Shown here: in pieces, positions 1-64,000 of the stretch
Layout of the letters: every line of letters starts with the position of its first letter
Numbering within the stretch: the first letter of the stretch is position 1
Source: Spirochaetota bacterium
GTDB taxonomy: Bacteria > Spirochaetota > Leptospiria > Turneriellales > Turneriellaceae
Length of the DNA: 64,000 nt
Direction: 5' to 3'
Assembly (NCBI GenBank): GCA_049323535.1
Contig: JBMOPL010000006.1
Location: forward strand, 31,614 to 95,613
The notes under the pieces: generated by a model
The model's database searches: none
What the model was told of the DNA's origin: nothing
What the model saw: the letters and a program-made list of their open reading frames with translations, nothing else
Position numbers and translations under genes: made by a program

Positions 1-2
1 AC

Positions 3-545
3 GTCATTCACAGCTTCGCCATTCCCTCCTTTTATGTCAAACAAGACGTCGTGCCGGGCCTGACTTCACGCCTCTGGTTTGAGCCAACACAGACCGGCGA
101 ATTCGTCATTACCTGTAATGAATACTGCGGTGACAAACACTCGGGAATGCTCGGCAAGTTCAAAGTAGTTGAGCCTGCTGAATTCGACCAGTGGAAGGCT
201 GAGAAACTCGCAGCCCTGCAGAAAGAACTCGATCAGGATGCTTCGGGCGGGCCGGTCGATGAAACTGCCCTCATCGCGAAAGGTAAAGAGCTCTACGGCG
301 CCAAGGGCTGTACTGCTTGCCATTCGCTGAATGGTTCGCCGGGTGCGGCGCCTACTTTCAAGGGCCTCTATGGCAAAGAAGAAGTGCTGACCACTGGCAA
401 GATCAAGGTCGACGACGCATACCTCGCAGAATCGATGCTGAAACCAGCAGCCAAAGTTGTTAAAGGATATGCGCCCATGCCGAACATGGGCGTTGAAGAG
501 GGTGACGTGAAGCCGCTGATCGCCTTCATCAAGTCACTGAAATAG
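3..545 (+). CDS. ctaC: Cytochrome c oxidase subunit II with C-terminal cytochrome c domain (caa3 type), 5' end outside window
   Basis: Frame is open from the window edge (VIHSFAIPSFYVKQDVVPG); CuA motif CNEYCGDKHSGM; heme motif CTACH; distal Met in PMP. Confidence 0.95.
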   Translation, partial: VIHSFAIPSFYVKQDVVPGLTSRLWFEPTQTGEFVITCNEYCGDKHSGMLGKFKVVEPAEFDQWKAEKLAALQKELDQDASGGPVDETALIAKGKELYGAKGCTACHSLNGSPGAAPTFKGLYGKEEVLTTGKIKVDDAYLAESMLKPAAKVVKGYAPMPNMGVEEGDVKPLIAFIKSLK

Positions 546-554
546 GGGGAATAA

Positions 555-3019
<2,465 letters not shown>

Positions 3020-3028
3020 GGAGATACA

Positions 3029-3349
3029 ATGGCACACTCAGATTCAAGCCAACCACACTCACACATGAAGGAGCTCGCGCTGACATTCGCGGCTCTTATC
3101 GTGCTGACAATTGTGACCGTGAAGATCGCTAAGCTGGACTTCGGTGGCGTAGCGATAAACATCAGTATTGCGATGTTCATCGCGTCGATCAAAGCAGGCC
3201 TCGTGGCGCTCTACTTCATGCACCTTAAGTGGGAAGAAAAGCTGATCGTCGGTTTTGCTGCGCTCTCGATTCCGTTCGTCATCCTCATGATTGCGACCAT
3301 GGTTTGGGACGTTTCGCAGAAAACGGCGGAGCTGATCTACGCGAAGTAA
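3029..3349 (+). CDS. ctaF: Cytochrome c oxidase subunit IV (caa3-type)
   Basis: IKAGLVALYFMHLKWE motif, 3 TM helices, operon position, AGGAG SD. Confidence 0.85.
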   Translation: MAHSDSSQPHSHMKELALTFAALIVLTIVTVKIAKLDFGGVAINISIAMFIASIKAGLVALYFMHLKWEEKLIVGFAALSIPFVILMIATMVWDVSQKTAELIYAK

Positions 3350-3371
3350 AAAGCTAGACTAGTCCAATTGC

Positions 3372-3400
3372 AAAAGCCCACAGTCCTGTGGGCTTTTTTA
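3372..3400 (+). terminator. Rho-independent terminator of the oxidase operon
   Basis: AAAAGCCCACA-GTCC-TGTGGGCTTTTTT hairpin plus T tract. Confidence 0.85.
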
Positions 3401-3413
3401 TTTGCCCCTGTAA

Positions 3414-4733
3414 ATGTCGAAGAACAAAAAAGACAAAATATCCTACCTCTGTACCGAGTGCGGCGAATCCTTCGCGAAGTGGTCCGGACAATGCCCTTCG
3501 TGCAAGACCTGGAACAGCCTGACGGAGAATCGTTTCGCCGCGGATGAAGCAGAATCACGCCCGGCAGCAGCGATCATCACCGAATCTGCCGGTGATCGCA
3601 GCATCATTTCAACCGGCCTAAGGCAGTTTGACCAGATTCTGGGTGGCGGTTTGATGCCGGGGGCCGTGGTCCTGCTCGGCGGAGAACCTGGCATCGGCAA
3701 ATCAACGCTGCTGCTCGAAATCATGCGCACAGCCCCGGCTGTTTATGTTACTGGTGAAGAGAGCCTGCAGCAGGTGAAGGCAAGGGCAGAGCGGCTCGGT
3801 CTCAAGGGTGATCTCGACATCATACAGGGCAATAGCCTGCCACAAGTGCTCAAATACGTCGAGCAGAAGAAGGCCGGGCTTGTTCTGCTGGATTCGATAC
3901 AGACCGCTTACACGGACGACCGCAGCGGTTTCGCCGGATCTCCCTCTCAGATACGCGAGGTCACCCATCGAATTATCGAATTTGCGAAAGCGCGGCAGGT
4001 GGCATTCGTGCTCGCGGGGCACATTACGAAAGACGGGCAGATTGCGGGCCCGAAGTTACTCGAACATGCGGTCGATACAGTCATCTATTTTGAGCAGAAC
4101 CAGCAGACGCGCTACCGTTTTTTACGTGCAGTGAAGAACCGCTTTGGTGCCACCGGGGACATTGCGATCTTCGAGATGACCGCGACAGGTTTCCGCGAGA
4201 TCGAGAGCGCAGATTCTCTCATACCGGTTCAGGAAATCGGTGGTATTGGTAGCTGCCTGTTTCCACAATTGGAGGGCACCCGTGTTGTGCCGCTCGAAAT
4301 CCAGGTGTTGGTAACTCCCACTGGCTTTGCCAACGGCCGCCGCATCGGCGAGAATGTCGAGCTTTCGCGCATTCACCTGATAGCCGCCATTCTCGAAAAA
4401 TTCTGCGGTCTTAAGCTTTCGCAGTGCGATATCTTTGTCCGGGTTAACGGCGGTACGCAGCTGAGCGAGGGCGCGGGGGACCTCGCGCTGCTCTTCGCGA
4501 TGGCTTCGAGTTACCTGGAGAAGCCCCTGCCGAAGCGTCGCGCAGTGGCAGGCCAGGTTTCACTGACCGGTGAAGTGCGCAGTCCGGGTGGCCTGGAAGA
4601 GCGGCGGCGCGCCCTCGCGTCGTGGAAGATTCCACGTGCCCTGTGGGGCGGAGTGCGTGAGGGTTCTGCTCCTGGCCTTGAAGAGGTATTCATTCCGTAT
4701 CTGGACCGCGAACTGAAGCAGCTGGAGGGTTAG
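3414..4733 (+). CDS. radA: DNA repair protein RadA/Sms
   Basis: C4 zinc finger CTECG..CPSC, Walker A GEPGIGKST, KNRFG motif, Lon-like C-terminal domain. Confidence 0.95.
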   Translation: MSKNKKDKISYLCTECGESFAKWSGQCPSCKTWNSLTENRFAADEAESRPAAAIITESAGDRSIISTGLRQFDQILGGGLMPGAVVLLGGEPGIGKSTLLLEIMRTAPAVYVTGEESLQQVKARAERLGLKGDLDIIQGNSLPQVLKYVEQKKAGLVLLDSIQTAYTDDRSGFAGSPSQIREVTHRIIEFAKARQVAFVLAGHITKDGQIAGPKLLEHAVDTVIYFEQNQQTRYRFLRAVKNRFGATGDIAIFEMTATGFREIESADSLIPVQEIGGIGSCLFPQLEGTRVVPLEIQVLVTPTGFANGRRIGENVELSRIHLIAAILEKFCGLKLSQCDIFVRVNGGTQLSEGAGDLALLFAMASSYLEKPLPKRRAVAGQVSLTGEVRSPGGLEERRRALASWKIPRALWGGVREGSAPGLEEVFIPYLDRELKQLEG

Positions 4734-5282
4734 TTAGCCCGCTGGGTATCCCCAGCGCTGTTCTGGTGGAAAGCTCTGGAAGGTGAAGCTGCGCTGCGTG
4801 GGTAGTGTGAGATCATTTGTGGCGGTTAGGGGTATGGTTATCCAGCGTTTGATACCTCTCCAAAACAGGCAGGCGTCGGAAACGTAGCGTTGGCTATGGA
4901 TATCCATATCAAGACGACGGAGGTATAGTCTCAGAGCAATTCGGAAGAGCGCTGCAACGGATATTCCCAATTGTATTGCGGCGAGGCGCAATAACCGGGC
5001 ATCTTCGCCGTAAAGACAAACCAGGTGACGGTGATGATCTCCTACTGCGTAATCATTTCTGTCTATTTCGTGCAATTCTGACAACGCCCTGCGCCCTCGC
5101 ACCTGATTGCGTTCCGCCAGGGCGAATGCGCAGAAGCGCGAAATCAGGGAAAAGCTCGTGCCACGCCGCATTGCCGTCGCACAAACCCTCCGCCAGAGCG
5201 ACCTAGGCATTCTGACCTCCCAAACTTCTGTGATTTTTGTAGGCTTGTGTGCCAGAAACTCTGGTTGCCGCGTGCATTTCAT
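4734..5282 (-). CDS. Hypothetical protein, Leptospiraceae DUF1564-like, predicted ribbon-helix-helix repeats
   Basis: 182-aa ORF; strand-helix-helix pattern GISVAALFRIALRLYLRRL resembles the ORF at 22864. Confidence 0.5.
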   Translation of the reverse strand: MKCTRQPEFLAHKPTKITEVWEVRMPRSLWRRVCATAMRRGTSFSLISRFCAFALAERNQVRGRRALSELHEIDRNDYAVGDHHRHLVCLYGEDARLLRLAAIQLGISVAALFRIALRLYLRRLDMDIHSQRYVSDACLFWRGIKRWITIPLTATNDLTLPTQRSFTFQSFPPEQRWGYPAG

Positions 5283-5418
5283 ACATCCCCCTATATATTA
5301 AATACCGGTAAATGCCGCTTTTTTCTCACCGAAACAGAGTTTTTTCCTGTTATGGAATTCCCGAGCCGCGAAAGCCAGATTAGCTTTACGGGAATAATCG
5401 GTTTGCCCGAGCTGCTGT

Positions 5419-6570
5419 ATGATCCGCACCTTCGTTCAACGCTCACTATTTGCCATAGTCTCCATGGCACTGTTCAGCAGTGGCTGCAAATCGACCTCTG
5501 ACAAACCGCAGGAAAACCAGGGCTGGGTAGAAGTCACGGGCATCGCCGCAATCAAGAGCGGTAATCTGGGTCTGGCAAAAGACGAAGCGCTCAAAGATGC
5601 CAAGCGGGTCGCGGTTCAGGAAGTGCTCGGCAGCATGGTATCGGCGCGCAGTGATGTGAAAAACTTCGAGCTCGTGCGGCAGACGGTTACCAGCAAATCA
5701 GAAGGCATGATCGAAACTTTTTCTATCGTTTCTTCGCAGGCTGTTTCAGAGGTTGAATACCACGTACGCATCAAGGCAAAGGTCAGCGAAGCGATGATCA
5801 ACCAGACGATTGAAGAAGTCGTAGCATCGCAGGGCAAACCGCGCATGATGGTGCTCGTCGACGAAAGTTTTAACAACAAAGCAGATGAAAACAAAGTTGC
5901 GCAAACCGAAATTGAAGCGCAGTTCATTGCACAGGGATTTCCTTTCGTAGACCGCGCGACCGTTGAGAAGATCGTCAGCAAAAACCGGCGCAAAATCGCT
6001 GCCGCGCTTGGTGGCAACAACGCTGCGGCGCGCGAATTGGGCGTAGATGCGGGTGCAGAAATCATTCTGGTGGGCTCGAGCCGCGTGAAAGAGGCCGGCA
6101 AGATTGCCGGTTCGCAGTTGATCTCCGTACAGGCTGACCTCAATGTACGCGTGATTGACATCAACACTGGCAAGATCCTCACCGCTGGGCAGGAACACGG
6201 TGCCTACCCCCACATCAATGCAGAAAGCGGCGGAGTGATGGCTGTGCGCAAGGCAGTAACGCCGCTGCGCGAAAAGCTGGTCGGCGACATCGTCAAACTC
6301 TGGGACATTAACCGCGCCAATACTATCGCCTTGCTCGTCACCGGGCTCGACTACGAAAAGCTCATGGTGCTGCGTGGCGAACTGACAGAGAAGGTACGCG
6401 GTGTTAAAGCTGTGAACCCGAAAGGTTCTGCAGGTAAGGCAGCAAAGCTCGAAGTAGAATTTGAAGGTTCGTCGTTTGATCTCGCCGATCGCCTGCTCAC
6501 GTCGGGACTCTCGGTGAAGCTGAAGATCGGCGATGTGAAGCCGAACTCTCTCGACGTCAGCGCAAAATAA
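5419..6570 (+). CDS. Lipoprotein with FlgT-like N-terminal domain
   Basis: Lipobox-like FSSGC; EVTGIAAI..AKDEALKDAKRVAVQEVLG typical of FlgT_N; CsgG/TolB-N-like middle region. Confidence 0.65.
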   Translation: MIRTFVQRSLFAIVSMALFSSGCKSTSDKPQENQGWVEVTGIAAIKSGNLGLAKDEALKDAKRVAVQEVLGSMVSARSDVKNFELVRQTVTSKSEGMIETFSIVSSQAVSEVEYHVRIKAKVSEAMINQTIEEVVASQGKPRMMVLVDESFNNKADENKVAQTEIEAQFIAQGFPFVDRATVEKIVSKNRRKIAAALGGNNAAARELGVDAGAEIILVGSSRVKEAGKIAGSQLISVQADLNVRVIDINTGKILTAGQEHGAYPHINAESGGVMAVRKAVTPLREKLVGDIVKLWDINRANTIALLVTGLDYEKLMVLRGELTEKVRGVKAVNPKGSAGKAAKLEVEFEGSSFDLADRLLTSGLSVKLKIGDVKPNSLDVSAK

Positions 6571-6575
6571 GCCGG

Positions 6576-7079
6576 TCAGGCCCCTTGCTGGGCCAACCGC
6601 TCGCAGGCCCTCAACATGATCTCGTGATCTTTGATGAGGGCTTCTTTGTGCGATTGCAGTATTGCCTTGGCTACGGTGTTGCCAACAATCGGCACGCTGA
6701 CATGCACGTGTACTTCATATTCGCGTACGGTTAGATTCTCACCCAGGGAAACATAAGGGCACGTTGCCGTGATTTTAACCTTGTCGGGAGCATACTCGGA
6801 GTGCATGGTGAATTGACTCAGATTCGTTTCTGTATTAAAATAGTTCGTATCGACCATCTCGAGCATGCCTGCGGGTACTAGCTTTTTGATCACATCGGGA
6901 ATCGCACTGCCAAACCGAAACAGGCGGCGGGTGATAACAACCGGGCCGTCATGTTCTACGCCCAGCAACTCCTGGGATTTAAGGCCTGGTTGATTTTCAA
7001 TGTCGTCGTAGCGCAGCTCGCGCGCCGCGATGACGGTTTTTATGGGGTAAGGGAATTCCTGTCGCAGCGTAAAACGCAT
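6576..7079 (-). CDS. DUF2505-like SRPBCC/START-fold protein
   Basis: F.L..EFPYP..V..ARE.RY start; VHVSVPIVGNTVAKAI C-terminal helix; paralog of 7128-7634. Confidence 0.6.
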   Translation of the reverse strand: MRFTLRQEFPYPIKTVIAARELRYDDIENQPGLKSQELLGVEHDGPVVITRRLFRFGSAIPDVIKKLVPAGMLEMVDTNYFNTETNLSQFTMHSEYAPDKVKITATCPYVSLGENLTVREYEVHVHVSVPIVGNTVAKAILQSHKEALIKDHEIMLRACERLAQQGA

Positions 7080-7127
7080 AGTGCATAAAGTTTTTGACCG
7101 ATACTCTGTCTTTTCGGATTCTCACTC

Positions 7128-7634
7128 GTGCAGAAGGCCACCCTGGAACACCGGTTTCCGTTCTCATTTGAAAAATTGGTGGATATTCGTGAAGAACGCT
7201 ACCAGAATCTCGATATATGGGACATGTTCTCTGCCGCGATACTCCTCAAAGAAGAAGATGACGGCAATATTCGCAGGCGCGAATACAAGCTGCTGATTCG
7301 CACAGCTCTCCCCCTGTTCGCTCAGAAACTGCTCGCGAGCGGTGAAGCACTTGCCTGCTATGAAATCACAACACTCGACCGGCAAAAGCAGCAGTATACG
7401 TCTGACACAAGGTTGCGCATCGTGAATTCGGCGATTAACTTTGTCGAACAATCGCTTTATTCAGCGGATGGCGTTGATCGCAGTAAGCGCACCATTGATA
7501 TTGAAGCCAGCGTGAAGATACCAGGTATTGGCAAGCTGATCGAAAAACTCATCGTGCATGAGTTTCATGAGCAGAGTGGTGTCGACTGCGAACGGATCCT
7601 GAAATTTGCGAAAGACCGCTACGGGCTCGGTTAG
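7128..7634 (+). CDS. DUF2505-like SRPBCC/START-fold protein
   Basis: LEHRFPFSFEKLVDIREERY start; ASVKIPGIGKLIEKLI helix. Confidence 0.6.
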   Translation: MQKATLEHRFPFSFEKLVDIREERYQNLDIWDMFSAAILLKEEDDGNIRRREYKLLIRTALPLFAQKLLASGEALACYEITTLDRQKQQYTSDTRLRIVNSAINFVEQSLYSADGVDRSKRTIDIEASVKIPGIGKLIEKLIVHEFHEQSGVDCERILKFAKDRYGLG

Positions 7635-8998
7635 TCTTTCTTAACCAGCGACAGGGTGCGGCGGCCGAGCACGATTGCACCAGGCAGCAGTGAAGCCAAG
7701 GCGGAAATACCGATCGCCGCGGTGTAGATCATCGCGCGCTGGGCTGTGCCGAGTTCCAGTTTCAGTTCGGTCAAATCAGCAGGAGACAGTTTTGTGAGCC
7801 ATGGCAGCTCAGTGAGGTGCTGTTGCAGCAGGCGGAGCGCCGGCTCTGACAGGGCAATGGCCAGCGAAGAATGTATGAATCCCCATAACGCACCTTCGAT
7901 TGCCAGCAAGAACCAGAGAAACAGCATTGAAGAACCGAAGACCAGGTAGAGCCCGAACTCGTAACGGTTCTGCACTGCCAGTAGCGCAAACGAGTTGGCG
8001 AGCGCGATGGCTGCAAGCGCCCCGAGCACAACTGCGACAATCATGAAGATCAGATCGAGCTTCTCGAGTGATTTGAGTATGGAGTCAAATTTTTTGCTCT
8101 GCTCGGGAATACGCAGGCGCTCGGCTTTTGCCGCTTTAAGAATACCCGGTAAAACTTTTTCGCTCGCGATTTCGACAAACAACTGGTCGTAGCTGTTGAG
8201 CGCATTGGTTTGCTTGCGCTCGCGGTGCTTCTTTTGCACCCATTCGAGCGGCACACCGAGAGCTGAAACGACACCGGGGGGAGCAAAGCCGCACACGACC
8301 AGGAACGCGTCTTCTGTCTGCGCCCATTTTGTGCCGACTATGCTTTGACCGAGCAAGGCTCGCAGGCGCAGGCCGACGAGGCTCTGTGCTGAGATGTTGG
8401 GCAGCCCGTTGATCATAGCGTATGCGTACATGATCTCGAGATAACTTTCAGGCACGAGTACCGGAATTTCGTCGATTTCTTTGCCCTTGTCTTCGGCTTT
8501 GCTGCCTGCATATGGTGCCTTGCAGCGCATGAGGGGGCGGAACATCTTCTGTGGCACACCTTGCAATACCAGGTCGAAGCTGAACCCGAGTTGTGAAAGT
8601 ATCGGGTCTTCGAATCGTCCAATCGCCGGCTGCTGCAAAAGCTGAGTTGCCGTGACACTGCGCACGTCGCCCGGCTGACCCCAGTTTTTCGCGCGCTCAA
8701 CCAAACGCGAATTGATGTGCATCAGGTTGTCCTGTTCTTTCTTGAACATCCCCCACGTTGCATTACCCTTGCCCACAACGGCAAGGTCGGGCACCAGGCG
8801 CAGGGTCTGCGGCGGCAGGCTGGATTCCATTTTCGAGCGGATCATGCTCTTGATTGGGTCAAGTACTCCAAGTATGGTGATCACCACGAGCAGCGACAGG
8901 AAGAGCCCAATTGAGGACAGTGCATTTCGTATGAAGTGCTTCCGTGCAATAAACAGAACGAGATAGAGACGCCTGAGCACAAACCTGACGAAATTCAT
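7631..8998 (-). CDS. ABC transporter permease, FtsX/MacB-like
   Basis: One N-terminal TM, large periplasmic domain, three C-terminal TMs; RYEFGLYLVFG equivalent of the R..E.G...A.G motif; overlaps its ATPase gene. Confidence 0.75.
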   Translation of the reverse strand: MNFVRFVLRRLYLVLFIARKHFIRNALSSIGLFLSLLVVITILGVLDPIKSMIRSKMESSLPPQTLRLVPDLAVVGKGNATWGMFKKEQDNLMHINSRLVERAKNWGQPGDVRSVTATQLLQQPAIGRFEDPILSQLGFSFDLVLQGVPQKMFRPLMRCKAPYAGSKAEDKGKEIDEIPVLVPESYLEIMYAYAMINGLPNISAQSLVGLRLRALLGQSIVGTKWAQTEDAFLVVCGFAPPGVVSALGVPLEWVQKKHRERKQTNALNSYDQLFVEIASEKVLPGILKAAKAERLRIPEQSKKFDSILKSLEKLDLIFMIVAVVLGALAAIALANSFALLAVQNRYEFGLYLVFGSSMLFLWFLLAIEGALWGFIHSSLAIALSEPALRLLQQHLTELPWLTKLSPADLTELKLELGTAQRAMIYTAAIGISALASLLPGAIVLGRRTLSLVKKD

Positions 8999-9705
8999 GT
9001 CTCTGCCCCACCGGCCTTTCTGCGCTTTTTTGGAGCGGCGTTCGTGTTTTCAGAGAACCGGCCGTTACTGAGGCGCAGCACCCGGTCGGCCCGCTTCATG
9101 ATGTATTCGCTGTGCGAAATGCAAATGAGTGTCAGGCCGTCATTGCGCAGTTCTTCAAGCACTGAAACTATCGCCACTTCTGTTGCACTGTCCAGGTTAC
9201 CTGTCGGTTCATCGAGCAGCAGGACCGGTGGATCCATCAACAACGCGCGGGCGAGGCCGGTGCGCTGTGCTTCGCCACCAGATATGGAGTTCGGGTACGC
9301 TTTCGCGCGGTGTGCAATACCCAGGCGCTGCATGCGTTCGGCGAGACGCTTCTTATTAAGCGAAGCGCCGGAAAACAATGAGGGAAAGCGGATGTTCTGC
9401 TCGACCGTCAGAAACGGCAACAGGCGAAAATCCTGGAACAGGAAGCCGATGTTGTTCTTGCGAAAGCGACCTAATCCAAATTCTCCCAACCCCCGGTAAA
9501 CGGGTTTGCCCTTGAAATGGTATGAACCCGCGTCAGGCTTGAGGAAGCCACCAAGTATATAGAGCAGCGTGCTCTTGCCGCTTCCTGACTCCCCCGCAAT
9601 AACCGAAAAGCTACCAGGGGCAAAGTCCAGAGAAATGTTGTCGAGTATTGTGCGCTTGCCGTAAGCAAAACGAATATCCTGCAGCGTTATGATCGGATCT
9701 TTCAA
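8995..9705 (-). CDS. ABC transporter ATP-binding protein (LolD/MacB-like)
   Basis: Walker A GESGSGKST, ISGGEAQR signature, LLLDEPTGNLD, H-loop ISHS. Confidence 0.93.
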   Translation of the reverse strand: MKDPIITLQDIRFAYGKRTILDNISLDFAPGSFSVIAGESGSGKSTLLYILGGFLKPDAGSYHFKGKPVYRGLGEFGLGRFRKNNIGFLFQDFRLLPFLTVEQNIRFPSLFSGASLNKKRLAERMQRLGIAHRAKAYPNSISGGEAQRTGLARALLMDPPVLLLDEPTGNLDSATEVAIVSVLEELRNDGLTLICISHSEYIMKRADRVLRLSNGRFSENTNAAPKKRRKAGGAET

Positions 9706-10778
9706 TGTTCGTTCCGGTTCATTGTGTCGATTTCGTAGACAGAAATATTCTTGTACGCCTGCGCTGCTGCAGTATTATAGAAGCAGATAACCTCGGTGCG
9801 CCTGCCCCGGTCAATATTGAACACCACTGAAGAAAGCTGTTCGCGCAGGAGAAATATACCCCGGCCATGCGAATCGTGCAGGCCTGCAGGCATGCCGGTT
9901 TCCGGGTCAGTGGACAAATGCCTGTGTAGTCGATAGAGTATCTCTTTCCTGGTCAGCCTGCCATGCGGGTCGATGCAGCAGAGGATAATCCACTCATCGC
10001 AGATACCAAACTGCAGCGTGAAATGGTCCTCTTCATCGAGGCGAATATCCTGGTGGGTGTGCAGGATATCTTCGTGCTGGTTCTTCGTCTGGTACTTGAA
10101 TTCGCCAAGGTCGTTAGTCGGTGCCCGGAACATGGCGTTCGAGGTAATTTCGTCGAGCACCAGCTTAATCGTGGCCTCAGACGCCCGCTTCTGCGATTTC
10201 AGTTGGGCGGCTATGCGGTCGCTGATTTCACCCCGTTCATGCAAAGTAGTGATGCGCGTGCTGTAAAGGACACCGTTCGCGAAAGGCCGCGGAAAATTGC
10301 GGAGTGTGACTTCAGTCTCTTCGAGTTGCGGAAAATACTTCTTCACGCCAAAAATGTCGCCAGAGAGCATCTTCTCGATCGTGACCTCGATCTCGCGCAG
10401 GCTCATGCGCCCGTGTTTTGTAATCACCTGGGAAAAGCCGTGCTCGCGGATTACGTCGATGAATTCGTTCACATCGTAAGAGGTGATCAGAATAATCGGT
10501 ATGTTGGGGCGTAGCTTGCGGGCCAGGCGCCCCATTTCAAGGCCATTCATCTCGGGCAGCTTAATGTCTGTGATCAACAGATCAATGTCAGGCGACATTG
10601 CCAGCATCATAAGTGCCTGTTCAGCGGTTGACGCTACCTGTACGTCATAACGCGAAAAAAGAAAGTCGCGGATTGCGAGCTGTATGGAATCGACGTCTTC
10701 AACCAGCAGGATGCGGTGCGAGCTCTTCTTGCCGTCGACTTCGAGCCCGAGAAAAGGAGCTGAAACGGCTTTGCTCAT
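9702..10778 (-). CDS. Response regulator with C-terminal RsbW-like HATPase domain
   Basis: REC: LVEDV, ITDIKLPEMNG; C-terminus DEITSNA (N box), IDPHG (G1), GRGIFLL (G2). Confidence 0.75.
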   Translation of the reverse strand: MSKAVSAPFLGLEVDGKKSSHRILLVEDVDSIQLAIRDFLFSRYDVQVASTAEQALMMLAMSPDIDLLITDIKLPEMNGLEMGRLARKLRPNIPIILITSYDVNEFIDVIREHGFSQVITKHGRMSLREIEVTIEKMLSGDIFGVKKYFPQLEETEVTLRNFPRPFANGVLYSTRITTLHERGEISDRIAAQLKSQKRASEATIKLVLDEITSNAMFRAPTNDLGEFKYQTKNQHEDILHTHQDIRLDEEDHFTLQFGICDEWIILCCIDPHGRLTRKEILYRLHRHLSTDPETGMPAGLHDSHGRGIFLLREQLSSVVFNIDRGRRTEVICFYNTAAAQAYKNISVYEIDTMNRNEH

Positions 10779-11416
10779 GGTATGATTGGCAGGTCGATGG
10801 TGACCCGGGTGAAAGGTTTTTTTGACATCATGCGAATCTTTCCGTTGTGTTCTGTGATGATCTTGCGTGCAATAAACAGGCCCAGGCCCCGGTTCAGTTT
10901 GCCTTTGGTTGTATAAAAAGGCTCAAACACGCGCGCGAGTTTCTGCCGGGGAATACCTCCGCCATCGTCGAGAAAGCGCATCCGTGCGAACTTACCCGTT
11001 CTCTTAACGCTCACGGTCAGGGTCACCTTCTCTTCGCCTTTGCGTACTTCTGCCAGGTCGAGCACGTTACGCACAATATTGTGCCAGGCCCTGCGCAGAC
11101 GCGAAAGGTCGCCAGCGATGACCAGTTTCGGGTCGCTTTCGGCCAGATCAATGATTATCGGTAACCGCGGGTTGGCGTTCACCTGCTCGACAAATTGCGC
11201 AATTTCCATCGAAAGATCGAGGCGCACCGTCCTGAAGATTTCACGGCGGTTGAGCGATTTTAATTCTTCGAGCAGGTCGGTTGCCGTCGTCAGGTCTTTT
11301 TCAAGTCCAGCAACGAGTTTCTGCATCTCCGTTGTTTTGACCAGTTTGCGTATTGCCTGCAGCGTCAGGTTCATGCCAGTCAGCGGACCATTCAGATCGT
11401 GTGCGATGACGCGCAC
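10775..11416 (-). CDS. Cytoplasmic histidine kinase (HisKA + HATPase) with no sensor domain; true start uncertain (frame open to 11518)
   Basis: H box IAHDLNGPL, N box NIVRNVLD, DDGGG, FEPFYTTK, GLGLFI. Confidence 0.8.
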   Translation of the reverse strand: MRVIAHDLNGPLTGMNLTLQAIRKLVKTTEMQKLVAGLEKDLTTATDLLEELKSLNRREIFRTVRLDLSMEIAQFVEQVNANPRLPIIIDLAESDPKLVIAGDLSRLRRAWHNIVRNVLDLAEVRKGEEKVTLTVSVKRTGKFARMRFLDDGGGIPRQKLARVFEPFYTTKGKLNRGLGLFIARKIITEHNGKIRMMSKKPFTRVTIDLPIIP

Positions 11417-11522
11417 AAAAAGTTCAAGCGATTCAAATTTTGCCTGGAAGAGTTTTTCCTCGCGGCTGATGCGGCCCCGGGTGGGGCGATTATTGGCAGA
11501 AGCAGCCGTCGGGGTACCCTAT

Positions 11523-11559
11523 AAAAAAAGGGAGCGTTCGCCGTAAGGCTTAAGCTCCC
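11523..11559 (-). terminator. Rho-independent terminator downstream of fcpB
   Basis: Minus strand GGGAGC..GCC-TTAC-GGC..GCTCCC followed by T7. Confidence 0.75.
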
Positions 11560-11593
11560 CCTTATGGTTGCAGGTCATGCGACCCGCAGCGAA

Positions 11594-12322
11594 TCAGTAG
11601 CGCAGCGAATGTTTCAGGCGGTTGATGGTTTCAACATCGCCGTTTGAAGCACCGCGCTTCTGGAATTCAAATGTGAAGCGGAACAGCTTCTCAAAGTAGA
11701 TCAGGTTTTCAATGTAGAAGTCGCGCTTGAACTTGATACGGTTAGGGTTGGTGGGATCGTTTTCGACATCCGCCAGTTTCACCTGGTAGTCTGGGCTCTT
11801 TTCCGCAACATCGGTCGCTTTGTTAAACGAGGTAGCGAGCTGTATGTCATTCGGGTTACCTTTGACAGGACCTGGGTGCAGTGCCTTCGTATAGTACTTG
11901 TACTGCTCGTAAAAATTCTGATCGTCTACGATCGTCTTGATCTTAGAAAGATCTTTACCGGCGAAATAGAGCCTCATGGTTTTTGCTGCTGTACCTACCG
12001 GACGACCATAGTTGTAAGACTGCGGATTGAACGTGTAAGCTACCAACTCGATGTATTCACCGTCTTCGTCTTTACCCATCGAAAAGATGGTCTGCGTAGG
12101 AGTCTGCTTCACCTTGGGACCGATGTCACGCAGCGTGTACATTGCCTGCAAACGCTCGCTGATCTGGCGAATCTGGTCGTCCAGGCGCTTTTCCGTCTCT
12201 GCCAGTTCTGCCGCTTTCTGGCTGTCTTTGCCCGCTTTGAATGACTCTTCGATCGCCGCGACCGAGATTGTCATGGTCACGGCGGTCAATACTGCAAGAG
12301 TCTTTTTTGTTTTGCCCAACAT
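11594..12322 (-). CDS. fcpB: Flagellar coiling protein FcpB homolog (periplasmic flagellar sheath)
   Basis: Signal peptide; ETEKRLDDQI and VEND.TNP.R..FKRDFY..NL.YFEKLF..LK.SLRY match my recollection of Leptospira FcpB; sigma28-like promoter upstream. Confidence 0.75.
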   Translation of the reverse strand: MLGKTKKTLAVLTAVTMTISVAAIEESFKAGKDSQKAAELAETEKRLDDQIRQISERLQAMYTLRDIGPKVKQTPTQTIFSMGKDEDGEYIELVAYTFNPQSYNYGRPVGTAAKTMRLYFAGKDLSKIKTIVDDQNFYEQYKYYTKALHPGPVKGNPNDIQLATSFNKATDVAEKSPDYQVKLADVENDPTNPNRIKFKRDFYIENLIYFEKLFRFTFEFQKRGASNGDVETINRLKHSLRY

Positions 12323-12358
12323 ATAAGTTTAGTCCCCTTTATGAGAATTCCCCTCTCT

Positions 12359-12385
12359 TTATCGACTTGAGAACGCGTAAACTGA
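12359..12385 (-). promoter_or_regulatory. Putative sigma28 (FliA) promoter of fcpB
   Basis: Minus strand TCAG-N15-GTCGATAA versus consensus TAAA-N15-GCCGATAA, directly upstream of a flagellar filament gene. Confidence 0.6.
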
Positions 12386-12454
12386 AATTGCTCCCAAGCG
12401 TTTTCGGCAGCCATAAAAAGTTGTCGTAGAAAGGGCTGGTTTTTCGTCGCCCGA

Positions 12455-13402
12455 TTATTCCGCCTCGTACATCGCCAGGTTGCGCTTTGAACCTGCCGGG
12501 ACCGGCAGGGTGTCGCCTTTGCGGATGGGTTGCTGTTCGGCCTTTATCATTTCGCGTACATAGTTAGGCAGCGCAAACAGCGAGTGGTGTGTGTCTTCGT
12601 TATAGAAGTGCAGCTCGGGCAGCTGGTGTTTAGCGAGGCGCTCGATAATCGTCTTCTTGTCGACGCTGGTTGGGTCCTGTGTCTTGCTGGCGAGCGCAAA
12701 GCCCCAGAGCGTACCGTACAATGGGACATAATTTGTCATCGGTTTGACGATCGGGAAGACCGATTTCAGCGTCCAGTACAGCTTGCTGAAGAGTTCAGGC
12801 CGCGTGATGGGAGATTCGATGTGCAGGCTCAGGATTCCCTTGTCGCTCAGGATCTTGCTGATCTGCGCGTAGAATTCGTGTGTGTAAAGTTCGATCGATG
12901 GCCCGAACGGGTCGGTCAGGTCGAGCAGCACCTGGTCGAAAGTTTCTTTGGTTTCGAAAACATACTTGATGCCGTCCTCAATTCGCAGCTCGAGTTTGGG
13001 GTCATTGAACGCATTACCGCAGATGCCCGGAATGTGCTCTTTGCAGGCATCGACGACGCCGCCGTCGAGTTCGACCATGACGACCTTTTCGATGGTCTTA
13101 TACTTGAGAAATTCTTCGGCTGCACCGCCATCGCCACCGCCAATGACGAGCGCCTTTTTCGGGCCGTCGATGGTGATGCCGCCAACGTGTGCCAGCGGTT
13201 CATGGTAGAGAAATTCGTCGCGGTCAGAGGTCTGGAAAACGCCGTCAAGGCGGAGCATGCGCCCGTGGCGCGGAAGCTCGTGTACTTCCAGATCCTGGAA
13301 CTTCGTGCGGGTCTCGTAGAGTTTCTTATTTGTTCTGAAGAAATACCCCATGTCGGGGTTGAGCGTTTCGACGAGGATGTCGTCGCGTTTCTTATCTGCC
13401 AT
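12455..13402 (-). CDS. speE: Spermidine synthase (polyamine aminopropyltransferase)
   Basis: LRLDGVFQ, DEFLYHEPLAH, LVIGGGDGG, VELDGGVV, LLDLTDP. Confidence 0.93.
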   Translation of the reverse strand: MADKKRDDILVETLNPDMGYFFRTNKKLYETRTKFQDLEVHELPRHGRMLRLDGVFQTSDRDEFLYHEPLAHVGGITIDGPKKALVIGGGDGGAAEEFLKYKTIEKVVMVELDGGVVDACKEHIPGICGNAFNDPKLELRIEDGIKYVFETKETFDQVLLDLTDPFGPSIELYTHEFYAQISKILSDKGILSLHIESPITRPELFSKLYWTLKSVFPIVKPMTNYVPLYGTLWGFALASKTQDPTSVDKKTIIERLAKHQLPELHFYNEDTHHSLFALPNYVREMIKAEQQPIRKGDTLPVPAGSKRNLAMYEAE

Positions 13403-13489
13403 GGGTCAGATTGCCCCTTTGAGACAGGGCGCAAACCCAAACCCGGCCAGGGTTTGCAGGGCCGCCTGGGGCAGCCCTGCTGCCAGTGC

Positions 13490-13777
13490 TTACTTATCGC
13501 ATTTCCAGGCGACAGCTTTCGCTGTGTACTGTTTGCCGAGTTTTGGGTGTGTGTGAGAGGTGATGCTGAGGAACACCTTGTCAGCGTTCATTTCTTTCGC
13601 CTGCTCGCGCACGGCCTTCTCAGCGGTTTCGCGATCCATCTGCATGAACTTGTTGCCTGCTGCGACTTCACCGAGACGCTCGCAACCTTTTACATCGTTT
13701 TCGCTGGGCACTACCTGTACCGAAGCCACAGAACCTGCAAATGCCATTGCCGCCAGAACCATCATTGTCTTTTTCAT
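13490..13777 (-). CDS. Small secreted protein, DUF4156-like; paralog of 61526-61810
   Basis: GGAGG SD, signal peptide MKKTMMVLAA, two Cys (GCERLGEV, AWKCDK). Confidence 0.7.
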   Translation of the reverse strand: MKKTMMVLAAMAFAGSVASVQVVPSENDVKGCERLGEVAAGNKFMQMDRETAEKAVREQAKEMNADKVFLSITSHTHPKLGKQYTAKAVAWKCDK

Positions 13778-13947
13778 GTTGTCCTCCAGTGATACCCGCG
13801 GTATCTTTTTTTGGCGGGGGATTTGTTCTTGTTTTGTGCCCGCCGCCGTTCGAGGGTTGTGCCCTCTTGTTGATCTGAATATCGCCCATTTTCGGCGATT
13901 TGTCATCAGAGCCGCCACGGTATTATCTGCGTGTTACTACGGAGTTT
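13778..13947 (-). promoter_or_regulatory. Conserved structured 5' leader, copy 1 (candidate cis-regulatory RNA and/or promoter)
   Basis: Aligns with 61357-61525 at about 70-75% identity by eye over the first ~90 nt; shared hairpins; near-identical distance to ATG. Confidence 0.6.
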
Positions 13948-14111
13948 CGTAACTTCTGGAGCTCCGCCGCGTTACTTTTGGGCTGTAAATGGCAGAAAAT
14001 GCGCCGAGGCTCATGCGGTGCCTGTCTGATGGGACGTTCTTCCAGATGTGTTCGTGGCAGGTTTGGCGCAATGTCGTTCGACACGTGTGGGGATATTCAG
14101 TTTTTGGAGCG

Positions 14112-15116
14112 ATGCGTTTTTGGGGATGGGGATTCACATTTTTTCTCGCGGCTTTAGTACCTACCAGCTGCAGTAACAGCTGGGGCAAATTCTGGGAGAT
14201 CCAGGGCGAAGATGCCACCGCCAAATGCCGCGGTGCCGTATCGGGCGATTCGATCAGCATGATCTGCGTGCCGGCGAACACGACGGGGTTTAGCCGGGGT
14301 TGGGCGGGGCTCGGCACGCCGATACATACCGTGGCTTCTATTTCCAGTTTCGCCATGGGTAAATATGAGGTCAAATACGCAGAGTGGGAAATCGTTCGCC
14401 TCTGGGCAATTAGCAATGGCTATACTTTCGCCAATGTTGGCGTACAAGGTGACGGCGCTGGCACTACTGATCAGCATCCTGCAACCAGCATGAACTGGCG
14501 GGACATGGTGATCTGGTGCAACGCGGCATCACAAAAAAACGGCCTAACCCCCGTATATTACACCGATGCGGCTTTCACAACCCCGATGAAGATTGCGACG
14601 AATAATGCACTCAGCGGCGCGACAACTGTTGCCGGGGGTGAGGACAATCCGTATTTCCTCTGGTCGGCAAATGGTTATCGCCTACCGACAAGTGCCGAAT
14701 ACGAATATGCAGCCCGCTATGAGAATGCCTCAACATTCACGCGCGGCGATGCACCTAGCGGCTGGAAAGATAACAATCCTGCCAACGGAGCTATCGATCA
14801 GGCTGAAAAGAATGCCGTCTCGTGGGATAACAACAGTTCACCGGGAAATACTCAACCGGTAGGTCAGTTGCAGCCGAATGCGCTGGGTTTCTATGACCTG
14901 AGCGGAAATGTATTTGAATTGTCGAATGACTGGTTAGCGACATATGTTGACGCATCACCCTTTACCGATGCCGATAGTAAAGGTGGGGCAACAGGCACGA
15001 ACCGTGAGGTGCGTGGAGGTGGTTTCGGTGGTGAATTTGGGACTGCTGCCCGGGGAAGTACAGTACCCGATGCCGGTGCGAACGAACGCGGCTTTCGCGT
15101 TGTCAGGCGTCCTTAG
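14112..15116 (+). CDS. FGE-sulfatase (formylglycine-generating enzyme-like) domain lipoprotein
   Basis: Lipobox-like VPTSC; MGKYEV, RLPTSAEYEYAAR, NALGFYDLSGNVFE, RGGGF, GFRVV. Confidence 0.85.
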   Translation: MRFWGWGFTFFLAALVPTSCSNSWGKFWEIQGEDATAKCRGAVSGDSISMICVPANTTGFSRGWAGLGTPIHTVASISSFAMGKYEVKYAEWEIVRLWAISNGYTFANVGVQGDGAGTTDQHPATSMNWRDMVIWCNAASQKNGLTPVYYTDAAFTTPMKIATNNALSGATTVAGGEDNPYFLWSANGYRLPTSAEYEYAARYENASTFTRGDAPSGWKDNNPANGAIDQAEKNAVSWDNNSSPGNTQPVGQLQPNALGFYDLSGNVFELSNDWLATYVDASPFTDADSKGGATGTNREVRGGGFGGEFGTAARGSTVPDAGANERGFRVVRRP

Positions 15117-15144
15117 GTGCGCAAAGCGCACCTAAGAATTCAAA

Positions 15145-15822
15145 CTACTCAAAATCCAGCAGCTCAACTTCGAAGTTGAGTACCGAGTTTGCGGGTATCG
15201 TGCCGCTGTTGCGTGCGCCGTATGCAAGTTCGCTCGGAATTGTCAGTTGGTACTTCGCACCCTTTTTCATCAGCTGCAGTGCTTCGGTCCAGCCACGGAT
15301 AACCTGGCTCACGCCAAATTCTGCGGGCTGGCCGCGCTTGTACGAGCTGTCAAATTCGGTGCCGTCGATCAATGTGCCGCGGTAGTGGACTTTGACAGTG
15401 CTGGTAGCTTTGGGTGAGGTGCCGCTGCCAGCGTTGATGACCTTGTACTGCAGACCCGAGGCGGTGACCTGTACACCTGGCTTCGCCTTATTCGCTTCAA
15501 GGTATTCTTTGCCCTTGGCTGCATTTTCAGCCGCTACTTTGGGGTCGCCGCCCTGGTTGCGCGACTGCAGTGATTGTATTGCCTGGCGCATTTCGTCTTC
15601 TGACATGCGCAGTTCATTGCCTGCCATGGTATCTTTGATTGCAGCGGCAATCGTCGCCGGGTCTACATCAGCGCCCTGTGATTTGAGTGCACGACCTACC
15701 TGGTAGCCAATCGCGTAACTCGCTTTGCCCTTTTCAGAGCTGACATCCGCCCGGTTACAGGCGCTAAAACTTATAGTGGTGATGGCGAGAGCGGCGAGTC
15801 CCGCCCGGTTGATTTGTTTCAT
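15145..15822 (-). CDS. FKBP-type PPIase, FkpA/Mip family lipoprotein
   Basis: ASYAIG N-domain, SGLQYKV, HYRGTLIDGTEFDSS, VIRGWTEALQLM, LNFEVELL. Confidence 0.92.
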   Translation of the reverse strand: MKQINRAGLAALAITTISFSACNRADVSSEKGKASYAIGYQVGRALKSQGADVDPATIAAAIKDTMAGNELRMSEDEMRQAIQSLQSRNQGGDPKVAAENAAKGKEYLEANKAKPGVQVTASGLQYKVINAGSGTSPKATSTVKVHYRGTLIDGTEFDSSYKRGQPAEFGVSQVIRGWTEALQLMKKGAKYQLTIPSELAYGARNSGTIPANSVLNFEVELLDFE

Positions 15823-15868
15823 TGAGCGGGTAAGCCTACCCTGCCCGGCGCGCGTAAACAAGGATTTG

Positions 15869-16885
15869 CTAAAGCGAAAGGCTCACGCCGCTACCCTTTG
15901 CCAATCGGCCCATGACGGCGGCTTCAGGATAGACCTTGCGGATTTTCTCCAGTTCGCCTTCTGCGGCGATCAATATCAGGCCGGTGCCCATATTGAACGT
16001 ATGGAAGAGTTTTTCCCGTTCGACATATTTTTCGAGCAGATCTGCCGCAGCTAACCGGAAAGGTTCAGGGTTCTCGATCACCGCACCAAGACCTTCAGCA
16101 ATGGCGCGCGGCAGGTTTTCATGAATGCCACCACCCGTGATGTGGGCGATGCCCTTAACCTCAGCCTGTTGCAGCAGCGCGGGCACTTCTTTATAAATAC
16201 GAGTGGGATTTAGCCACGTGGCGATGAACTTTTCCCGGTCGGCGGCCATTGTCTGAAACTCAGCCGGGTTGTTCTTTTCCAGTTCAGCAAAGATTTTTCT
16301 TACCAGCGAATACCCGTTTGAGTGCAGGCCGCTCGAAGAGAGTGCAATAAGCAGATCGCCCTCGTGCTGCAGCTCGGGATTCGGTAGCCGGCGGTCGCGC
16401 GCTATAAATCCCACTGCGAAGCCTGCTAAGTCAAAATCGTCGTCGGGCATGACGCCGGGATGCTCGGCCGTTTCGCCGCCCATAAGCGCCATCGGCGTGG
16501 CAGCGCAGGCATCGGCGATCGAACTGAGCACGCGGTTGTACCACGATTCATCGAGTTTGCCGCAGGCGATGTAGTCTAAGAAAAAAGCCGGTGTGGCGCC
16601 CGAACAAAAGAGGTCGTTGACGCACATGGCGACGAGGTCCTGGCCGATACCCTCGAGATAATTGAAGCGGCGGAGCAACTGCGTCTTGGTGCCCACGCCG
16701 TCGGTGGTGGCGACTATGTCGTAACCGGGAATTGCCACCGGTTGAAAGCGGCCCGCGAAGCCGCCATACTGGCCGACGATATCGCCGACACCCTTGACCT
16801 TGTGTGTTCCGGTAATGCGGTCTTTGAGGTTATGGATTAGCTTCTGCGCATACTCGGTATCGACGCCCGCGGTTTTGTAATCCAT
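15869..16885 (-). CDS. purM: Phosphoribosylformylglycinamidine cyclo-ligase (AIR synthase)
   Basis: YKTAGVD, TDGVGTK, GGETAEHPG, SSGLHSNGYSLVRK, AHITGGG, TFNMG. Confidence 0.95.
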   Translation of the reverse strand: MDYKTAGVDTEYAQKLIHNLKDRITGTHKVKGVGDIVGQYGGFAGRFQPVAIPGYDIVATTDGVGTKTQLLRRFNYLEGIGQDLVAMCVNDLFCSGATPAFFLDYIACGKLDESWYNRVLSSIADACAATPMALMGGETAEHPGVMPDDDFDLAGFAVGFIARDRRLPNPELQHEGDLLIALSSSGLHSNGYSLVRKIFAELEKNNPAEFQTMAADREKFIATWLNPTRIYKEVPALLQQAEVKGIAHITGGGIHENLPRAIAEGLGAVIENPEPFRLAAADLLEKYVEREKLFHTFNMGTGLILIAAEGELEKIRKVYPEAAVMGRLAKGSGVSLSL

Positions 16886-16931
16886 GCGGGAGTTATTTTG
16901 GCTCAGGACAGGGCGAAAATGGAATTTTGGT

Positions 16932-17993
16932 TTAGTATCCCGCCACACTTGTGGGCTGGGTTCCTGTGCTGTAGCTGCCCACTAGATTAAGGCTTGAGCC
17001 AGAAACCGAGTATGCGTTTACCTTGTTTTCGCCGTTGCAGACGAGGTAGGCAAAGTTACTGCTGTTGATGTGAATCTGCGCAGGGGTCGTGCAGGCGGTG
17101 ACGGTACCGGCGGCTGTCAGAGCGCCTGAAGACATCGTGAAGACAGATACATTGCCCGACCCTGAATTCGATACGAGTGCAGTCGTTCGGTCGCTATTCA
17201 CTGCGACAAACACGGGATTGGTGCCGGCTGCAATATTGGCTTTTCCCAGAGGAGCAAGGGCCCACTGTGAAATGGCAAAATACTCTACATTGCCGTTTGC
17301 GCAGGGTGCATAGATATAAGGAGCGCTGCCGCCAGTGACTGAAACACCCAGTGGCAGAGCACCACCGGTTAGATTAGCCGCAGGTGTTCCGTTGGCGTTG
17401 ATGACCCCCGTCGTTGCATTGATATCAAACAGGCGTACCTGGTTTGTGCCAGAATCTGCCAAAACGACGTAACTATTGGTGCCGCTGGAAACAGTCAGGG
17501 TTCGAGGTGTGGTAGCACCTGAAGCAAAGGGCGAACCCGCCATCGCTGTCATTGCGCCTGTAGTGCTATCGAGCGTGTAGCCAGAGATGGTGTCGTCGTT
17601 CTCATTGACCACGTAGGCAAAATTCTTCGTCGCGTGCAGCGCAATCATGCGTGGGTTATCCCCCGCGCTCGCTGAGCTCTTGAATGTGAGTTTGCGGGTC
17701 TCTTTGTCGACTGCATAGATATAAACGTCATCGCTCCCACTGTTGACGACGTAGGCAAAGGTGCCGGCAGAATTCACTGCGACGTGTACAGGGGTTGTGC
17801 CCGCTGAGACCGTGCCCAGGTCGTTCAGGATGCCCGACTTCGGGTCAGCCGCGAACATCGAGACAGTATTCGAGGCTGAGTTGGTGATATAGAGGCCGGT
17901 GCTGTTCAGGTTGCGATTGAATGCGTCTTCATATGACTTGCAGCCGCTTGCGGCGAAAATCATGCTGAACAGAGCGAAGGTAAGGTGTTTCAT
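16932..17993 (-). CDS. Beta-propeller lipoprotein (lactonase/YncE-like 7-blade)
   Basis: Lipobox AASGC; repeated G..P......N..G.FAYVVN..S blades. Confidence 0.75.
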   Translation of the reverse strand: MKHLTFALFSMIFAASGCKSYEDAFNRNLNSTGLYITNSASNTVSMFAADPKSGILNDLGTVSAGTTPVHVAVNSAGTFAYVVNSGSDDVYIYAVDKETRKLTFKSSASAGDNPRMIALHATKNFAYVVNENDDTISGYTLDSTTGAMTAMAGSPFASGATTPRTLTVSSGTNSYVVLADSGTNQVRLFDINATTGVINANGTPAANLTGGALPLGVSVTGGSAPYIYAPCANGNVEYFAISQWALAPLGKANIAAGTNPVFVAVNSDRTTALVSNSGSGNVSVFTMSSGALTAAGTVTACTTPAQIHINSSNFAYLVCNGENKVNAYSVSGSSLNLVGSYSTGTQPTSVAGY

Positions 17994-19060
17994 CAGAATC
18001 TCCACAATCCGCCGAACGTCGCGGCGGCAGATGAAATTTGGGTAGAACCGGCCATGGCGAAAACGTAACGCCCTTCGACCAGGATGCCGAAGCGCGGGCT
18101 AACATCGAATACGGTGCGCAGACCTGCCATGGCGACACCGTAACCGTAGGTCGTTGATTCCACCGAGCCATTGAGTTTGCCGAACTGGTACCCGCCATAG
18201 AGTACGGCCTGCATGTGCCACGAAATGCCGCCCCAGAATTCGTAACCGACCAGGCCAAAGGAGGCAATACCATAGAGGCTTTCAAATCGGTTGTCTTTGC
18301 GCAGGTACTGCAGGTACTCGGCGTTCACGCCGAGAAACAGGTTTTTTGCCAGGCCATGGTAGGCAAACTCTGCATTTCCCCCCACAGCATAGGGAAAACC
18401 TTCTTTCACGAAACCCAGTGGCATAAGGCCTATCGCTCCGCCGGTGGCATGAAAGCGCTTTTCTTTCGAAGAGGGCAGCGCCACCTCTACCTTTGGGGTC
18501 ACGGGTACTGTCACTGTTGTGAAGTAGGTGACGAACGAATCACCAACTTTTTCGAGAAAACCCATCGCCTCGTCGCGTTCGACTTCAGTGTCGACCTTGC
18601 GCAAATTCTGCCCGGATTCGACTGCTGCCATGCGTACCAGGAATGAGATGCGTTTACCCTTTTTGTCACGCGCGATACGGCCAAAGATCACGCAGTCGGC
18701 CTGCCGCGCAGCAGCGTAAGACAGTGTCTGTTCAAGGTAGCGTTCGGCCTTGAGTTTCTTTTCGCGCAGCAGCGGTTTCATCTCTTCGTTGATCATGCTG
18801 CGCGAGATCACATCGAGGCGGCCATCGGTTTCGAATTTTTCAGCGATATAGTCGCCGATTGCCTTGCCCATGTCGGGTTTGCCATACGTGACGTAAAAAT
18901 TCGCAATATAGATTTTGGGCCGGTTGCCGCGCAGCTCCGCCGAGCAGCCCTTGGGGATCTCAAGGTTCGGGGTGCTCTGCGCCGGGACAGGGGCCGCATT
19001 CTGCGACCAGATCTGGCCGGCGGCAAGCATTGCCAGAAAAACAAAGAATAGACGTTGCAT
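17993..19060 (-). CDS. Exported protein with CsgG/TolB-N-like domain and C-terminal outer-membrane beta-barrel
   Basis: Signal peptide; IYIANF..ADCVIFGRI fold; amphipathic strands ending in GLWRF. Confidence 0.55.
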   Translation of the reverse strand: MQRLFFVFLAMLAAGQIWSQNAAPVPAQSTPNLEIPKGCSAELRGNRPKIYIANFYVTYGKPDMGKAIGDYIAEKFETDGRLDVISRSMINEEMKPLLREKKLKAERYLEQTLSYAAARQADCVIFGRIARDKKGKRISFLVRMAAVESGQNLRKVDTEVERDEAMGFLEKVGDSFVTYFTTVTVPVTPKVEVALPSSKEKRFHATGGAIGLMPLGFVKEGFPYAVGGNAEFAYHGLAKNLFLGVNAEYLQYLRKDNRFESLYGIASFGLVGYEFWGGISWHMQAVLYGGYQFGKLNGSVESTTYGYGVAMAGLRTVFDVSPRFGILVEGRYVFAMAGSTQISSAAATFGGLWRF

Positions 19061-19120
19061 GGATTCTCTCCGGTTCGACGTAAGAAGTCGCGATGTTGTC
19101 GACAATTTTTATCTGAATTG

Positions 19121-19489
19121 TTATTCGTCTGCGATGGCTTCGCGCGCCATTGCAGCTGCTGCAATGCAGACCTCGAAATCATGCAACGCCCGGCCCGTAC
19201 GCAGCGCGGTACCCTGTTTTTCCACTCGTACCTGGTAGCCTGGCCGTTTCTTTTCGATGAATATCTGGTAGTCTCCGTCGCCCTTTTCTGCAAAGTTAAC
19301 GGGGTGATTGCGGTTGCGGTTAATTGCCTTCAGGCAGTTTTTCTCGGCATTTTCGTCCCGCAGACCCTGGATGGTTATCGTTACGGGCTCACGACTGCCC
19401 GCAGAACCTGCCTTAGCCGGGCTCTGCGATAACAGGGGTGTCGCGCAGATGATAAGAAAGATCGAATATCTTAAGAGAGCCGACGGCAT
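19121..19489 (-). CDS. Hypothetical secreted protein
   Basis: Signal-like N-terminus; abuts the next gene; overlaps the upstream regulator by 77 bp. Confidence 0.45.
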   Translation of the reverse strand: MPSALLRYSIFLIICATPLLSQSPAKAGSAGSREPVTITIQGLRDENAEKNCLKAINRNRNHPVNFAEKGDGDYQIFIEKKRPGYQVRVEKQGTALRTGRALHDFEVCIAAAAMAREAIADE

Positions 19490-20399
19490 CGTCTTTCTCG
19501 TAATACCGGTCATAGATAATAATAACTTCGGTTGAAACGCCGGGGTCAATGATGAAATAATACTCGCCCGACAGCTGGCGAATCAGGTCGAGACCGCGGC
19601 CACGATCGAGCACGAGGTGCGAGATGTCTTCGCCGGTTTCTGCGGCTTTCTCGATCATTTTCTGCTGCTCAACAGTCTGCCGAAGAGCCTCAATAATGAT
19701 CGAGGGCGTCAGCGTGCCCATTCTGTCGCGCACGGCAATGCCGAAAGCACTTTCGCTTGCGCCATAGGTCACTTCAACTTCGTAGGGGTGGGGGAGCTCA
19801 ATCGCGACACGTTCCTTTTTCTCGTTGGTGTAACCATGCGCGTGGTAGACCGCGTTTATCAGGATTTCCTGCCAGACGAGGTCCATTTCGGTCTCGTGGT
19901 TAAAGTTAAACCCCCACGCATGCATTTCGTTGAGTATGGTCTTGATGCACGTACGGACCTGCGTCGAGCGCCTGAGTTTCATTCTGCGCAGTTTGCGCAG
20001 GTCAGGAATGTAATTGTGAATACCGAACCAGACTCGTGGGTCAACAGTAAGAAGATTTGCCAGCACCTTGGCAAGCTCGGCACCCTTGATGGGCTTTGGC
20101 AGTACGATTGTGACATTTTTGCTGCCGAGTGCCGTCATGTAGTCATCGACATTCTCCTCGGTGGTGAGCAGCACCGGGGCCTTGCTCAGCACCTTGAGAT
20201 CCGTCAATATACGAAAGTCGTGGGGTTTCGCAGCCCGAATATCAATGATGATAATCTCAGGGCGAACTTCGTCGACGACAACCTTGCATTCGGCAGAGTT
20301 ATCAACAAAGTACGGGCGGTAGTTATTCTTGAGAAGGATATTCTCAACAATCGTGCGGTAAATACCGTCTGGTTCAAATACGACGATCTTTGGGCCCAT
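19413..20399 (-). CDS. Response regulator with C-terminal RsbW-like HATPase domain (paralog of 9702-10778)
   Basis: Atypical REC (VFEPD, IIDIR, PKP); QEILINA, VRDRMG, DRGRGLDLI. Confidence 0.72.
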   Translation of the reverse strand: MGPKIVVFEPDGIYRTIVENILLKNNYRPYFVDNSAECKVVVDEVRPEIIIIDIRAAKPHDFRILTDLKVLSKAPVLLTTEENVDDYMTALGSKNVTIVLPKPIKGAELAKVLANLLTVDPRVWFGIHNYIPDLRKLRRMKLRRSTQVRTCIKTILNEMHAWGFNFNHETEMDLVWQEILINAVYHAHGYTNEKKERVAIELPHPYEVEVTYGASESAFGIAVRDRMGTLTPSIIIEALRQTVEQQKMIEKAAETGEDISHLVLDRGRGLDLIRQLSGEYYFIIDPGVSTEVIIIYDRYYEKDDAVGSLKIFDLSYHLRDTPVIAEPG

Positions 20400-20512
20400 T
20401 GCTACCTTTTGAATATCGACCGAAAAACCCAGCGGGAGTTAGCTTTTTTAGGGCCGGCCTTTACCGGTTACGGAATTCCCTGGCCCGGCTATGTGACATT
20501 TTACCGGAAAGA

Positions 20513-22636
20513 TCAAATTTCAAACAGGCCATACTGCTGTATCTTCTTGTCAAGTGTGACGCGGTTCAACCCCAGTGCTTCTGCTGTTTTGCGCTTGTTG
20601 AACTGGTTCTGGTTCAGGAGAATACGGAGCAGCTCCTTCTCGACACCGCCAATGACACCTTCAAAGATTTCGCCCGATGGTGTGCGCGCAATCTCATCCT
20701 TCAGATAACTGCGCAGATCGAAGCTCTGCACAGCTGTTCCTGCAACCGACTCGGAGCCCGTCAGTACAGCGCCGTCACCCAGCTGTATATCTTCTGAATC
20801 CACTTCATTCTTGGCATTGAGCACCACGGCGCGCTCGAGTATGTTCTCCAGCTCCCTGATATTGCCGGGAAACGAATAGGTCTGCAATTTCTTGAAGGCT
20901 GCTTCTGTGACACCGGTGATCTTTTTGCTGTTGCGTTCGCATATCTTTTCGAGCAGATGCTGAATCAGCAGCGGAAGGTCTGACAGGCGTTCGCGCAGAG
21001 GTGGTATCGAAAGACGCACGACATTCAGGCGGTAAAAAAGGTCTTCGCGAAATGTCTTGTCTTTGACTGCATTTTCGAGATTGGCATTGGTCGCAGCGAT
21101 GATGCGGACGTCGACCTTGATAACTTTGTTACTCCCCAGTGGCGAGAATTCCTTTTCCTGCAAGACCCTCAGCAGTTTGGCCTGTAACTTGAGGTCAAGT
21201 TCGCCGATCTCGTCGAGAAACAGTGTACCCTTGTGGGCTGAAAGTACTTTGCCCTTGTAGTCGTCGACCGCGCCGGTGAAAGCTCCCCTTGCGTAGCCGA
21301 AAAGTTCGCTTTCGAGCAGGTCTGCCGGTATGGCCGCGCAGTTGATTTTTACCAACGGGTTGGCGGAGCGCAGGCTGTTCTGGTGCAGTGCGCTGGCGAT
21401 CAGTTCTTTGCCGGTGCCGGATTCGCCGGTGATGAGAACCGCGCTGGCAGAATCGGCGGCCATTTTCATGCGCGCGAACAGGTCGGCCATTCGCGGGTGA
21501 GCTCCCACAATGCTCTCGAATTCGAATGTGCTCTTGAGCTGGCGTCGCAGAATGATGTTTTCTTCTTTAACTTCGCGGGAACTCTGCTGGACAAGTTTTT
21601 CGATCTGCATCGCCTGGCCGAAAAGTGATGAGAGTATTTGAGCCAGAAACTGGTAGTCTTCGTGTTTGCTCTGCGACTGGAATTTAATTTCGAAGTTAAA
21701 GACACCCCCGGCGATTGACTGATTTGCCGGATTCGTTTCACCACCTTCAAAGAAGGGTGCAGCAAAGAAGCTGACTGTCTCATCGCGCTGGTGTCCTGTC
21801 TTGTTGAGAAACTGGTTGTCTTGCGAAATGTCGGCAATTGCTATGGCCTTTCGCTGTTTGAAGGATTTGCCCGTGACGCCTTCACCGGGGGTGTAGCGGC
21901 CTTTGGCAACCTCGTCTGCGCTATAATTGAGAGATGCAGCAACGGACAGTTCATTGGTTACGGCATCGTACAGGTAGATTGCAGCCCTGCGCACGCCGAG
22001 TTTCTCTGAGAGAATGCGAATCACTTCTTCAAAGAAAAGCTTTACGTCGGCATATTTCCCGAGCACACCGCTCACCTGAAGCAGAACTTCGAGCACGTGC
22101 GTGCGGTGGCTGAGCGATTCGACCGACGTGGTAGTAGTGAAAATCTGTGCTGCGTATTCGGCGAGCATTTCGAGGTATTCTTCGTGCTCAGCGTTGAATG
22201 CATCGAGTTTCTTTGAGTCGACGGAAATGACACCGAAGCTCTTATTACCGACCTTAAGGGGTACAGCCAGCTCAGAACGGATATCCTGTCTCACAGCGAT
22301 GTAATATTTATCCTGTGAAGTATCTCCCACATTGCGGAGCTTACCTGTTACGATACAGCGACCCGTAACTCCTTCACCGATCTTTAGTTTTACCGTGCGC
22401 GGCAAATCCTGCTCAAAGCCGCGGACCGCTTTGATTTCCAGAAATTTCCTGGAGTCATCGAGGATAGAAATAGTACCCGAATCAGCGCCTGTGAATTCCA
22501 CCGCCCGGTCGAGCAGTGCATTGAGAAGTTTGTCGCTCGAATCCTGTGTCAACAGCGACAGCGTGACCTCGTGCAGTGCGACGAGGGGGTTGGTGAAAGC
22601 ATTTTGCACAGCCACCAAGGGTGATCTTTGAGACAA
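20513..22636 (-). CDS. Sigma54-dependent enhancer-binding protein, GAF-GAF-AAA+-HTH (NifA/FhlA-like)
   Basis: GESGTGKE, ESELFGYARGAFTGA, TLFLDEIG, FREDLFYRLNV, FPGNIREL, C-terminal Fis-type HTH. Confidence 0.95.
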   Translation of the reverse strand: MSQRSPLVAVQNAFTNPLVALHEVTLSLLTQDSSDKLLNALLDRAVEFTGADSGTISILDDSRKFLEIKAVRGFEQDLPRTVKLKIGEGVTGRCIVTGKLRNVGDTSQDKYYIAVRQDIRSELAVPLKVGNKSFGVISVDSKKLDAFNAEHEEYLEMLAEYAAQIFTTTTSVESLSHRTHVLEVLLQVSGVLGKYADVKLFFEEVIRILSEKLGVRRAAIYLYDAVTNELSVAASLNYSADEVAKGRYTPGEGVTGKSFKQRKAIAIADISQDNQFLNKTGHQRDETVSFFAAPFFEGGETNPANQSIAGGVFNFEIKFQSQSKHEDYQFLAQILSSLFGQAMQIEKLVQQSSREVKEENIILRRQLKSTFEFESIVGAHPRMADLFARMKMAADSASAVLITGESGTGKELIASALHQNSLRSANPLVKINCAAIPADLLESELFGYARGAFTGAVDDYKGKVLSAHKGTLFLDEIGELDLKLQAKLLRVLQEKEFSPLGSNKVIKVDVRIIAATNANLENAVKDKTFREDLFYRLNVVRLSIPPLRERLSDLPLLIQHLLEKICERNSKKITGVTEAAFKKLQTYSFPGNIRELENILERAVVLNAKNEVDSEDIQLGDGAVLTGSESVAGTAVQSFDLRSYLKDEIARTPSGEIFEGVIGGVEKELLRILLNQNQFNKRKTAEALGLNRVTLDKKIQQYGLFEI

Positions 22637-22728
22637 GATGCAAAGATTTTATACATTTTGCAGGCGACAGATGCATTCTGCCTGAAAATCATACGAAACG
22701 TGCCGAAACCCCTTCGTCGAGACCTGCG

Positions 22729-23307
22729 ATGTAGGTTGAATACCATCACACCTCTGTCTCACTGAGAGCTGCTTCATATCGGCGATTTCGTGCCGGGCGT
22801 CTGATTCTACAGCGAAATGGAGTTCTTTGGTCTGAATCAGAGTTACTGCGGCGGCTGGCCAAAATGTACCTGCGGCATTGGCGTGGTCGCGGAGCCAAAT
22901 CGGCGACTGCACGGCGCTACAACCGGGTGGCGGAAGGCGGGTACGTTCGGATGCCCTGGTATATCGACAAGATCTTGTACGCCACGCTGTGGGAAAGGGC
23001 GGTGCATTCAGGTGAATCGATTTCGCGTATGCTGGATTTTGCCATTCGTCATTACCTGACTCGGCTTTTGGAGGAGTATTTGTGTGGTTCGATTCCGGGT
23101 ATTCGTCGGTCAGAGCGGAATTCGCCCTACTGGCAGAGGCGTTACGCCATACGCCATAAGCCGCAGACCGAACTATTTATTACCTACCAATGCTCAACGG
23201 AGAAAAATGATGGAAAAGGGCTAATTTTTCGTCAGGCGGCCAGCTTCTTCTCGAAAAGTGAACTTTTCACACCCCAGCCGCATGCAGAATACCTCAGCAG
23301 CCCTTAA
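22729..23307 (+). pseudogene. DUF1564-like RHH protein with an apparent nonsense codon at position 2 (ATG TAG); the ORF from 22864 is the remainder
   Basis: ATG 22729 then TAG 22732, then 43 protein-like in-frame codons leading into the 22864 ORF; the full span would be ~192 aa, close to the 182-aa paralog. Confidence 0.45.
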
Positions 23308-23388
23308 GCAAAGCGTGCCCGCCGCCCTTGCAGGGCACCATCAAATTTGAATTTACGCTTGCGGTTCAGAACTAGGCCCTACAACAAC

Positions 23389-24186
23389 GTGCGGTTTCTT
23401 CTTCGCCTGGTAGTACTTTTTCTTTCCACCTTGTTCATCGCCTGCTCCAGCACTGGCAAAAAGGATGGCGCTGGACAAGCTCCCGACAAAACGCCCGCGA
23501 GCGAGTCGCGTTCCATGATCACCGACGACGAAGAGAGTGAAGGTGAAATGATTGTCAGTGATCCATGGGAGGGTTTTAACCGCAAGATGCATGCATTCAA
23601 CGATTTCTTCCTGCACTATGCGATCAACCCTCTCGCACGTGGCTGGGCGTTCATCACTCCCTCTTTTCTGCGGGAGGGGCTGAATAATTTCTTTTACTGG
23701 GCATACACTCCTGGACGTTTAGTCAATAATCTGGCACAGGCCAAGTTCAGGGGCGCCGCAAAGGAGACGGCCGGTTTCGTCATTAACGGAACTGCTGGCA
23801 TGCTGGGGTTCTATGACGCGGCGAGAGATCTTTTCGCACTCGAGCGCACGAACGAAGACACAGACCAGACACTCGGCAAATGGGGTTTGCCCGAGGGGCC
23901 ATACGTCGTCTGGCCCTTTATTGGTCCACATACAGTGCGCGGCACGTTCGGTTTTGCCGGCGATCTGTTCTTGCAGCCGCAGACGGTTATTGTCCCGGTG
24001 TACATAAAACCTGAAACTCTTTGGGTTGATGGCGCGATCATTGCGGGAGTTTATTCGTTCCGCGCGATCAACCGTACTTCACTGGACGTCGACGCATACG
24101 ACAATCTCGTCAAAGATGCAATTGACCCGTATGGGTTTATACGCGATATTTATTTACAGAACACGCGCAAGAACGTAGCCGACTGA
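23389..24186 (+). CDS. mlaA: MlaA/VacJ lipoprotein
   Basis: Lipobox FIAC; DPWEGFNRKMHAFN, EDTDQTLGKWG, GPYVVWPFIGP, DPYGFIRDIYLQ. Confidence 0.92.
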   Translation: MRFLLRLVVLFLSTLFIACSSTGKKDGAGQAPDKTPASESRSMITDDEESEGEMIVSDPWEGFNRKMHAFNDFFLHYAINPLARGWAFITPSFLREGLNNFFYWAYTPGRLVNNLAQAKFRGAAKETAGFVINGTAGMLGFYDAARDLFALERTNEDTDQTLGKWGLPEGPYVVWPFIGPHTVRGTFGFAGDLFLQPQTVIVPVYIKPETLWVDGAIIAGVYSFRAINRTSLDVDAYDNLVKDAIDPYGFIRDIYLQNTRKNVAD

Positions 24187-24187
24187 T

Positions 24188-24766
24188 ATGCAAATATCAA
24201 AGGTCGGAGCTTATTTTGTCTCCGCATTCGTGATTACCAGCGCGTTGTCCGCAGGCCCGCAGGATGAACTGAAAAAGGCTGTAACCCAGGTACTCAAGAC
24301 GCTCGATAGCAAGAAACCCGTGAAAGAGAAGCGCTCGATCATATCGGGCATCTACGATGAAAACTTCGACCTCGAAAAGATGGCGTCGAATACCCTTAAG
24401 AGCGAATACAAAAAGCTCGACGACAGCGAGAAAAAACAGTTCGCCCAGAAGTTTGGCAAGTTCGTGCTCGAATTCTACCTCGACAAGATCGACAAATACA
24501 ACCGCAACAAGGTGGAGTTTATCGGTGACGAAACCAAGGGTAACCGTGCGGTCGTCAAAACGCTGCTCGAATACCAGGGCAAGATGGCGAACGTGAATTA
24601 TTTCATGACCGAAAAAGGCGGCCGCTGGCTGGTCTACGACTTTGAAGTAGAGGGTGTGCGGCTTTCGAGCACTTACCGTTCGCAGTTTGCAAAAGTATTA
24701 AAAGAACAAGGTGCTGAGGGCTTAAGCCGCGAGCTCGATAAGCTGCTGGCGAAATACCGCAAATAA
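24188..24766 (+). CDS. mlaC: MlaC/Ttg2D phospholipid-binding protein
   Basis: FDLEKMA..L, WLVYDFEVEGVRLSSTYRSQF; directly follows mlaA. Confidence 0.9.
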   Translation: MQISKVGAYFVSAFVITSALSAGPQDELKKAVTQVLKTLDSKKPVKEKRSIISGIYDENFDLEKMASNTLKSEYKKLDDSEKKQFAQKFGKFVLEFYLDKIDKYNRNKVEFIGDETKGNRAVVKTLLEYQGKMANVNYFMTEKGGRWLVYDFEVEGVRLSSTYRSQFAKVLKEQGAEGLSRELDKLLAKYRK

Positions 24767-24775
24767 GAGGTAACA

Positions 24776-25357
24776 ATGGATCCTTTTTCACAGAACACCT
24801 ATTTTGCCAAAATGAAATTTTTCCGGCTCTTTGGCAATGTGATCCGCATTTTTGATGAATCGAAAACTAACCTGCTGCTCTATGTGAAGCAGAAAGCATT
24901 CAAGCTGCGGGAAGACATTACCATTTACGCCGACGAAGCACAGACGCGGCCGGTGCTCAAGATTAATGCCCGCAGCATTATCGATTTCAGCGCAGCATAC
25001 GATGTTACCGATGCGACCAGTGGTTCAAAGATCGGTGCTCTGCGCCGTAAAGGTATGATGTCATCGTTTGTAATGGACGCGTGGGAAATTCTCGACCAGA
25101 ACGATGCCGTTATTGGTAACATCAAAGAAGACAACTGGATGCTTGCACTCGTGCGCCGTTACCTTGCCAACATCATACCGCAGAAGTTTAACTTCACGGT
25201 GGGTGAATCGACCGTCGGCCTCGTAAAACAGACATGGAATCCGTTTTTACCGCAGATGCGCGTTGATTTCACGGCTGATACGGCAAAAAAACTCGATCGA
25301 CGGCTCGGTCTTGCTGCAGTTGTATTGCTTCAGGTGATTGAGGGCCGGCAGCAGTAA
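24776..25357 (+). CDS. LURP-one/scramblase (tubby-like) family protein
   Basis: KQKAFKLREDITIY, IGALRRKG, WEILD repeated beta pattern; LDRRLGLAA C-terminal helix. Confidence 0.6.
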   Translation: MDPFSQNTYFAKMKFFRLFGNVIRIFDESKTNLLLYVKQKAFKLREDITIYADEAQTRPVLKINARSIIDFSAAYDVTDATSGSKIGALRRKGMMSSFVMDAWEILDQNDAVIGNIKEDNWMLALVRRYLANIIPQKFNFTVGESTVGLVKQTWNPFLPQMRVDFTADTAKKLDRRLGLAAVVLLQVIEGRQQ

Positions 25358-25386
25358 GCTGAAAATGAGGCCGGCAGCAGGCCGGC

Positions 25387-25728
25387 CTATTCTTCTGAGT
25401 TATCCAAACCAGCGCGCGGCGGCGTATATTGCCCCACCAGGCCTGATTCTAGCATTTTTAGCAAGGCCTGCGTGCGCTTTTCAATCTGCTGCGCGTCGGC
25501 CGGTGATACCTGTATGCCGCGTCTGGCCTGGAATAGTTCGTCTGCCAGGTTGAGCGCCGTGAGCAGCAGCATCTTCGTTTGGTCGCTCGCTGTGAGCTTC
25601 TTCATTTCGAGAATTTTTGCGTTTACGTAACCGGCAACCTGCGCCATGTATTCGGGATCCGCGTCACCTTTGATGGTGAATGTCCTGCCCATCAGCTCGA
25701 CGTTTACCTTGCGTTCAAATTCTGACAT
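25387..25728 (-). CDS. zapA: Cell division protein ZapA
   Basis: VELMGRTFTIK, VAGYVNAKI, LLTALNLADEL followed by a coiled coil. Confidence 0.85.
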   Translation of the reverse strand: MSEFERKVNVELMGRTFTIKGDADPEYMAQVAGYVNAKILEMKKLTASDQTKMLLLTALNLADELFQARRGIQVSPADAQQIEKRTQALLKMLESGLVGQYTPPRAGLDNSEE

Positions 25729-25729
25729 A

Positions 25730-26383
25730 CTATTGTTTTGCTGACCAGGTGCCGTCGATTGCCTGGATCATTTCACCCTTCAGTGCTGCCTGCTGGTACT
25801 TGTCTTTCTGTGAGGCGAGTATTTCTTTTTCGGTTGCCTTAAAGTCTTTGTTCGCGCGCTTCTGGCTTTCGACGTACCCTTTTGCCGCCAGGACACGCGC
25901 TTCGTTGATTTCTTTAACTGTCTGCGTCAGGGTGCGGTAGGGACGACCTAATTCGGGTTCGTCGGCGAGGTCGGCAGAGTACTTCTTCTGCATCTCTTCG
26001 GAAATTTCTACTTTCTCGCTGAACAGGTTGGAGACAAAACCTTTGTTGTTCTCGCCGACGACGCGGTCTTTCTTGAGTTGCGCCAGGTGCGCAGAAAAGA
26101 GTTCAAATTTGAGAAACGCACGGTAGGTATAGGTATTTTCCTTTTGGATGCTTTCCCGTACTGCCTTAGGTTTGTTTTCAAGGTCGGCGTGTTCGGCGGT
26201 CTTCGCCGAAGAGATCATCCAGACGTCTTTTTCGAGTTCGGTCTGTTCACCGATAATCTGTTTTTCGGTAGCGGTCTTCTGCCCGGTAATCGTGACCGGT
26301 GGTACAACGATCGTACCAAAACAGCGCATGAAAAGCAAAGAAGCTGCAAGGCAGGCAACTGTGCTTTTCGACACGCGGATCAT
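25730..26383 (-). CDS. DUF1318 (YdbL)-like lipoprotein
   Basis: Lipoprotein-like signal; TGQKTATEKQIIG, LKKDRVVGENNKGFV, INEARV, GEMIQ..DGTW. Confidence 0.6.
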   Translation of the reverse strand: MIRVSKSTVACLAASLLFMRCFGTIVVPPVTITGQKTATEKQIIGEQTELEKDVWMISSAKTAEHADLENKPKAVRESIQKENTYTYRAFLKFELFSAHLAQLKKDRVVGENNKGFVSNLFSEKVEISEEMQKKYSADLADEPELGRPYRTLTQTVKEINEARVLAAKGYVESQKRANKDFKATEKEILASQKDKYQQAALKGEMIQAIDGTWSAKQ

Positions 26384-26384
26384 A

Positions 26385-26717
26385 TCAATCGATGCCGAGC
26401 AGTTCAACATCAAAAATCAAATCAGCGTTGGGAGGTATAACTCCGCCTGCGCCGCGCGCACCATAGCCCATTTCGGCCGGTATAAACAGCGTGCGCTTTT
26501 CACCGACTTTCATACCAGCGACACCTTCGTCCCAGCCGCGTATTACCTGGCCCTGGCCGAGACCGAAAATAAAGGGACTACCCCGGTCGACTGATGAATC
26601 AAATTTCTTGCCGCGTTCGCCGGCGACGTCCAGCCAGCCGGTGTAGTGTACGCGTACATTGTGTCCTTGAGCTGCAACAGCGCCATGGCCTTCTTTGAGG
26701 ATTTCAGTTCGTAACAT
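26385..26717 (-). CDS. Single-domain FKBP PPIase, cytoplasmic
   Basis: [41 protein letters not shown]; no signal peptide. Confidence 0.92.
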
Positions 26718-26749
26718 ATTGGTATTTCCTGTGAGAATCAAATCTTACA

Positions 26750-27160
26750 CTATTCGCAATCGAGTAATTCGACATCAAAGATCAGGTCTGCGTTTGGTGG
26801 AATCGCTGCGCCAGCTCCGCGCGACCCGTAGCCGAGTGCCGCAGGAATGAACAGCGTACGCTTTTCGCCGACTTTCATGCCCGCAACACCTTCATCCCAG
26901 CCACGGATGACCATACCCTGGCCTAAGCCAAAGACAAATGGTTTACGGCGATCGACAGAAGAATCAAACTTCTTTCCTTTCTTGCCACCTTCGTTGAGCC
27001 AGCCCGTGTAGTGCACCTGCACGCGTTGGCCAGGCTGAGCAACTTTGCCGTTTCCGGCTTTGATTACTTCGTACTGCAGGCCATCACCCTTTGTGATGCG
27101 GCCCTTGGCTGCAAGTGCCGCCGTGAGGATCGCTGCGGCAATCCAAACTGATCGTTTCAT
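26750..27160 (-). CDS. Single-domain FKBP PPIase with signal peptide
   Basis: Same motifs as the neighbour plus signal MKRSVWIAAAILTAALAA. Confidence 0.92.
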   Translation of the reverse strand: MKRSVWIAAAILTAALAAKGRITKGDGLQYEVIKAGNGKVAQPGQRVQVHYTGWLNEGGKKGKKFDSSVDRRKPFVFGLGQGMVIRGWDEGVAGMKVGEKRTLFIPAALGYGSRGAGAAIPPNADLIFDVELLDCE

Positions 27161-27214
27161 GGGTGCAGCGATGCAACTGCCAAAGCTGCCGTCGACCAAA
27201 AAAGGGGGTTGCGC

Positions 27215-27937
27215 TCAGGCCATCAGCCGCTGCTTCTGGAAACGGTGGCGCCGGGGCAGGTAGTTGCTGTGCAGTGGGATCTCCACTCGAGCCTGCGTAT
27301 GCGTTTCATAGTCGGTCTTGATCGTGAGCATGTGCGGGTCAATGCCCGAAGACTTGAGTGCCATCAGGCTCAGGACAAGGCCCAGGCCCGCGCCTTCGGT
27401 TTCATCAATGTTTTCCATCATGAACTCCGCCACATCGGAGCAACGCATTGCTTCGCGCAGTTTTGCCCGCACACGTGATTCTTCATGGCGTGTCATGCCG
27501 AGGTTGTTGCGTATTTCAATAATGACGCGATCACGATCGAAGTCGAATGAAGCGTGGATGTTGAGGCGCGCCTGCTTCGCTTTTTTGCCGTATTCGACTG
27601 ACATGCGATCAGAAATTGCCTGACGAAAAATCTTCATGCCGCGTTCGTAGTCCGCGGGCTCGCTCATGTTTACCTTGTTCTCATTGAAAATAATGCGCTT
27701 AAAATTCGCCTTGGTCGCGTTGACGGTGAGCTCTTTGATGATCATCGCGATCGGGGTAGAGAGTTCGGGGCGTTCATACTTCAGCATCAGCTTCTTCACG
27801 AAGTCGCGCATGAAGTATTCGGTAACGGGAATGAAGCCGTATGCCCTGATGACCATGCGGTCTTCAGAATGGAGTGTTTGGTCCGCTACCTGTAAGATGG
27901 CCTCAGGTATCGCGACAGAGGTGGCGCTCCTGCTCAT
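27215..27937 (-). CDS. Stand-alone HATPase_c protein, RsbW/anti-sigma-like
   Basis: KELTVNATKAN N box, EGAGLGLVL G2 box; no REC domain or H box. Confidence 0.6.
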   Translation of the reverse strand: MSRSATSVAIPEAILQVADQTLHSEDRMVIRAYGFIPVTEYFMRDFVKKLMLKYERPELSTPIAMIIKELTVNATKANFKRIIFNENKVNMSEPADYERGMKIFRQAISDRMSVEYGKKAKQARLNIHASFDFDRDRVIIEIRNNLGMTRHEESRVRAKLREAMRCSDVAEFMMENIDETEGAGLGLVLSLMALKSSGIDPHMLTIKTDYETHTQARVEIPLHSNYLPRRHRFQKQRLMA

Positions 27938-28023
27938 GCTGCCATTGTACCAAAAACTACACGCGCGTACATTAGTTTACTGACGAAATCGTCATTAATA
28001 TAGGAGGTAAGTCCCATGGATAT

Positions 28024-28899
28024 TTAGCCGACTTTCGGCGGTAACAGAACCAGTTTTGAAGTTCTGCGTTTATAGTCTTCGTACTCGGTCTGGCCGCCCC
28101 ATTTTTTGTCTGCTGCTTCTTCGAGCAGAGGAATTCCGCTGATGCGCGTCAGAAGAATTGTCACGAATACGGGCGAAACGAGTGTCACGTATTGCCAACC
28201 CTGCAGTACAGGAAAGGCCATGACGGCAACCCCCAGCCAAAGTACAATTTCACCGAAGTAGTTCGGATGCCGCGACCAGGACCAAAGGCCTGAAGCGATA
28301 AATTTACCTTTGTTGGCGGGGTCGCTGCGAAAGCGGCCTTTCTGGAAATCAGCCAGAGATTCGATGAAAAATCCCACCAACCAGATAGTGGCGCCCACGT
28401 AGGCAAAGATATCCATCGCCACGGGGCGCGAGGTTATGGCTGCAAGACCCGCCGCAAGCGAGAATGTGACCCACAGGCCCTGGAGTGTCCAGGCCATCAG
28501 AAAGCGGAGAAACTGGTGCTTGATGAGCGCGAAGCGGCTGTCTTCGCCCGCCCGCATGACACGGATAAACAGAAATGACGCGAGCCTGATTGCCCAGACG
28601 CAGATGAAAGTTGCAATCAGCTTGGAGCGCAGGTCGCTGTGTGGGTTGAGCGAGATCGCGAAGAGCGTGATCGAAAGGTATGTGAGCCCGCCCGTCAGGT
28701 CGTAGAATTTTTCTGTTCTGAAGATGAATGCCGGTACAAACACCACGAACTGGATGGCAAACGCGGCAGCGACACACCAGTACATCACGGGATAATCGTT
28801 CATCACGAGGCCATGCTGCGCCCCGGCCCAGGCGAGAAATCCGCCGATCACGAAAGAGAGCGCAATGGCGATTACAGCCTGCAGGTTGTCCTTATTCAT
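28024..28899 (-). CDS. DUF1295 family membrane protein (steroid 5-alpha-reductase-like)
   Basis: TEKFYDLTG, GEDSRF, ADFQK, SGLWSWSRHPNYFGE, SGIPLLE. Confidence 0.85.
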   Translation of the reverse strand: MNKDNLQAVIAIALSFVIGGFLAWAGAQHGLVMNDYPVMYWCVAAAFAIQFVVFVPAFIFRTEKFYDLTGGLTYLSITLFAISLNPHSDLRSKLIATFICVWAIRLASFLFIRVMRAGEDSRFALIKHQFLRFLMAWTLQGLWVTFSLAAGLAAITSRPVAMDIFAYVGATIWLVGFFIESLADFQKGRFRSDPANKGKFIASGLWSWSRHPNYFGEIVLWLGVAVMAFPVLQGWQYVTLVSPVFVTILLTRISGIPLLEEAADKKWGGQTEYEDYKRRTSKLVLLPPKVG

Positions 28900-28982
28900 C
28901 TGCTTCCGGAATACGGGCTCGCCCAATAGGGCGTCAATTGTTTGCGCGTTGCAGTGGGGGACAGCATGCAAAGCGGCAAACC

Positions 28983-29696
28983 CTATCCGGCGCAGGCTTC
29001 AGAGAGGCATTTGGTTTCTACCTTAATGTTTTTAAGTTTGAGGTAATCATCCCAAACTTCGTGCGGTCGCTTAAGTTTGTCAAATTCGTTACGGAATGCT
29101 GAGTTCACTTTGTTGTACCACTGGTACTTTACGAGATTATATTGCTTCTCCGGATCAGTCTCGTTACTTGCCAGTTCGATTGCGTTCGCCGCCAGAATCT
29201 GCGGGTCAAAAGTCAGTATCTTTTCTTTCAGCAAGTTTAGGTCGCGTGTTTTGAAGAATTTGTAGAGCCGGGTCTGTATGGTGCCATAGAAATCCAGTTC
29301 TTTTTGGCACGAATTGGAGGCAGGCTGAAGCTCCGCTGGCAATTCTCTGGTAGCAGTGATGTATTTTTTTCTTTCCTCCTCAAAGTGTTTTAGATTCAGT
29401 TCTGCATTTGCTTCATAATTAGACTTTCCGCAAGGCTTTAAGTAGCCACGGTCCCCACCACAATCTTCTATCCACGGGCGAGGCGGGCATGCAGCTACCA
29501 GGGCCTCGTATTTTTGCAGGTCCGCCTTGCTAATTACCGCTGGATCGAATGTGAAAGTCTGTTCTGAGCTTTCGGTTTTGATCACCAAAGTTTCTGTCTT
29601 GTTTGCATTCGCCATAATCTCGGCAGCAGGTTTTTCGGTCTTCTTGCAGGCGAGAATCGTTGCTACTAAGCAGAGCAACATAATTTGCGTTCTCAT
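28983..29696 (-). CDS. Hypothetical lipoprotein, AT-richer than flanks
   Basis: Lipobox ILAC; several Cys; no recognised motif. Confidence 0.55.
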   Translation of the reverse strand: MRTQIMLLCLVATILACKKTEKPAAEIMANANKTETLVIKTESSEQTFTFDPAVISKADLQKYEALVAACPPRPWIEDCGGDRGYLKPCGKSNYEANAELNLKHFEEERKKYITATRELPAELQPASNSCQKELDFYGTIQTRLYKFFKTRDLNLLKEKILTFDPQILAANAIELASNETDPEKQYNLVKYQWYNKVNSAFRNEFDKLKRPHEVWDDYLKLKNIKVETKCLSEACAG

Positions 29697-29784
29697 GATT
29701 TTTGCATTCCGTTAAATCAGATTAAGCCTGTCAAGTTGTGAAGAAGGGTGTTTTTGACCCTCTGTCTGGCTGATCATGACTGTT

Positions 29785-30555
29785 TCATTGGCTGTGCCAC
29801 ATGGCAGCAATCCATGCTGCCAGCAGCGAAGCGATCATGCCGAGAACGACGAACGGCAGGTATGACTCATAAAGGTTCCAGGTATTTTCGCTTTGTTTCG
29901 ACGCCATCTCACCGAAGGCACTCGAAACATAGAGCGTGCGGATTTCGCCCGTGACCTGCCAGGTGCATGCAGCGGCGTAGATGATCAACATCCATACGCT
30001 TGGTTCACTCTGCCATTCGTGTACGAACGGCCGGTGCAGTAACAAGGCGAACGAAAACAGCGCGATTGTACAGAACAGCAGAAAGACAGTGTACCATTGC
30101 GGCAGGCCCTCGAGAAATCGCCTCTGCAAAGTCGGCACGATCGCTACCAGTGTTGTGGCCGCGAAGAAGAGTGCCTGCGCCAAAAGCGCAGCCCACGCGG
30201 TGGAGTAGGCTGCAAAATACAGATTGAAATCACCCAGGTTGGCGCTACTAAGACCATTGGCATAGAGGCCGCCCGTGGTCACCACCGCACCCAGCAAGGT
30301 CTCGGGAAAAGCGAACTGGCTCAGCACCATATAGAGCATTCCCCACAAGACTGCCCCCGCGACGAGAAAGCCGATGCCCAGTGCACCGAGTGGTACCGTT
30401 TCCCTGTGCGACTGGACGTACAGGATGCAGCAGGGTAAAATGACGAAAGAAAACAGCATGTGGCTGCTGCGCAGGCAGACGTAGAGCAGGCGCAACGGGG
30501 CAGGCAAGTCAGGCGCGAACATCTTGCGTCGCTGTGGTTTGTCGATTTTAGCCAA
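29785..30555 (-). CDS. Hypothetical integral membrane protein
   Basis: About 7 hydrophobic segments. Confidence 0.55.
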   Translation of the reverse strand: MAKIDKPQRRKMFAPDLPAPLRLLYVCLRSSHMLFSFVILPCCILYVQSHRETVPLGALGIGFLVAGAVLWGMLYMVLSQFAFPETLLGAVVTTGGLYANGLSSANLGDFNLYFAAYSTAWAALLAQALFFAATTLVAIVPTLQRRFLEGLPQWYTVFLLFCTIALFSFALLLHRPFVHEWQSEPSVWMLIIYAAACTWQVTGEIRTLYVSSAFGEMASKQSENTWNLYESYLPFVVLGMIASLLAAWIAAMWHSQ

Positions 30556-30786
30556 ACGCTCCTCTTAAACCACGCAGCGCCTGGTAGCCCGCCGGTAAAT
30601 AGCTATGGAATTCCATATCAGGGGGAGCGTCAAGCCTTCTGGAGGCAGTTAGTCGTTGGAATGGAGCTCCCCAGAGTGCATATTTCAGGCTCCCAAGGAA
30701 AATGTGACATAACACCTCTAGCTCCCACGCAGAACCAGGATACCTCCGGAAAAAAAATTTTGCCACATCAGAAAAATTAGATTATA

Positions 30787-30813
30787 TTAGCACTGTGATT
30801 GATAGAGTGCTAT
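30787..30813 (+). promoter_or_regulatory. CIRCE element (HrcA operator)
   Basis: TTAGCACTG-N9-GAGTGCTAT versus consensus TTAGCACTC-N9-GAGTGCTAA, 60 nt upstream of the hsp20 pair. Confidence 0.85.
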
Positions 30814-30873
30814 CACTCACAAATACAGAGCGCCGTACAATGCGGACGCAAAGCTAATAACCCAGGAGGGAAT

Positions 30874-31287
30874 ATGTTAGTTAGAAGCAACACACTTTGG
30901 AACGACCTCGCGGAGGTTCAGAACGAATTTGACCGTCTCTTCCGCTGGGGTTTTGGAGACGGGGTCAGCAACCACTACCCGCCGGTGAACATCGCCGAGA
31001 ACGACGATGCCTATACCGTGCAGGCGCGCGTGCCGGGCCTTGCAAAAGAAGATATTACGATCGAGCTCGAAGGCCGCCAGCTGAAGATCAGCGGTCAGCA
31101 CAAGCGTGTCGAGGCAGAATATGCCCGTGAGGAACGTGCAACCGGCCGTTTCGAACGCGCTTTCACCTTTCGCCACGAAGTTCAGGCCGACAGGATCGAA
31201 GCTACAGTAAAAGACGGAATTCTCACCGTGACGCTGCCTAAGGCCGAAGAGGCCAAGCCGCGCAAGATCGAAATCGTCACGAAGTAA
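30874..31287 (+). CDS. Small heat-shock protein Hsp20
   Basis: GGAGG SD; YPPVNI.E, PGLAKEDI, RFER.F, KDGIL.VTLPK. Confidence 0.93.
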   Translation: MLVRSNTLWNDLAEVQNEFDRLFRWGFGDGVSNHYPPVNIAENDDAYTVQARVPGLAKEDITIELEGRQLKISGQHKRVEAEYAREERATGRFERAFTFRHEVQADRIEATVKDGILTVTLPKAEEAKPRKIEIVTK

Positions 31288-31298
31288 TGGAGGGCAAT

Positions 31299-31688
31299 AT
31301 GTTCGGATTAGCAAAGAAAAACCAGGAAACTGCGCAGGTCGAAAAGAATGCCGCAGCAGCTGATGTGACCTATGTCCCGGCTGTCGACATTACCGAGGGT
31401 GAAGCGGGTTACACCATCTTCGCCGATGTACCGGGTGCCAACAAAGACAGCGTGAGCGTCACCTTCGAAGACGGCGTCGTGACCCTGAAGGCACAATCGG
31501 CAGCCGAAGCGGTCAGCTCAGACCTGATTCGCCGCGAGTTCCGCTTCGCCAACTATGAGCGTGCGTTCCGCGTCAGCGACGATGTCGATGCTGACAAGAT
31601 CTCTGCGGAGATCGCGAATGGTGTACTGCAGGTAACCCTGCCGCGCAAGGCCAGCGCGAAAAAGATGATCCCTGTTTCTGTGAAGTAA
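31299..31688 (+). CDS. Small heat-shock protein Hsp20 (second gene)
   Basis: GGAGGG SD; PAVDI.E, ADVPG, YERAF, NGVLQVTLP. Confidence 0.93.
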   Translation: MFGLAKKNQETAQVEKNAAAADVTYVPAVDITEGEAGYTIFADVPGANKDSVSVTFEDGVVTLKAQSAAEAVSSDLIRREFRFANYERAFRVSDDVDADKISAEIANGVLQVTLPRKASAKKMIPVSVK

Positions 31689-31694
31689 AAAGAA

Positions 31695-31729
31695 TCAATC
31701 AGATGCGCCCGAAAGGCGCATCTGATTGA
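31695..31729 (+). terminator. Long hairpin after the hsp20 pair (probable terminator)
   Basis: TCAATCAGATGCGCC-CGAAA-GGCGCATCTGATTGA, 15-bp stem. Confidence 0.7.
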
Positions 31730-31782
31730 ACTTCTCCAATTTCCCTTTTCGCACTCTCCATTCTTTATAATCTGACGAACAG

Positions 31783-32355
31783 ATGAATACAACTTCAATT
31801 CGCCTTGTGGTACTTACGCTATTGGCTTTTGCCTCTGCCTGCAGCAGCTTCGAACGCTATCCAACTGATAAAACCCGCTTTACCTTTAAGGGCAAAGGTG
31901 TGCTTGTCGCAGCACAAGATCGCGCCACGGGAATTCCCAAGGTCGAAAGTCTGTTCCGCAGCGCTGCGGGCGATGCAGCCGGTTCGATTCATGTACTGCC
32001 TCTGATGCCCGCCTCGGCGTTTGAACTACCGGTCAATGCAGCCAGAATCGGTCTGCAGAAAAAAGGTACGCAAGGGCTCGACCCGATGGCGCAGGTTGCT
32101 GTCAACGCGCTGCTGAAGGATGGCAGGCGATTTGGCGTGAAGTTCGACTACATCATCTTCGTCACCGCTGAAAAAGCCAACATCATGGGACAGGTGATCA
32201 ACGTCGAATACTACGCTGCACTCTACGAAATTTCTACCAAGCGCGTTCTTGCCGCGGCGCGCGATACCGGCACCACCACGCCCGAAACCGCAGCAGAGCA
32301 AATGCCGCTCGGCGCGCGGCGTGTGGTATCGATACTCCTGTACGGAGATTTTTGA
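31783..32355 (+). CDS. Hypothetical lipoprotein
   Basis: Lipobox ASAC. Confidence 0.55.
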   Translation: MNTTSIRLVVLTLLAFASACSSFERYPTDKTRFTFKGKGVLVAAQDRATGIPKVESLFRSAAGDAAGSIHVLPLMPASAFELPVNAARIGLQKKGTQGLDPMAQVAVNALLKDGRRFGVKFDYIIFVTAEKANIMGQVINVEYYAALYEISTKRVLAAARDTGTTTPETAAEQMPLGARRVVSILLYGDF

Positions 32356-32376
32356 CAGAGCGTTGAAAGCGCTTTG

Positions 32377-33315
32377 TCAAAAATTCAAGGGGTAGCGCAG
32401 ACCGATGTGCGCGCTGACACTCCAGGGCACAAGGTGTAGCGGTGCGGAGCTCACCACTGTGCCATCGGGCGCTGTCTGCGTGGCAATTTTTGCATCCACC
32501 GCCGAACTGAGGCCGTGGTCGTAGCGCAGCATGAACAGACCTTCGAGATCGCGGTATACCTGCGCAATCACGCCCAAAGCAACATAAAAACCGAGGTAGC
32601 CGCCGGTTGATGCCCGCGCATCGGTGAAGGTGGTAGCGCGGCTGCCACCATCTATCGTCACCGCAGAAGATCCCACCTGGAATGTCTGTAGAAGGCCTGC
32701 CTCGACGAACAGCCAGTCTTCGCGAATGCGGTAGCCGAGACGCCCGTCGATAAACTGCATCGGCCAGATGGCAACGCCGTAGAGGCCATCCATTGTCACA
32801 CCGTTGGCGGTCATGTCGCGCTGGCTGTAGCCGAGTGAGGCAGTCACAAACGAACTGCCATCAAGGTTGTAGAGGCCCGTCAGGTTGAACTCAGTCAGCA
32901 TGCGGTAGTCGTGCTTCACGCCGAGTGGGTAGGTACTAAACCATGCGGTGGAGCTCATGAGGCCCAAACCAAATGTCGCTTCAATTTCCCAATCGGCCCG
33001 CCGCTGCGGCGTGAGGTTGAGTTTCGCCGGTTCGCCTGCTTTCTCAGGCGATGTGTCATTCACAACAATCGAGGGGTGTGACCAGATCAGTCTGCCCTCA
33101 TCGTCGTGAATGGTGAGAATTTTTTCCTTGTTCAGGCTTTTTGTGCTGCCGGTTTCGAGGCGCACTGTGACTTCAGTTTCTTCAAGCCGCACAATCTGGC
33201 CCCGCACCTGACCCTCTTCGGTGACAACCAGCGCGGCGTGAGCAGGGGAAGCAAGCAGGGCTAATAACAGAAGTGTCAGCACCGCCCGCACCAGAGCTTC
33301 CTCGGCTTTGTGCAC
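32377..33315 (-). CDS. Hypothetical outer-membrane beta-barrel protein
   Basis: Signal peptide, small N-terminal beta domain, amphipathic strands, C-terminal GLRYPLNF. Confidence 0.55.
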   Translation of the reverse strand: MHKAEEALVRAVLTLLLLALLASPAHAALVVTEEGQVRGQIVRLEETEVTVRLETGSTKSLNKEKILTIHDDEGRLIWSHPSIVVNDTSPEKAGEPAKLNLTPQRRADWEIEATFGLGLMSSTAWFSTYPLGVKHDYRMLTEFNLTGLYNLDGSSFVTASLGYSQRDMTANGVTMDGLYGVAIWPMQFIDGRLGYRIREDWLFVEAGLLQTFQVGSSAVTIDGGSRATTFTDARASTGGYLGFYVALGVIAQVYRDLEGLFMLRYDHGLSSAVDAKIATQTAPDGTVVSSAPLHLVPWSVSAHIGLRYPLNF

Positions 33316-33423
33316 AGCCTGTCAATTATGTCACACGCCGGCGTGCCGGGTTTGTGGCTGCTGGCCCGCGCTCTGGAAAAAAGGGTGTAATTTTCTTTGC
33401 AGCCTGTCGTCTGTAGGAGTATC

Positions 33424-33843
33424 ATGCAGACAGAACGAATGCGCGCGGTCATGAAATACCTTTTACCCCGCAAGCTGGCAGCACTGCTGGCATTACCGCT
33501 CGCGCTCGCGGCTGCACCGCTCTGTGAAGCCTGCCCGGTAAATTCTGGCATGGCCACCAAGGCACCTGCGACCAGCCATAGCGCAGAACATGCCTGTTGC
33601 GAAAAAAAAACACAGGTCAGGCAGGCGTATACCGCCGATCACTGCGACAGCTGCGTTGCTAGACCGGTGAGCGCAAACGCGGCGTCCGAATTCAAAGCAG
33701 ATTTGCAGCTTGCACCGGCTTCTGCACCGGTGCTGGCAACCGTAACGCCGGTCGCTCTGGCAGCGGCGCCGCAGCCCACCGCTCTTAATCCCAGTCATTC
33801 TCCACCAGCCGTCTATCTATTGCAGCAAAAGATTCTCCTCTAG
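33424..33843 (+). CDS. Cys/His-rich exported protein preceding the cus operon (DUF2946-like)
   Basis: AGGAG SD; CEAC, HACC, HCDSC; Pro-rich tail ending YLLQQKILL. Confidence 0.55.
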   Translation: MQTERMRAVMKYLLPRKLAALLALPLALAAAPLCEACPVNSGMATKAPATSHSAEHACCEKKTQVRQAYTADHCDSCVARPVSANAASEFKADLQLAPASAPVLATVTPVALAAAPQPTALNPSHSPPAVYLLQQKILL

Positions 33844-33904
33844 AGCAGGCCCGGCAGGGGCTTTAATGGGGTGTGGCCTGGGCCATACCTGTCCCTTCGC
33901 CCAC

Positions 33905-33928
33905 GTTATTCCCGCGCAAACGGGAATC
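33905..33928. repeat. dRS3/REP-like palindrome ATTCCC-N8-GGGAAT
   Basis: GTTATTCCCGCGCAAACGGGAATC in the intergenic region before the TolC gene; single copy in window. Confidence 0.45.
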
Positions 33929-33953
33929 GTAGCCTTGTCTTATGGAGGATCTT

Positions 33954-35210
33954 ATGCGTTACTTTTTTTATGCCCTGTTGCTGACATCACCCGCTCTCTC
34001 TCAAGAGACGGATTACTATCTTAATCTGGCGCTGCAGAACAATGCGAAGCTGGCGGCCGACCGGCAGCTGGATTCTGCCGCACAGAGCGATCATGCGCGC
34101 GAGAGCATATTTCTCGAAAACCCGGAGTTCATGGTGGGGCTCATGAATGTGCCGGTGAATACCTTTCCCGCGCTGAACCGCGACAGCATGTCAAACTTCA
34201 GCGTCGGTCTCACGCAGCGCATCGCGCTTCCCTGGGAGGCACACTACCGCAAAGCTGCCGCAGAGTTGCGCGCTGCCACGAGCGGAATAAATCTCGAATT
34301 ACAGCAGGCCGCACTGCGCTACGAGGTGCTGGAGAAGCTAAATGCGATACGTTTCTATGTCGAGCGCGGGAAAAATCTTAACGACGCCAGGAAACTGATC
34401 ACCGCGACGATGCGCATACTCGCCGTTCCGCGCAAAGAAGCCCGCAACACCGCCGGTGCAATTCTCGAGGCGCGTGCGGCGCTCGCGACGGCAGAGAACG
34501 ATCTATTGAATAACGAGTACGAGCTAGAGAAAGCCTGGCTTGAACTGGAAGCCCTCTGCGGAACAAAGTTCAACCGCGCCGAAGCCAGTGGTATACTGGC
34601 AACATGGGATAAGCTCTCGGTGAAGAACGACGAGCCGGCGCCAGACCTCAAAAGAAGTCTCATCTACCGCAAGGCAGAGAGTGAAGTGCGCGCACAGCAG
34701 GCGATGCTGTCGCTGTCGCGCTCGGCGCTTTTTCCCGAAGTGAAGGTATCGGCCGCTTACATGTTCAGGCAGACCGTGCCGGGTAGCAGCATGGCTGAAG
34801 ACATGGTTGCGGTTTCGGCTTCAACTCCGTTGCCGGTCTTTTATCCGCTTAAGAACAAACACGAAGTCGAAGGCCAGGAAAGACGCCTGCAGGCTGCCGA
34901 ACGCATGCTCGCCGACACCGAGCGCCAGCTCGGGGCGCAGGTGGCCGCAGAAACCGCGCGGCTGAAAACACTGCTTGCTTCAGCCGAAAATTATGCACGG
35001 GCAATCCTGCCGGCGCACAGCTCGGCACACCGCTCGCACCTCGCTAACATTAACCTAATGGGCGGCAGCGCCGCCGAAGCGCTGATCGCTTACCGCATGT
35101 ACCTCACTGCGGGTGAAGAGAGACTGCGGCAAATACGCGACGCTCACTCGGCGCTCTTCAAACTCGAATACCTGCGCGCGCAGGGAACAGACAAAGGGGA
35201 ATCAAAATGA
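33954..35210 (+). CDS. TolC/CusC-family outer-membrane factor
   Basis: GGAGG SD; LALQNNAKL, ENPEFMVG, coiled-coil repeats; first gene of an RND tripartite operon. Confidence 0.8.
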   Translation: MRYFFYALLLTSPALSQETDYYLNLALQNNAKLAADRQLDSAAQSDHARESIFLENPEFMVGLMNVPVNTFPALNRDSMSNFSVGLTQRIALPWEAHYRKAAAELRAATSGINLELQQAALRYEVLEKLNAIRFYVERGKNLNDARKLITATMRILAVPRKEARNTAGAILEARAALATAENDLLNNEYELEKAWLELEALCGTKFNRAEASGILATWDKLSVKNDEPAPDLKRSLIYRKAESEVRAQQAMLSLSRSALFPEVKVSAAYMFRQTVPGSSMAEDMVAVSASTPLPVFYPLKNKHEVEGQERRLQAAERMLADTERQLGAQVAAETARLKTLLASAENYARAILPAHSSAHRSHLANINLMGGSAAEALIAYRMYLTAGEERLRQIRDAHSALFKLEYLRAQGTDKGESK

Positions 35211-36268
35211 AAAATCTACATCGCTCATTGCCGGTCTTGCGTACCTTGCTGCTGGCCCTCGTTGTCGCAATTATCGCCGACTGCGCGAAGAAGAAAGAAC
35301 CGGAAGTCTGGTACTGCCCCATGCACACGCACTACCGTACCGACCACGCGGGCAATTGCCCGATCTGCGGCATGGCCCTGGTAAAAGAAGAAGCTCCCAC
35401 CAAAGTTACCGATACCCACTCACCGGAACAGCATAAGGAAAAAGAAGAAGCAAAGGCAGCACCGGCGGCGACCATCACCGTAACGCCTGAACAGCAAAAG
35501 CTCGTGGGCATAACCACGGCAAAACCGAAGGAGCGCAAGCTATCACTTTCGCTGCAGCTCGCCGGGCAGGTGGCTTACGAACCTGACATTTACGCAGCCA
35601 TTATCGAGTACCGCCAGCTCGCTGCGGCAGCGCACACGCTGGAAGGGTCAGTGGGCGGCAGTGCGAACCTGACGCAAAGCGCAGTGCTACGCCTGCGGCA
35701 GCTCGGTGTCAGCAGCGACGAGATACAGCAGTATGCGCGGTCAGAGACGGCGGCCTCGAGACTGATCACCGGTCATGGTGGTGGTAAAGCACTGATTACG
35801 CTCCGGCTTTCTGAAGCCGACCTTTCGTTTATGCGCAAGGGTATGGCTGTCAAAATTACGGCGCCGGCGTATCCTGGAAAAACCTGGAACGGGCAGGTCA
35901 CAGCGATTGGCAGCCTGGTCGACGCGAAGAACCGCAGCCTTTCGGCGCGCGTGCTCGTTTCTGATTCTGGCCAACTCACGTCGCAGATGGCCGTCACTGC
36001 CGAAATTGCGATTCGTGCCGGCAATGGTGTCAGCATAGAACGCTCTGCGGTGCTCGACACGGGCGCGCGCCAGGTCGTCTTCGTGAAGGTCTCTGCCACC
36101 GAGTTCGAGCCGCGCGCCGTACGGGTGCTCGGCGGCAACGAAGAGTACGCACTGGTTTCGGGCATCACGGCTAAAGACGACGTCGCTGTCTCTTCCGCAT
36201 TTTTGCTCGATTCCGAAGCGAAGCTGCGTTTGGGTGATTCGGTTACAGGGTCACACCAGGGGCACTGA
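35207..36268 (+). CDS. cusB: CusB-type membrane fusion protein with heavy-metal-binding domain
   Basis: WYCPMH..GNCPICGM domain, VLDTGARQVVFV, AFLLDSE. Confidence 0.85.
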   Translation: MKNLHRSLPVLRTLLLALVVAIIADCAKKKEPEVWYCPMHTHYRTDHAGNCPICGMALVKEEAPTKVTDTHSPEQHKEKEEAKAAPAATITVTPEQQKLVGITTAKPKERKLSLSLQLAGQVAYEPDIYAAIIEYRQLAAAAHTLEGSVGGSANLTQSAVLRLRQLGVSSDEIQQYARSETAASRLITGHGGGKALITLRLSEADLSFMRKGMAVKITAPAYPGKTWNGQVTAIGSLVDAKNRSLSARVLVSDSGQLTSQMAVTAEIAIRAGNGVSIERSAVLDTGARQVVFVKVSATEFEPRAVRVLGGNEEYALVSGITAKDDVAVSSAFLLDSEAKLRLGDSVTGSHQGH

Positions 36269-39200
36269 TGATTCGCCGAATTATCACCTTCTCGGCTGAG
36301 AACCGCGCGCTGACGCTGTTTCTCACTCTCGTGGTCACGCTTGGCGCGTGGTATGCAACGAAGACAATCCGCCTCGATGCGCTGCCCGATCTGTCAGATA
36401 CGCAGGTAATCGTCTACACGCGCTGGGACAGAAGTCCCGACGTCGTCGAAGCGCAGGTGACGACGCCGATCGTGCGTGCGCTGATGGGAGCGCCTAAAGT
36501 GAAGACGATACGCGCCGTGACCGACTATGGCACGTCGTTTGTCTACGTCATCTTCGACGATGCGACTGACCTCTATTGGGCGCGCTCGCGCATCAGCGAA
36601 TACATGGACCGCATTCGCACGCTGATTCCTGCCGATGCGCGGCTTGAGCTGGGTCCCGATGCGACAGGACTGGGTTGGGTTTACCAGTACGTGCTGCGCG
36701 ACAAGACAGGCAAGAACGACCTCGAGCGCCTGCGTTCGCTGCAGGATTTCACCATCAAGTACCAGCTGCTTTCGGTGCAGGGTGTCGCCGAGGTCGCGAG
36801 TGTCGGTGGTTTCCAGAAGCAGTACCAGATCACCCTCGACCCGGTACGGCTGCGCGCATCGGGAATTTCCCTTAACCAGGTAATCGACAAAGTGCGCGGC
36901 AGTAATTCGCAGGCGGGCGCCCGCCTCCTGGAAATCGGCGGTGCCGAGTACATGGTGCGCAGCCAGGGTTACCTGAAGAATAAGTCCGAAATGGAACAGA
37001 TTGGCGTCGGTACTGACGATGCCGGCAACGCCATCACGCTGCGCTCGCTGGCCACGGTTACTGAAGCACCCGCGTTGCGCCGCGGTGTGACAGATTTCAT
37101 GGGCGAAGGTGATGCAGTCTCGGGTGTCGTGGTCATGCGGCAGGGAGGGAACGCGTATGACGTGATCGGCCGCGTGAAGCAGAAAGTCGAAGAGATGCGG
37201 AAATTTCTGCCCGAGGGCATTGAACTTATTCCCGTCTACGACCGTTCGGAGCTTATCGAGCACAGTATCTCTAACCTGAAAACCAAGCTGGTGGTCGAAA
37301 TGCTCATTGTAGCGCTGGTGATACTCATTTTTCTCAACCATTTTCCTTCGGCGATCGTACCCATTCTGACGATACCCATTGCCGTGCTTGTTTCTTTTAT
37401 TCCGCTGAACTTGTTCGGCGTCAGCTCGAACATCATGTCGCTTGCGGGCATAGCGATTTCGATCGGCGTGCTGGTCGACGGTGCCATCGTCGAAGTAGAG
37501 AACGCCTACAAAAAACTCGAAGAGTGGCAGCGCAATGGCATGAAAGAGGATTACCACAAGATACGCCTCGAAGCACTGCTCGAAGTTGGTCCCTCCGTAT
37601 TTTTCTCGCTGCTCGTCGTTGCGGTAGCTTTCTTACCGATCTTTACTCTCGTCGACCAGGAGGGCAGACTCTTCAAACCGCTCGCCTACTCGAAGAACCT
37701 GGCAATGGCAGTTGCGGCGCTGCTGGCGATCACAGTAGATCCAGCGATGCGCATGCTTTTTTCGCGTCCGCCAACCCCACCCCCGGCCCCTCCCCTATTA
37801 GGGGAGGGGGGCCCGAAGGGGGGGAGGGGGCTCGTACCGAAGGCTCTGCACGGAATCGGCTCGCGGATCACGCATACCATTTTGGTAGGAAAATACCACC
37901 GCGAAGAAGACCATCCGATCAGCCGGCGCCTCATTGCGCTCTATGGACCGGTCTGTCGCTACACGCTGGAGCACCCGAAGCGCATCATTGGTGGTGCCGT
38001 GGTGCTGATGCTCTCGATGGTTCCGCTCTACCTGCACCTCGGGCATGAATTTTTTCCTGCGCTGTATGAAGAATCTCTGCTCTATATGCCTGTCACTGCA
38101 CCTGGCATAGCTCCCACTGAAGCTGCGCGACTTTTGAAACTGACTGACCAGATCATCGCTTCGCACCCGGAGGTGGAGCGCGTGTTTGGCAAAGCCGGTC
38201 GCGCCGATTCGGCGACTGACCCCGCACCGCTTTCGATGTTTGAAACCAACATCATGCTCAAACCCCGCTCGCAGTGGACCGTCAAAACCAAAGAGGAGCT
38301 TATTGTGAAACTCGATGCATCGCTGAAGATTCCCGGTCTTACGAATGCATTCACGATGCCTATTCGTGCGCGCGTCGATATGCTCTCGACCGGAATGCGC
38401 ACGCCGCTGGGCCTGAAGATCCAGGGGCGCAGCATCGCAGACATCGACAGAGTTGCGGTGAAAGCAGAACAGGCGCTGAAGAACCTGCCCGGTGTGCGCA
38501 GCGTCGTGGCAGAGCGCACGGCCACGGGCTACTACGTTGATATTGAACCGCGGCGGCTCGATGTCGCGCGCTATGGTCTGTCGATCGACGACGTGCAGCT
38601 GTTTGTGCGCACGGCGCTCGGCGGCGAAGAGATCACGCAAACGATTGAAGGTGTGCACCGCTATGGCGTCATTGTCCGCTACCCGGCGACATGGCGCAAT
38701 TCTGTCGAAGCCCTGCGCCGTTCTCCGCTCAGCATTCCCGGTGGGGGTCAGGTGCCGCTGAGCGCCATCGCCGATGTTTCGCTCAAAACCGAACCGGGTA
38801 TGATTCGCAATGAAAACGGCTTTCTCACCAGCTACGTCTTCATCGATACCAGCAGCGCCGACATCGCCGGTGTTGCCGGGCGCATTGAGAGCGAACTGGC
38901 AAAGCTGCAGCCGCTGCCAGAGGGCGTAGCGATCGCTCTCAGCGGGCAGTACGAAAATATCATTCGCGTGCGCGATCGCCTGCTGGTGGTGGTTCCGATC
39001 ACCCTGATGCTGATCGTCTTCTTGCTCTATGCAAACACCCGCTCGTGGCCCAAAACCGCGATCGTGCTGCTCGCGGTCCCCTTTTCCATGCTCGGCGCGC
39101 TGCTCTTGCTTACGGCGATGGGCATACAGATTTCGATTGCCGTCTGGGTGGGATTAATCGCGCTCATGGGCCTCGATGCCGAGACGGGAGTTTTTATGCT

Positions 39201-39495
39201 GATGTACCTCGATCTCGAGTATGAAGCGAGAAAGAAAAAAATCCACAACGAGCGCGATCTGAAAGAGGCGGTGTATGCCGGGGCGGTGCACCGGCTGCGG
39301 CCGAAGATGATGACGGTGATGGCGGCCTTCTGTGGCCTGTTGCCCATCATGTTTTCGACGGCCACAGGCTCAGACGTAATGAAGGCGATCGCGGCACCGC
39401 TGGTGGGCGGCTTATTCACCAGTTTTATACTCGAGCTCGTGATCTACCCGCCGGTCTACTTTCTCTGGAAAAAGCGGAAGATGGGTGGGGTGTGA
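36268..39495 (+). CDS. cusA: CusA/SilA heavy-metal RND permease (Cu+/Ag+ type)
   Basis: LDALPDLSDTQVIV, GPDATGLGWVY, NIMSLAGIAISIGVLVDG, GAVHRLRPKMMT. Confidence 0.93.
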   Translation: MIRRIITFSAENRALTLFLTLVVTLGAWYATKTIRLDALPDLSDTQVIVYTRWDRSPDVVEAQVTTPIVRALMGAPKVKTIRAVTDYGTSFVYVIFDDATDLYWARSRISEYMDRIRTLIPADARLELGPDATGLGWVYQYVLRDKTGKNDLERLRSLQDFTIKYQLLSVQGVAEVASVGGFQKQYQITLDPVRLRASGISLNQVIDKVRGSNSQAGARLLEIGGAEYMVRSQGYLKNKSEMEQIGVGTDDAGNAITLRSLATVTEAPALRRGVTDFMGEGDAVSGVVVMRQGGNAYDVIGRVKQKVEEMRKFLPEGIELIPVYDRSELIEHSISNLKTKLVVEMLIVALVILIFLNHFPSAIVPILTIPIAVLVSFIPLNLFGVSSNIMSLAGIAISIGVLVDGAIVEVENAYKKLEEWQRNGMKEDYHKIRLEALLEVGPSVFFSLLVVAVAFLPIFTLVDQEGRLFKPLAYSKNLAMAVAALLAITVDPAMRMLFSRPPTPPPAPPLLGEGGPKGGRGLVPKALHGIGSRITHTILVGKYHREEDHPISRRLIALYGPVCRYTLEHPKRIIGGAVVLMLSMVPLYLHLGHEFFPALYEESLLYMPVTAPGIAPTEAARLLKLTDQIIASHPEVERVFGKAGRADSATDPAPLSMFETNIMLKPRSQWTVKTKEELIVKLDASLKIPGLTNAFTMPIRARVDMLSTGMRTPLGLKIQGRSIADIDRVAVKAEQALKNLPGVRSVVAERTATGYYVDIEPRRLDVARYGLSIDDVQLFVRTALGGEEITQTIEGVHRYGVIVRYPATWRNSVEALRRSPLSIPGGGQVPLSAIADVSLKTEPGMIRNENGFLTSYVFIDTSSADIAGVAGRIESELAKLQPLPEGVAIALSGQYENIIRVRDRLLVVVPITLMLIVFLLYANTRSWPKTAIVLLAVPFSMLGALLLLTAMGIQISIAVWVGLIALMGLDAETGVFMLMYLDLEYEARKKKIHNERDLKEAVYAGAVHRLRPKMMTVMAAFCGLLPIMFSTATGSDVMKAIAAPLVGGLFTSFILELVIYPPVYFLWKKRKMGGV
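37773..37830. repeat. GC-rich palindromic element inserted in frame in cusA
   Basis: AACCCCACCCCCGGCCCCTCCCCTATTAGGGGAGGGG; ~3 differences from 51211-51246; translated as PTPPPAPPLLGEGGPKGGRG. Confidence 0.75.
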
Positions 39496-39530
39496 AAGTG
39501 TTTGGGTTACGATAAATAGTGGACCGCCTG

Positions 39531-39558
39531 CCACATGTACAATAAATTGTACATGTGG
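39531..39558. promoter_or_regulatory. YefM-YoeB autoregulatory operator
   Basis: CCACATGTACAAT-AA-ATTGTACATGTGG perfect 13-bp inverted repeat; two TGTACA cores 12 bp apart as in E. coli yefM-yoeB. Confidence 0.85.
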
Positions 39559-39803
39559 AAGCCGTGTCTTACAGCGATTTGCGCAAGAATCTGAAAAAAT
39601 ACATGGACGACGTCTACTCGGGCCATTACCCGCTGATCATTACCCGCAAGAACGACGAAAACGTGGTGATGCTGTCACTCGATGAGTTCAATGCGCTGCA
39701 AGAGACAAACTACCTATTGGCCACAAAAGCCAATGAAAAGCACCTCAAGAAATCGATTGCGCAGCATAAATCGGGCAAACTCAGGCAACTCAAGATTGGC
39801 TGA
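39555..39803 (+). CDS. yefM: YefM/Phd antitoxin
   Basis: SYSDLRKNLKKYMD, PLIITR, VMLSLDEF, ETNYLL. Confidence 0.92.
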   Translation: MEAVSYSDLRKNLKKYMDDVYSGHYPLIITRKNDENVVMLSLDEFNALQETNYLLATKANEKHLKKSIAQHKSGKLRQLKIG

Positions 39804-40060
39804 TGAACGTCCTCTTCACCGAAGCCGCCTGGGCCGATTACCTTTACTGGCAGGCGGAAGACAAAAAAACCCTCAAAAAGATTAACGACCTGATAAAAGA
39901 AATTAAGAGATCCCCCTACGAAGGTTTGGGCAAGCCAGAACCCTTGAGGCACCAGTTACAGGGGTATTGGTCACGGAGAATAGACCTCGAGCACCGTTTG
40001 GTATATAAGGTTGAAGATCGCAGGACACTTGTTGTCATCGCCTGCAGATACCATTACTGA
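39803..40060 (+). CDS. yoeB: YoeB/Txe toxin
   Basis: AWADYLYWQ, GLGKPEPL, WSRRIDLEHRLVY, CRYHY. Confidence 0.95.
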   Translation: MNVLFTEAAWADYLYWQAEDKKTLKKINDLIKEIKRSPYEGLGKPEPLRHQLQGYWSRRIDLEHRLVYKVEDRRTLVVIACRYHY

Positions 40061-40067
40061 GTACATC

Positions 40068-40562
40068 GTGCGTCCCGGTCACTGCATAGTTATCTCGCTT
40101 CTGTGCGTTGGCAGCATCTTTACCCAGCGCAGTGGTCTGACACCGCAATCCGAGAATGCGATCGAATTCGAGGTTGCCCGGCTGGCAGAGCAGCTGAGCG
40201 CTGAGGGCTTTAACTGCTCAGACCGCATACTTGCCGGCCAGGCACAGACGATTGAAACGCAGCTGTTAACCGAGCCACTCACAGCCTATTCATTGGCAGT
40301 GGTTACCGGTCGTGGTGGCAGCGCTGTCACCGTGCGGAGTATAGCCGTTCAGGGCCAGGGTAACAAAACGTTTGAAATCCCCCTTGAGAATACTGGCTTC
40401 GGCGCGCACGCGGCAATTGCTGTTCGTGCACCGGGTGAAAGGCGGATCCAGATTCGCCTCGAGCAGAAGGCAGCGTTTCGGTTGCTGGTGTGCCAGATGG
40501 AAGCGTCGCTCTACCGCATGAAGCAGCTGAAGCCTGACCTCGTGACCGAAAGCAGGCGCTGA
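40068..40562 (+). CDS. Hypothetical exported protein
   Basis: Signal-like N-terminus, beta-rich. Confidence 0.4.
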   Translation: MRPGHCIVISLLCVGSIFTQRSGLTPQSENAIEFEVARLAEQLSAEGFNCSDRILAGQAQTIETQLLTEPLTAYSLAVVTGRGGSAVTVRSIAVQGQGNKTFEIPLENTGFGAHAAIAVRAPGERRIQIRLEQKAAFRLLVCQMEASLYRMKQLKPDLVTESRR

Positions 40563-42206
40563 TCAGCGCTTATCGAGTTTCTTTTTGTAGAGCCACGTCT
40601 TACCACTCTTCCATTCCATGCGTGCCAGGTTGTCGACTGGCAGTACATGCTTCAGGTAGCTCTGCTCATAAAAATCAAATTCGGTAGCACCGGAATAATC
40701 CCTTGGCCAGCTGCTGCGGTTCTGCGCCTGGTGGTCTTCTTTGGGAAACGGGCGATCGTAGTAGCCCCATTCCACCAGGTGGAAAAACTCGTGGTGGTAG
40801 AAGAGCGCAGAGCCGCCCTCGCGCAGCAGTTTGTCGCCTTCGCTGATCCACAGTGCGCGGTGTGTTGAGTCGTCGCCACTAACCCACGGGTGCTCTGTCA
40901 CACCGCCATTGGTGACAAAAATTTCGGGATGTTTCGCCGTGCCCGGCCACATCAGGATTGTGGCGTCGGCTGCAAGCACCTGTTTCAATACCGATGGCTT
41001 TAGCGGTGGTTCAATAAACTGGGGTTTCGCCTGCGCAATCCAGCGGTTGTACCTGGGGTCGGTATGAAACTCCACTGTGGTGATGCGTGAACCACCCAGG
41101 GGGATTGTCTTCAGTTTCCATTCTACCTCGCCGCCTGTTAGCGCGAGCACGCTGTCAGAAAAGTACTGGAAGTTCTTTTGGTTTTCGGGAATGGCAATCG
41201 AAACGATCTTCTTGTTCGCCACAAACGAAGCGGCTGATGAATCTGCTGCCTTAAAGCGTTCGGCTTCCGCAGCATTTGCCGGCAGGTTCAGCCGTGTTTC
41301 GGGTACAATCAGCATGATTGCTGTGCGTTCGCTGCGGCCCTTCGCCTGCGGGTTTTCCTTTCGCCACGCGGCGGCGATTTGCCTGATGCGCAGTTCGTCG
41401 TGGAGAAAACTGTCGCGCGCCGCGAGTGTTGCGCGGTTAGCATCGAGCGCGGTCGCAAAGTACTGCAGCGCACGCGCATAGTCTTTCCTGCGGTAAAACT
41501 CATCGCCCAGCTCGAGCGCCAGCATCGCGAGTGGACTCAGGAAATATCCGTTCGTTTCACTGACCTGATTGATGGTAACCAATAAGCTGAACCATTTTTC
41601 CGGCTCGGGCAGGTTCTTTGCCGATTTGCCGACGAGCGCGCTCATCGCATTCGCTGTATTCGCAATCACCGGCTTGTTGGCATAGGGTGTCGCGAGTCGC
41701 AGGTAGAAGCGTGCACCGGTATTCTGCTGGCCCAGCTCTACATAAGCGATGGTCATGTAGTTGATTTGAAGCAGGTAGTTGTGTTCGCCGATCTGCTGTG
41801 CCGCACCTGCGTTCAGGCGCGAAGCCTGTGCGGCGATGGCGGCATAATCCTTCAGGTTCCAGAAACACCATACAGCGTGTGCGCGGTGAGCGGGAGCTCG
41901 TGCGGGTTCGAGGGTGGCTGCCTTGAGGGCCGCCTTCGCCGAAGTTTCCCAGTAAGCCGGGTTCGTGTTGGCAAGGTTGCCTGCTCCGACATAGATGAGG
42001 TATTGCCCGTAATGATGGCGCGGATACTTTTGGTTCAGGCTCTCACCGAATTCTATTGCCCCGGTCCAGTTCTGTGCATTGATAAGGTCCTGCCCCTGCT
42101 GCCATTCAGCACTGCTGACTGCGGCGAGGCTGATCGGTGACGCAAATGCCACCACCAGGGCTACGGCCGCTAAGTGTCGCATCGATAATGGTCGGTGTCT
42201 GAGCAT
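40563..42206 (-). CDS. Secreted TPR-like protein with C-terminal zincin (HEXXH) motif
   Basis: Signal peptide (start 42206 or 42182), helical repeats, YHHEFFHLVE. Confidence 0.6.
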   Translation of the reverse strand: MLRHRPLSMRHLAAVALVVAFASPISLAAVSSAEWQQGQDLINAQNWTGAIEFGESLNQKYPRHHYGQYLIYVGAGNLANTNPAYWETSAKAALKAATLEPARAPAHRAHAVWCFWNLKDYAAIAAQASRLNAGAAQQIGEHNYLLQINYMTIAYVELGQQNTGARFYLRLATPYANKPVIANTANAMSALVGKSAKNLPEPEKWFSLLVTINQVSETNGYFLSPLAMLALELGDEFYRRKDYARALQYFATALDANRATLAARDSFLHDELRIRQIAAAWRKENPQAKGRSERTAIMLIVPETRLNLPANAAEAERFKAADSSAASFVANKKIVSIAIPENQKNFQYFSDSVLALTGGEVEWKLKTIPLGGSRITTVEFHTDPRYNRWIAQAKPQFIEPPLKPSVLKQVLAADATILMWPGTAKHPEIFVTNGGVTEHPWVSGDDSTHRALWISEGDKLLREGGSALFYHHEFFHLVEWGYYDRPFPKEDHQAQNRSSWPRDYSGATEFDFYEQSYLKHVLPVDNLARMEWKSGKTWLYKKKLDKR

Positions 42207-42256
42207 CGGCACCTCAATGCCAGCCCTTTGCAGATTGTAAACGGAAAGAAGGAATA

Positions 42257-42295
42257 TTTTCCCTGCATCTCTGCTTCGCAGAGATGCAGGGAAAA
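42257..42295 (-). terminator. Long hairpin immediately after the K+ channel gene
   Basis: TTTTCCCTGCATCTCTGC-TTC-GCAGAGATGCAGGGAAAA, 18-bp perfect stem. Confidence 0.75.
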
Positions 42296-43129
42296 TTATA
42301 ACTTCGCTCCGCAGTGCTTGCAGTGCACCGCGTCCACGTCGTGGCCCTGCAGGCTGCACGCGGGGCATGCCTGCCCTGAGACTTCTTTCTGGCGAATCTG
42401 GGTGAGCTCCGCCGTGACAATGCCCGTAGGCACCGCAATGATGCCGTAGCCCATGATCATCACCAGCGAGGCGAGCGCCTGCCCGGTGGGTGTTTTCGGC
42501 GAGATGTCGCCGTAGCCGACTGTGGTCAGGGTGACGATCGCCCAGTAGATACTCTGTGGAATGCTGGTGAAGCCGTGCGCCTCACCTTCGATGACGTACA
42601 TGAGTGAACCCACGATGATCACGATGGTGGTTACTGTCACCAAAAAGACAGTAATTTTACCCTGGCTTTGAGAGAGTGCACGCTTGAGAATTTCGGCCTG
42701 CGACAGGTAGTGCGCGAGCTTTAGAATCCGGAAAATGCGCAGCAGGCGCAGAACCCTGACCGAAAGCAAAAATTGCGCACCCGGCAAAAAGATGCTCAAC
42801 CACGTTGGCAGTATCGCGATCAGGTCGACAATCCCAAAGAAGCTGCGGGCGTAACGCAGTGGCCTGCTCACCGAGACAAGCCGCAGACCATACTCGATGG
42901 TAAAGAGTATGGTGAAGAACCATTCCGCAATTTTGAGTTCGTCGTGCCAGCGTGTCTCGATACTCTTCACGCTTTCGAGCATGATGATCAGCACACTGGC
43001 AAAGATCGCCCCAACAAGGCCGAGATCGAACAACCGGCCGGCAGGTGTGTCTGCCTCGTAGACGACTTCATGGACGCGGCGGCGCCAGCCGCCGAGTGAG
43101 TCTTTTTCCTGCATTGTTTCCTGGGGCAT
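42296..43129 (-). CDS. Voltage-gated-type potassium channel (ion transporter) with C-terminal zinc ribbon
   Basis: S4 RVLRLLRIFRILK, filter TTVGYGD, CPAC..CKHCG. Confidence 0.93.
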   Translation of the reverse strand: MPQETMQEKDSLGGWRRRVHEVVYEADTPAGRLFDLGLVGAIFASVLIIMLESVKSIETRWHDELKIAEWFFTILFTIEYGLRLVSVSRPLRYARSFFGIVDLIAILPTWLSIFLPGAQFLLSVRVLRLLRIFRILKLAHYLSQAEILKRALSQSQGKITVFLVTVTTIVIIVGSLMYVIEGEAHGFTSIPQSIYWAIVTLTTVGYGDISPKTPTGQALASLVMIMGYGIIAVPTGIVTAELTQIRQKEVSGQACPACSLQGHDVDAVHCKHCGAKL

Positions 43130-43177
43130 TGTCAGTACCCCGAAAATGATTGGTCACAATGCCGTAAAGCGCAGCGC

Positions 43178-43627
43178 CTAAACCATCACGCGACGGTCAT
43201 TCTGGTGCAGGGAAATGAACCCCGCCATCTCGTCTTTTCTCGGACGCAGAACGACCGCTGTGCCAAAACCGGAATCAAATCCGGTATCCTTTTCGCTGTA
43301 GCCCACCATACGGGTAAAGAAGCTGGTCTTAATTTTGATGCGCTTGACATCGCTCATCGGCTTGACGATTCCTTTCAACTCGGTAGCCCACTTTTCCAGA
43401 AGTTGGTTCATCGTGGCATGATCAGACGCCGGGTTGCCCAGCATGGACTCAATTGCCTGAAGCGGATGCACTCCACCGATGTTAAAGCTCTCTTCAATAC
43501 CACGTGTCGGTATGACGTAGAGTGCTTTCTCTGTTGCGACTGCCACTGCGTCTGCGGGGCCGAGCTCCTGAAAAACCCACGTCACCTTCTTTGCCAGTGC
43601 ATAATCCTTTCCTGCTACTAATGCCAT
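43178..43627 (-). CDS. Hypothetical protein
   Basis: GGAGG SD; 149-aa ORF. Confidence 0.55.
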   Translation of the reverse strand: MALVAGKDYALAKKVTWVFQELGPADAVAVATEKALYVIPTRGIEESFNIGGVHPLQAIESMLGNPASDHATMNQLLEKWATELKGIVKPMSDVKRIKIKTSFFTRMVGYSEKDTGFDSGFGTAVVLRPRKDEMAGFISLHQNDRRVMV

Positions 43628-43704
43628 GATTCCTCCTGCGAATGAAGCTGAGGTCTTATGTGCATAGCAGCGAACAACGTAAAGGTCTTTATAGGATGTT
43701 TATC

Positions 43705-44136
43705 CTACAAGGTGCCCGTCAGGGCACGGTACGCCTTCAGGTACTTGTTGAGCCGCTCGGCCTCTTTGGGGCCGACCGACACCATCCGCCGAACGTCCAT
43801 ATTGTCTTCGAGGTCGTTGAGTTTCACCCGCACGGCCAGTGGGTTTGTCTTGATCCGTTCGATAAAGGCTTCGTAGTTTTCAGTCTCCGAGGTCTTGGTG
43901 ACGCAGCGCAGCGCCGCGATGATGTGCTCGGGAAAACCTTCTGCGCGCAGATCATCGAACGTCACCGGAGAATCTTCCACGACATCGTGTAGCACGCCGC
44001 AGATCTTTTCGTCGAGCGTCTGTCCACGGTTCATCACGCGCATGACATGCAGTATGTATGGCGCGCCTACCTTGTCGACCTGGTCTGCATGTACCCGCTG
44101 CGCGATGGCGACGGCTTTGGCCAGCAAGTCAGACAT
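43705..44136 (-). CDS. HD-domain protein, small alarmone hydrolase (Mesh1/SpoT-HD)-like
   Basis: HADQVDKVGAPYILH, VLHDVVED, VKLNDLEDN. Confidence 0.8.
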   Translation of the reverse strand: MSDLLAKAVAIAQRVHADQVDKVGAPYILHVMRVMNRGQTLDEKICGVLHDVVEDSPVTFDDLRAEGFPEHIIAALRCVTKTSETENYEAFIERIKTNPLAVRVKLNDLEDNMDVRRMVSVGPKEAERLNKYLKAYRALTGTL

Positions 44137-44137
44137 A

Positions 44138-44926
44138 CTATTTTTTTCCTGCGAGGTCTTCGGCGATCGCGAGAGCGCGCTCTAACCCACCACCTGAAGC
44201 AAAACCGGCGAAGCGCACCATGCCGTTCTGGTCAATGACCACCAGCGTGGGGTAGCCGGCGACATGGTAGTCCAGCGCGACGCCGCCCTTGGCATCGATG
44301 AGCAGGGGGTATTGCGCGCCGCGGCTGCGGACAAATGCCCTGACGGTGGCCTCGTCTTCATTGGTGATACCCAGAATGGAAATGCCTGCATATTTTTTCT
44401 CGCGCTGGAATTCGACCAGCGCCTGCCTGACCGGTTCGCACGGGCCACACCAGGTTGCCCAGAAATCGAGAATGATTACCCTGCCAGTGGCCAGTGAATA
44501 CGGCGCACTCTTGCCCAGCTGCGGTAAGGTGAATGCCGGGGCAACCTGGCCAACCAGCGACGCAGTATCGAGCCGTTCACCCAGCGGCACCTGTAACAGC
44601 TGGGTTTTTCCTGCACGCACGTACTCGATGGCAACGACGGTACCAGCCTGGTAGCGCTGCACCTCGGTAAAGAGGTGTTTCGGGTCGCGAATGGCGACAC
44701 CGTTCACCGAAAAAATAACGTCGCCCGCCAGAAGCCCCGCGCGCTGCGCCGCAGAATTCTGCATCACCTTTTCAATGCGCACACCGCGTGGCGCCTGCGT
44801 GTGTACCACCCCCAGGAGCGGCTTACGTGTTTTGTCTTCACTACCCGCTTTCTGCGCGGTAACGGTGGTGGCAAAGACCCCCACCGCAATGGAAATAACT
44901 ATTAAAACCCTCCTCTGCATTTTCAA
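44138..44926 (-). CDS. Exported PDZ domain + TlpA-like thioredoxin
   Basis: SAAQRAGLLAGDVI PDZ; DFWATWCGPC; GYPTLVVID. Confidence 0.85.
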   Translation of the reverse strand: MKMQRRVLIVISIAVGVFATTVTAQKAGSEDKTRKPLLGVVHTQAPRGVRIEKVMQNSAAQRAGLLAGDVIFSVNGVAIRDPKHLFTEVQRYQAGTVVAIEYVRAGKTQLLQVPLGERLDTASLVGQVAPAFTLPQLGKSAPYSLATGRVIILDFWATWCGPCEPVRQALVEFQREKKYAGISILGITNEDEATVRAFVRSRGAQYPLLIDAKGGVALDYHVAGYPTLVVIDQNGMVRFAGFASGGGLERALAIAEDLAGKK

Positions 44927-45495
44927 ACCCGCAGCTTGCAGCGAAATCCGCGCGCGGCGTAGTATGATTCAGCGCCGTTGTGGTATGTGAATACCTGATC
45001 GTAGCGGCGATCGCAGAAAAGCGCTCCGCCCAGTTTGCGTATTTTTTCCGGCGTCAGAATCCAGCTCGAGGTTTTCAGGTCGAATGACCCCACCTTCTGC
45101 AGCGCACGGTAATCTTCTTCGGTGAGCAGTTCAGCACCCATCTGTTCGGTAGCTTCAACAGCACTGCCTTTGGGTTTGTTTTCTTTGCGAGCGTCGAGCG
45201 CCTTGCGGTCATAACACAGGCTGCGGCGCCCGGCAGGGCTCTCTGCTGCGCAGTCCATAAAGATGAACACACCCGCCTTCTTGTCGTGCGCCACCACATC
45301 GGGCTCGCCACCACTCTGTTCCATCTGCGAGAGGCTCCAGAGTTTATCGGGTTGCGCGGTGAGCTTTTTTTCAACGGCAGCCCAGGTGATTCCTTTATGG
45401 CGCACCATATTCTTTTCAAAGCGGCTTTGCAGCTGTGAAAGCAGGGCCGCAGCTTCTTTCGCGTTCAGTGTGTTTTTGGTCGTGGGTTTTGGCAT
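44923..45495 (-). CDS. DUF4256 family protein
   Basis: RFEKNMVRH, MEQSGGEPDV, ESPAGRRSLCYD, FDLKTSSW, YHNGAESYY. Confidence 0.8.
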   Translation of the reverse strand: MPKPTTKNTLNAKEAAALLSQLQSRFEKNMVRHKGITWAAVEKKLTAQPDKLWSLSQMEQSGGEPDVVAHDKKAGVFIFMDCAAESPAGRRSLCYDRKALDARKENKPKGSAVEATEQMGAELLTEEDYRALQKVGSFDLKTSSWILTPEKIRKLGGALFCDRRYDQVFTYHNGAESYYAARGFRCKLRV

Positions 45496-45684
45496 TTTGG
45501 TAGGGGGGAGCTATGTCGTTTACGGGCCCGGTACGAGCACGCACGAACTCCCACACACTTCTGCCGGTCTTTTGCCGCGGTTGTCAATCTCATATAAGGA
45601 AGGTTTCAGTGCCGAAAATTCCTGTCGTGCAGTTTCTTGCTGCAGCGTCCAACAGGGTATCGAACGGGAAAACCCGGGGATACT

Positions 45685-45801
45685 ATGCACAGCGAAAAAA
45701 CCAACCTCCAGCAAGCCATGAAACTGCACGACATACTGCTCAGTATGGTCGCGCTTGCCTGCTTCACGCTCAGCTTGACGCTGATTGCCACATTGTCATG
45801 A
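45685..45801 (+). CDS. Putative 38-aa single-pass small membrane protein (not in ORF track)
   Basis: GGGGA SD 4 nt before ATG; MHSEKTNLQQAMKLHDILLSMVALACFTLSLTLIATLS; stop 8 nt before the next gene. Confidence 0.4.
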   Translation: MHSEKTNLQQAMKLHDILLSMVALACFTLSLTLIATLS

Positions 45802-45809
45802 TAACCCAC

Positions 45810-46271
45810 ATGAAAAAAAATATCGCAAAACCGAGGCAGCTGCTGCACGTCTGTGCGGCTGCAATCGTTGTCCTGGGGCCGGGCCTGGGCGCGCAAAGCA
45901 AAGGCAAAGCACCCGCTGAGCCACCAGAGATGAACCTGGTTGTGCCGCCCGATAATGTCGCGATGCCCGATGGCGGGTTCTTGTCTGACATTCAAGGCAC
46001 CTGGGATTGTGGTGAATTCGGCACTGTCGTTCTGAAACAGAAGGGTGAAAAGGTCAGGGGCAAGTACGACCCCGATGGCAAGATTACCGGCACACTCAAG
46101 AACTCCCGGTTTACCGGCACATGGAGCGAGGCCGGCGGCTCAACGCACGGTACATTTGATCTCATGACATCGATCGAGCGCAAGACAAACCGGCCGACCA
46201 ACCTGCGCGGCAAGTGGAAGAACGCCGGTGAACGCGACTGGCAGCCCACACCGCTCGAGTGCTCTAATTAA
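45810..46271 (+). CDS. Hypothetical secreted small beta-barrel protein
   Basis: Signal peptide; repeated GTW/GKY/GKW strands; two Cys. Confidence 0.55.
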   Translation: MKKNIAKPRQLLHVCAAAIVVLGPGLGAQSKGKAPAEPPEMNLVVPPDNVAMPDGGFLSDIQGTWDCGEFGTVVLKQKGEKVRGKYDPDGKITGTLKNSRFTGTWSEAGGSTHGTFDLMTSIERKTNRPTNLRGKWKNAGERDWQPTPLECSN

Positions 46272-46276
46272 CTTAA

Positions 46277-46894
46277 TCACCCAACTCTTTCCAAACCTAC
46301 CCCTGCCTGCGCAATGATGTACGCGTGCAGTTGCGGGTATTGGTCGAGTTCGACGTGGCGGATATTACAACCCAAATCCATGAGCAGGCGCAGGTTTGCG
46401 TCGATACCTATCGAACCATACGGAAACTTGTCTCCGCGCCACTCGGACTCATGGCTGCCCACGGCGTCACCCACCGTGTAGATGAGAACTCCGTCGTCGG
46501 CGAGAAAGTCAGTTAGCTTCGTGAGCACTTCCTGGTGCTCGTATTCTTCGAGGTGAAAAATGCTGTCCCAGGCGACGATGAGGTCGTACGCCTCGTCTAC
46601 TGGCCACTCGCGAATGTCGGCGTGTACCAGGTGCACCTCGGGATGCTCGAGCCCCGCGAGAGCGATCATCTCGGCCGAGGCGTCGATGCCGGTGATTTCA
46701 AAACCGTGGTCGGCCAGCAGGCGAAACACCCGTCCGCCGCTGCCACAGCCGACGTCGAGAGCGCGCCGGCGGTTCTTGCAGTAGCTGATGGCGCGCGCAA
46801 TCTGTGGAATGCCGTACTGCGAGTCCTTATGGTTCTCGTGCCACCAGCGCGCGATGCGGTCGTACTTGCTGCCGATCGGCTCGCCGGGTGTCAT
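46277..46894 (-). CDS. Class I SAM-dependent methyltransferase
   Basis: ALDVGCGSG, GIDAS, HADI, YDLIVAWDSIFHL. Confidence 0.9.
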   Translation of the reverse strand: MTPGEPIGSKYDRIARWWHENHKDSQYGIPQIARAISYCKNRRRALDVGCGSGGRVFRLLADHGFEITGIDASAEMIALAGLEHPEVHLVHADIREWPVDEAYDLIVAWDSIFHLEEYEHQEVLTKLTDFLADDGVLIYTVGDAVGSHESEWRGDKFPYGSIGIDANLRLLMDLGCNIRHVELDQYPQLHAYIIAQAGVGLERVG

Positions 46895-47289
46895 ACGATA
46901 GTGACCTTGCCGCCGATAGCCGCTTCGAAGCTCTCCCGGTTGTTGAACCACACTTCGATGCGCCCTGGGTACTGCGGATTTCTGTGGTGGATGCGGTAGC
47001 CTTTGCTGAAAAGAAAACTGCGGCGTTCGACCTGGCTGATCTGCGTGAACGGTAGGTAGTACGGCTGGTCGCAGCTGGCGACGAGAAAATCGGGATAAAC
47101 CGCCAGGCGAATAAACGGGCCTTTATAGGTCACCCAGCCGATAACGCCGGCACAGTTTTCGCTGAATAGCGGCCTCATTGCTGCTTCAGCCGGATGCCGG
47201 CGCTCTTTGCGCTGGTAGATCCACGCGAAAACGGCGATCAACGAAACGACAACCAGCAGTGGCAGTGCAAAGAAGTAATCGTTCGTCAT
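46891..47289 (-). CDS. Hypothetical membrane-anchored protein
   Basis: N-terminal TM; ATGA overlap with the methyltransferase. Confidence 0.55.
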   Translation of the reverse strand: MTNDYFFALPLLVVVSLIAVFAWIYQRKERRHPAEAAMRPLFSENCAGVIGWVTYKGPFIRLAVYPDFLVASCDQPYYLPFTQISQVERRSFLFSKGYRIHHRNPQYPGRIEVWFNNRESFEAAIGGKVTIV

Positions 47290-47332
47290 ATAAAAGCACT
47301 TTGACCGCCCAGCGCGGCGTCGAGCATTTCCG

Positions 47333-47375
47333 GGGGCAGATTACCGGCCCCCCTGGGGGGCCGGTAATCTGCCCC
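47333..47375. repeat. Perfect 21-bp inverted repeat in the divergent promoter region before rpmH
   Basis: GGGGCAGATTACCGGCCCCCC-T-GGGGGGCCGGTAATCTGCCCC. Confidence 0.85.
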
Positions 47376-47416
47376 TAAACACTTTACACCCTGTCAGCGC
47401 GCCCTGATCTGCACCC

Positions 47417-47587
47417 ATGAAACGGACATGGCAGCCCGCAAACAAGAAACGCAACCGCACACACGGTTTTCGCGCGCGCAATGAGACTGCCGAGGGCCGT
47501 GAGGTCCTGCGCCGTCGCCGCCAAAAAGGCCGCTGGAAACTGACAGTTTCTGACGAGCGCCGCCGCTGGGATATTGTAAAACGCTAA
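47417..47587 (+). CDS. rpmH: 50S ribosomal protein L34 (56 aa, below ORF-track cutoff)
   Basis: [37 protein letters not shown]; upstream of rnpA. Confidence 0.97.
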
Positions 47588-47691
47588 GGAGGTCCGTTAG
47601 GTACCTCCGGGGCTGACTGCTGAAACCGCAAGGCGCGGAAAGCAGCGCAGCGCTTTAGCAGCAGTTCGCGACGCGAACTGCGGGGCTTTCC

Positions 47692-48108
47692 GTGCTTGCG
47701 GATTCATTTCAGCAGTCAGCAAATTCAAAAAGTAAGCGCTCCCGCTACTTCACTTCCCTCAAGCTCAAACGCCGCATCGATCACCTTTTTGAGAACGGCC
47801 GAAAATCATTCGGCCGCTACCTCATGCTGCGCTTTGATGCCAGCGCCGAGACACAACCCCCGCTGCGCGTGGTCTTTGCCGTCAGCAGCAAACTCGGTAC
47901 GGCCACGGTGCGAAACCGCATTAAACGCCGCCTGCGCGAAGCGCTCTTTTTGACGCTCAAAGACGGGCGTGCGAATCTTTCTGGTTATGACATCGCGATC
48001 GTGCCCCGCAAAGAAGTGGCGGAGCTCGACTTTGCTGAGCTCTGCGACGACCTGCGGCAGGCGCTGCGCCGCATGGTACCAAAATCCCCCGCACCCCATA
48101 GGAAGTAA
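47692..48108 (+). CDS. rnpA: Ribonuclease P protein component
   Basis: SLKLKRRIDHLF, FAVSSKLGTATVRNRIKRRLRE (RNR motif). Confidence 0.93.
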   Translation: MLADSFQQSANSKSKRSRYFTSLKLKRRIDHLFENGRKSFGRYLMLRFDASAETQPPLRVVFAVSSKLGTATVRNRIKRRLREALFLTLKDGRANLSGYDIAIVPRKEVAELDFAELCDDLRQALRRMVPKSPAPHRK

Positions 48109-48191
48109 TTACAGCAAGAGCTGCGGCCGCTGCACGCCTGTTCCTGCAATTCCTATTTACGGGTCAGGTGGCCTGCGCCAAGACTGGTTCG

Positions 48192-50045
48192 ATGCCCTTC
48201 GATACGGCCAATCTCACGGCGCTCGCGGCCAGGCACCAGCGGCTGATGCAGATTCGGTACGGCCAGGAAAGTCATGGCCTCACTGCCGAGCAGAAGCTGC
48301 AGAAGATACTCCACTACTGCGCGGTTGAGCTCGATGTTGCGCGGGCCGGGTTGTGGCGCCTTAACTCAGCCGGTGATGCGATTACCTGCACCCTCCAGTA
48401 CGAACGCGGCAAACACCACTACACCAAGGGCCCTGAACTGACGGCAAAAGATTACCCACAGTACTTTGAGGCCATGCGGCGCGATCGCATCATCAATGCC
48501 GACGATGCCCGGAATGACCCGCGCACGGCTAATCTGACCGAGGCCTATCTCAAGCCCCTGGGCATCTATTCGCTGCTGGACTGCCCTACATTCGCCGGCG
48601 GCAAACTGGCCGGTATACTCTGCATCGAAGCAGAGGCTGCCGTACGCACCTGGTCGCTGCTCGACATCTCGTTTGCCGCGGCCGCAGCTGACGCCGTTTC
48701 TGCCATACAGGAACAACACCTGTGGGAAGAAGAGCGGCGCTATAACCAGTTTCTCGAGCAGTACGACAGCCTGACGGGATTAGTGAACCGGCGCTCGTTT
48801 CAGCAACAGGTCTTTCGCGATATTGCCGCGAAGCCCACAGAGCGCCACCTGCTCGCGCTACTCGGCCTCGATGCCTTTACTGCCATCAACGACAAATTTG
48901 GCCAGATTGTTGCCAACAGCGTGCTGCGGGTTCTGGGCGAACGCGCAACCGAAATCACACGTCGCTTTGGCAGTGCCTCGGGCCGCATCAGCGGTGACGT
49001 GCTCGGCTTTTGGCTTTCGCCGCTGCCCGAGCAGCCGGTCGTCGACGATTTCCTTGGTGCAATCCGCAATATCATCGATGAAGCCATCGAAACTGAATAC
49101 GGCGTGCAGGTACGCGTCGGTGGTACAACCGGTGTGTATTTCCATAGTGCAGAACAGAAGGCGGTCCCTGATCCCATTCTTGCAGCCGAAATCGCTCTCA
49201 AGAACGCGAAGCAGGAAAACAAAGGCGGTGTGGGAGTTTTCTCAGAACACGGATACCAGCAGCTGCAGGACAAAAGCCGCATGGTCGACGAAATACACCG
49301 CGCGCTCGGGCAGGGCCAGTTCGTTCTGTGGTACCAGCCCGTTTTTGATGCGCGACGCACAGTCTATACAGGCGTTGAGGCGCTGGTACGCTGGCAGCAC
49401 CCTGAGCTGGGTTTGCTCAGTCCCGCGCGGTTCATGCCGCTGGTTGCAGAGATCGGCAAGACGCGCGACCTGGGTGCCCTGGTGCTGAGGCAGGCCTGTG
49501 AGAATGCGGCGAATCTGCTCGCGCAGGGGCTAGATGTCGGGCGCGTGTCAGTCAATCTTGCTGCCGAACAGCTCTACAACAATAACCTCGCCCTCGAAAT
49601 CCAGAACCTGCTGCAGCAATTTGGCCTTCCCGGGAATGTACTCGAGGTTGAGGTTCTCGAAGAACTCATTGGTCGCGACTTTGACCTCATCAACGAACAG
49701 CTGACCCGGCTGCGCGACATGGGTATAGGCATCAGTGTCGATGATTTCGGTACGGGATATTCATCGCTGTCGCGCCTGAAGCTATTGCCGGTGCAGAAGA
49801 CCAAGATCGACAAGTCATTCGTCGACGGCTTACCGCACTCGGTTAACGACCAGTCGATCGTGCGCTCGATCGTCGCCCTGGGCCGTGCGCTACAGCTCCA
49901 CCTGGTTGCAGAGGGTGTCGAGACTGCCGAGCAGTCGGCCTGGCTCGAGCACGAAGGTGTCGACTACCTGCAGGGTTTTCTCTACGCGCGCCCGATGGAG
50001 TTTGTGCAGTTGCGCGAATTTCTCAGGAAGCGGGTGGCTGGCTGA
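48192..50045 (+). CDS. GAF + degenerate GGDEF + EAL c-di-GMP phosphodiesterase
   Basis: GAF (RIINADD, SLLDCP), YDSLTGLVNR, SGDVL in place of GGDEF, VEALVRW, DDFGTGYSS, VAEGVET. Confidence 0.9.
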   Translation: MPFDTANLTALAARHQRLMQIRYGQESHGLTAEQKLQKILHYCAVELDVARAGLWRLNSAGDAITCTLQYERGKHHYTKGPELTAKDYPQYFEAMRRDRIINADDARNDPRTANLTEAYLKPLGIYSLLDCPTFAGGKLAGILCIEAEAAVRTWSLLDISFAAAAADAVSAIQEQHLWEEERRYNQFLEQYDSLTGLVNRRSFQQQVFRDIAAKPTERHLLALLGLDAFTAINDKFGQIVANSVLRVLGERATEITRRFGSASGRISGDVLGFWLSPLPEQPVVDDFLGAIRNIIDEAIETEYGVQVRVGGTTGVYFHSAEQKAVPDPILAAEIALKNAKQENKGGVGVFSEHGYQQLQDKSRMVDEIHRALGQGQFVLWYQPVFDARRTVYTGVEALVRWQHPELGLLSPARFMPLVAEIGKTRDLGALVLRQACENAANLLAQGLDVGRVSVNLAAEQLYNNNLALEIQNLLQQFGLPGNVLEVEVLEELIGRDFDLINEQLTRLRDMGIGISVDDFGTGYSSLSRLKLLPVQKTKIDKSFVDGLPHSVNDQSIVRSIVALGRALQLHLVAEGVETAEQSAWLEHEGVDYLQGFLYARPMEFVQLREFLRKRVAG

Positions 50046-50073
50046 GGTTTACGCGCTTTCAGACCTTTCCAAC

Positions 50074-51198
50074 TCATTCTGCAAAAAAAAGCCCGGCGAG
50101 TGCACCGAAAAGCACCACGTACGTGCTCTCCAGGTTCTTGAACAGGTAGAGCCCTGCGCCTGCAAGGCCTGCAATACAAAAGGCCGACCAGTGCGTAAAC
50201 GTCTCACGCGACATGGCTACCAGGGCGAAGACCATGATCGCCAGAGAAGCCGCGTTGACTCCGCGCAGGAATGCAGAGAACAACTCCGATTTTCTCAGCT
50301 TCGGCAGGACCGAGTGCGTGGCGATGACGAAGACAAACGATGGCAGAAAAATGGCGACCGTAGAAACTATTGCCCCACTGAAGCCGTTGACCTGGTAGCC
50401 GATGAAGGTGACAGCCGAGAACACCGGGCCGGGTGTGATTTGGCCCACGGCAACCGCGTCCAAAAGCTGTGAACGCGGCATTAAACCACGCGCGACGAGT
50501 TCGGCGTCAAGAAAGGCGAACAGCACATAGCCGCTGCCGTAGAGTATTGAGCCGATCTTAAGAAAGATCAGGAAGAGTTTCGTATTCAGGGTCGCCGTCC
50601 CGCCAGAAAACAGCGGTTGCAGCAAGAAGATCGGCACGAAACTGTGAAGCCCCTTGTTTGTACCGTCCGCTGCGAAGCGTTTTGCTAAAGCGAAAATCAA
50701 TCCCATGCCCAGCATCACCACCACTTCACTCATACCCAGAAAACACAGGACGAGGGTCGCGGCAGCCGCGAGCAATTTGCCGTACGAATTTACGGCGGTC
50801 TTGAAGAGTGGTAGAATCGCAAAAATGATGACCGCGATAATGGCCGGTTTGATGCCGAACAACAGGGCGCGCGCGGCGGGCAGCGTGCCGTATGCGCCAT
50901 AGAACCACGCGATGCCCAGTGTGATGAGCACTGCCGGCACAATGAAGCCCAAGCCCGCAAGAATGCTGCCCCGCCAGCCACCGCGTTCATAACCGAGGTG
51001 GATTGCCATCTCGGTACTGTTCGGCCCCGGTATGAGGTTGGTGAGGCCGATCAGCTCGACAAATTTTTCATCGGAAAGCCAGCGGTGCCTCGCAACAAAT
51101 TCATGGCGCATCAGCGCAATGTGCGCGACCGGGCCGCCAAACGCAGTGACGCCGAGGCGGGTGAACAGTGAGAGAATATTGAGCAGGTTGGTTTTCAT
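50074..51198 (-). CDS. chrA: Chromate ion transporter (long-chain CHR)
   Basis: AFGGPVAH, IPGPNSTE, GSGYVL, GQITPGP. Confidence 0.92.
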   Translation of the reverse strand: MKTNLLNILSLFTRLGVTAFGGPVAHIALMRHEFVARHRWLSDEKFVELIGLTNLIPGPNSTEMAIHLGYERGGWRGSILAGLGFIVPAVLITLGIAWFYGAYGTLPAARALLFGIKPAIIAVIIFAILPLFKTAVNSYGKLLAAAATLVLCFLGMSEVVVMLGMGLIFALAKRFAADGTNKGLHSFVPIFLLQPLFSGGTATLNTKLFLIFLKIGSILYGSGYVLFAFLDAELVARGLMPRSQLLDAVAVGQITPGPVFSAVTFIGYQVNGFSGAIVSTVAIFLPSFVFVIATHSVLPKLRKSELFSAFLRGVNAASLAIMVFALVAMSRETFTHWSAFCIAGLAGAGLYLFKNLESTYVVLFGALAGLFFAE

Positions 51199-51208
51199 GA
51201 ATCTATTT

Positions 51209-51250
51209 TTAACCCCACCCCTGCCCCTCCCCTGTTAGGGGAGGGGTTAA
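51209..51250. repeat. Second copy of the GC-rich palindromic element, forming the MFS C-terminus and stop codon
   Basis: TTAACCCCACCCCTGCCCCTCCCCTGTTAGGGGAGGGGTTAA; read on the minus strand as LTPPLTGEGQGWG*. Confidence 0.75.
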
Positions 51251-52393
51251 TCCCAAATAAACCCCGGCTAACCCAGCACCTACTGCTGCCAGCAGAAACG
51301 TTGCTTCGGGCGATACAAACTTCCAGGTAAGACCGGCGGTAAAACTTGCGAGCATAGTTGCGAGGCTGGCAAATGCCGTAAAGGTGCCGACTGCAGTGGC
51401 AGTATCTTCTTTCTCGCAGAGGTTGGTGATCCACGCCTTCGAGATGCCGTCGGTCATGGCGGCATAAATGCCGTAGGCGAAAAACAGGGCAAGCAATGTG
51501 TAGAAGTCGTGAGCGAAGGCGATCGTCGTGTAGACTGCGATGAAGAGACCAAGGCCCGCGAGAAAAGTCTTTTTGAGACCAATACGATCGCCCAGCCGCC
51601 CCATCGGGTATGAGAACAGCGCATAGACCAGGTTATAGAAGATGTAGACACCGATCACCTGTTGGTCGGTGAAACCCCGCCATTTAAGAACGAGCAGCAG
51701 AAAAACATCGGAGCTGTTAAAAAGAGTGAAAAGCAACAGCCCGTTGACAGTGCGCCGGTATCCCCTGCTGGCAGAGGTGTAGTAGCGCAGGAAATCCCAC
51801 CAGCGGAACTTTCTGACTGCCTTTGCCTGCGTGGCTTTTTCTTTGAGCAGATAGGTCAGCGCGATGGCCGCGAGGCCGGGAAAAAACGCAAACACGAAAA
51901 GCTCGCGGTAGCGACCGGGATTCTGCCACAGCCACAGCAGTGCCAGCGTGGGGCCGATTGCTGCACCCAGCGTATCCATACCGCGGTGAAAACCGAACAC
52001 CTTGCCTTTGTGTGCCGGCTCGGTTTCGGCAGAGAGTAAAGCGTCGCGTGCACCGGTGCGCACGCCCTTGCCGAGCCGGTCGGCCGTGCGACAGAAGAAG
52101 ACCCATATTGGGTGCGCAGCCGAAACTATCAGTGGTTTGGCGAGCGCACTGAGCATGTACCCTGCACGGACAAATGGCACCCGCTTACCCGTCGCATCGG
52201 ACCAGCTGCCAAAGAATCCCTTGCTGAGGCCTGCAGTTGCTTCTGCAATACCCTCGAGTAACCCAATGTAGACGATGGAGAGCCCGATAGTCTGCAGGTA
52301 GATCGGCATAACGGGGTAGAGCATTTCGCTCGCGATGTCGGTGAACAGCGAGACCAAAGAAACCAGCCAGATGGTACGGGTGATTTGCTGCAT
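51209..52393 (-). CDS. MFS transporter
   Basis: SLFTDIASEM, GSWSDATGKR, DRLGKGVRTGARDAL, GRLGDRIG; 12 TM. Confidence 0.9.
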   Translation of the reverse strand: MQQITRTIWLVSLVSLFTDIASEMLYPVMPIYLQTIGLSIVYIGLLEGIAEATAGLSKGFFGSWSDATGKRVPFVRAGYMLSALAKPLIVSAAHPIWVFFCRTADRLGKGVRTGARDALLSAETEPAHKGKVFGFHRGMDTLGAAIGPTLALLWLWQNPGRYRELFVFAFFPGLAAIALTYLLKEKATQAKAVRKFRWWDFLRYYTSASRGYRRTVNGLLLFTLFNSSDVFLLLVLKWRGFTDQQVIGVYIFYNLVYALFSYPMGRLGDRIGLKKTFLAGLGLFIAVYTTIAFAHDFYTLLALFFAYGIYAAMTDGISKAWITNLCEKEDTATAVGTFTAFASLATMLASFTAGLTWKFVSPEATFLLAAVGAGLAGVYLGLTPPLTGEGQGWG

Positions 52394-52493
52394 TCCTGAC
52401 CGCCACATGAGACCGTCAGCACAGAGTGCAAAGGTTCTTTCGACAAGATGGCGAATTCGCTTGGCGTTGGGTTTTCTCCTTCTTTTGTAACCC

Positions 52494-53657
52494 ATGGCAA
52501 ACAAAGAATTCGATGTCGTTGTCTATGGCGCTACCGGCTTCACCGGCCGCCTGGTGGCAGAATACCTTGCGCATGCTTCGACAGGCTCAGCAGCCAAATG
52601 GGCGATGGCAGGGCGCAATAGCGCGAAGCTCGCCGAAGTGCGCGACCTGATTGGTGCACCGAAAGACATTCCACTGATTGAAGCCGATGCATCGTCGCCG
52701 GCCAGCCTCAAGGCAATGTGCGCGCGCACAAAAGTTGTGCTTACCACCGTCGGGCCCTACCAGCTCTACGGCACGCCACTCGTGGCAGCGTGCGCTGAAT
52801 CGGGTACAGACTATGTTGACCTGTGCGGCGAACCCAACTGGATTCGCGAGATGGTCGAAGCGTACGATGACGCGGCGAAAAAAAGCGGTGCACGCATTGT
52901 GATCTCCGCCGGGTTTGATTCGATTCCCTCTGACCTGGGTGTCTGGTTTCTGCAGCAAGAAGCTATCCGCCGGTTTGGTGCGCCTGCACCCCGCGTCAAA
53001 GGCCGCGTGCGCAAGATGAAAGGGGGAGCTTCAGGCGGTACGCTGGCGAGCATGAAAGAGGTTATGCGCGCCGGTATCAAGAATCCATCGCTGCTCAAGA
53101 TCATGAGTAGCCCGTTCGCACTGACACCCGGGTTTGAAGGGCCGGCGCAACCATCGGGCATGGTGCCCGAGTACGACCGCGCAGCCGGCGTCTGGGTGGT
53201 GCCATTCGTCATGGCACCGATCAACACCAAAAACGTGCACCGCACGAACTACTTGCTGGGCCACCCGTACGGTAAAGATTTCGTCTACGACGAGATGATG
53301 TATACAACACTCGGCGATGCGGCGACTGCGCTGCTCGACGCCGCCGCAAAAGCAAATCCCTTTTCGGGCAAGGGACTCAAGCCCGGCGAAGGGCCATCTA
53401 AAGAAGAGCGTGAAACCGGATTCTATGATATCGTCTTTATGGGCGAATACCCTGACGGCCGCCGCCTACAGACCTCGGTCAAAGGCGACCGCGATCCAGG
53501 TTATGGTTCGACCAGTAAGATGATTGCACAAGCTGCGCTCACACTCTGCGAAACTAAATCGAATGGCGGTGTCTACACCCCCGGCGGAGTGATTGCGGCC
53601 CCGCTGGTCGAACGCCTGCAGAAGTATTCCGGACTGACGTTTGCAGTAGAGGAGTAG
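52494..53657 (+). CDS. Saccharopine dehydrogenase-like / trans-acting enoyl reductase family oxidoreductase
   Basis: VVYGATGFTG, VGPYQLYG, DLCGE, GFDSIPSD, DPGYGST. Confidence 0.88.
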   Translation: MANKEFDVVVYGATGFTGRLVAEYLAHASTGSAAKWAMAGRNSAKLAEVRDLIGAPKDIPLIEADASSPASLKAMCARTKVVLTTVGPYQLYGTPLVAACAESGTDYVDLCGEPNWIREMVEAYDDAAKKSGARIVISAGFDSIPSDLGVWFLQQEAIRRFGAPAPRVKGRVRKMKGGASGGTLASMKEVMRAGIKNPSLLKIMSSPFALTPGFEGPAQPSGMVPEYDRAAGVWVVPFVMAPINTKNVHRTNYLLGHPYGKDFVYDEMMYTTLGDAATALLDAAAKANPFSGKGLKPGEGPSKEERETGFYDIVFMGEYPDGRRLQTSVKGDRDPGYGSTSKMIAQAALTLCETKSNGGVYTPGGVIAAPLVERLQKYSGLTFAVEE

Positions 53658-53659
53658 GC

Positions 53660-53887
53660 TTGTCAGTCCTGGTGAGAAGATTTCTTGTTTTTCTCATCCG
53701 CTTTTATCAGTACACGTTCTCAGCGATTCTGGGCGGCCAGTGCCGCTTTCACCCGACCTGCTCGCAGTACGCGGTTGAAGCATTCGGGAAATTGCCGCTG
53801 CACCGCGCCTTCTACCTGACGCTCTGGCGCATTCTGCGCTGCCAGCCATTCGCGAAGGGCGGTGACGACCCGGTACCGGAGAAATAG
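53660..53887 (+). CDS. yidD: Membrane protein insertion efficiency factor YidD
   Basis: RFYQ, CRFHPTCSQY, RILRCQPF, GGDDPVP. Confidence 0.92.
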   Translation: MSVLVRRFLVFLIRFYQYTFSAILGGQCRFHPTCSQYAVEAFGKLPLHRAFYLTLWRILRCQPFAKGGDDPVPEK

Positions 53888-53958
53888 CCAAGCGTCGAAA
53901 ATTCTGTTGGCGTACCACGGTCGTAAGGTAGCCTGCCCGCAGGGGCTATCGTACTCTC

Positions 53959-54321
53959 ATGGAAGCTACCAATGACAACCGAAAGTATGAGCGCTACCTT
54001 GTAGGCCCACACCTAGACTGCAAAGTGCGCGTGCGGCATCCCGAAGAGCTGGTGGCTGACCTCAGTGATATTTCCGAAGGTGGAATGATGGTATTGCTGT
54101 CGCGCAACGAAGATATCGATGCACTCCACCCCCCGCTCGAAATCGAGGCAGAGATTGTGAGCGAGAACACGGCGCTGCAGTTTGCTTTTCGCGGCCGCAT
54201 CGTCTGGAAACGCGAATTTAATGAGGGCAGAAAAGCCTTTGCGAGCCTCGGGATTGAGTTTTCACCCGGCGTTAAGCTGCCGCGCACCATGATCGATGCG
54301 GTGGCCGAAGAACCTGCCTAA
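53959..54321 (+). CDS. PilZ-domain c-di-GMP receptor
   Basis: RKYER (RxxxR), DISEGG (DxSxxG), LGIEF. Confidence 0.85.
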   Translation: MEATNDNRKYERYLVGPHLDCKVRVRHPEELVADLSDISEGGMMVLLSRNEDIDALHPPLEIEAEIVSENTALQFAFRGRIVWKREFNEGRKAFASLGIEFSPGVKLPRTMIDAVAEEPA

Positions 54322-55421
54322 GCTACCCGCCGCAGCGGCATATTCTGCCAGTGCGAGAGCGAGCGCAGGAACCATTCGAGCGGACCTGTTGAGAAGCGCC
54401 GCAACCATAAGAGTGAGAAGCCGATTCCCGTGAGGTAAATGGCCGTCGCCACAAGAAACAATCCGTCATAGCTGAGCTTGTTATAGAGACCCAAGCCATA
54501 GCCATGAAAGACGACACCGGCAAGCAGCGACTGCAGGACATAGTTCGTCAGTGAAAGGCGACCTGCCGCGCTGAGCGGAGCTTTGAGCCATACCATACCT
54601 TTCGCAGCAGCGGAGAGTATAACCTGCGCGTAAAAGAGTGAAAGCAGCGGCGCACTCAGTGCCATCGCCAGCATCGCCACCGGCAGGTAGACCTTCAGCT
54701 GCCAGGTCGCCGCCGTCGCGTAGAGCAGGCTACCCGCGATACCAGCGAGGGCAAAAAGGCTCGAGAATGCGCTCAGCCGTATGTTCGCCAGCCAATGGCG
54801 GCGCTCGGCGAGATAGCCGAGGCAGATCATCGCGAGTGCACCCGGCCAGTTGAAGAGCATCACGTAGCCGAGCGAGACCGGGTAGACATTCAGGTTGCTC
54901 CACACTGCCAGCGCATAGCTGCTCGTGTAATTGGTCGCAGGCAACGCGGTGTTTGCCTGGCTCATCACCCCCAAAAAAGTATAGGTCATTCCCGAGATCA
55001 CCAGCCCCGTAATTGCCGTGACCCAGAGCGCCCGAGTGTGCATTTTGCTCAGCGGCAAAAACACCAAACCGAGCAGGCCGTAGCTGAGCAGGATATCGCC
55101 GGGAAAAAGCAGCACTGCATGCACAAAGCCGAGCAGTATCAGACCGAAAAAACGCCGCACCAGGAAAGCAGTGCCTTCGCGGTGCTGCAGCACCGCGATG
55201 CCGATTCCAAACAGAAACGAGAAGAGCGTGAAAAATTTTGCTTCGAAAAGAAGCGAGTTGGTAAACAGCGCGGCGCGCGCCACTGCGGTTTCCGGCATTT
55301 GTCGGTAAGAATCCCACGAGCGGGCGATCAGCGGCAGGTTGACAACGCAGATGCCCCAGAGGGCAAAACCCCGCAGCGCGTCGAGGCCCTCGATACGTTT
55401 TGGTGCTGCCTGTTCGGTCAT
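54318..55421 (-). CDS. DUF418 (YeiB-like) membrane protein
   Basis: RIEGLDALRGFALWGI, FFTLFSFLFGIG, GDILLSY, GRLSLTNY, GPLEW. Confidence 0.88.
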   Translation of the reverse strand: MTEQAAPKRIEGLDALRGFALWGICVVNLPLIARSWDSYRQMPETAVARAALFTNSLLFEAKFFTLFSFLFGIGIAVLQHREGTAFLVRRFFGLILLGFVHAVLLFPGDILLSYGLLGLVFLPLSKMHTRALWVTAITGLVISGMTYTFLGVMSQANTALPATNYTSSYALAVWSNLNVYPVSLGYVMLFNWPGALAMICLGYLAERRHWLANIRLSAFSSLFALAGIAGSLLYATAATWQLKVYLPVAMLAMALSAPLLSLFYAQVILSAAAKGMVWLKAPLSAAGRLSLTNYVLQSLLAGVVFHGYGLGLYNKLSYDGLFLVATAIYLTGIGFSLLWLRRFSTGPLEWFLRSLSHWQNMPLRRVA

Positions 55422-55424
55422 TGC

Positions 55425-56657
55425 TTACCCCTTGTGGTCCTGGTGCATCACCAGCCGGTGTATGGTGTACATCATTACTATTGTGACGATCATCGCGCCG
55501 ACCACGACGTAGCCCAGAACATCGTAGCGCGCCAGTGCCCCGCTGCTGGTTTTAATCACGATTGCGCCTGCTACGGCAGAAGCGATACCGCCGGAAATTT
55601 GCTGAAAGGCGGAGCTTACCCCCATGAACGCGCCGCGGTCCTGCGGTGCAGGTACACCGCTCATTAACGAAGAAGCTCCCACTATGCGCGCGGTGATTGC
55701 CGCAAAGAGCGCGGCCGTAATCAGCATCACGAGCCACAGCGGGCTTCGGCCGAGGTTGGTATAAATAACCACCAACACCATGCCGACGGTCGAACCGATG
55801 GTGAATACCTTGTACTTGCCGATAGCATCGCTCAGGCGACCGGCAATCGGGCCGGCGATCATCGCGGTGATGCCGGTCACCATGTAGAGCGTCGGCAGGT
55901 CGTCGTTGCTTAGGCCCAGGTTACCGGTACCGAATGCACTGCCAAACGGCATCAGCATGAAGCCACCGGTTGCGAGCAAGGTGGTCGCCGCGAAGCCGCG
56001 CAGGTAACGCGGCTTGCTGACCGTCGTCAACAGGTGGTGAAATGGGCTCTTGTCGATTTTGAGTGCGAGGTGTGCGTTGATGGGTCTCATCTTCAGAACG
56101 ATGACAGCTCCCACCGGTAAGCCGAGACCGACGATGAGCAGGAAGGGTGCATGCCAGTTGAACTTGTTGGCGACATAGAGCCCGACGGGAATGCCCAGCA
56201 CCTGGCTGGAGGCAAATGCCATCTGCAGAAAGCCCATCACGCGGCCGCGCGCTGAGAAAGCGAACACGTCGGTGACGATGGCGAACGCGATGGCGCTGAT
56301 CACACCGCCGAAGATGCCCGTCACCACGCGCGCGGCAAGCAGCGTGTGGTAGTCTGGCGCAAGTCCGCAGAGCAGCGTGCCGGCTAAAAAGCCCGTGTAG
56401 AAGACGAGCAACATGCGCTTGCGGTCGAAGCGGTCGGCAAAACCAGCTGCCAGAAGACCCGACGCGCCTGCACTGAATGCATAGGCTGAAACGACCCAGC
56501 CAAATTGCTGCGGGTCAATCGTGAGCGCGGGCATGAGTATTGCGCCGAGCGGCGACAAGACCATGAAGTCGAGAATGACCGTGAACTGCAGGATCGTGAG
56601 AATCGCGATGAGAAATTTTTCGTAGCCGGTGAATGCGGCCTTTTCGTTGGTTTGCAT
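55425..56657 (-). CDS. MFS transporter
   Basis: GFADRFDRKR, ARVVTGIFGG, RGRVMG, GRLSDAIG. Confidence 0.92.
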   Translation of the reverse strand: MQTNEKAAFTGYEKFLIAILTILQFTVILDFMVLSPLGAILMPALTIDPQQFGWVVSAYAFSAGASGLLAAGFADRFDRKRMLLVFYTGFLAGTLLCGLAPDYHTLLAARVVTGIFGGVISAIAFAIVTDVFAFSARGRVMGFLQMAFASSQVLGIPVGLYVANKFNWHAPFLLIVGLGLPVGAVIVLKMRPINAHLALKIDKSPFHHLLTTVSKPRYLRGFAATTLLATGGFMLMPFGSAFGTGNLGLSNDDLPTLYMVTGITAMIAGPIAGRLSDAIGKYKVFTIGSTVGMVLVVIYTNLGRSPLWLVMLITAALFAAITARIVGASSLMSGVPAPQDRGAFMGVSSAFQQISGGIASAVAGAIVIKTSSGALARYDVLGYVVVGAMIVTIVMMYTIHRLVMHQDHKG

Positions 56658-56825
56658 GAAGGTGCCTAGGCCTTAAGTATAGCAAATCTTCCCGGTTGTT
56701 ACCAGTGTTTTGCAGAGAAGGTTTGGTTATCCCGAAAATCCCTCATGTATTGTTCGTACAGAGCAAGCGTACGCAGCGTGAAATCAGGCTTTACATCCGG
56801 CAGACTCGTACTTCCTTCGGCTAGG

Positions 56826-58139
56826 GTGCGGAGTAACTTCTTTTGCGGGATTAGACGGACCTTCTGGATCGGGAAATTGCCCTTCTTCGGATTGCTGCTT
56901 CTGCTGGCTGGTCTTGCACAGCACTGCACCGTCGCCCGTAAGCGCAGCACCACCGCAGAGGTCAATACGACAGCAACTGCAGAGACGACGGGGCTTCGGC
57001 CCGCGAGCGTGCCCGGTATCGAGTCGATTCTGGCGAAGCCTGTTCTGCCGCGTGAACACGACCGGTTTTTTGACTGTATGGAGAACAGCGCCGCCATTAC
57101 AGCCCTGCGTCCACAGTATCCGGAATTCGATCTGTTTCCGAAAGTTGGCCACACAGACCGCGAGTTCTATCTCACCGAAGAAAGCGGCTGGCCGTTCGTG
57201 ATTGGCTTTCATGGTCGTTCACGCATGCAGCCCGGGCAGCCGGTCCTGGTGGGCCTGCGCGGCGAAGCTTCGGGTTTCCACAAATCTTCGGCGACACCGT
57301 CGTTTCTTCGCCTTCACCGTGATCTGCCAGCAACAACGCTCGTGACTGTTGATGAGTTTCGTAACGTGGAGAATAAGCAAAAAAAACGTTCGCTTGCACC
57401 GATATGCCATCGCAGCAAATATCCTGATCGCTACATCCATACAGAATCACCCGGCTTCGAAAACGGCGGGGGCACGCGACTCTTATGGAGGCTTACCGCA
57501 TACGAAAACCCGGTCATTATCGTTTCGTATAGCAACGCGACGACACCGCGCAACCAGATGTTTGAAAGAAAGATCCTGAGTGGCCGCAGCATTGACTTCA
57601 GGCAAATTTCCGATCACCGGAAATTTCTCGAAAGTTACCTGTTGGAAACAGGTTTTGCAGAAAACGCCTATCCGCACATCCGTGGTTTTATCGATATGGA
57701 GGGCAACTACGAAGTGACCAAACCCTTCTGGGACATGCTGGCCTATATCAGGCTGGAAATCTGGCGAGACCCTGAAAAATTTTTTTACAGCGCCGCGCGC
57801 ATCGACAAATTTGACGCCTATGCAGGGCATCTTGCAATGATTAAGGCTCTAAACCTTGAAGGTGTCGAAGATGACGAAGGTGTTATTCGCTATATGAATA
57901 AACAGCAGAATGTCGTGCTCGACCTCGTGACTACACCTTACCCGCCTCATTACGTTGGCAATTCGGGTGACATACGTAAGCTGACCAGGATGCGCGAGTC
58001 GAAAGCCAAAAAGATCACGCGCTCGCGGGTAAATCACTACCAAATGGGCGACTTCACTGTCGATCGTGTTCTGAGAACCACCCGTTTTCTCGAATCGCTC
58101 CGGCAGCCGCCGCTGCAAACCAGTCTTGCGCACCCGTGA
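56826..58139 (+). CDS. Hypothetical exported protein/lipoprotein, alpha/beta-hydrolase-like (paralog A); start may be 56745
   Basis: Lipoprotein-like GLLLLLAGLAQHC; IVSYSNAT, IRGFIDMEGN, late NHY; collinear with the next gene. Confidence 0.6.
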   Translation: MRSNFFCGIRRTFWIGKLPFFGLLLLLAGLAQHCTVARKRSTTAEVNTTATAETTGLRPASVPGIESILAKPVLPREHDRFFDCMENSAAITALRPQYPEFDLFPKVGHTDREFYLTEESGWPFVIGFHGRSRMQPGQPVLVGLRGEASGFHKSSATPSFLRLHRDLPATTLVTVDEFRNVENKQKKRSLAPICHRSKYPDRYIHTESPGFENGGGTRLLWRLTAYENPVIIVSYSNATTPRNQMFERKILSGRSIDFRQISDHRKFLESYLLETGFAENAYPHIRGFIDMEGNYEVTKPFWDMLAYIRLEIWRDPEKFFYSAARIDKFDAYAGHLAMIKALNLEGVEDDEGVIRYMNKQQNVVLDLVTTPYPPHYVGNSGDIRKLTRMRESKAKKITRSRVNHYQMGDFTVDRVLRTTRFLESLRQPPLQTSLAHP

Positions 58140-58155
58140 GGCTTAGGGGACATCG

Positions 58156-59328
58156 ATGAGGATTTTCCCTTTACTGTTTCTTGCTGCGCCGTTCGCAGGC
58201 CCTTTCCTGATCCACGCATTACCGTCGCTGACTGAAGAAAAATTTCGGGCTCACCTGGTGCAAAGATTCGCGCCGGTCGGCGAACAACACGCGGGAAGGA
58301 TCTTTGACTGTATCGACGAATCGCAGTCGGCCGCGCCGGTTCGTCTGAAGATCACGAACAAGACATTCAACTATTTCGAACCGGCTGCCGGCTTTGCGCA
58401 CTTTCTTGGGGAATTCAAGGGGTGGCCGCTGATGGTTTCGTTCGCGCACACAACGGCAGAAACGCGCCGACGGACCGTGGTGATACCCTTTCGCGGTGAC
58501 ACGTTCGGCTACCATAAGTCATTTCTGACTCCGGCCATCATTGACTACGCAGCCAGAGATGCCCGGAAGTTCCTGGTTTTTCCCGGCGAATTTATCTACG
58601 TAAAAAAGCCGCCGGCTTCAGCCGATCACGGCGCGCCGCTGCCCGTGATGTCCCTGTGCCATAACCGGTCTTACTGGTTTGGGCGTGTTGGCCCCGAGTG
58701 GCCGCTCATGGACGAGCATGCCTGGCCACTGCTGGCCGAGCTGTTTCCCTTCGACGTTGACTATGAGTTCATCGCCTACAGCAACGGGACCGTAAGCCGC
58801 AATGCGTTCTTGCGCCGTGAGCCGACGCAGGAGATCACTCCCTACAAAACAGCGGGCTTAAGCCCCAAAGACTATCTCGACTACTATATCAGAAATCACT
58901 CCGCACCACCTGCAGCTGCAAAGGCTATCAGGAGTCTGATTGATATCGAAGGCAATTTTCGCATCAGCAACGATCTTTTTGACCTGATGGCATTCATTCG
59001 CGATGAAATCATGCCGGACAAAGAACGCTCGTATTACTCGATTGTTCGGGTCGACAAACCGGATGCTTTTCCCGTAAATGCCCTGATGATTCGCGCGCTT
59101 GGCCTTCAGGCGATAGAAACCAGTGACGGGATTCTGCGCTACACCAATGCTCATGGTAATGTAATCATGGAGGTTCTCGGACGTAACGGGCGTGAGCCCT
59201 ATGGCAGCGGCGCCAATGACTTATTGAAAACGACGCCGGTTGAGCGTTATCGCGGTACCGTGCGGCGCAAAGCCGTATCGCATTTCGGCATCATCGATTT
59301 CGCACTAAAAAGGGAGGAAAGCCATTGA
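58156..59328 (+). CDS. Hypothetical exported protein, alpha/beta-hydrolase-like (paralog B)
   Basis: GGGGA SD, signal peptide; FIAYSNGT, IRSLIDIEGN, late SHF. Confidence 0.6.
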   Translation: MRIFPLLFLAAPFAGPFLIHALPSLTEEKFRAHLVQRFAPVGEQHAGRIFDCIDESQSAAPVRLKITNKTFNYFEPAAGFAHFLGEFKGWPLMVSFAHTTAETRRRTVVIPFRGDTFGYHKSFLTPAIIDYAARDARKFLVFPGEFIYVKKPPASADHGAPLPVMSLCHNRSYWFGRVGPEWPLMDEHAWPLLAELFPFDVDYEFIAYSNGTVSRNAFLRREPTQEITPYKTAGLSPKDYLDYYIRNHSAPPAAAKAIRSLIDIEGNFRISNDLFDLMAFIRDEIMPDKERSYYSIVRVDKPDAFPVNALMIRALGLQAIETSDGILRYTNAHGNVIMEVLGRNGREPYGSGANDLLKTTPVERYRGTVRRKAVSHFGIIDFALKREESH

Positions 59329-60458
59329 AACACCTTGCACTTATTCTGCTGGTACCGGTCTGTGTGTATCGGTGCAGCACAACGGCCCGGATGCAGGTCA
59401 CGCCGGAACATAGGGACTTTCTCACGCCGGTCAGTAGCAGCAGCTACCGCAACGACAGTATTAATAGGCTCTTTCACCGCCTCGAAGCAAAAGGCGATTC
59501 AGTCTGCGAAATGATTTTTCAGATGCGCCCATACGACGAAGCCGTAGCCAAAGAATTTTCCCAGACCCTCGATTTCCGCAAAGACCCCAGAGAGAAATGG
59601 TACAATAATGTTCTGCCCACGATGCTCGCAGGTTGTTTTAATTTTTTCAAAATGAATGACCGCGGTGTGCACAAGACTCTTGCACTGGTCGAAGAATTAT
59701 ACCCCGAGGCGAAAGACTGCTATACGGTCGGTTTTGCGCAGTTTTATCTGATGTTTCAGAAAATGCGTTGTAACCGCTTTGCCGCTATCGATATAGACTG
59801 GCGCATTCTCAAAGCCCACTATGACTTTCAAAGCCTCGCGCGCACCAATCGACAGCACGTGGGTGCCTTGACGCTTTTGCAGCAGTTAGAGCTGGGCTGG
59901 GTTGCGCACTTTGATACCCGGCCGCCCAGGCGCGAGCAGGTGAAAAGTGAAGTTTCACTGTGCATGGAGACTGAAAAGGTCCACTGTCGGAGTGCCTTTG
60001 AACATTACGTGAGCCAGGCACAGCTGCCAAAGACCGAGCTTGTCCTGGGATTCATACACGACGCCGACCTTGCACCGCGTGAAGGTGATGTCAGCGTTGT
60101 CTTCGCGAGCAATGCTCTCGATTGGGAATACACCAGCCGCGAGCAGTTCAACAAATTGCTCCAATCGGCACGGGATAGCCTGGGCAAGCGCAACAAGCTG
60201 GCCATCGTCTACCAGGCCGGGGACTCAGAAGATATCGCGGTTTATGAATTGGCCACTAATGAAGAGGGGGTTTTCACGGCCACCGTACGCTGCCGCGACA
60301 ATCTACGGTGGTCAGACCGCTACAAGAAATACCTGCGGGGCAAACCTATTTATACCTGGTTCGACGAAATCTACCAACGGGACCAGCTTAAGCAGGCACC
60401 CCGTTGTCACGTTGGCGGAACCCGCCGCTATATCACCGACTCAACCAAAAAAATCTGA
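59325..60458 (+). CDS. Hypothetical lipoprotein with SAM-methyltransferase-like fold (BtaA/DUF3419-like)
   Basis: GGAGG SD, TTGA overlap; Cys-containing signal; YTVGFAQF..FAAIDID and VVFASNALDW patterns. Confidence 0.5.
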   Translation: MKHLALILLVPVCVYRCSTTARMQVTPEHRDFLTPVSSSSYRNDSINRLFHRLEAKGDSVCEMIFQMRPYDEAVAKEFSQTLDFRKDPREKWYNNVLPTMLAGCFNFFKMNDRGVHKTLALVEELYPEAKDCYTVGFAQFYLMFQKMRCNRFAAIDIDWRILKAHYDFQSLARTNRQHVGALTLLQQLELGWVAHFDTRPPRREQVKSEVSLCMETEKVHCRSAFEHYVSQAQLPKTELVLGFIHDADLAPREGDVSVVFASNALDWEYTSREQFNKLLQSARDSLGKRNKLAIVYQAGDSEDIAVYELATNEEGVFTATVRCRDNLRWSDRYKKYLRGKPIYTWFDEIYQRDQLKQAPRCHVGGTRRYITDSTKKI

Positions 60459-61285
60459 GGTGTGATCCAGCGGCCGCCGCCTTTGTGCGGTTCGTGGCCG
60501 GTCAAGAGTCTCGTACCGGGTTTGATCGAGCGAATAAAGGCCAGATTCCGGTTTTGGTCGAACGCCGCGGCTGCTGGTAAACCTATGCCGTCATGGCATT
60601 CCTTGGCGAAATAGCACTCGTCCCCGGTGAAGATAGTGGGTTCGGATTTTGACTGCAACTGGATGACCAGCGACCCACGCGTATGGCCTGCCGTATGAAT
60701 TGCTTCCAGGTTGTCGCCCACGGACATGCGACTCTGAATAATTTGCAGTCGGTTTTGCGCCGCGAGTTTTTCAAACACCCGTTTCAGCTGCTGTGATTCA
60801 GGTTTTTCGGCTTCGCTGGCGTGAACGTAAACGGTTGCAGAACCGAACAGTTCAACGTCAAGCGCGTGATCAAAATGTGTATGTGTCAGGATAACCTTTT
60901 GAATTTGCCGCGGCTCTATATTGACCTGTTTCAGAATTTCGGTGATCGGTTTGAAGTCACGCAGGCCGAACCTCTTGATGAGTACCGGGTCGCTGAAACC
61001 GCAGTCGATGAGCGTGAGACTGCCGTCGGCTGAACGGATCAGATACGCCAGCCAGTGCACGTAGACCTTACCCACCGCCTGACGTGTATTGACTAGCCTG
61101 GCCGGGTATTCACTCTCTGCATACTTCAACGCGTAGATCTGCGTATCTTGACGCGGCTTCTTCTCCGCGGCCTGGCAACTGGCGAAAAGCACGCAGACGG
61201 CGAGGACCGCTGGCCTGATCGTAAGCAGCCATTCGTGCCCGTAAAATCCGGTTTTGAGTTCAAAGCGTCGAAGATTCCTGACCAC
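60428..61285 (-). CDS. Metallo-beta-lactamase-fold hydrolase, AiiA/AHL-lactonase-like, probably exported
   Basis: LIDCG, ILTHTHFDH (HxHxDH), TAGHTRG, FTGDEC, LTGHE; FASC lipobox-like. Confidence 0.8.
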   Translation of the reverse strand: MVRNLRRFELKTGFYGHEWLLTIRPAVLAVCVLFASCQAAEKKPRQDTQIYALKYAESEYPARLVNTRQAVGKVYVHWLAYLIRSADGSLTLIDCGFSDPVLIKRFGLRDFKPITEILKQVNIEPRQIQKVILTHTHFDHALDVELFGSATVYVHASEAEKPESQQLKRVFEKLAAQNRLQIIQSRMSVGDNLEAIHTAGHTRGSLVIQLQSKSEPTIFTGDECYFAKECHDGIGLPAAAAFDQNRNLAFIRSIKPGTRLLTGHEPHKGGGRWITPQIFLVESVI

Positions 61286-61356
61286 CGGGATCTACGGCTC
61301 TGCCATTGTCTCAACCGTAAAGTCTCATTTCAGGTGATCCGGCGCCATTACCCCCA

Positions 61357-61525
61357 AAACTCCGTAGTACCACTCAGATTTTCCGGTGTCGGCGCTGATG
61401 ACAAACGCAAAGACATGTGCTAAGTTCTGATCACCAAAAGGGCAGTCCCTTTCGGTGAGGGTGCGACAAGAAAGGACCTCGTGTCCGTCGCACCCAAGAT
61501 ACCTCGTGTATCATTGGAGGAAAAG
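61357..61525 (+). promoter_or_regulatory. Conserved structured 5' leader, copy 2
   Basis: Aligns with the reverse complement of 13778-13947; hairpins with compensatory changes. Confidence 0.6.
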
Positions 61526-61810
61526 ATGAAAAAGACAATTCTCGCTGTAACAGCACTGGTGTTTGTAGGAGCTCTGGCTTCGGTAGAAGTAATACCCGCA
61601 GACGCAAAACTGACCAACTGTGAAAACCTGGGTAAAGTACAGGCAGGTGACCGCTTCGCAGGCCTCGATCGCGAAACCGCAATCAAAGCCGTTAAAGAAG
61701 AAGCGAAAGCTATGAACGCGAACAAAGTGTTCCTGGATGTAACCTCGTACAACCACCCGAAACTCGGTAAGCAGTACGTCGCCAAGGCAAGCGCCTGGAA
61801 GTGCAACTAA
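61526..61810 (+). CDS. Small secreted protein, DUF4156-like; paralog of 13490-13777
   Basis: GGAGG SD, MKKTILAV signal, NCENLGKV, HPKLGKQY, AWKCN. Confidence 0.72.
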   Translation: MKKTILAVTALVFVGALASVEVIPADAKLTNCENLGKVQAGDRFAGLDRETAIKAVKEEAKAMNANKVFLDVTSYNHPKLGKQYVAKASAWKCN

Positions 61811-61830
61811 TTGCCCGTGACGATTCGATA

Positions 61831-61862
61831 GCACCCGCCTCTTCTGGGCGGGTGTTTTTTCT
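61831..61862 (+). terminator. Rho-independent terminator
   Basis: CACCCGCC-TCTTCTG-GGCGGGTG followed by T6. Confidence 0.8.
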
Positions 61863-61933
61863 TTTGTGGTAACCCTCACCGCAAGCAGCTAAATTCCACT
61901 TGCCATAACGTTCACAACCCTCAATCACAGGCC

Positions 61934-62332
61934 ATGCCTTTGCTGCGACCAGCTATCTCTCTGCCAGTCGCCGACGCGCAGGTCACCGCCCGCTTCTACG
62001 GCGCCGTATTTGGTGACCCATCGGTCAGTCGCGAGGCGGGCACGGTGACGCTCTCTCTGCCCGGTGTGAATATCTTCTTTATAGAAGTCGAAGAGTTTAA
62101 TCTGTTACTCAAGCCCGCCGATGGTGATGCGCGCTTTTCTGCCGAAACGAATGCAGTGATGCTGACAGCAACGGTCAGCACGCGAGACGAGGCATACGCA
62201 GTACTCAAAGCTGCATCTGGCGCAGGCGGTGTACCCTGCGGGCAGGCAGTGCCGTATTCGTGGGGCCTCGCTGCGTACTTCAAAGATCCCGACGGTCACC
62301 TGTGGGAGGTTCTCTGGCATTCGGCCAAATAA
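61934..62332 (+). CDS. VOC/glyoxalase family protein
   Basis: ISLPVAD..RFY..VFG, YSWG, YFKDPDGHLWEV. Confidence 0.85.
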   Translation: MPLLRPAISLPVADAQVTARFYGAVFGDPSVSREAGTVTLSLPGVNIFFIEVEEFNLLLKPADGDARFSAETNAVMLTATVSTRDEAYAVLKAASGAGGVPCGQAVPYSWGLAAYFKDPDGHLWEVLWHSAK

Positions 62333-63147
62333 AACCGGGAACCAGGATTTCTCTGGTCGCTCTGGCGACTTTTGCCGCGTTCGTTGTTCTAACGATGTCC
62401 CTGCGCGGTACGCTCACACGTCCCCTTATCTTTCCTGCGCCAGACTACCGGTTCACGCCGGCGCTGCCTGGCGGTAAAATGGTTACCGCGCGCGGTGAGC
62501 GCACTGCGTATGGCTATTATGCGCGCGGTGGCAAAAAGCTCGCGGTCTTCTTTCACGGCAACGGCGAGGTGATGGGCTCGATGCAAGACCTCGCGGCTGA
62601 AATGCTCAGGCAGGGCATGAGTGTGCTATTGGCGGAGTACCCCGGTTACGGTTATGCAGCCGCATACAGGGCAAGCGAAGCGAATCTCTATGCCGACGCG
62701 CAGTTGTTAATTGAAACAGTGCAGCGCGAAAACCAGCACAGCAATGACGACACGCTTCTGTGGGGATTTTCTCTCGGGACAGGAGTGGCGGTCGAAATGG
62801 CCGTGCGCGGCTTCGGTGGTTCGCTCTTGCTGATGGCACCGTTTACATCAATGGTCGAGCTCGCAGAAAAGCATTTCACTCCGCTCGCGCGCTTGCTGGT
62901 GGTTGATCATTTCGACAGTGCATCGAAGGCGGACAGAATTGCCCTGCCTGTGCTGATTATACATGGTGACCGCGACCAGGTTATACCGGTCGCACAGGCG
63001 AGGCAGCTCGCAAAGCTATTTCGGCAGGCGCGTTATCTCGAGGTGGCGGGCGCCGACCACAACGACATCCTGCAGCACATCACGCAGGATTCATGGCGTG
63101 ATGCCGTGAAATTTGCCCGCATGGGCTCCGCAGAAGGATTCCGTTAG
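62260..63147 (+). CDS. Membrane-anchored alpha/beta hydrolase (ABHD13/17-like); start uncertain
   Basis: FFHGNG, EYPGYG, WGFSLG nucleophile, IHGDRDQVI, ADHND. Confidence 0.88.
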   Translation: MGPRCVLQRSRRSPVGGSLAFGQIKPGTRISLVALATFAAFVVLTMSLRGTLTRPLIFPAPDYRFTPALPGGKMVTARGERTAYGYYARGGKKLAVFFHGNGEVMGSMQDLAAEMLRQGMSVLLAEYPGYGYAAAYRASEANLYADAQLLIETVQRENQHSNDDTLLWGFSLGTGVAVEMAVRGFGGSLLLMAPFTSMVELAEKHFTPLARLLVVDHFDSASKADRIALPVLIIHGDRDQVIPVAQARQLAKLFRQARYLEVAGADHNDILQHITQDSWRDAVKFARMGSAEGFR

Positions 63148-63419
63148 TTTTCGGGCGTGTCGTCGATCACCCGCACCGAGCGGTTTTCAGCCCGTTTGAG
63201 GCATGACTGGTAATTGGTTTCACAGCGCAGATCGCACTGGCTGACGCTCTGGTGCGCCATCTTTGAATGTGACATACTGGTATTAGCCAGGTTGCAGTTC
63301 TGGTGGCACATACGGTTATTTTGTTCACACATTTCCGTCGCCCGATCGACCGAGCGGCAGGCAGACCCCGAAAGAAAAACCATAAGCAGCAGGGGCAACA
63401 GAAGCTGAATCCTATTCAT
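63144..63419 (-). CDS. Small Cys-rich lipoprotein
   Basis: Lipobox GSAC; CEQNNRMCHQNC..CDLRCETNYQSC. Confidence 0.6.
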   Translation of the reverse strand: MNRIQLLLPLLLMVFLSGSACRSVDRATEMCEQNNRMCHQNCNLANTSMSHSKMAHQSVSQCDLRCETNYQSCLKRAENRSVRVIDDTPEN

Positions 63420-63472
63420 AGGTTTAACCTGCAGAATACGTTCGCGGTCGACAAGCCGTTTCGTTGTCCACA

Positions 63473-64000
63473 ATGACCGAAATGGCGACCAAATTCACCG
63501 TCAAAGACGCTGCGCCGCTGCTCGATTTTTTGCTGATAAAACTGCATGGCAAGAGCCGCACGGGTGTGAAGGCCATGCTCACAAGGGGGATGGTTCGCGT
63601 TGACGGAACAGTGGTCACGCAGGCAAAACACTCCCTCGTGCCCGGGCAGGTTGTCGCGATTGGCGATGCCGCACCCGAAAAACCCGTTGCCCTGCGCGGC
63701 GTCAAAATCGTCTTTGAAGACGATTCGGTCATCGTCATCGACAAGGCCGCGGGTCTGCTTTCGGTGGCGACAGATACGGGGCACGAGCGTTCGGCGCACA
63801 GCATCGTGAGCGAGCACGTAAAGCGCAAGAACCCGAGGGCGAAGGTGCTCGTTGTGCACCGGCTTGACCGCGATACGTCGGGTCTGATGATGTTTGTCAA
63901 AGACCGTGAGCTGCAGCGGCAACTGCGGCAGAACTGGCAGGAGAGCATCGAGACGCGCCGGTATATTGTGCTCGTTGAAGGTAATGTCGCCAAAGACAGT
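63473..64000 (+). CDS. RluA/RluD-family pseudouridine synthase with S4 domain, 3' end outside window (absent from ORF track)
   Basis: MTEMATKF.., VRVDG S4, IVFEDDSVIVIDKAAGL, VHRLDRDTSGL catalytic motif. Confidence 0.93.
   Translation, partial: MTEMATKFTVKDAAPLLDFLLIKLHGKSRTGVKAMLTRGMVRVDGTVVTQAKHSLVPGQVVAIGDAAPEKPVALRGVKIVFEDDSVIVIDKAAGLLSVATDTGHERSAHSIVSEHVKRKNPRAKVLVVHRLDRDTSGLMMFVKDRELQRQLRQNWQESIETRRYIVLVEGNVAKDS

Follow-up and report, generated by a model that had tools for sequence, protein, structure and literature searches.

Two paralogous loci with related upstream regions

The DNA analysed (the window, 64,000 nt) carries two genes for small secreted DUF4156-like proteins. The copy 1 gene (13490–13777, minus strand) encodes 95 aa and the copy 2 gene (61526–61810, plus strand) encodes 94 aa, with 59% aa identity between the two products. 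A terminator-like hairpin (61830–61856) lies 3' of the copy 2 gene. The small proteins gave weak matches to PF13698 (DUF4156), below the Pfam curated cut-off, and no match in a PDB profile search or in NCBIfam. Searches of the literature on DUF4156 and on Turneriella regulators gave nothing relevant to the upstream elements described here.

An initial annotation of the window had proposed that the two genes share a structured leader of ~170 nt, riboswitch-like or protein-binding. The two stretches (13947–13778, minus strand, and 61357–61525, plus strand) do align upstream of the paralogous genes, and all of the sequence blocks and hairpins named in the annotation were found in both copies. Both loci exist, but they are not the whole set: there are five paralogs in the assembly from which the window comes (4.0 Mb, 25 contigs). 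Copies 1 and 2 of the window are c1 and c2; c3 lies on contig C10, c4 on C19 and c5 on C5. The c2, c3 and c4 proteins are 98% identical, and the c2 leader is longer by ~54 nt than the leaders of c3 and c4. When 61 related genomes were searched at the protein level, the paralog family was detected in 14 genomes of five genera, all in one family, and was not found in other families of the order or class.

Comparison of the two copies showed that the 5' 78 nt (13948–13871, minus strand, vs. 61356–61433, plus strand) align without gaps at 56 of 78 positions (72% identity). The coding sequences are 65% identical, third codon positions at identical residues 62%, four-fold degenerate sites 57%, and the region 5' of the block 53%, with no conservation there. 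Because its identity exceeds the coding, synonymous and upstream values, we concluded that the 78-nt block is conserved beyond neutral expectation and is under selection. The earlier observation that the leaders are as similar as the coding sequences or more so is thus confirmed for the block, and its identity is also above that of synonymous sites. A near-identical block is present at four of the five paralogs; the c5 block is more divergent.

The conserved block has the layout of a promoter

To describe the block we aligned 27 upstream regions (14 genomes, five genera) by an iterated ungapped profile, and MAFFT independently recovered the same 78 columns. There is not a single indel among the 27 loci, including between the palindrome and the -35 box. 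Information content peaks at columns 5–11 and 16–25, which form a quasi-palindrome (AAACTCCGTA-N4-TACGCAGATTT), at G31, at columns 40–47 (cTGATGAC), at columns 65–71 and at A78. The palindrome has the highest information content in the block, and T6, G9, T10 and A21 are invariant in the 27 loci. In the weighted alignment, 87% of sequences have G31, with CC beside it, and 77% have A at column 78, which lies 7 nt past the -10 box.

The -35 and -10 boxes were located by sliding the E. coli hexamers over the 27-sequence alignment. The top TTGACA match fell at column 43 and the top TATAAT match at column 66, which leaves a spacer of 17 nt. At the -10 position A2 and T6 occur in 18 of the 27 sequences; the hexamer itself varies (GATATT, TAAGTT, TATGTT, TATAAT, TAAATT, GATAAT, TATCTT) and its location stays constant throughout. 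Hexamers 17 bp apart (16–18 bp expected) and a predicted purine start 7 nt downstream (6–8 nt expected) fit a sigma-70-type promoter. An alternative -10 box at block columns 20–25 (CAGATT) was rejected, as it lies inside the palindrome and has no conserved -35 partner.

In copy 1 the -35 hexamer is ATGACA (13901–13906, minus strand; consensus scan and column 43) and the -10 hexamer GATATT (13878–13883, minus strand; column 66). This ATGACA-17-GATATT arrangement (13906–13878) was the sole promoter-like site between 13300 and 14200 in an independent consensus scan. The copy 2 promoter (61398–61426, plus strand) occupies the homologous columns, with ATGACA at 61398–61403, a 17-nt spacer and TAAGTT at 61421–61426; it was missed by the simple scan because TAAGTT fits three of six consensus positions. 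Transcription is predicted to start at the conserved A of column 78, that is, at 13871 (minus strand) in copy 1 and at 61433 (plus strand) in copy 2, as judged from consensus and comparative signals. Loci of the c5 type, directly 3' of a regulator gene, form a subgroup with weak hexamers (GTAATT, GTTATT), and read-through transcripts that include the block are possible at these loci.

Between the block and the ATG lie 13 to 94 nt, depending on the locus. In eight loci the 13–23 nt after the predicted +1 contain just a Shine-Dalgarno (SD) sequence, and another eight have a hairpin whose first nucleotide is the predicted +1. A fixed spacing over 78 nt followed by a variable distance to the start codon is the signature of a promoter. 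Since the blocks read as a promoter and lack covariation (see below), the transcription start is predicted to lie 3' of them, an arrangement that the initial annotation had named as evidence against its own RNA reading. In a Leptospira transcription start site study, most 5'UTRs of this sister family were shorter than 80 bp (PMC5243855), and the short leaders predicted here agree with this.

Upstream of the promoter, the copy 1 quasi-palindrome AAACTCCGTAGTAACACGCAGATA (13924–13947, minus strand; block positions 2–25) is centred at about -64.5 from the predicted +1 and is scored on both strands by a position weight matrix (PWM). Its copy 2 counterpart, AAACTCCGTAGTACCACTCAGATT (61357–61380, plus strand), was identified by alignment and PWM. 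We refer to these as putative operators. Copy 1 has an extra half-site-like CCGTG (13916–13920, minus strand; block positions 29–33), 22 nt 3' of the left CCGTA, which may contribute to binding. The sequence blocks singled out in the initial annotation can now be assigned: the palindrome arms correspond to AAACTCCGTAGTA and CAGAT, the -35 region to CGGCnCTGATGACAAA, and the end of the -10 box with the start region to TTCnGATCA.

The block shows no sign of a conserved RNA structure

Both ~170-nt regions fold better than shuffled sequences (z = -3.5 for copy 1 and -3.1 for copy 2). In the 78-nt block, no measure of covariation in the 27-sequence alignment rose above shuffles. A trial structure made of the palindrome hairpin, a spacer helix and a mis-registered CUGAU helix had 51.5% of cells paired, compared with a shuffled mean of 52.1%. 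The CUGAU/AUCAG helix in the correct register, combined with the spacer helix in its other register, had 47.2% paired, compared with 46.7% for shuffles (27 sequences in both trials). Pair counts no higher than in shuffles led us to reject the spacer helix, the CUGAUGA/CUGA pairing and a hairpin formed by the palindrome in RNA. Within the palindrome, a persistent C.C mismatch leaves pair 7-20 open in 23 of 27 sequences, which is tolerable for a protein site with two non-identical half-sites and not for a selected stem. Pairs 4-23 and 5-22 change symmetrically and would fit an RNA stem and a dimer-binding site equally. An outer helix between the 5' CUCC and the SD GGAG was also discarded, as loci with TTCAGTA or TTGCGTA in this place keep a GGAG or GGGGG SD, uncompensated.

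Several structural proposals of the initial annotation did not survive this comparison. The two copies have the GCC..GGC vs. GCA..TGC pair, taken as compensatory, in different registers, and relatives do not preserve it. The box C/D-like kink would need CTGATGA, which is the -35 region, and C(A/T)GA, which occurs at columns 72–75 in about 4 of 27 sequences; its pairs form in 47%, the same as in shuffles. A polyamine or SAM link had been suggested from a neighbouring speE gene, a neighbour that is not conserved and is a local accident. The statement that the element belongs to no known Rfam class stands: searches of the window against Rfam 15 gave no match at the gathering score and just chance-level matches at E values up to 10, none of them relevant.

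The putative operator is confined to the paralog loci and accompanies a two-component system

When the 4.0-Mb genome was scanned with the operator PWM, sites were found at the five paralog loci only, on both strands; the rest of the scores lay within the shuffled-genome background. R1, a sequence-only covariance model of the block, matched only paralog loci in all 20 family genomes.

Directly 5' of the c5 gene is an operon with genes for a PAS-HisKA_3-HATPase kinase and for a NarL/FixJ-type (REC+GerE) regulator (C5, 557885–558550). OmpL-like porin genes flank this operon, and another genus shows the same arrangement. Full-length orthologs of the kinase are present in 13 genomes of three genera; all 13 hold the paralog family, and in every one the kinase adjoins a paralog, in three different gene orders. 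Where checked, a NarL-type regulator gene follows the kinase. Six family genomes without a paralog are also without the kinase, and paralogs occur without the kinase in one genome, which is 54% complete. Some genomes have the target 5' of the kinase on the same strand, an order that would allow autoregulation.

Based on this synteny and co-occurrence, the adjacent NarL/FixJ-type regulator is the likely binder of the palindrome. Its action is probably that of an activator, as suggested by the position of the site (centres near -64.5 are typical of class I activation) and by the further CCGT(G/A) element at about -47, next to an imperfect -35 box. The DUF4156-like paralog family would then be the regulon of this two-component system.

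The arrangement resembles known promoters controlled by NarL/FixJ (LuxR-type HTH) regulators, such as those with NarL heptamer pairs, a lux-box or a GacA-box, in that an inverted-repeat site lies 5' of a sub-optimal -35 box and the gene of the regulator, paired with a HisKA_3 kinase, adjoins the target. It differs from them in the half-site, (C/T)T(C/G)(C/A)GTA with a GTA-N6-TAC core, and in a regulon that apparently consists of just the amplified DUF4156-like paralogs. To our knowledge this half-site and core match no published consensus site, and the operator motif appears to be undescribed.

Hairpins and a two-hairpin repeat in the 5'UTR

The region between the predicted start and the SD differs in character from the block. 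In copy 1 a hairpin, GAGGG-CACAA-CCCTC (13852–13866, minus strand), lies by the 5' end of the predicted transcript; copy 2 has a 5'-terminal hairpin, ACC-AAAGGG-CAGT-CCCTTT-GGT (61433–61458, plus strand). The c3 and c4 loci and several relatives have an equivalent +1 hairpin of different sequence. The compensatory changes reported earlier for this stem (GAGGG/CCCTC vs. AAGGG/CCCTT) are real, with counterparts in c2–c4 and in relatives.

The second part is a repeat. Copy 2 has an intact 57-nt unit (61459–61515, plus strand) made of P1 (GGGTGCGAC/GTCGCACCC), a joining segment AAGAAA, P2 (GGAC-CUCGU-GUCC), P3 (GAUAC-CUCGU-GUAUC) and a final AUU; it is matched by the repeat model R3 at 61459–61512 with 74.4 bits (E = 4e-15). 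Copy 1 has a degenerate version with the same architecture (13791–13847, minus strand), in which P1 is GGCGGCGGG/CCCCCGCC with ACAAGAA inside and P3 is GATAC-CGCGG-GTATC. It lacks P2, has a CGCGG loop in P3 and scores below the R3 threshold. As read from the sequence, the SD GGAGG of copy 1 (13783–13787, minus strand) lies 3 nt past P3 and 5 nt before the ATG, and that of copy 2 (also GGAGG) is at 61516–61520 (plus strand). The c2 leader is equal to that of c4 plus exactly 57 nt just 5' of GGAG, and the unit is missing from both c3 and c4. All predicted folds leave the SD free of pairing and thus give no indication of a switch.

The repeat was recognised through its last hairpin. A genome search for GATAC-N5-GTATC gave 12 sites, compared with ~3 expected, and several of them share the context GATACCTCGTGTATCATAGGAG just 5' of the start codons of unrelated genes. 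With up to three mismatches allowed, the 22-mer was found in 9 of 14 genus genomes, and its reversed control in none; the changes among its variants are compensatory (GAUGC/GCAUC, GAAAC/GUUUC, GGUAC/GUACC, GAGAC/GUCUC). The complete unit is 54–57 nt long. P1 has 9 bp, often GGAGnCGGC/GCCGnCUCC, and is followed by the 5' internal loop A(A/U)GAnA. P2 has 4–5 bp and a UCCGU or CUCGU loop; 2–3 nt further on is P3, GAUAC-CUCGU-GUAUC, whose end is 3 nt from the SD. Where a copy adjoins a start codon, its P1 arms have the form GGAG.../...CUCC and are thus SD-like and anti-SD-like.

Covariation in the repeat is strong. On a 16-sequence MAFFT alignment the structure was 89% paired, compared with 81% for shuffles, and 11 pairs had changed on both sides, compared with 4.6 (0 of 500 shuffles reached as high); slid controls were 30–50% paired. 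Among 77 distinct copies, in an alignment that was fitted to the structure and so leans towards it, 93% vs. 68% was paired and 18 of 19 pairs had changed on both sides. The loops CAUCCUG and CCUCGUG are conserved over the covarying stems. Non-Watson-Crick cells comprised 36 G.U and 43 A.C; G.U does not outnumber A.C, and there is thus no sign of selection specific to the RNA strand. A uORF role of the repeat was not adopted: the AUG of the internal loop varies as A(A/U)G among copies, and the c1, c2, c5 and ccoP copies do not have it.

On larger alignments, the covariation expected of an RNA element is thus present in the 3' repeat module but absent from the 78-nt block (27 loci). The initial annotation was right that the third stem with ACAAGAA and the GATAC hairpin before the SD are real and compensatory, but they belong to one copy of a repeat dispersed over the genus before unrelated genes.

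Distribution of the repeat

Repeat models R2 and R3 (the latter built without the SD part) found 5–28 copies per genome in all 14 Turneriella genomes and none in the other five genera. The repeat is specific to the genus Turneriella. About 20 of the 34 R3 matches of at least 40 bits are sense-oriented and directly before an SD and start codon; 18 of these precede an ORF of 94–385 aa, and the remaining two are each followed by a second unit in tandem. The genes 3' of the repeat are ccoP-, nqrB-, comM-, tlpA-, YHS-, HMA-, desaturase- and anti-sigma-like genes, among others, and are not functionally coherent. Some copies are found within operons, in the gaps 5' of an nqrB-like gene and of ccoP, and between a sigma and an anti-sigma gene. 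Weaker copies have other P1 sequences and are often far from start codons; they also occur as tandem arrays that repeat every 54, 57 or 59 nt, some of them within long open frames.

A MITE would carry terminal inverted repeats of constant sequence and a target-site duplication. In the Turneriella unit the P1 arms are inverted and vary in sequence between copies, and GGAG-like sequence is present at both ends of the unit, either as a target-site duplication or through unit periodicity. The genome encodes a single RAYT-like Y1_Tnp gene. It is flanked by a different, perfect palindrome of 32–40 nt, and R3 had no match within 1.2 kb of it (best 4.1 bits, E ~5); we therefore rejected the repeat as the cognate REP of this RAYT. 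We place the unit among the small palindromic dispersed repeats that are confined to one lineage; its preference for sites just ahead of the SD is unusual.

Such a unit is comparable to REP/BIME, ERIC, Correia, RPE and BOX elements, which are likewise short, multicopy, lineage-specific hairpin units with presence/absence polymorphism and tandem clusters, co-transcribed and in some cases located in open frames. Compared with REP/BIME-type repeats, the best copies of the Turneriella unit are sense-oriented and 3 nt before the SD, not at the 3' ends of genes; the unit consists of two hairpins with conserved loops and freely covarying stems, and it does not flank the RAYT-like gene. Riboswitches and Rfam leaders such as guanidine-II (mini-ykkC) also have two small hairpins with similar loops just 5' of the SD and strong stem covariation. 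The repeat differs from these in having no Rfam match even at E = 10, heterogeneous downstream genes and no alternative pairing that would sequester the SD, and in occurring also in tandem arrays and away from genes.

Discussion

We consider it probable that the 170 nt are a composite, in which a conserved promoter with a palindromic site, probably for the neighbouring two-component regulator, is joined to one copy of a two-hairpin repeat. The 5' 78 nt (module A) would act as DNA signals rather than RNA. Module A would comprise a 24-bp quasi-palindromic operator with CTCCGTA-type half-sites and a GTA-N6-TAC core, centred at about -64.5; a further CCGT(G/A) element at about -47, which abuts the imperfect -35 box; and a sigma-70-type promoter with -35 ATGACA, a 17-bp spacer and -10 GATATT or TAAGTT. 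The NarL/FixJ-type regulator of the PAS-HisKA_3 system would bind the operator and probably activate transcription from the predicted starts at 13871 (minus strand) and 61433 (plus strand). Module B would be a transcribed 5'UTR of ~93 nt that opens with the +1 hairpin, which may stabilise the mRNA, and continues into one 54–57-nt repeat copy that ends 3 nt before the SD; this repeat copy is intact at the copy 2 locus and degenerate at the copy 1 locus.

The opposing view of module A is that the whole ~170 nt is transcribed from a promoter farther upstream and forms one riboswitch-like or protein-binding leader, with the 5' CUCC paired to the SD GGAG to close a multi-branch fold. It draws on the minimum-free-energy folds, which in both copies close with CUCCG/UGGAG and have the z scores given above, and on a block conservation above that of synonymous sites. 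We judge it very improbable, for conservation does not extend 5' of the block, the helices of the block are no better than those of shuffles, the loci with TTCAGTA or TTGCGTA leave their SD uncompensated, a gap-free 78 nt at 13–94 nt from the ATG is a promoter signature, and Rfam has no match. A different objection accepts the block as a promoter and assigns the palindrome to another factor, either a repressor or a protein for which the site acts negatively. The regulator is indeed linked to its site through synteny and co-occurrence only, and the genome encodes many HisKA_3-type kinase paralogs and presumably as many cognate regulators. This assignment is nevertheless rather unlikely given that the kinase adjoins a paralog in 13 of 13 genomes from three genera in three gene orders, that the site is absent elsewhere in the genome by PWM, and that its centre is at a position typical of activators.

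For module B, the question is whether the repeat is a neutral mobile element or a functional cis-acting RNA module before the SD, which might insulate or stabilise the initiation region or serve as a protein or sRNA target. A functional module could explain why the best copies (~20 of the 34 strong R3 matches) keep a constant sense orientation 3 nt from the SD, and it would fit the conserved loops on covarying stems, the copies inside operons and the SD-like and anti-SD-like P1 arms of the copies near start codons. Set against these are the heterogeneous downstream genes, the variable presence of the unit among 98%-identical paralogs, the weaker copies in tandem arrays, in open frames and away from starts, the G.U count that is not above A.C, and the unpaired SD in the predicted folds. 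We therefore hold a functional role to be possible, with the odds clearly against it. A stronger version makes the 57-nt unit a portable RNA module that spreads by insertion at GGAG sites and that, in dozens of unrelated Turneriella genes, sets or regulates the initiation of translation or the stability of the mRNA, possibly with the help of a loop-recognising protein or sRNA. This version is speculative and in our view improbable.

Under the composite reading, which we prefer, neither module is a riboswitch and module A is a response-regulator-dependent promoter of an ordinary kind; neither of the two results represents a new category. As a description of the conserved blocks, the riboswitch-like or protein-binding leader has to be given up, since these are promoter elements without covariation. 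What remains of it is the downstream hairpins, which are real and covarying, yet form a repeat and not a leader specific to this gene family.

The analysis removes a false riboswitch candidate, whose convincing look results from the fusion of a deeply conserved promoter-operator block to a covarying hairpin repeat. It provides a candidate regulon for an uncharacterised two-component system of Turneriellaceae, with a defined operator and, in one genome, five amplified targets. It also reveals a genus-specific repeat with an unusual preference for the site just 5' of the SD. The natural c2/c4 pair, which differs by one unit, is a ready-made test of whether such a repeat affects translation or mRNA stability.

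Gene Neighborhood of Copy 1 and Its Paralogs

The gap between the copy 1 gene, which encodes a secreted DUF4156-like protein, and speE (window 13403-13489) holds a GC-rich hairpin, CAGGGCTGCC...GGCGGCCCTG, that is not followed by a T-run; co-transcription of the two genes is therefore possible, judging from the sequence of the gap. Neither speE nor the divergent FGE-sulfatase gene adjoins this paralog in any relative checked. The plus strand of window 13791-13812 has TTTTTTT directly after the P3 hairpin and scores as intrinsic-terminator-like. This site is simply the A-run and P3 in reverse complement, and it is probably incidental because no plus-strand gene leads into it.

At the locus encoding a PAS-HisKA_3 kinase, a NarL/FixJ-type regulator and a DUF4156 paralog (G000 C5:554678-560615, L039; G000 is the assembly of the window), genes for OmpL-like beta-barrel porins (PF07642) are found on both flanks. 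A porin gene likewise adjoins this locus in another genus of the family, g6 (L040).

Tandem Units and a Second Repeat Family

Two tandem 57-nt units of the two-hairpin repeat lie on the minus strand at G000 C4:176762-176889, with an ECF-sigma-like gene on one side and an anti-sigma-like gene on the other; the orthologous site in genome G005 is C7:365014-365124. The ECF-sigma-like protein ends in ...LGKETA, and the TGA of its gene lies within ATGA. An AUG inside the units opens a uORF of 19 or 38 codons that ends in ...NKETA. The stop codon of this uORF, UGA, overlaps the main AUG, and such a layout suggests translational coupling.

Arrays of similar units with periods of 54, 57 or 59 nt were found in G002 (C1:1652811-1653206 and 3323649-3323813), G010 (C1:1420719-1420951 and 1369320-1369640) and G013 (C1:482324-482550). 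Some are enclosed by frames that run for several hundred codons without a stop, and these may therefore be translated into peptide repeats of 18-19 aa.

A RAYT-like Y1 transposase gene with the HUH motif HVDHIH, single-copy in G000, is located ∼14 kb before the window start (C6:17598-17921). Perfect palindromes of 32-40 nt, CATTTGCCAGGGATT|AATCCCTGGCAAATG, occur on either side of it (locus L173, 191-232, 1140-1171, and 1564-1603) and constitute a second REP-like family, separate from the two-hairpin repeat. R3, the SD-free covariance model of the two-hairpin repeat, gave no match at window 37765-37833 or 51211-51246, so these sites represent yet another repeat family, separate from the two-hairpin repeat. 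The genome is repeat-rich.

Follow-up and report, generated by a model that had tools for sequence, protein, structure and literature searches.

In alpha/beta hydrolases, the catalytic triad consists of a Ser within the pattern Sm-x-Ser-x-Sm after a beta strand, together with a downstream Asp and His, and in class I methyltransferases (MTases) the usual distance from the motif I Gly to the post-I Asp is 20 residues. MTases paired with alpha/beta-hydrolase esterases, such as BioC/BioH, are known writer/eraser systems, and CheR/CheB and LCMT/PME-1 follow a like logic of methylation and demethylation. AHL lactonases with an alpha/beta-hydrolase fold, AidH and AiiM, are also known, whereas AiiA-type lactonases hold their metals through an HxHxDH motif and further His, Asp, and His ligands. 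Here, we describe a locus of a freshwater spirochaete (Turneriella) that, like BioC/BioH-type pairs, encodes a hydrolase fold and an MTase fold together, with BioC itself among the fold matches of the MTase-like protein. The likeness is an analogy only: BioC/BioH is cytoplasmic, SAM-driven, and without sequence relationship to the proteins of this locus.

The locus lies in a window of 64,000 nt, the whole stretch of DNA analyzed, and consists of three same-strand ORFs with verified coordinates (genes A, B, and C) facing a gene for an MBL-fold protein (MBL; Table 1). As originally predicted, the three genes are tightly linked: a 16-nt gap containing an AGGGGA Shine-Dalgarno sequence separates A from B, and the TGA stop of B (59326–59328) overlaps the TTG start of C as TTGA, with a GGGAGGA ribosome-binding site 6 nt upstream of that start. 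The start of gene A is ambiguous between a GTG at 56826 (437 aa) and an ATG at 56745 (464 aa), the latter being used in the database record; the MBL start codon is likewise uncertain, ortholog starts being nearer to the lipobox. The original prediction of a convergent lactonase-like gene is confirmed; the 3' ends of this gene and C overlap. This tail-to-tail overlap, of 12–34 nt, recurs in six of seven related loci. Terminator prediction in the overlap gave none, and there is no space for a terminator between the two genes. We consider it roughly an even call that A, B, C, and MBL would constitute a periplasmic or membrane-anchored module hydrolyzing esters or lactones, with an MTase-fold accessory protein.

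Table 1. Genes and candidate functional residues of the locus, in window coordinates
Feature	Position	Strand	Assignment	Basis
Gene A	56826..58139	+	orphan alpha/beta-hydrolase-fold putative lipoprotein	ORF, paralogy, orthologs, lipobox, A-type clade
A Cys34	56925–56927		putative lipobox Cys	
A Ser236	57531–57533		putative nucleophile	
A Asp290	57693–57695		candidate residue	
A His404	58035–58037		candidate residue	
Gene B	58156..59328	+	predicted secreted paralog of A, 390 aa	AlphaFold model, Foldseek, conservation
B Ser209	58780–58782		putative nucleophile	
B Asp263	58942–58944		candidate triad residue	
B Asp303	59062–59064		candidate triad residue	
B His376	59281–59283		candidate triad residue	
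Gene C	59325..60458	+	class I methyltransferase-like putative lipoprotein, 377 aa	model, Foldseek, conservation, RBS/TTGA coupling
C Cys17	59373–59375		putative lipobox Cys	
C V135-G-F-x-Q139	59727–59741		pocket-like signature	
C D156	59790–59792		pocket-like signature	
C S262-N263	60108–60113		pocket-like signature	
MBL partner gene	60428..61285	-	MBL-fold lactonase-like putative lipoprotein	Pfam, NCBIfam/PDB matches, ortholog alignment, conserved linkage
C/MBL 3'-end overlap	60428..60458		31 nt	coordinates; overlap recurs at related loci
MBL H135-x-H-x-D-H140	60866–60883		metal ligands	
MBL Cys37	61175–61177		putative lipobox Cys	

A and B are paralogs that align collinearly over 352 residues (27% identity, E 6e-38) and share every motif listed for them in the original prediction (R.FDC, GWP, RG...G.HKS..TP, CH, YSN, ID[MI]EGN, DK.DA, MI.AL.L, G[VI][IL]RY.N, and [NS]H[YF]). 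In a phylogenetic tree, A-type sequences form a clade (support 97/95), 10 of the 11 B-type sequences form another (100/100), and distant family members branch between the two. Because the clades are so deeply separated, we read A and B as the products of an old split rather than of a recent tandem duplication. Their family, with 44 cluster representatives among 1.84 billion proteins, is among the rarest seen. A, B, and C found no match in Pfam, NCBIfam, or PDB sequences, and sequence-profile methods gave neither the A/B family nor the C family a tie to any known family; true to the original prediction, no characterized pathway laid claim to the three genes in database and profile searches. For A/B, a Pfam search at E 1 was empty, esterase D/Fes (PF00756) and Abhydrolase_3 (PF07859) included, and alignment to Abhydrolase_3 gave an hhalign probability below 1%.

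The kinship of A/B with alpha/beta hydrolases appears at the level of structure, in agreement with the earlier guess. The top 50 Foldseek matches in the PDB of an AlphaFold model of B (pLDDT 90.2, pTM 0.89) all belong to the alpha/beta hydrolases, reach E 3.6e-5 (probability 1.0) at best, and are led by esterase D/S-formylglutathione hydrolase (3c6b and 4b6g), the hormone-sensitive-lipase family (1jkm and 1qz3), and PfeE (6gi1), a periplasmic enterobactin esterase that is exported, as A and B are predicted to be. A/B and these enzymes have in common the core strand order with its helices, a Ser elbow after strand 5, a His in a C-terminal loop, and a conserved loop after strand 3. They differ in that A/B has an ~80-residue N-terminal extension of its own, presumably secured through a conserved pair of cysteines, and extra invariant residues (D51, H120, H169, D263, E265, and N267). 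The distance is large, with ~10% identity, TM 0.3–0.47, and no sequence match even with profiles; taking the models of B and C together, fold matches span TM 0.26–0.47 at ~10% identity.

Within this fold, the putative nucleophile and catalytic His of A and B are well preserved. In the model, Ser209 of B sits directly after the fifth core strand (202–208) and ahead of helix 211–219, the topology of a nucleophile elbow. The elbows of B (A-Y-S209-N-G) and A (S-Y-S236-N-A) both satisfy Sm-x-Ser-x-Sm, contrary to the earlier view that the elbow is non-canonical. His376 (B) and His404 (A), which lie past the last core strand and ahead of the terminal helix, show at least 90% conservation. The loop R113-G114..G118-x-H120 of B follows strand 3, the usual site of the oxyanion loop. 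Family-wide, R113, G114, H120, N210, and D263 (B numbering) are invariant, and conservation is at least 90% at S209, H169, and H376; the divergent member P0078, the only one to lose the His, has lost all three of the latter together. Two cysteines, Cys52 and Cys168 of B, are invariant as well, and those conserved in A are Cys84 and Cys194. The triad acid is ambiguous: D263, at the end of strand 258–264 within ID.EGN, is invariant across the family, whereas D303, after strand 292–298 within DK.DA, is kept in the Turneriella clade and lost in distant members. Hence, conservation of the predicted Ser and His held up, and that of the Asp of DK.DA did not extend beyond the clade. Since a candidate Ser-His-acid set is kept in both paralogs, A and B are most likely serine esterases or thioesterases.

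The export or lipoprotein-like signals noted for all three proteins are present and conserved in orthologs. The hydrophobic segment of A ends at the conserved Cys34, which is followed by an ~45-aa low-complexity tether, and a lipobox-type Cys is kept in most A-type proteins. B has a cleavable signal of the signal-peptidase-I type (..IHA/LPS) and no lipobox. Of 22 members of the C family, 19 have the lipobox Cys and three have no N-terminal signal region; the lipobox Cys of MBL is kept in six of eight orthologs. Judged by signal peptide and conserved lipobox Cys, A, C, and MBL are putative lipoproteins; A would be tethered and B would be a soluble periplasmic protein. Elsewhere, DsbA-like or DsbD genes adjoin family members at three loci. 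We also noted that automated annotation cut gene C short and thereby hid its signal peptide, a practical caution for anyone studying the C family.

With all products predicted to end up in the envelope, whether anchored there or set free, and with a long tether on A that might reach the membrane surface, the operon could modify lipids of the envelope or molecules at the surface, with deacylation or acyl transfer taking place, for instance, on lipoproteins, LPS, or phospholipids; serine-hydrolase folds do include lipases and acyltransferases. We think this unlikely, as the best fold matches are small-molecule esterases and not lipases, no lipid-metabolism genes are linked at any locus examined, conservation of partners extends instead to a lactonase-like MBL and to FGE-like proteins, and the proposed resemblance of C to BtaA/DUF3419 drew no support from Pfam. 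Neither BtaA/DUF3419 nor any other Pfam model matched C at E up to 1, and two C paralogs likewise had no BtaA/DUF3419 match.

At the fold level, the earlier reading of C as SAM-fold-like is right. The top 50 Foldseek matches of its AlphaFold model (pLDDT 88.5, pTM 0.88) are all SAM-MTases (among them NNMT, CypM, PIMT, and BioC; best E 2e-5), with NNMT/PNMT-type small-molecule N-methyltransferases (7nbm and 2iip) among the nearest, and the predicted motifs TVGFAQ, AIDID, and VFASNALDW are present and conserved in the family. C shares with class I MTases a Rossmann-like sheet capped by helices at the N-terminus, a Gly that follows strand 1, an invariant Asp closing strand 2, and polar residues conserved behind strands 3 and 4 (SN after strand 4). 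That Asp, D156, ends strand 151–156, lies 20 residues past G136, and is invariant across the C superfamily. Unlike class I MTases, C is predicted to be an exported lipoprotein with eight conserved cysteines (61, 104, 132, 149, 213, 221, 323, and 361), lacks an MTase Pfam match, reaches a TM of 0.26/0.36 in the structural comparison, and has an invariant V135-G136-F137-x-Q139 with only one Gly in place of the canonical GxGxG of motif I. All eight cysteines and the invariant residues hold in paralogs below 20% identity. Given the export signal and the conservation of these cysteines in remote paralogs, C probably folds outside the cytoplasm. We know of no source of SAM outside the bacterial cytoplasm, and the exported location makes SAM use by C unlikely. 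Because C would fold where no SAM is known, this presumably disulfide-bonded lipoprotein most likely binds a substrate, presents it, or performs a step that needs no SAM.

C might instead be an active SAM-dependent MTase of the periplasm or cell surface, with A and B as methylesterases and MBL taking the by-product. The MTase fold, the retained motif I Gly, the invariant Asp at the expected spacing, and the conservation behind strands 3 and 4 speak for it, as does the writer/eraser logic of MTases paired with alpha/beta-hydrolase esterases. A second Turneriella lipoprotein bears a fully canonical motif I (DLGCGDA) and is encoded directly upstream of the C ortholog in two genomes (G014 and G017). 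We nevertheless judge this scheme decidedly improbable: besides the missing SAM source, motif I of C is degenerate, C has no Tat signal through which it could be exported already carrying its cofactor, none of the MTase models in Pfam matches it, and the phrase "periplasmic methyltransferase" is absent from a corpus of 8.4 million papers.

The MBL partner has a Pfam Lactamase_B match (E 1e-16), and its metal ligands, the HxHxDH motif with His201, Asp222, and His264, are invariant in eight orthologs and the same as in AiiA-type lactonases. These are also its nearest NCBIfam and PDB matches, with AiiA, YtnP, AidB, and GcL as named relatives; the best NCBIfam score, to AiiA, is 57.6 bits against a cut-off of 375, and the protein falls below every lactonase family cut-off. 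It differs from AiiA-type lactonases in its lipobox and in being conserved beside C and FGE-like lipoproteins. Since the nearest named relatives are quorum-quenching lactonases and AHL lactonases exist in the alpha/beta-hydrolase fold too, MBL and the hydrolases might degrade AHLs or other lactone or ester signals of neighboring microbes, with C as the binder. One C paralog, moreover, lies between two LytTR response regulators and opposite a LytS-type kinase. This proposal strikes us as improbable, given how far the MBL score falls short, the presence of non-signal enzymes such as 4-pyridoxolactonase in the lactonase clade, and the lack of any tie between A, B, or C and acyl-homoserine lactones.

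That MBL is conserved as a partner, with every metal ligand retained, is new here. An A(B)-C><MBL arrangement was seen in the genomes checked; 12 of the 14 genomes of the genus encode A/B, C, and MBL together, and G013 lacks all three. C, MBL, and FGE-like lipoproteins are linked in three genera in differing gene orders. The families also sit together in other arrangements: another genus has FGE->C><MBL, another family has C->FGE->MBL, and G014/G017 have FGE-DUF7790->FGE->MBL><A-type. No other partner of C is as widely conserved as the MBL gene, which had been taken for a mere neighbor, and the predicted three-gene unit, although its linkage stood, is larger, with FGE-like lipoproteins included in relatives. 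A/B is an addition to the C/MBL/FGE set in Turneriella only. Distant A/B homologs were found alone in unrelated gene contexts, and A/B therefore has no general need of C or MBL.

The FGE-like partners lack what we take to be the catalytic Cys pair of true FGE, and the module may for this reason include non-enzymatic parts. Taken further, the products could form a mainly structural lipoprotein assembly of repurposed enzyme folds (cf. the FGE-fold proteins PorK/GldK and TagR) with little or no catalysis, to which the degenerate motif I of C would also fit. A role as structural ring components has been described for FGE-fold proteins (PMC12421860). We hold a structural role for the whole to be highly improbable, since the MBL metal site is fully conserved and A and B have kept their Ser/His and oxyanion-loop residues over deep divergence; pseudoenzymes usually lose such residues, as P0078 did.

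DUF7790, which is fused to an FGE-sulfatase domain in a gene adjoining MBL in relatives, resembles C in that both occur as lipoproteins of the same genomes with VGxxQ-(16)-D and SNA(E/L)(E/D) motifs. In profile-profile comparison, hhalign gave a non-significant probability of 0.8–8.8%, and homology is not established. C, its paralogs, and possibly DUF7790 might be true extracytoplasmic MTases, or enzymes using a SAM-like cofactor, of spirochaetes, with A/B as the matching esterases. We rate this broader idea no higher than methylation by C itself; in its favor, the lipoprotein with a canonical SAM motif I adjoins C orthologs in two genomes.

We therefore return to the hydrolytic module as our preferred reading. 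A and B, anciently diverged paralogs in what would be a very small orphan lineage within the alpha/beta-hydrolase superfamily, and MBL, with its complete di-metal site closest to lactonases, may open ester or lactone bonds of some small molecule or envelope component, and in relatives the FGE-like lipoproteins may act in concert with them. Two families that databases leave unplaced can now be given a fold, candidate catalytic residues, and conserved partners, which makes them directly testable. C is the more interesting point: a presumably disulfide-rich, MTase-fold putative lipoprotein whose candidate pocket signature is preserved and which is kept beside MBL and FGE-like lipoproteins. If C only binds substrate, the locus would be a modest addition to the periplasmic catabolism of free-living spirochaetes. 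If C is catalytic, either the fold would have acquired a new use or methyl groups would be transferred outside the cytoplasm, the latter being something that to our knowledge is not described for bacteria. Should the extracytoplasmic MTase reading be true, this would be the first periplasmic methylation/demethylation system and a possible way in which surface proteins of leptospires acquire their unexplained methylation.

The best-supported reading of A, B, and C is that they belong to an envelope-located hydrolytic module. The source genome is 4.0 Mb in 25 contigs (the window is G000:C6:31614-95613), and its relatives in public records are labeled Turneriella sp. or Leptospiraceae MAGs. Three same-strand ORFs were found where the original prediction had placed them, together with the 16-nt gap between A and B and the TTGA overlap between B and C. 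The A-B spacer contains an AGGGGA ribosome-binding site, and GGGAGGA lies 6 nt 5′ of the TTG start of C. An Rfam scan of the region returned no match, and promoter prediction yielded no sigma-70-like candidate there. Terminator-like sites were not commoner than in shuffled sequence (9 found vs 7.3 expected), with no such site separating C from the convergent gene for the MBL-fold, lactonase-like lipoprotein (MBL). Tat export of A, raised by an IRRTFW motif, was ruled out because the RR pair is not kept in orthologs. The two divergent genes upstream are conserved beside the operon in none of the relatives, which suggests that they are probably unrelated to it.

Features of the A-B-C locus and of related loci
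Feature	Location	Strand	Remarks
A	56826-58139	+	GTG start; alternative ATG at 56745
B	58156-59328	+	
C	59325-60458	+	TTG start
MBL-fold gene	60428-61285	-	31-nt overlap with the end of C
10-12-TM membrane protein and MFS transporter	54318-56657	-	divergent, upstream of operon
Intergenic region with ~90-nt element, first copy	61286-61480		between MBL and small exported gene
Small exported gene	61481-61810		
Region with ~90-nt element, second copy	13780-13950		
Paralog of small exported gene	13490-13777		
FGE-like lipoprotein	13989-15116		divergent at second element copy
C paralog operon	own genome C10:379055-382561		LytTR response regulator, distant C paralog, second LytTR regulator, DsbA-like CPYC lipoprotein
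SAM-motif lipoprotein, ~391 aa	own genome C17:219436-220608; G014 L100:3762-4937		lipobox, then class I SAM motif I (DVMFDLGCGDARIL...GYDLD)
FGE pair	own genome C15:43660-46376		FGE-sulfatase+DUF7790 lipoprotein (596 aa), then FGE-sulfatase lipoprotein (309 aa)
MNIO (MbnB/TglH/ChrH, PF05114)-DUF2063 fusion and ECF sigma factor	G015 L014:1368-4655; own genome C17:92600-98300		
Interrupted C ortholog	G018 L018:7470-8600		in-frame TAG

A and B align collinearly with 27% identity (E 6e-38), and every shared motif originally listed for them was found, bearing out their paralogy. In a maximum-likelihood tree, A-type and B-type sequences form separate clades (support 97/95 and 100/100) with remoter family members branching between them, and the A/B split is therefore old. 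No Pfam, NCBIfam, or PADLOC model matched A, B, or C, and four family profiles, broadened ones included, drew no PDB sequence match at E up to 10. Among 5.8 billion proteins, word-indexed searching recovered 13 to 23 relatives for each of A, B, and C; an exhaustive HMMER search of 1.84 billion cluster representatives with the A/B profile found 44. Of the 14 genus genomes, 12 carry A/B genes; six genomes from the family's other genera lack them, and a sample of 401 phylum genomes showed them in no further genus. C-type genes range slightly wider than A/B, reaching four of the family's six genera and 6/401 phylum genomes spread over four genera; the own genome holds two distant paralogs besides C (<25% identity). 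Neither C nor MBL was found among the neighbors of distant A/B homologs.

We modeled B and C with AlphaFold2 fed with family alignments. The B model (pLDDT 90.2, pTM 0.89) matched only alpha/beta hydrolases in the PDB by Foldseek (best E 3.6e-5, probability 1.0, TM 0.30-0.49), among them S-formylglutathione hydrolase/esterase D, hormone-sensitive-lipase-type esterases, and the periplasmic enterobactin esterase PfeE. The C model (pLDDT 88.5, pTM 0.88) matched only class I SAM-dependent methyltransferases (best E 2e-5, TM 0.26/0.36), including NNMT, CypM, PIMT, BioC, and ToxA. The fold guesses made from sequence were therefore right, though the relationships are remote. As a separate observation, the esterase D/Fes family (PF00756) occurs in 1/41 genomes of the class versus 10/14 control genomes.

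To define the candidate catalytic residues of A and B, we aligned 26 family members with identities as low as 18%. In B numbering, C52, R113, G114, G118, H120, C168, N210, D263, and G325 are invariant, and D51, H169, S209, R215, E265, N267, and H376 are at least 90% conserved, in keeping with the conserved Ser and His proposed earlier. In the B model, Ser209 (A-Y-S-N-G) sits between strand 202-208 and helix 211-219, the nucleophile-elbow position; His376 precedes the last helix; and R113-G114...G118-x-H120 follows strand 107-112, the usual site of oxyanion loops. Of the two candidate acids, D303 (VDKPDA), the original choice, is kept in the Turneriella clade only, whereas D263, which closes strand 258-264, is invariant. 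When the family was compared by hhalign with an Abhydrolase_3 alignment assembled from relatives, no signal emerged that would fix the Ser/His register. S209, H169, and H376 are all gone from one divergent member (P0078), a joint loss which suggests that these residues work as a set. The counterparts in A are Ser236, Asp290, and His404; judged by this retention of all candidate catalytic residues, both A and B are probably active as hydrolases.

Conservation in C was assessed over 21 sequences, including paralogs of <20% identity. Every sequence keeps G103, C104, D112, C132, V135, G136, F137, Q139, and C149, followed by D156, C213, C221, S262, N263, F275, Y307, C323, and C361; C61 is nearly invariant. 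In the model, strand 1 is followed by G136, D156 lies 20 residues on at the end of strand 2, and S262-N263 come after strand 4, positions that we take to be those of methyltransferase motifs I, post-I, and IV. Motif I, however, reads VGFxQ and not GxGxG. The affinity to BtaA suggested at first found no support, as no Pfam model matches C; envelope lipid or surface modification, the function proposed with it, stands as a rival to a hydrolytic module.

The eight conserved cysteines of C and its conserved lipobox (Cys17, kept in 19/22 members) point to a disulfide-bonded, extracytoplasmic protein. Dsb-type genes agree with this location: a DsbA-like gene shares an operon with a distant C paralog on contig C10 (360 aa, exported, with eight cysteines as in C; genes joined by 4-nt overlaps, a LytS-type kinase convergent), a DSBA-domain gene follows the C ortholog in two relatives (G014 and G017), and in G014 dsbD converges on an A-type gene that stands alone. 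In the protein collection, C of this genome appears only as a 315-aa product from Met63 (P0016), an automated call that overlooks the TTG start along with the lipoprotein signal and 45 conserved residues (59325-59511 affected). We ruled out this short cytoplasmic form because the upstream 62 residues are conserved, are modeled at pLDDT ~95, and are preceded by a strong ribosome-binding site. In another genome (G018), the C ortholog is interrupted by an in-frame TAG, which would reflect pseudogenization or else an error in the assembly.

Another rival, a periplasmic cycle of true methylation and demethylation, is unlikely, and the phrase "periplasmic methyltransferase" had no use in the literature searched. 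Some color is lent to it by a lipoprotein from Turneriella whose SAM motif is the canonical DLGCGDA; in G014 and G017 this lipoprotein lies just upstream of the C ortholog and is flanked on its other side by an exported caspase-like protein. Under the hydrolytic reading, C would probably bind or process the same substrate as the hydrolases, without SAM.

The lipobox cysteine of MBL is C37, and its HxHxDH motif, His201, Asp222, and His264 are invariant across eight orthologs. Among named relatives, AiiA-type lactonases come closest, with scores far under the family thresholds; degradation of a lactone signal is a further rival reading. C and MBL are tail-to-tail in all six examined Turneriella A(B)-C loci, the window among them, and also in G002 and G003 of another genus, where the hydrolases are absent and a lipoprotein with an FGE-sulfatase domain precedes C. 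In G391 and G305, which belong to another family of the phylum, one strand carries C, FGE-like, and MBL in that order. Most Turneriella genomes have a 590-aa lipoprotein, an FGE-like domain fused to Pfam DUF7790, followed by MBL; in G014 and G017, FGE-DUF7790, FGE, and MBL follow one another in that order and converge on an A-type hydrolase gene, C being located elsewhere. The FGE pair of the own genome, on the minus strand, adjoins rimP-nusA-infB on another contig than the window, at the site that in G014 is occupied by the complete set. Homology of C to DUF7790, on which a literature search returned no paper, is not claimed, the likeness being motif-level only (hhalign probability 0.8-8.8%).

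In 12/14 genus genomes, A/B, C, and MBL occur together; one (G013) lacks all of them. Linkage kept across several rearrangements is good evidence that the A/B, C, MBL, and FGE-like families function together. The proposed three-gene unit is therefore only the local slice of a larger module that includes MBL and FGE-like lipoproteins.

The genes flanking the block vary between genomes. In four relatives, it adjoins a RiPP-type MNIO-DUF2063/ECF sigma cluster; we rejected a functional tie as a requirement because in the own genome the flanks of that cluster are contiguous and the block is absent there. Separately, a ~90-nt conserved element between MBL and a small exported gene recurs elsewhere in the window, preceding a paralog of that gene and with an FGE-like lipoprotein gene divergent from it.

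The original observation is confirmed and its interpretation partly supported. A mostly structural assembly is a further rival to the envelope-located hydrolytic module, which would comprise two serine hydrolases (A and B), a di-metal lactonase-like enzyme (MBL), and a methyltransferase-fold lipoprotein (C). A/B and C represent new families within known folds, one of them in an unusual compartment.
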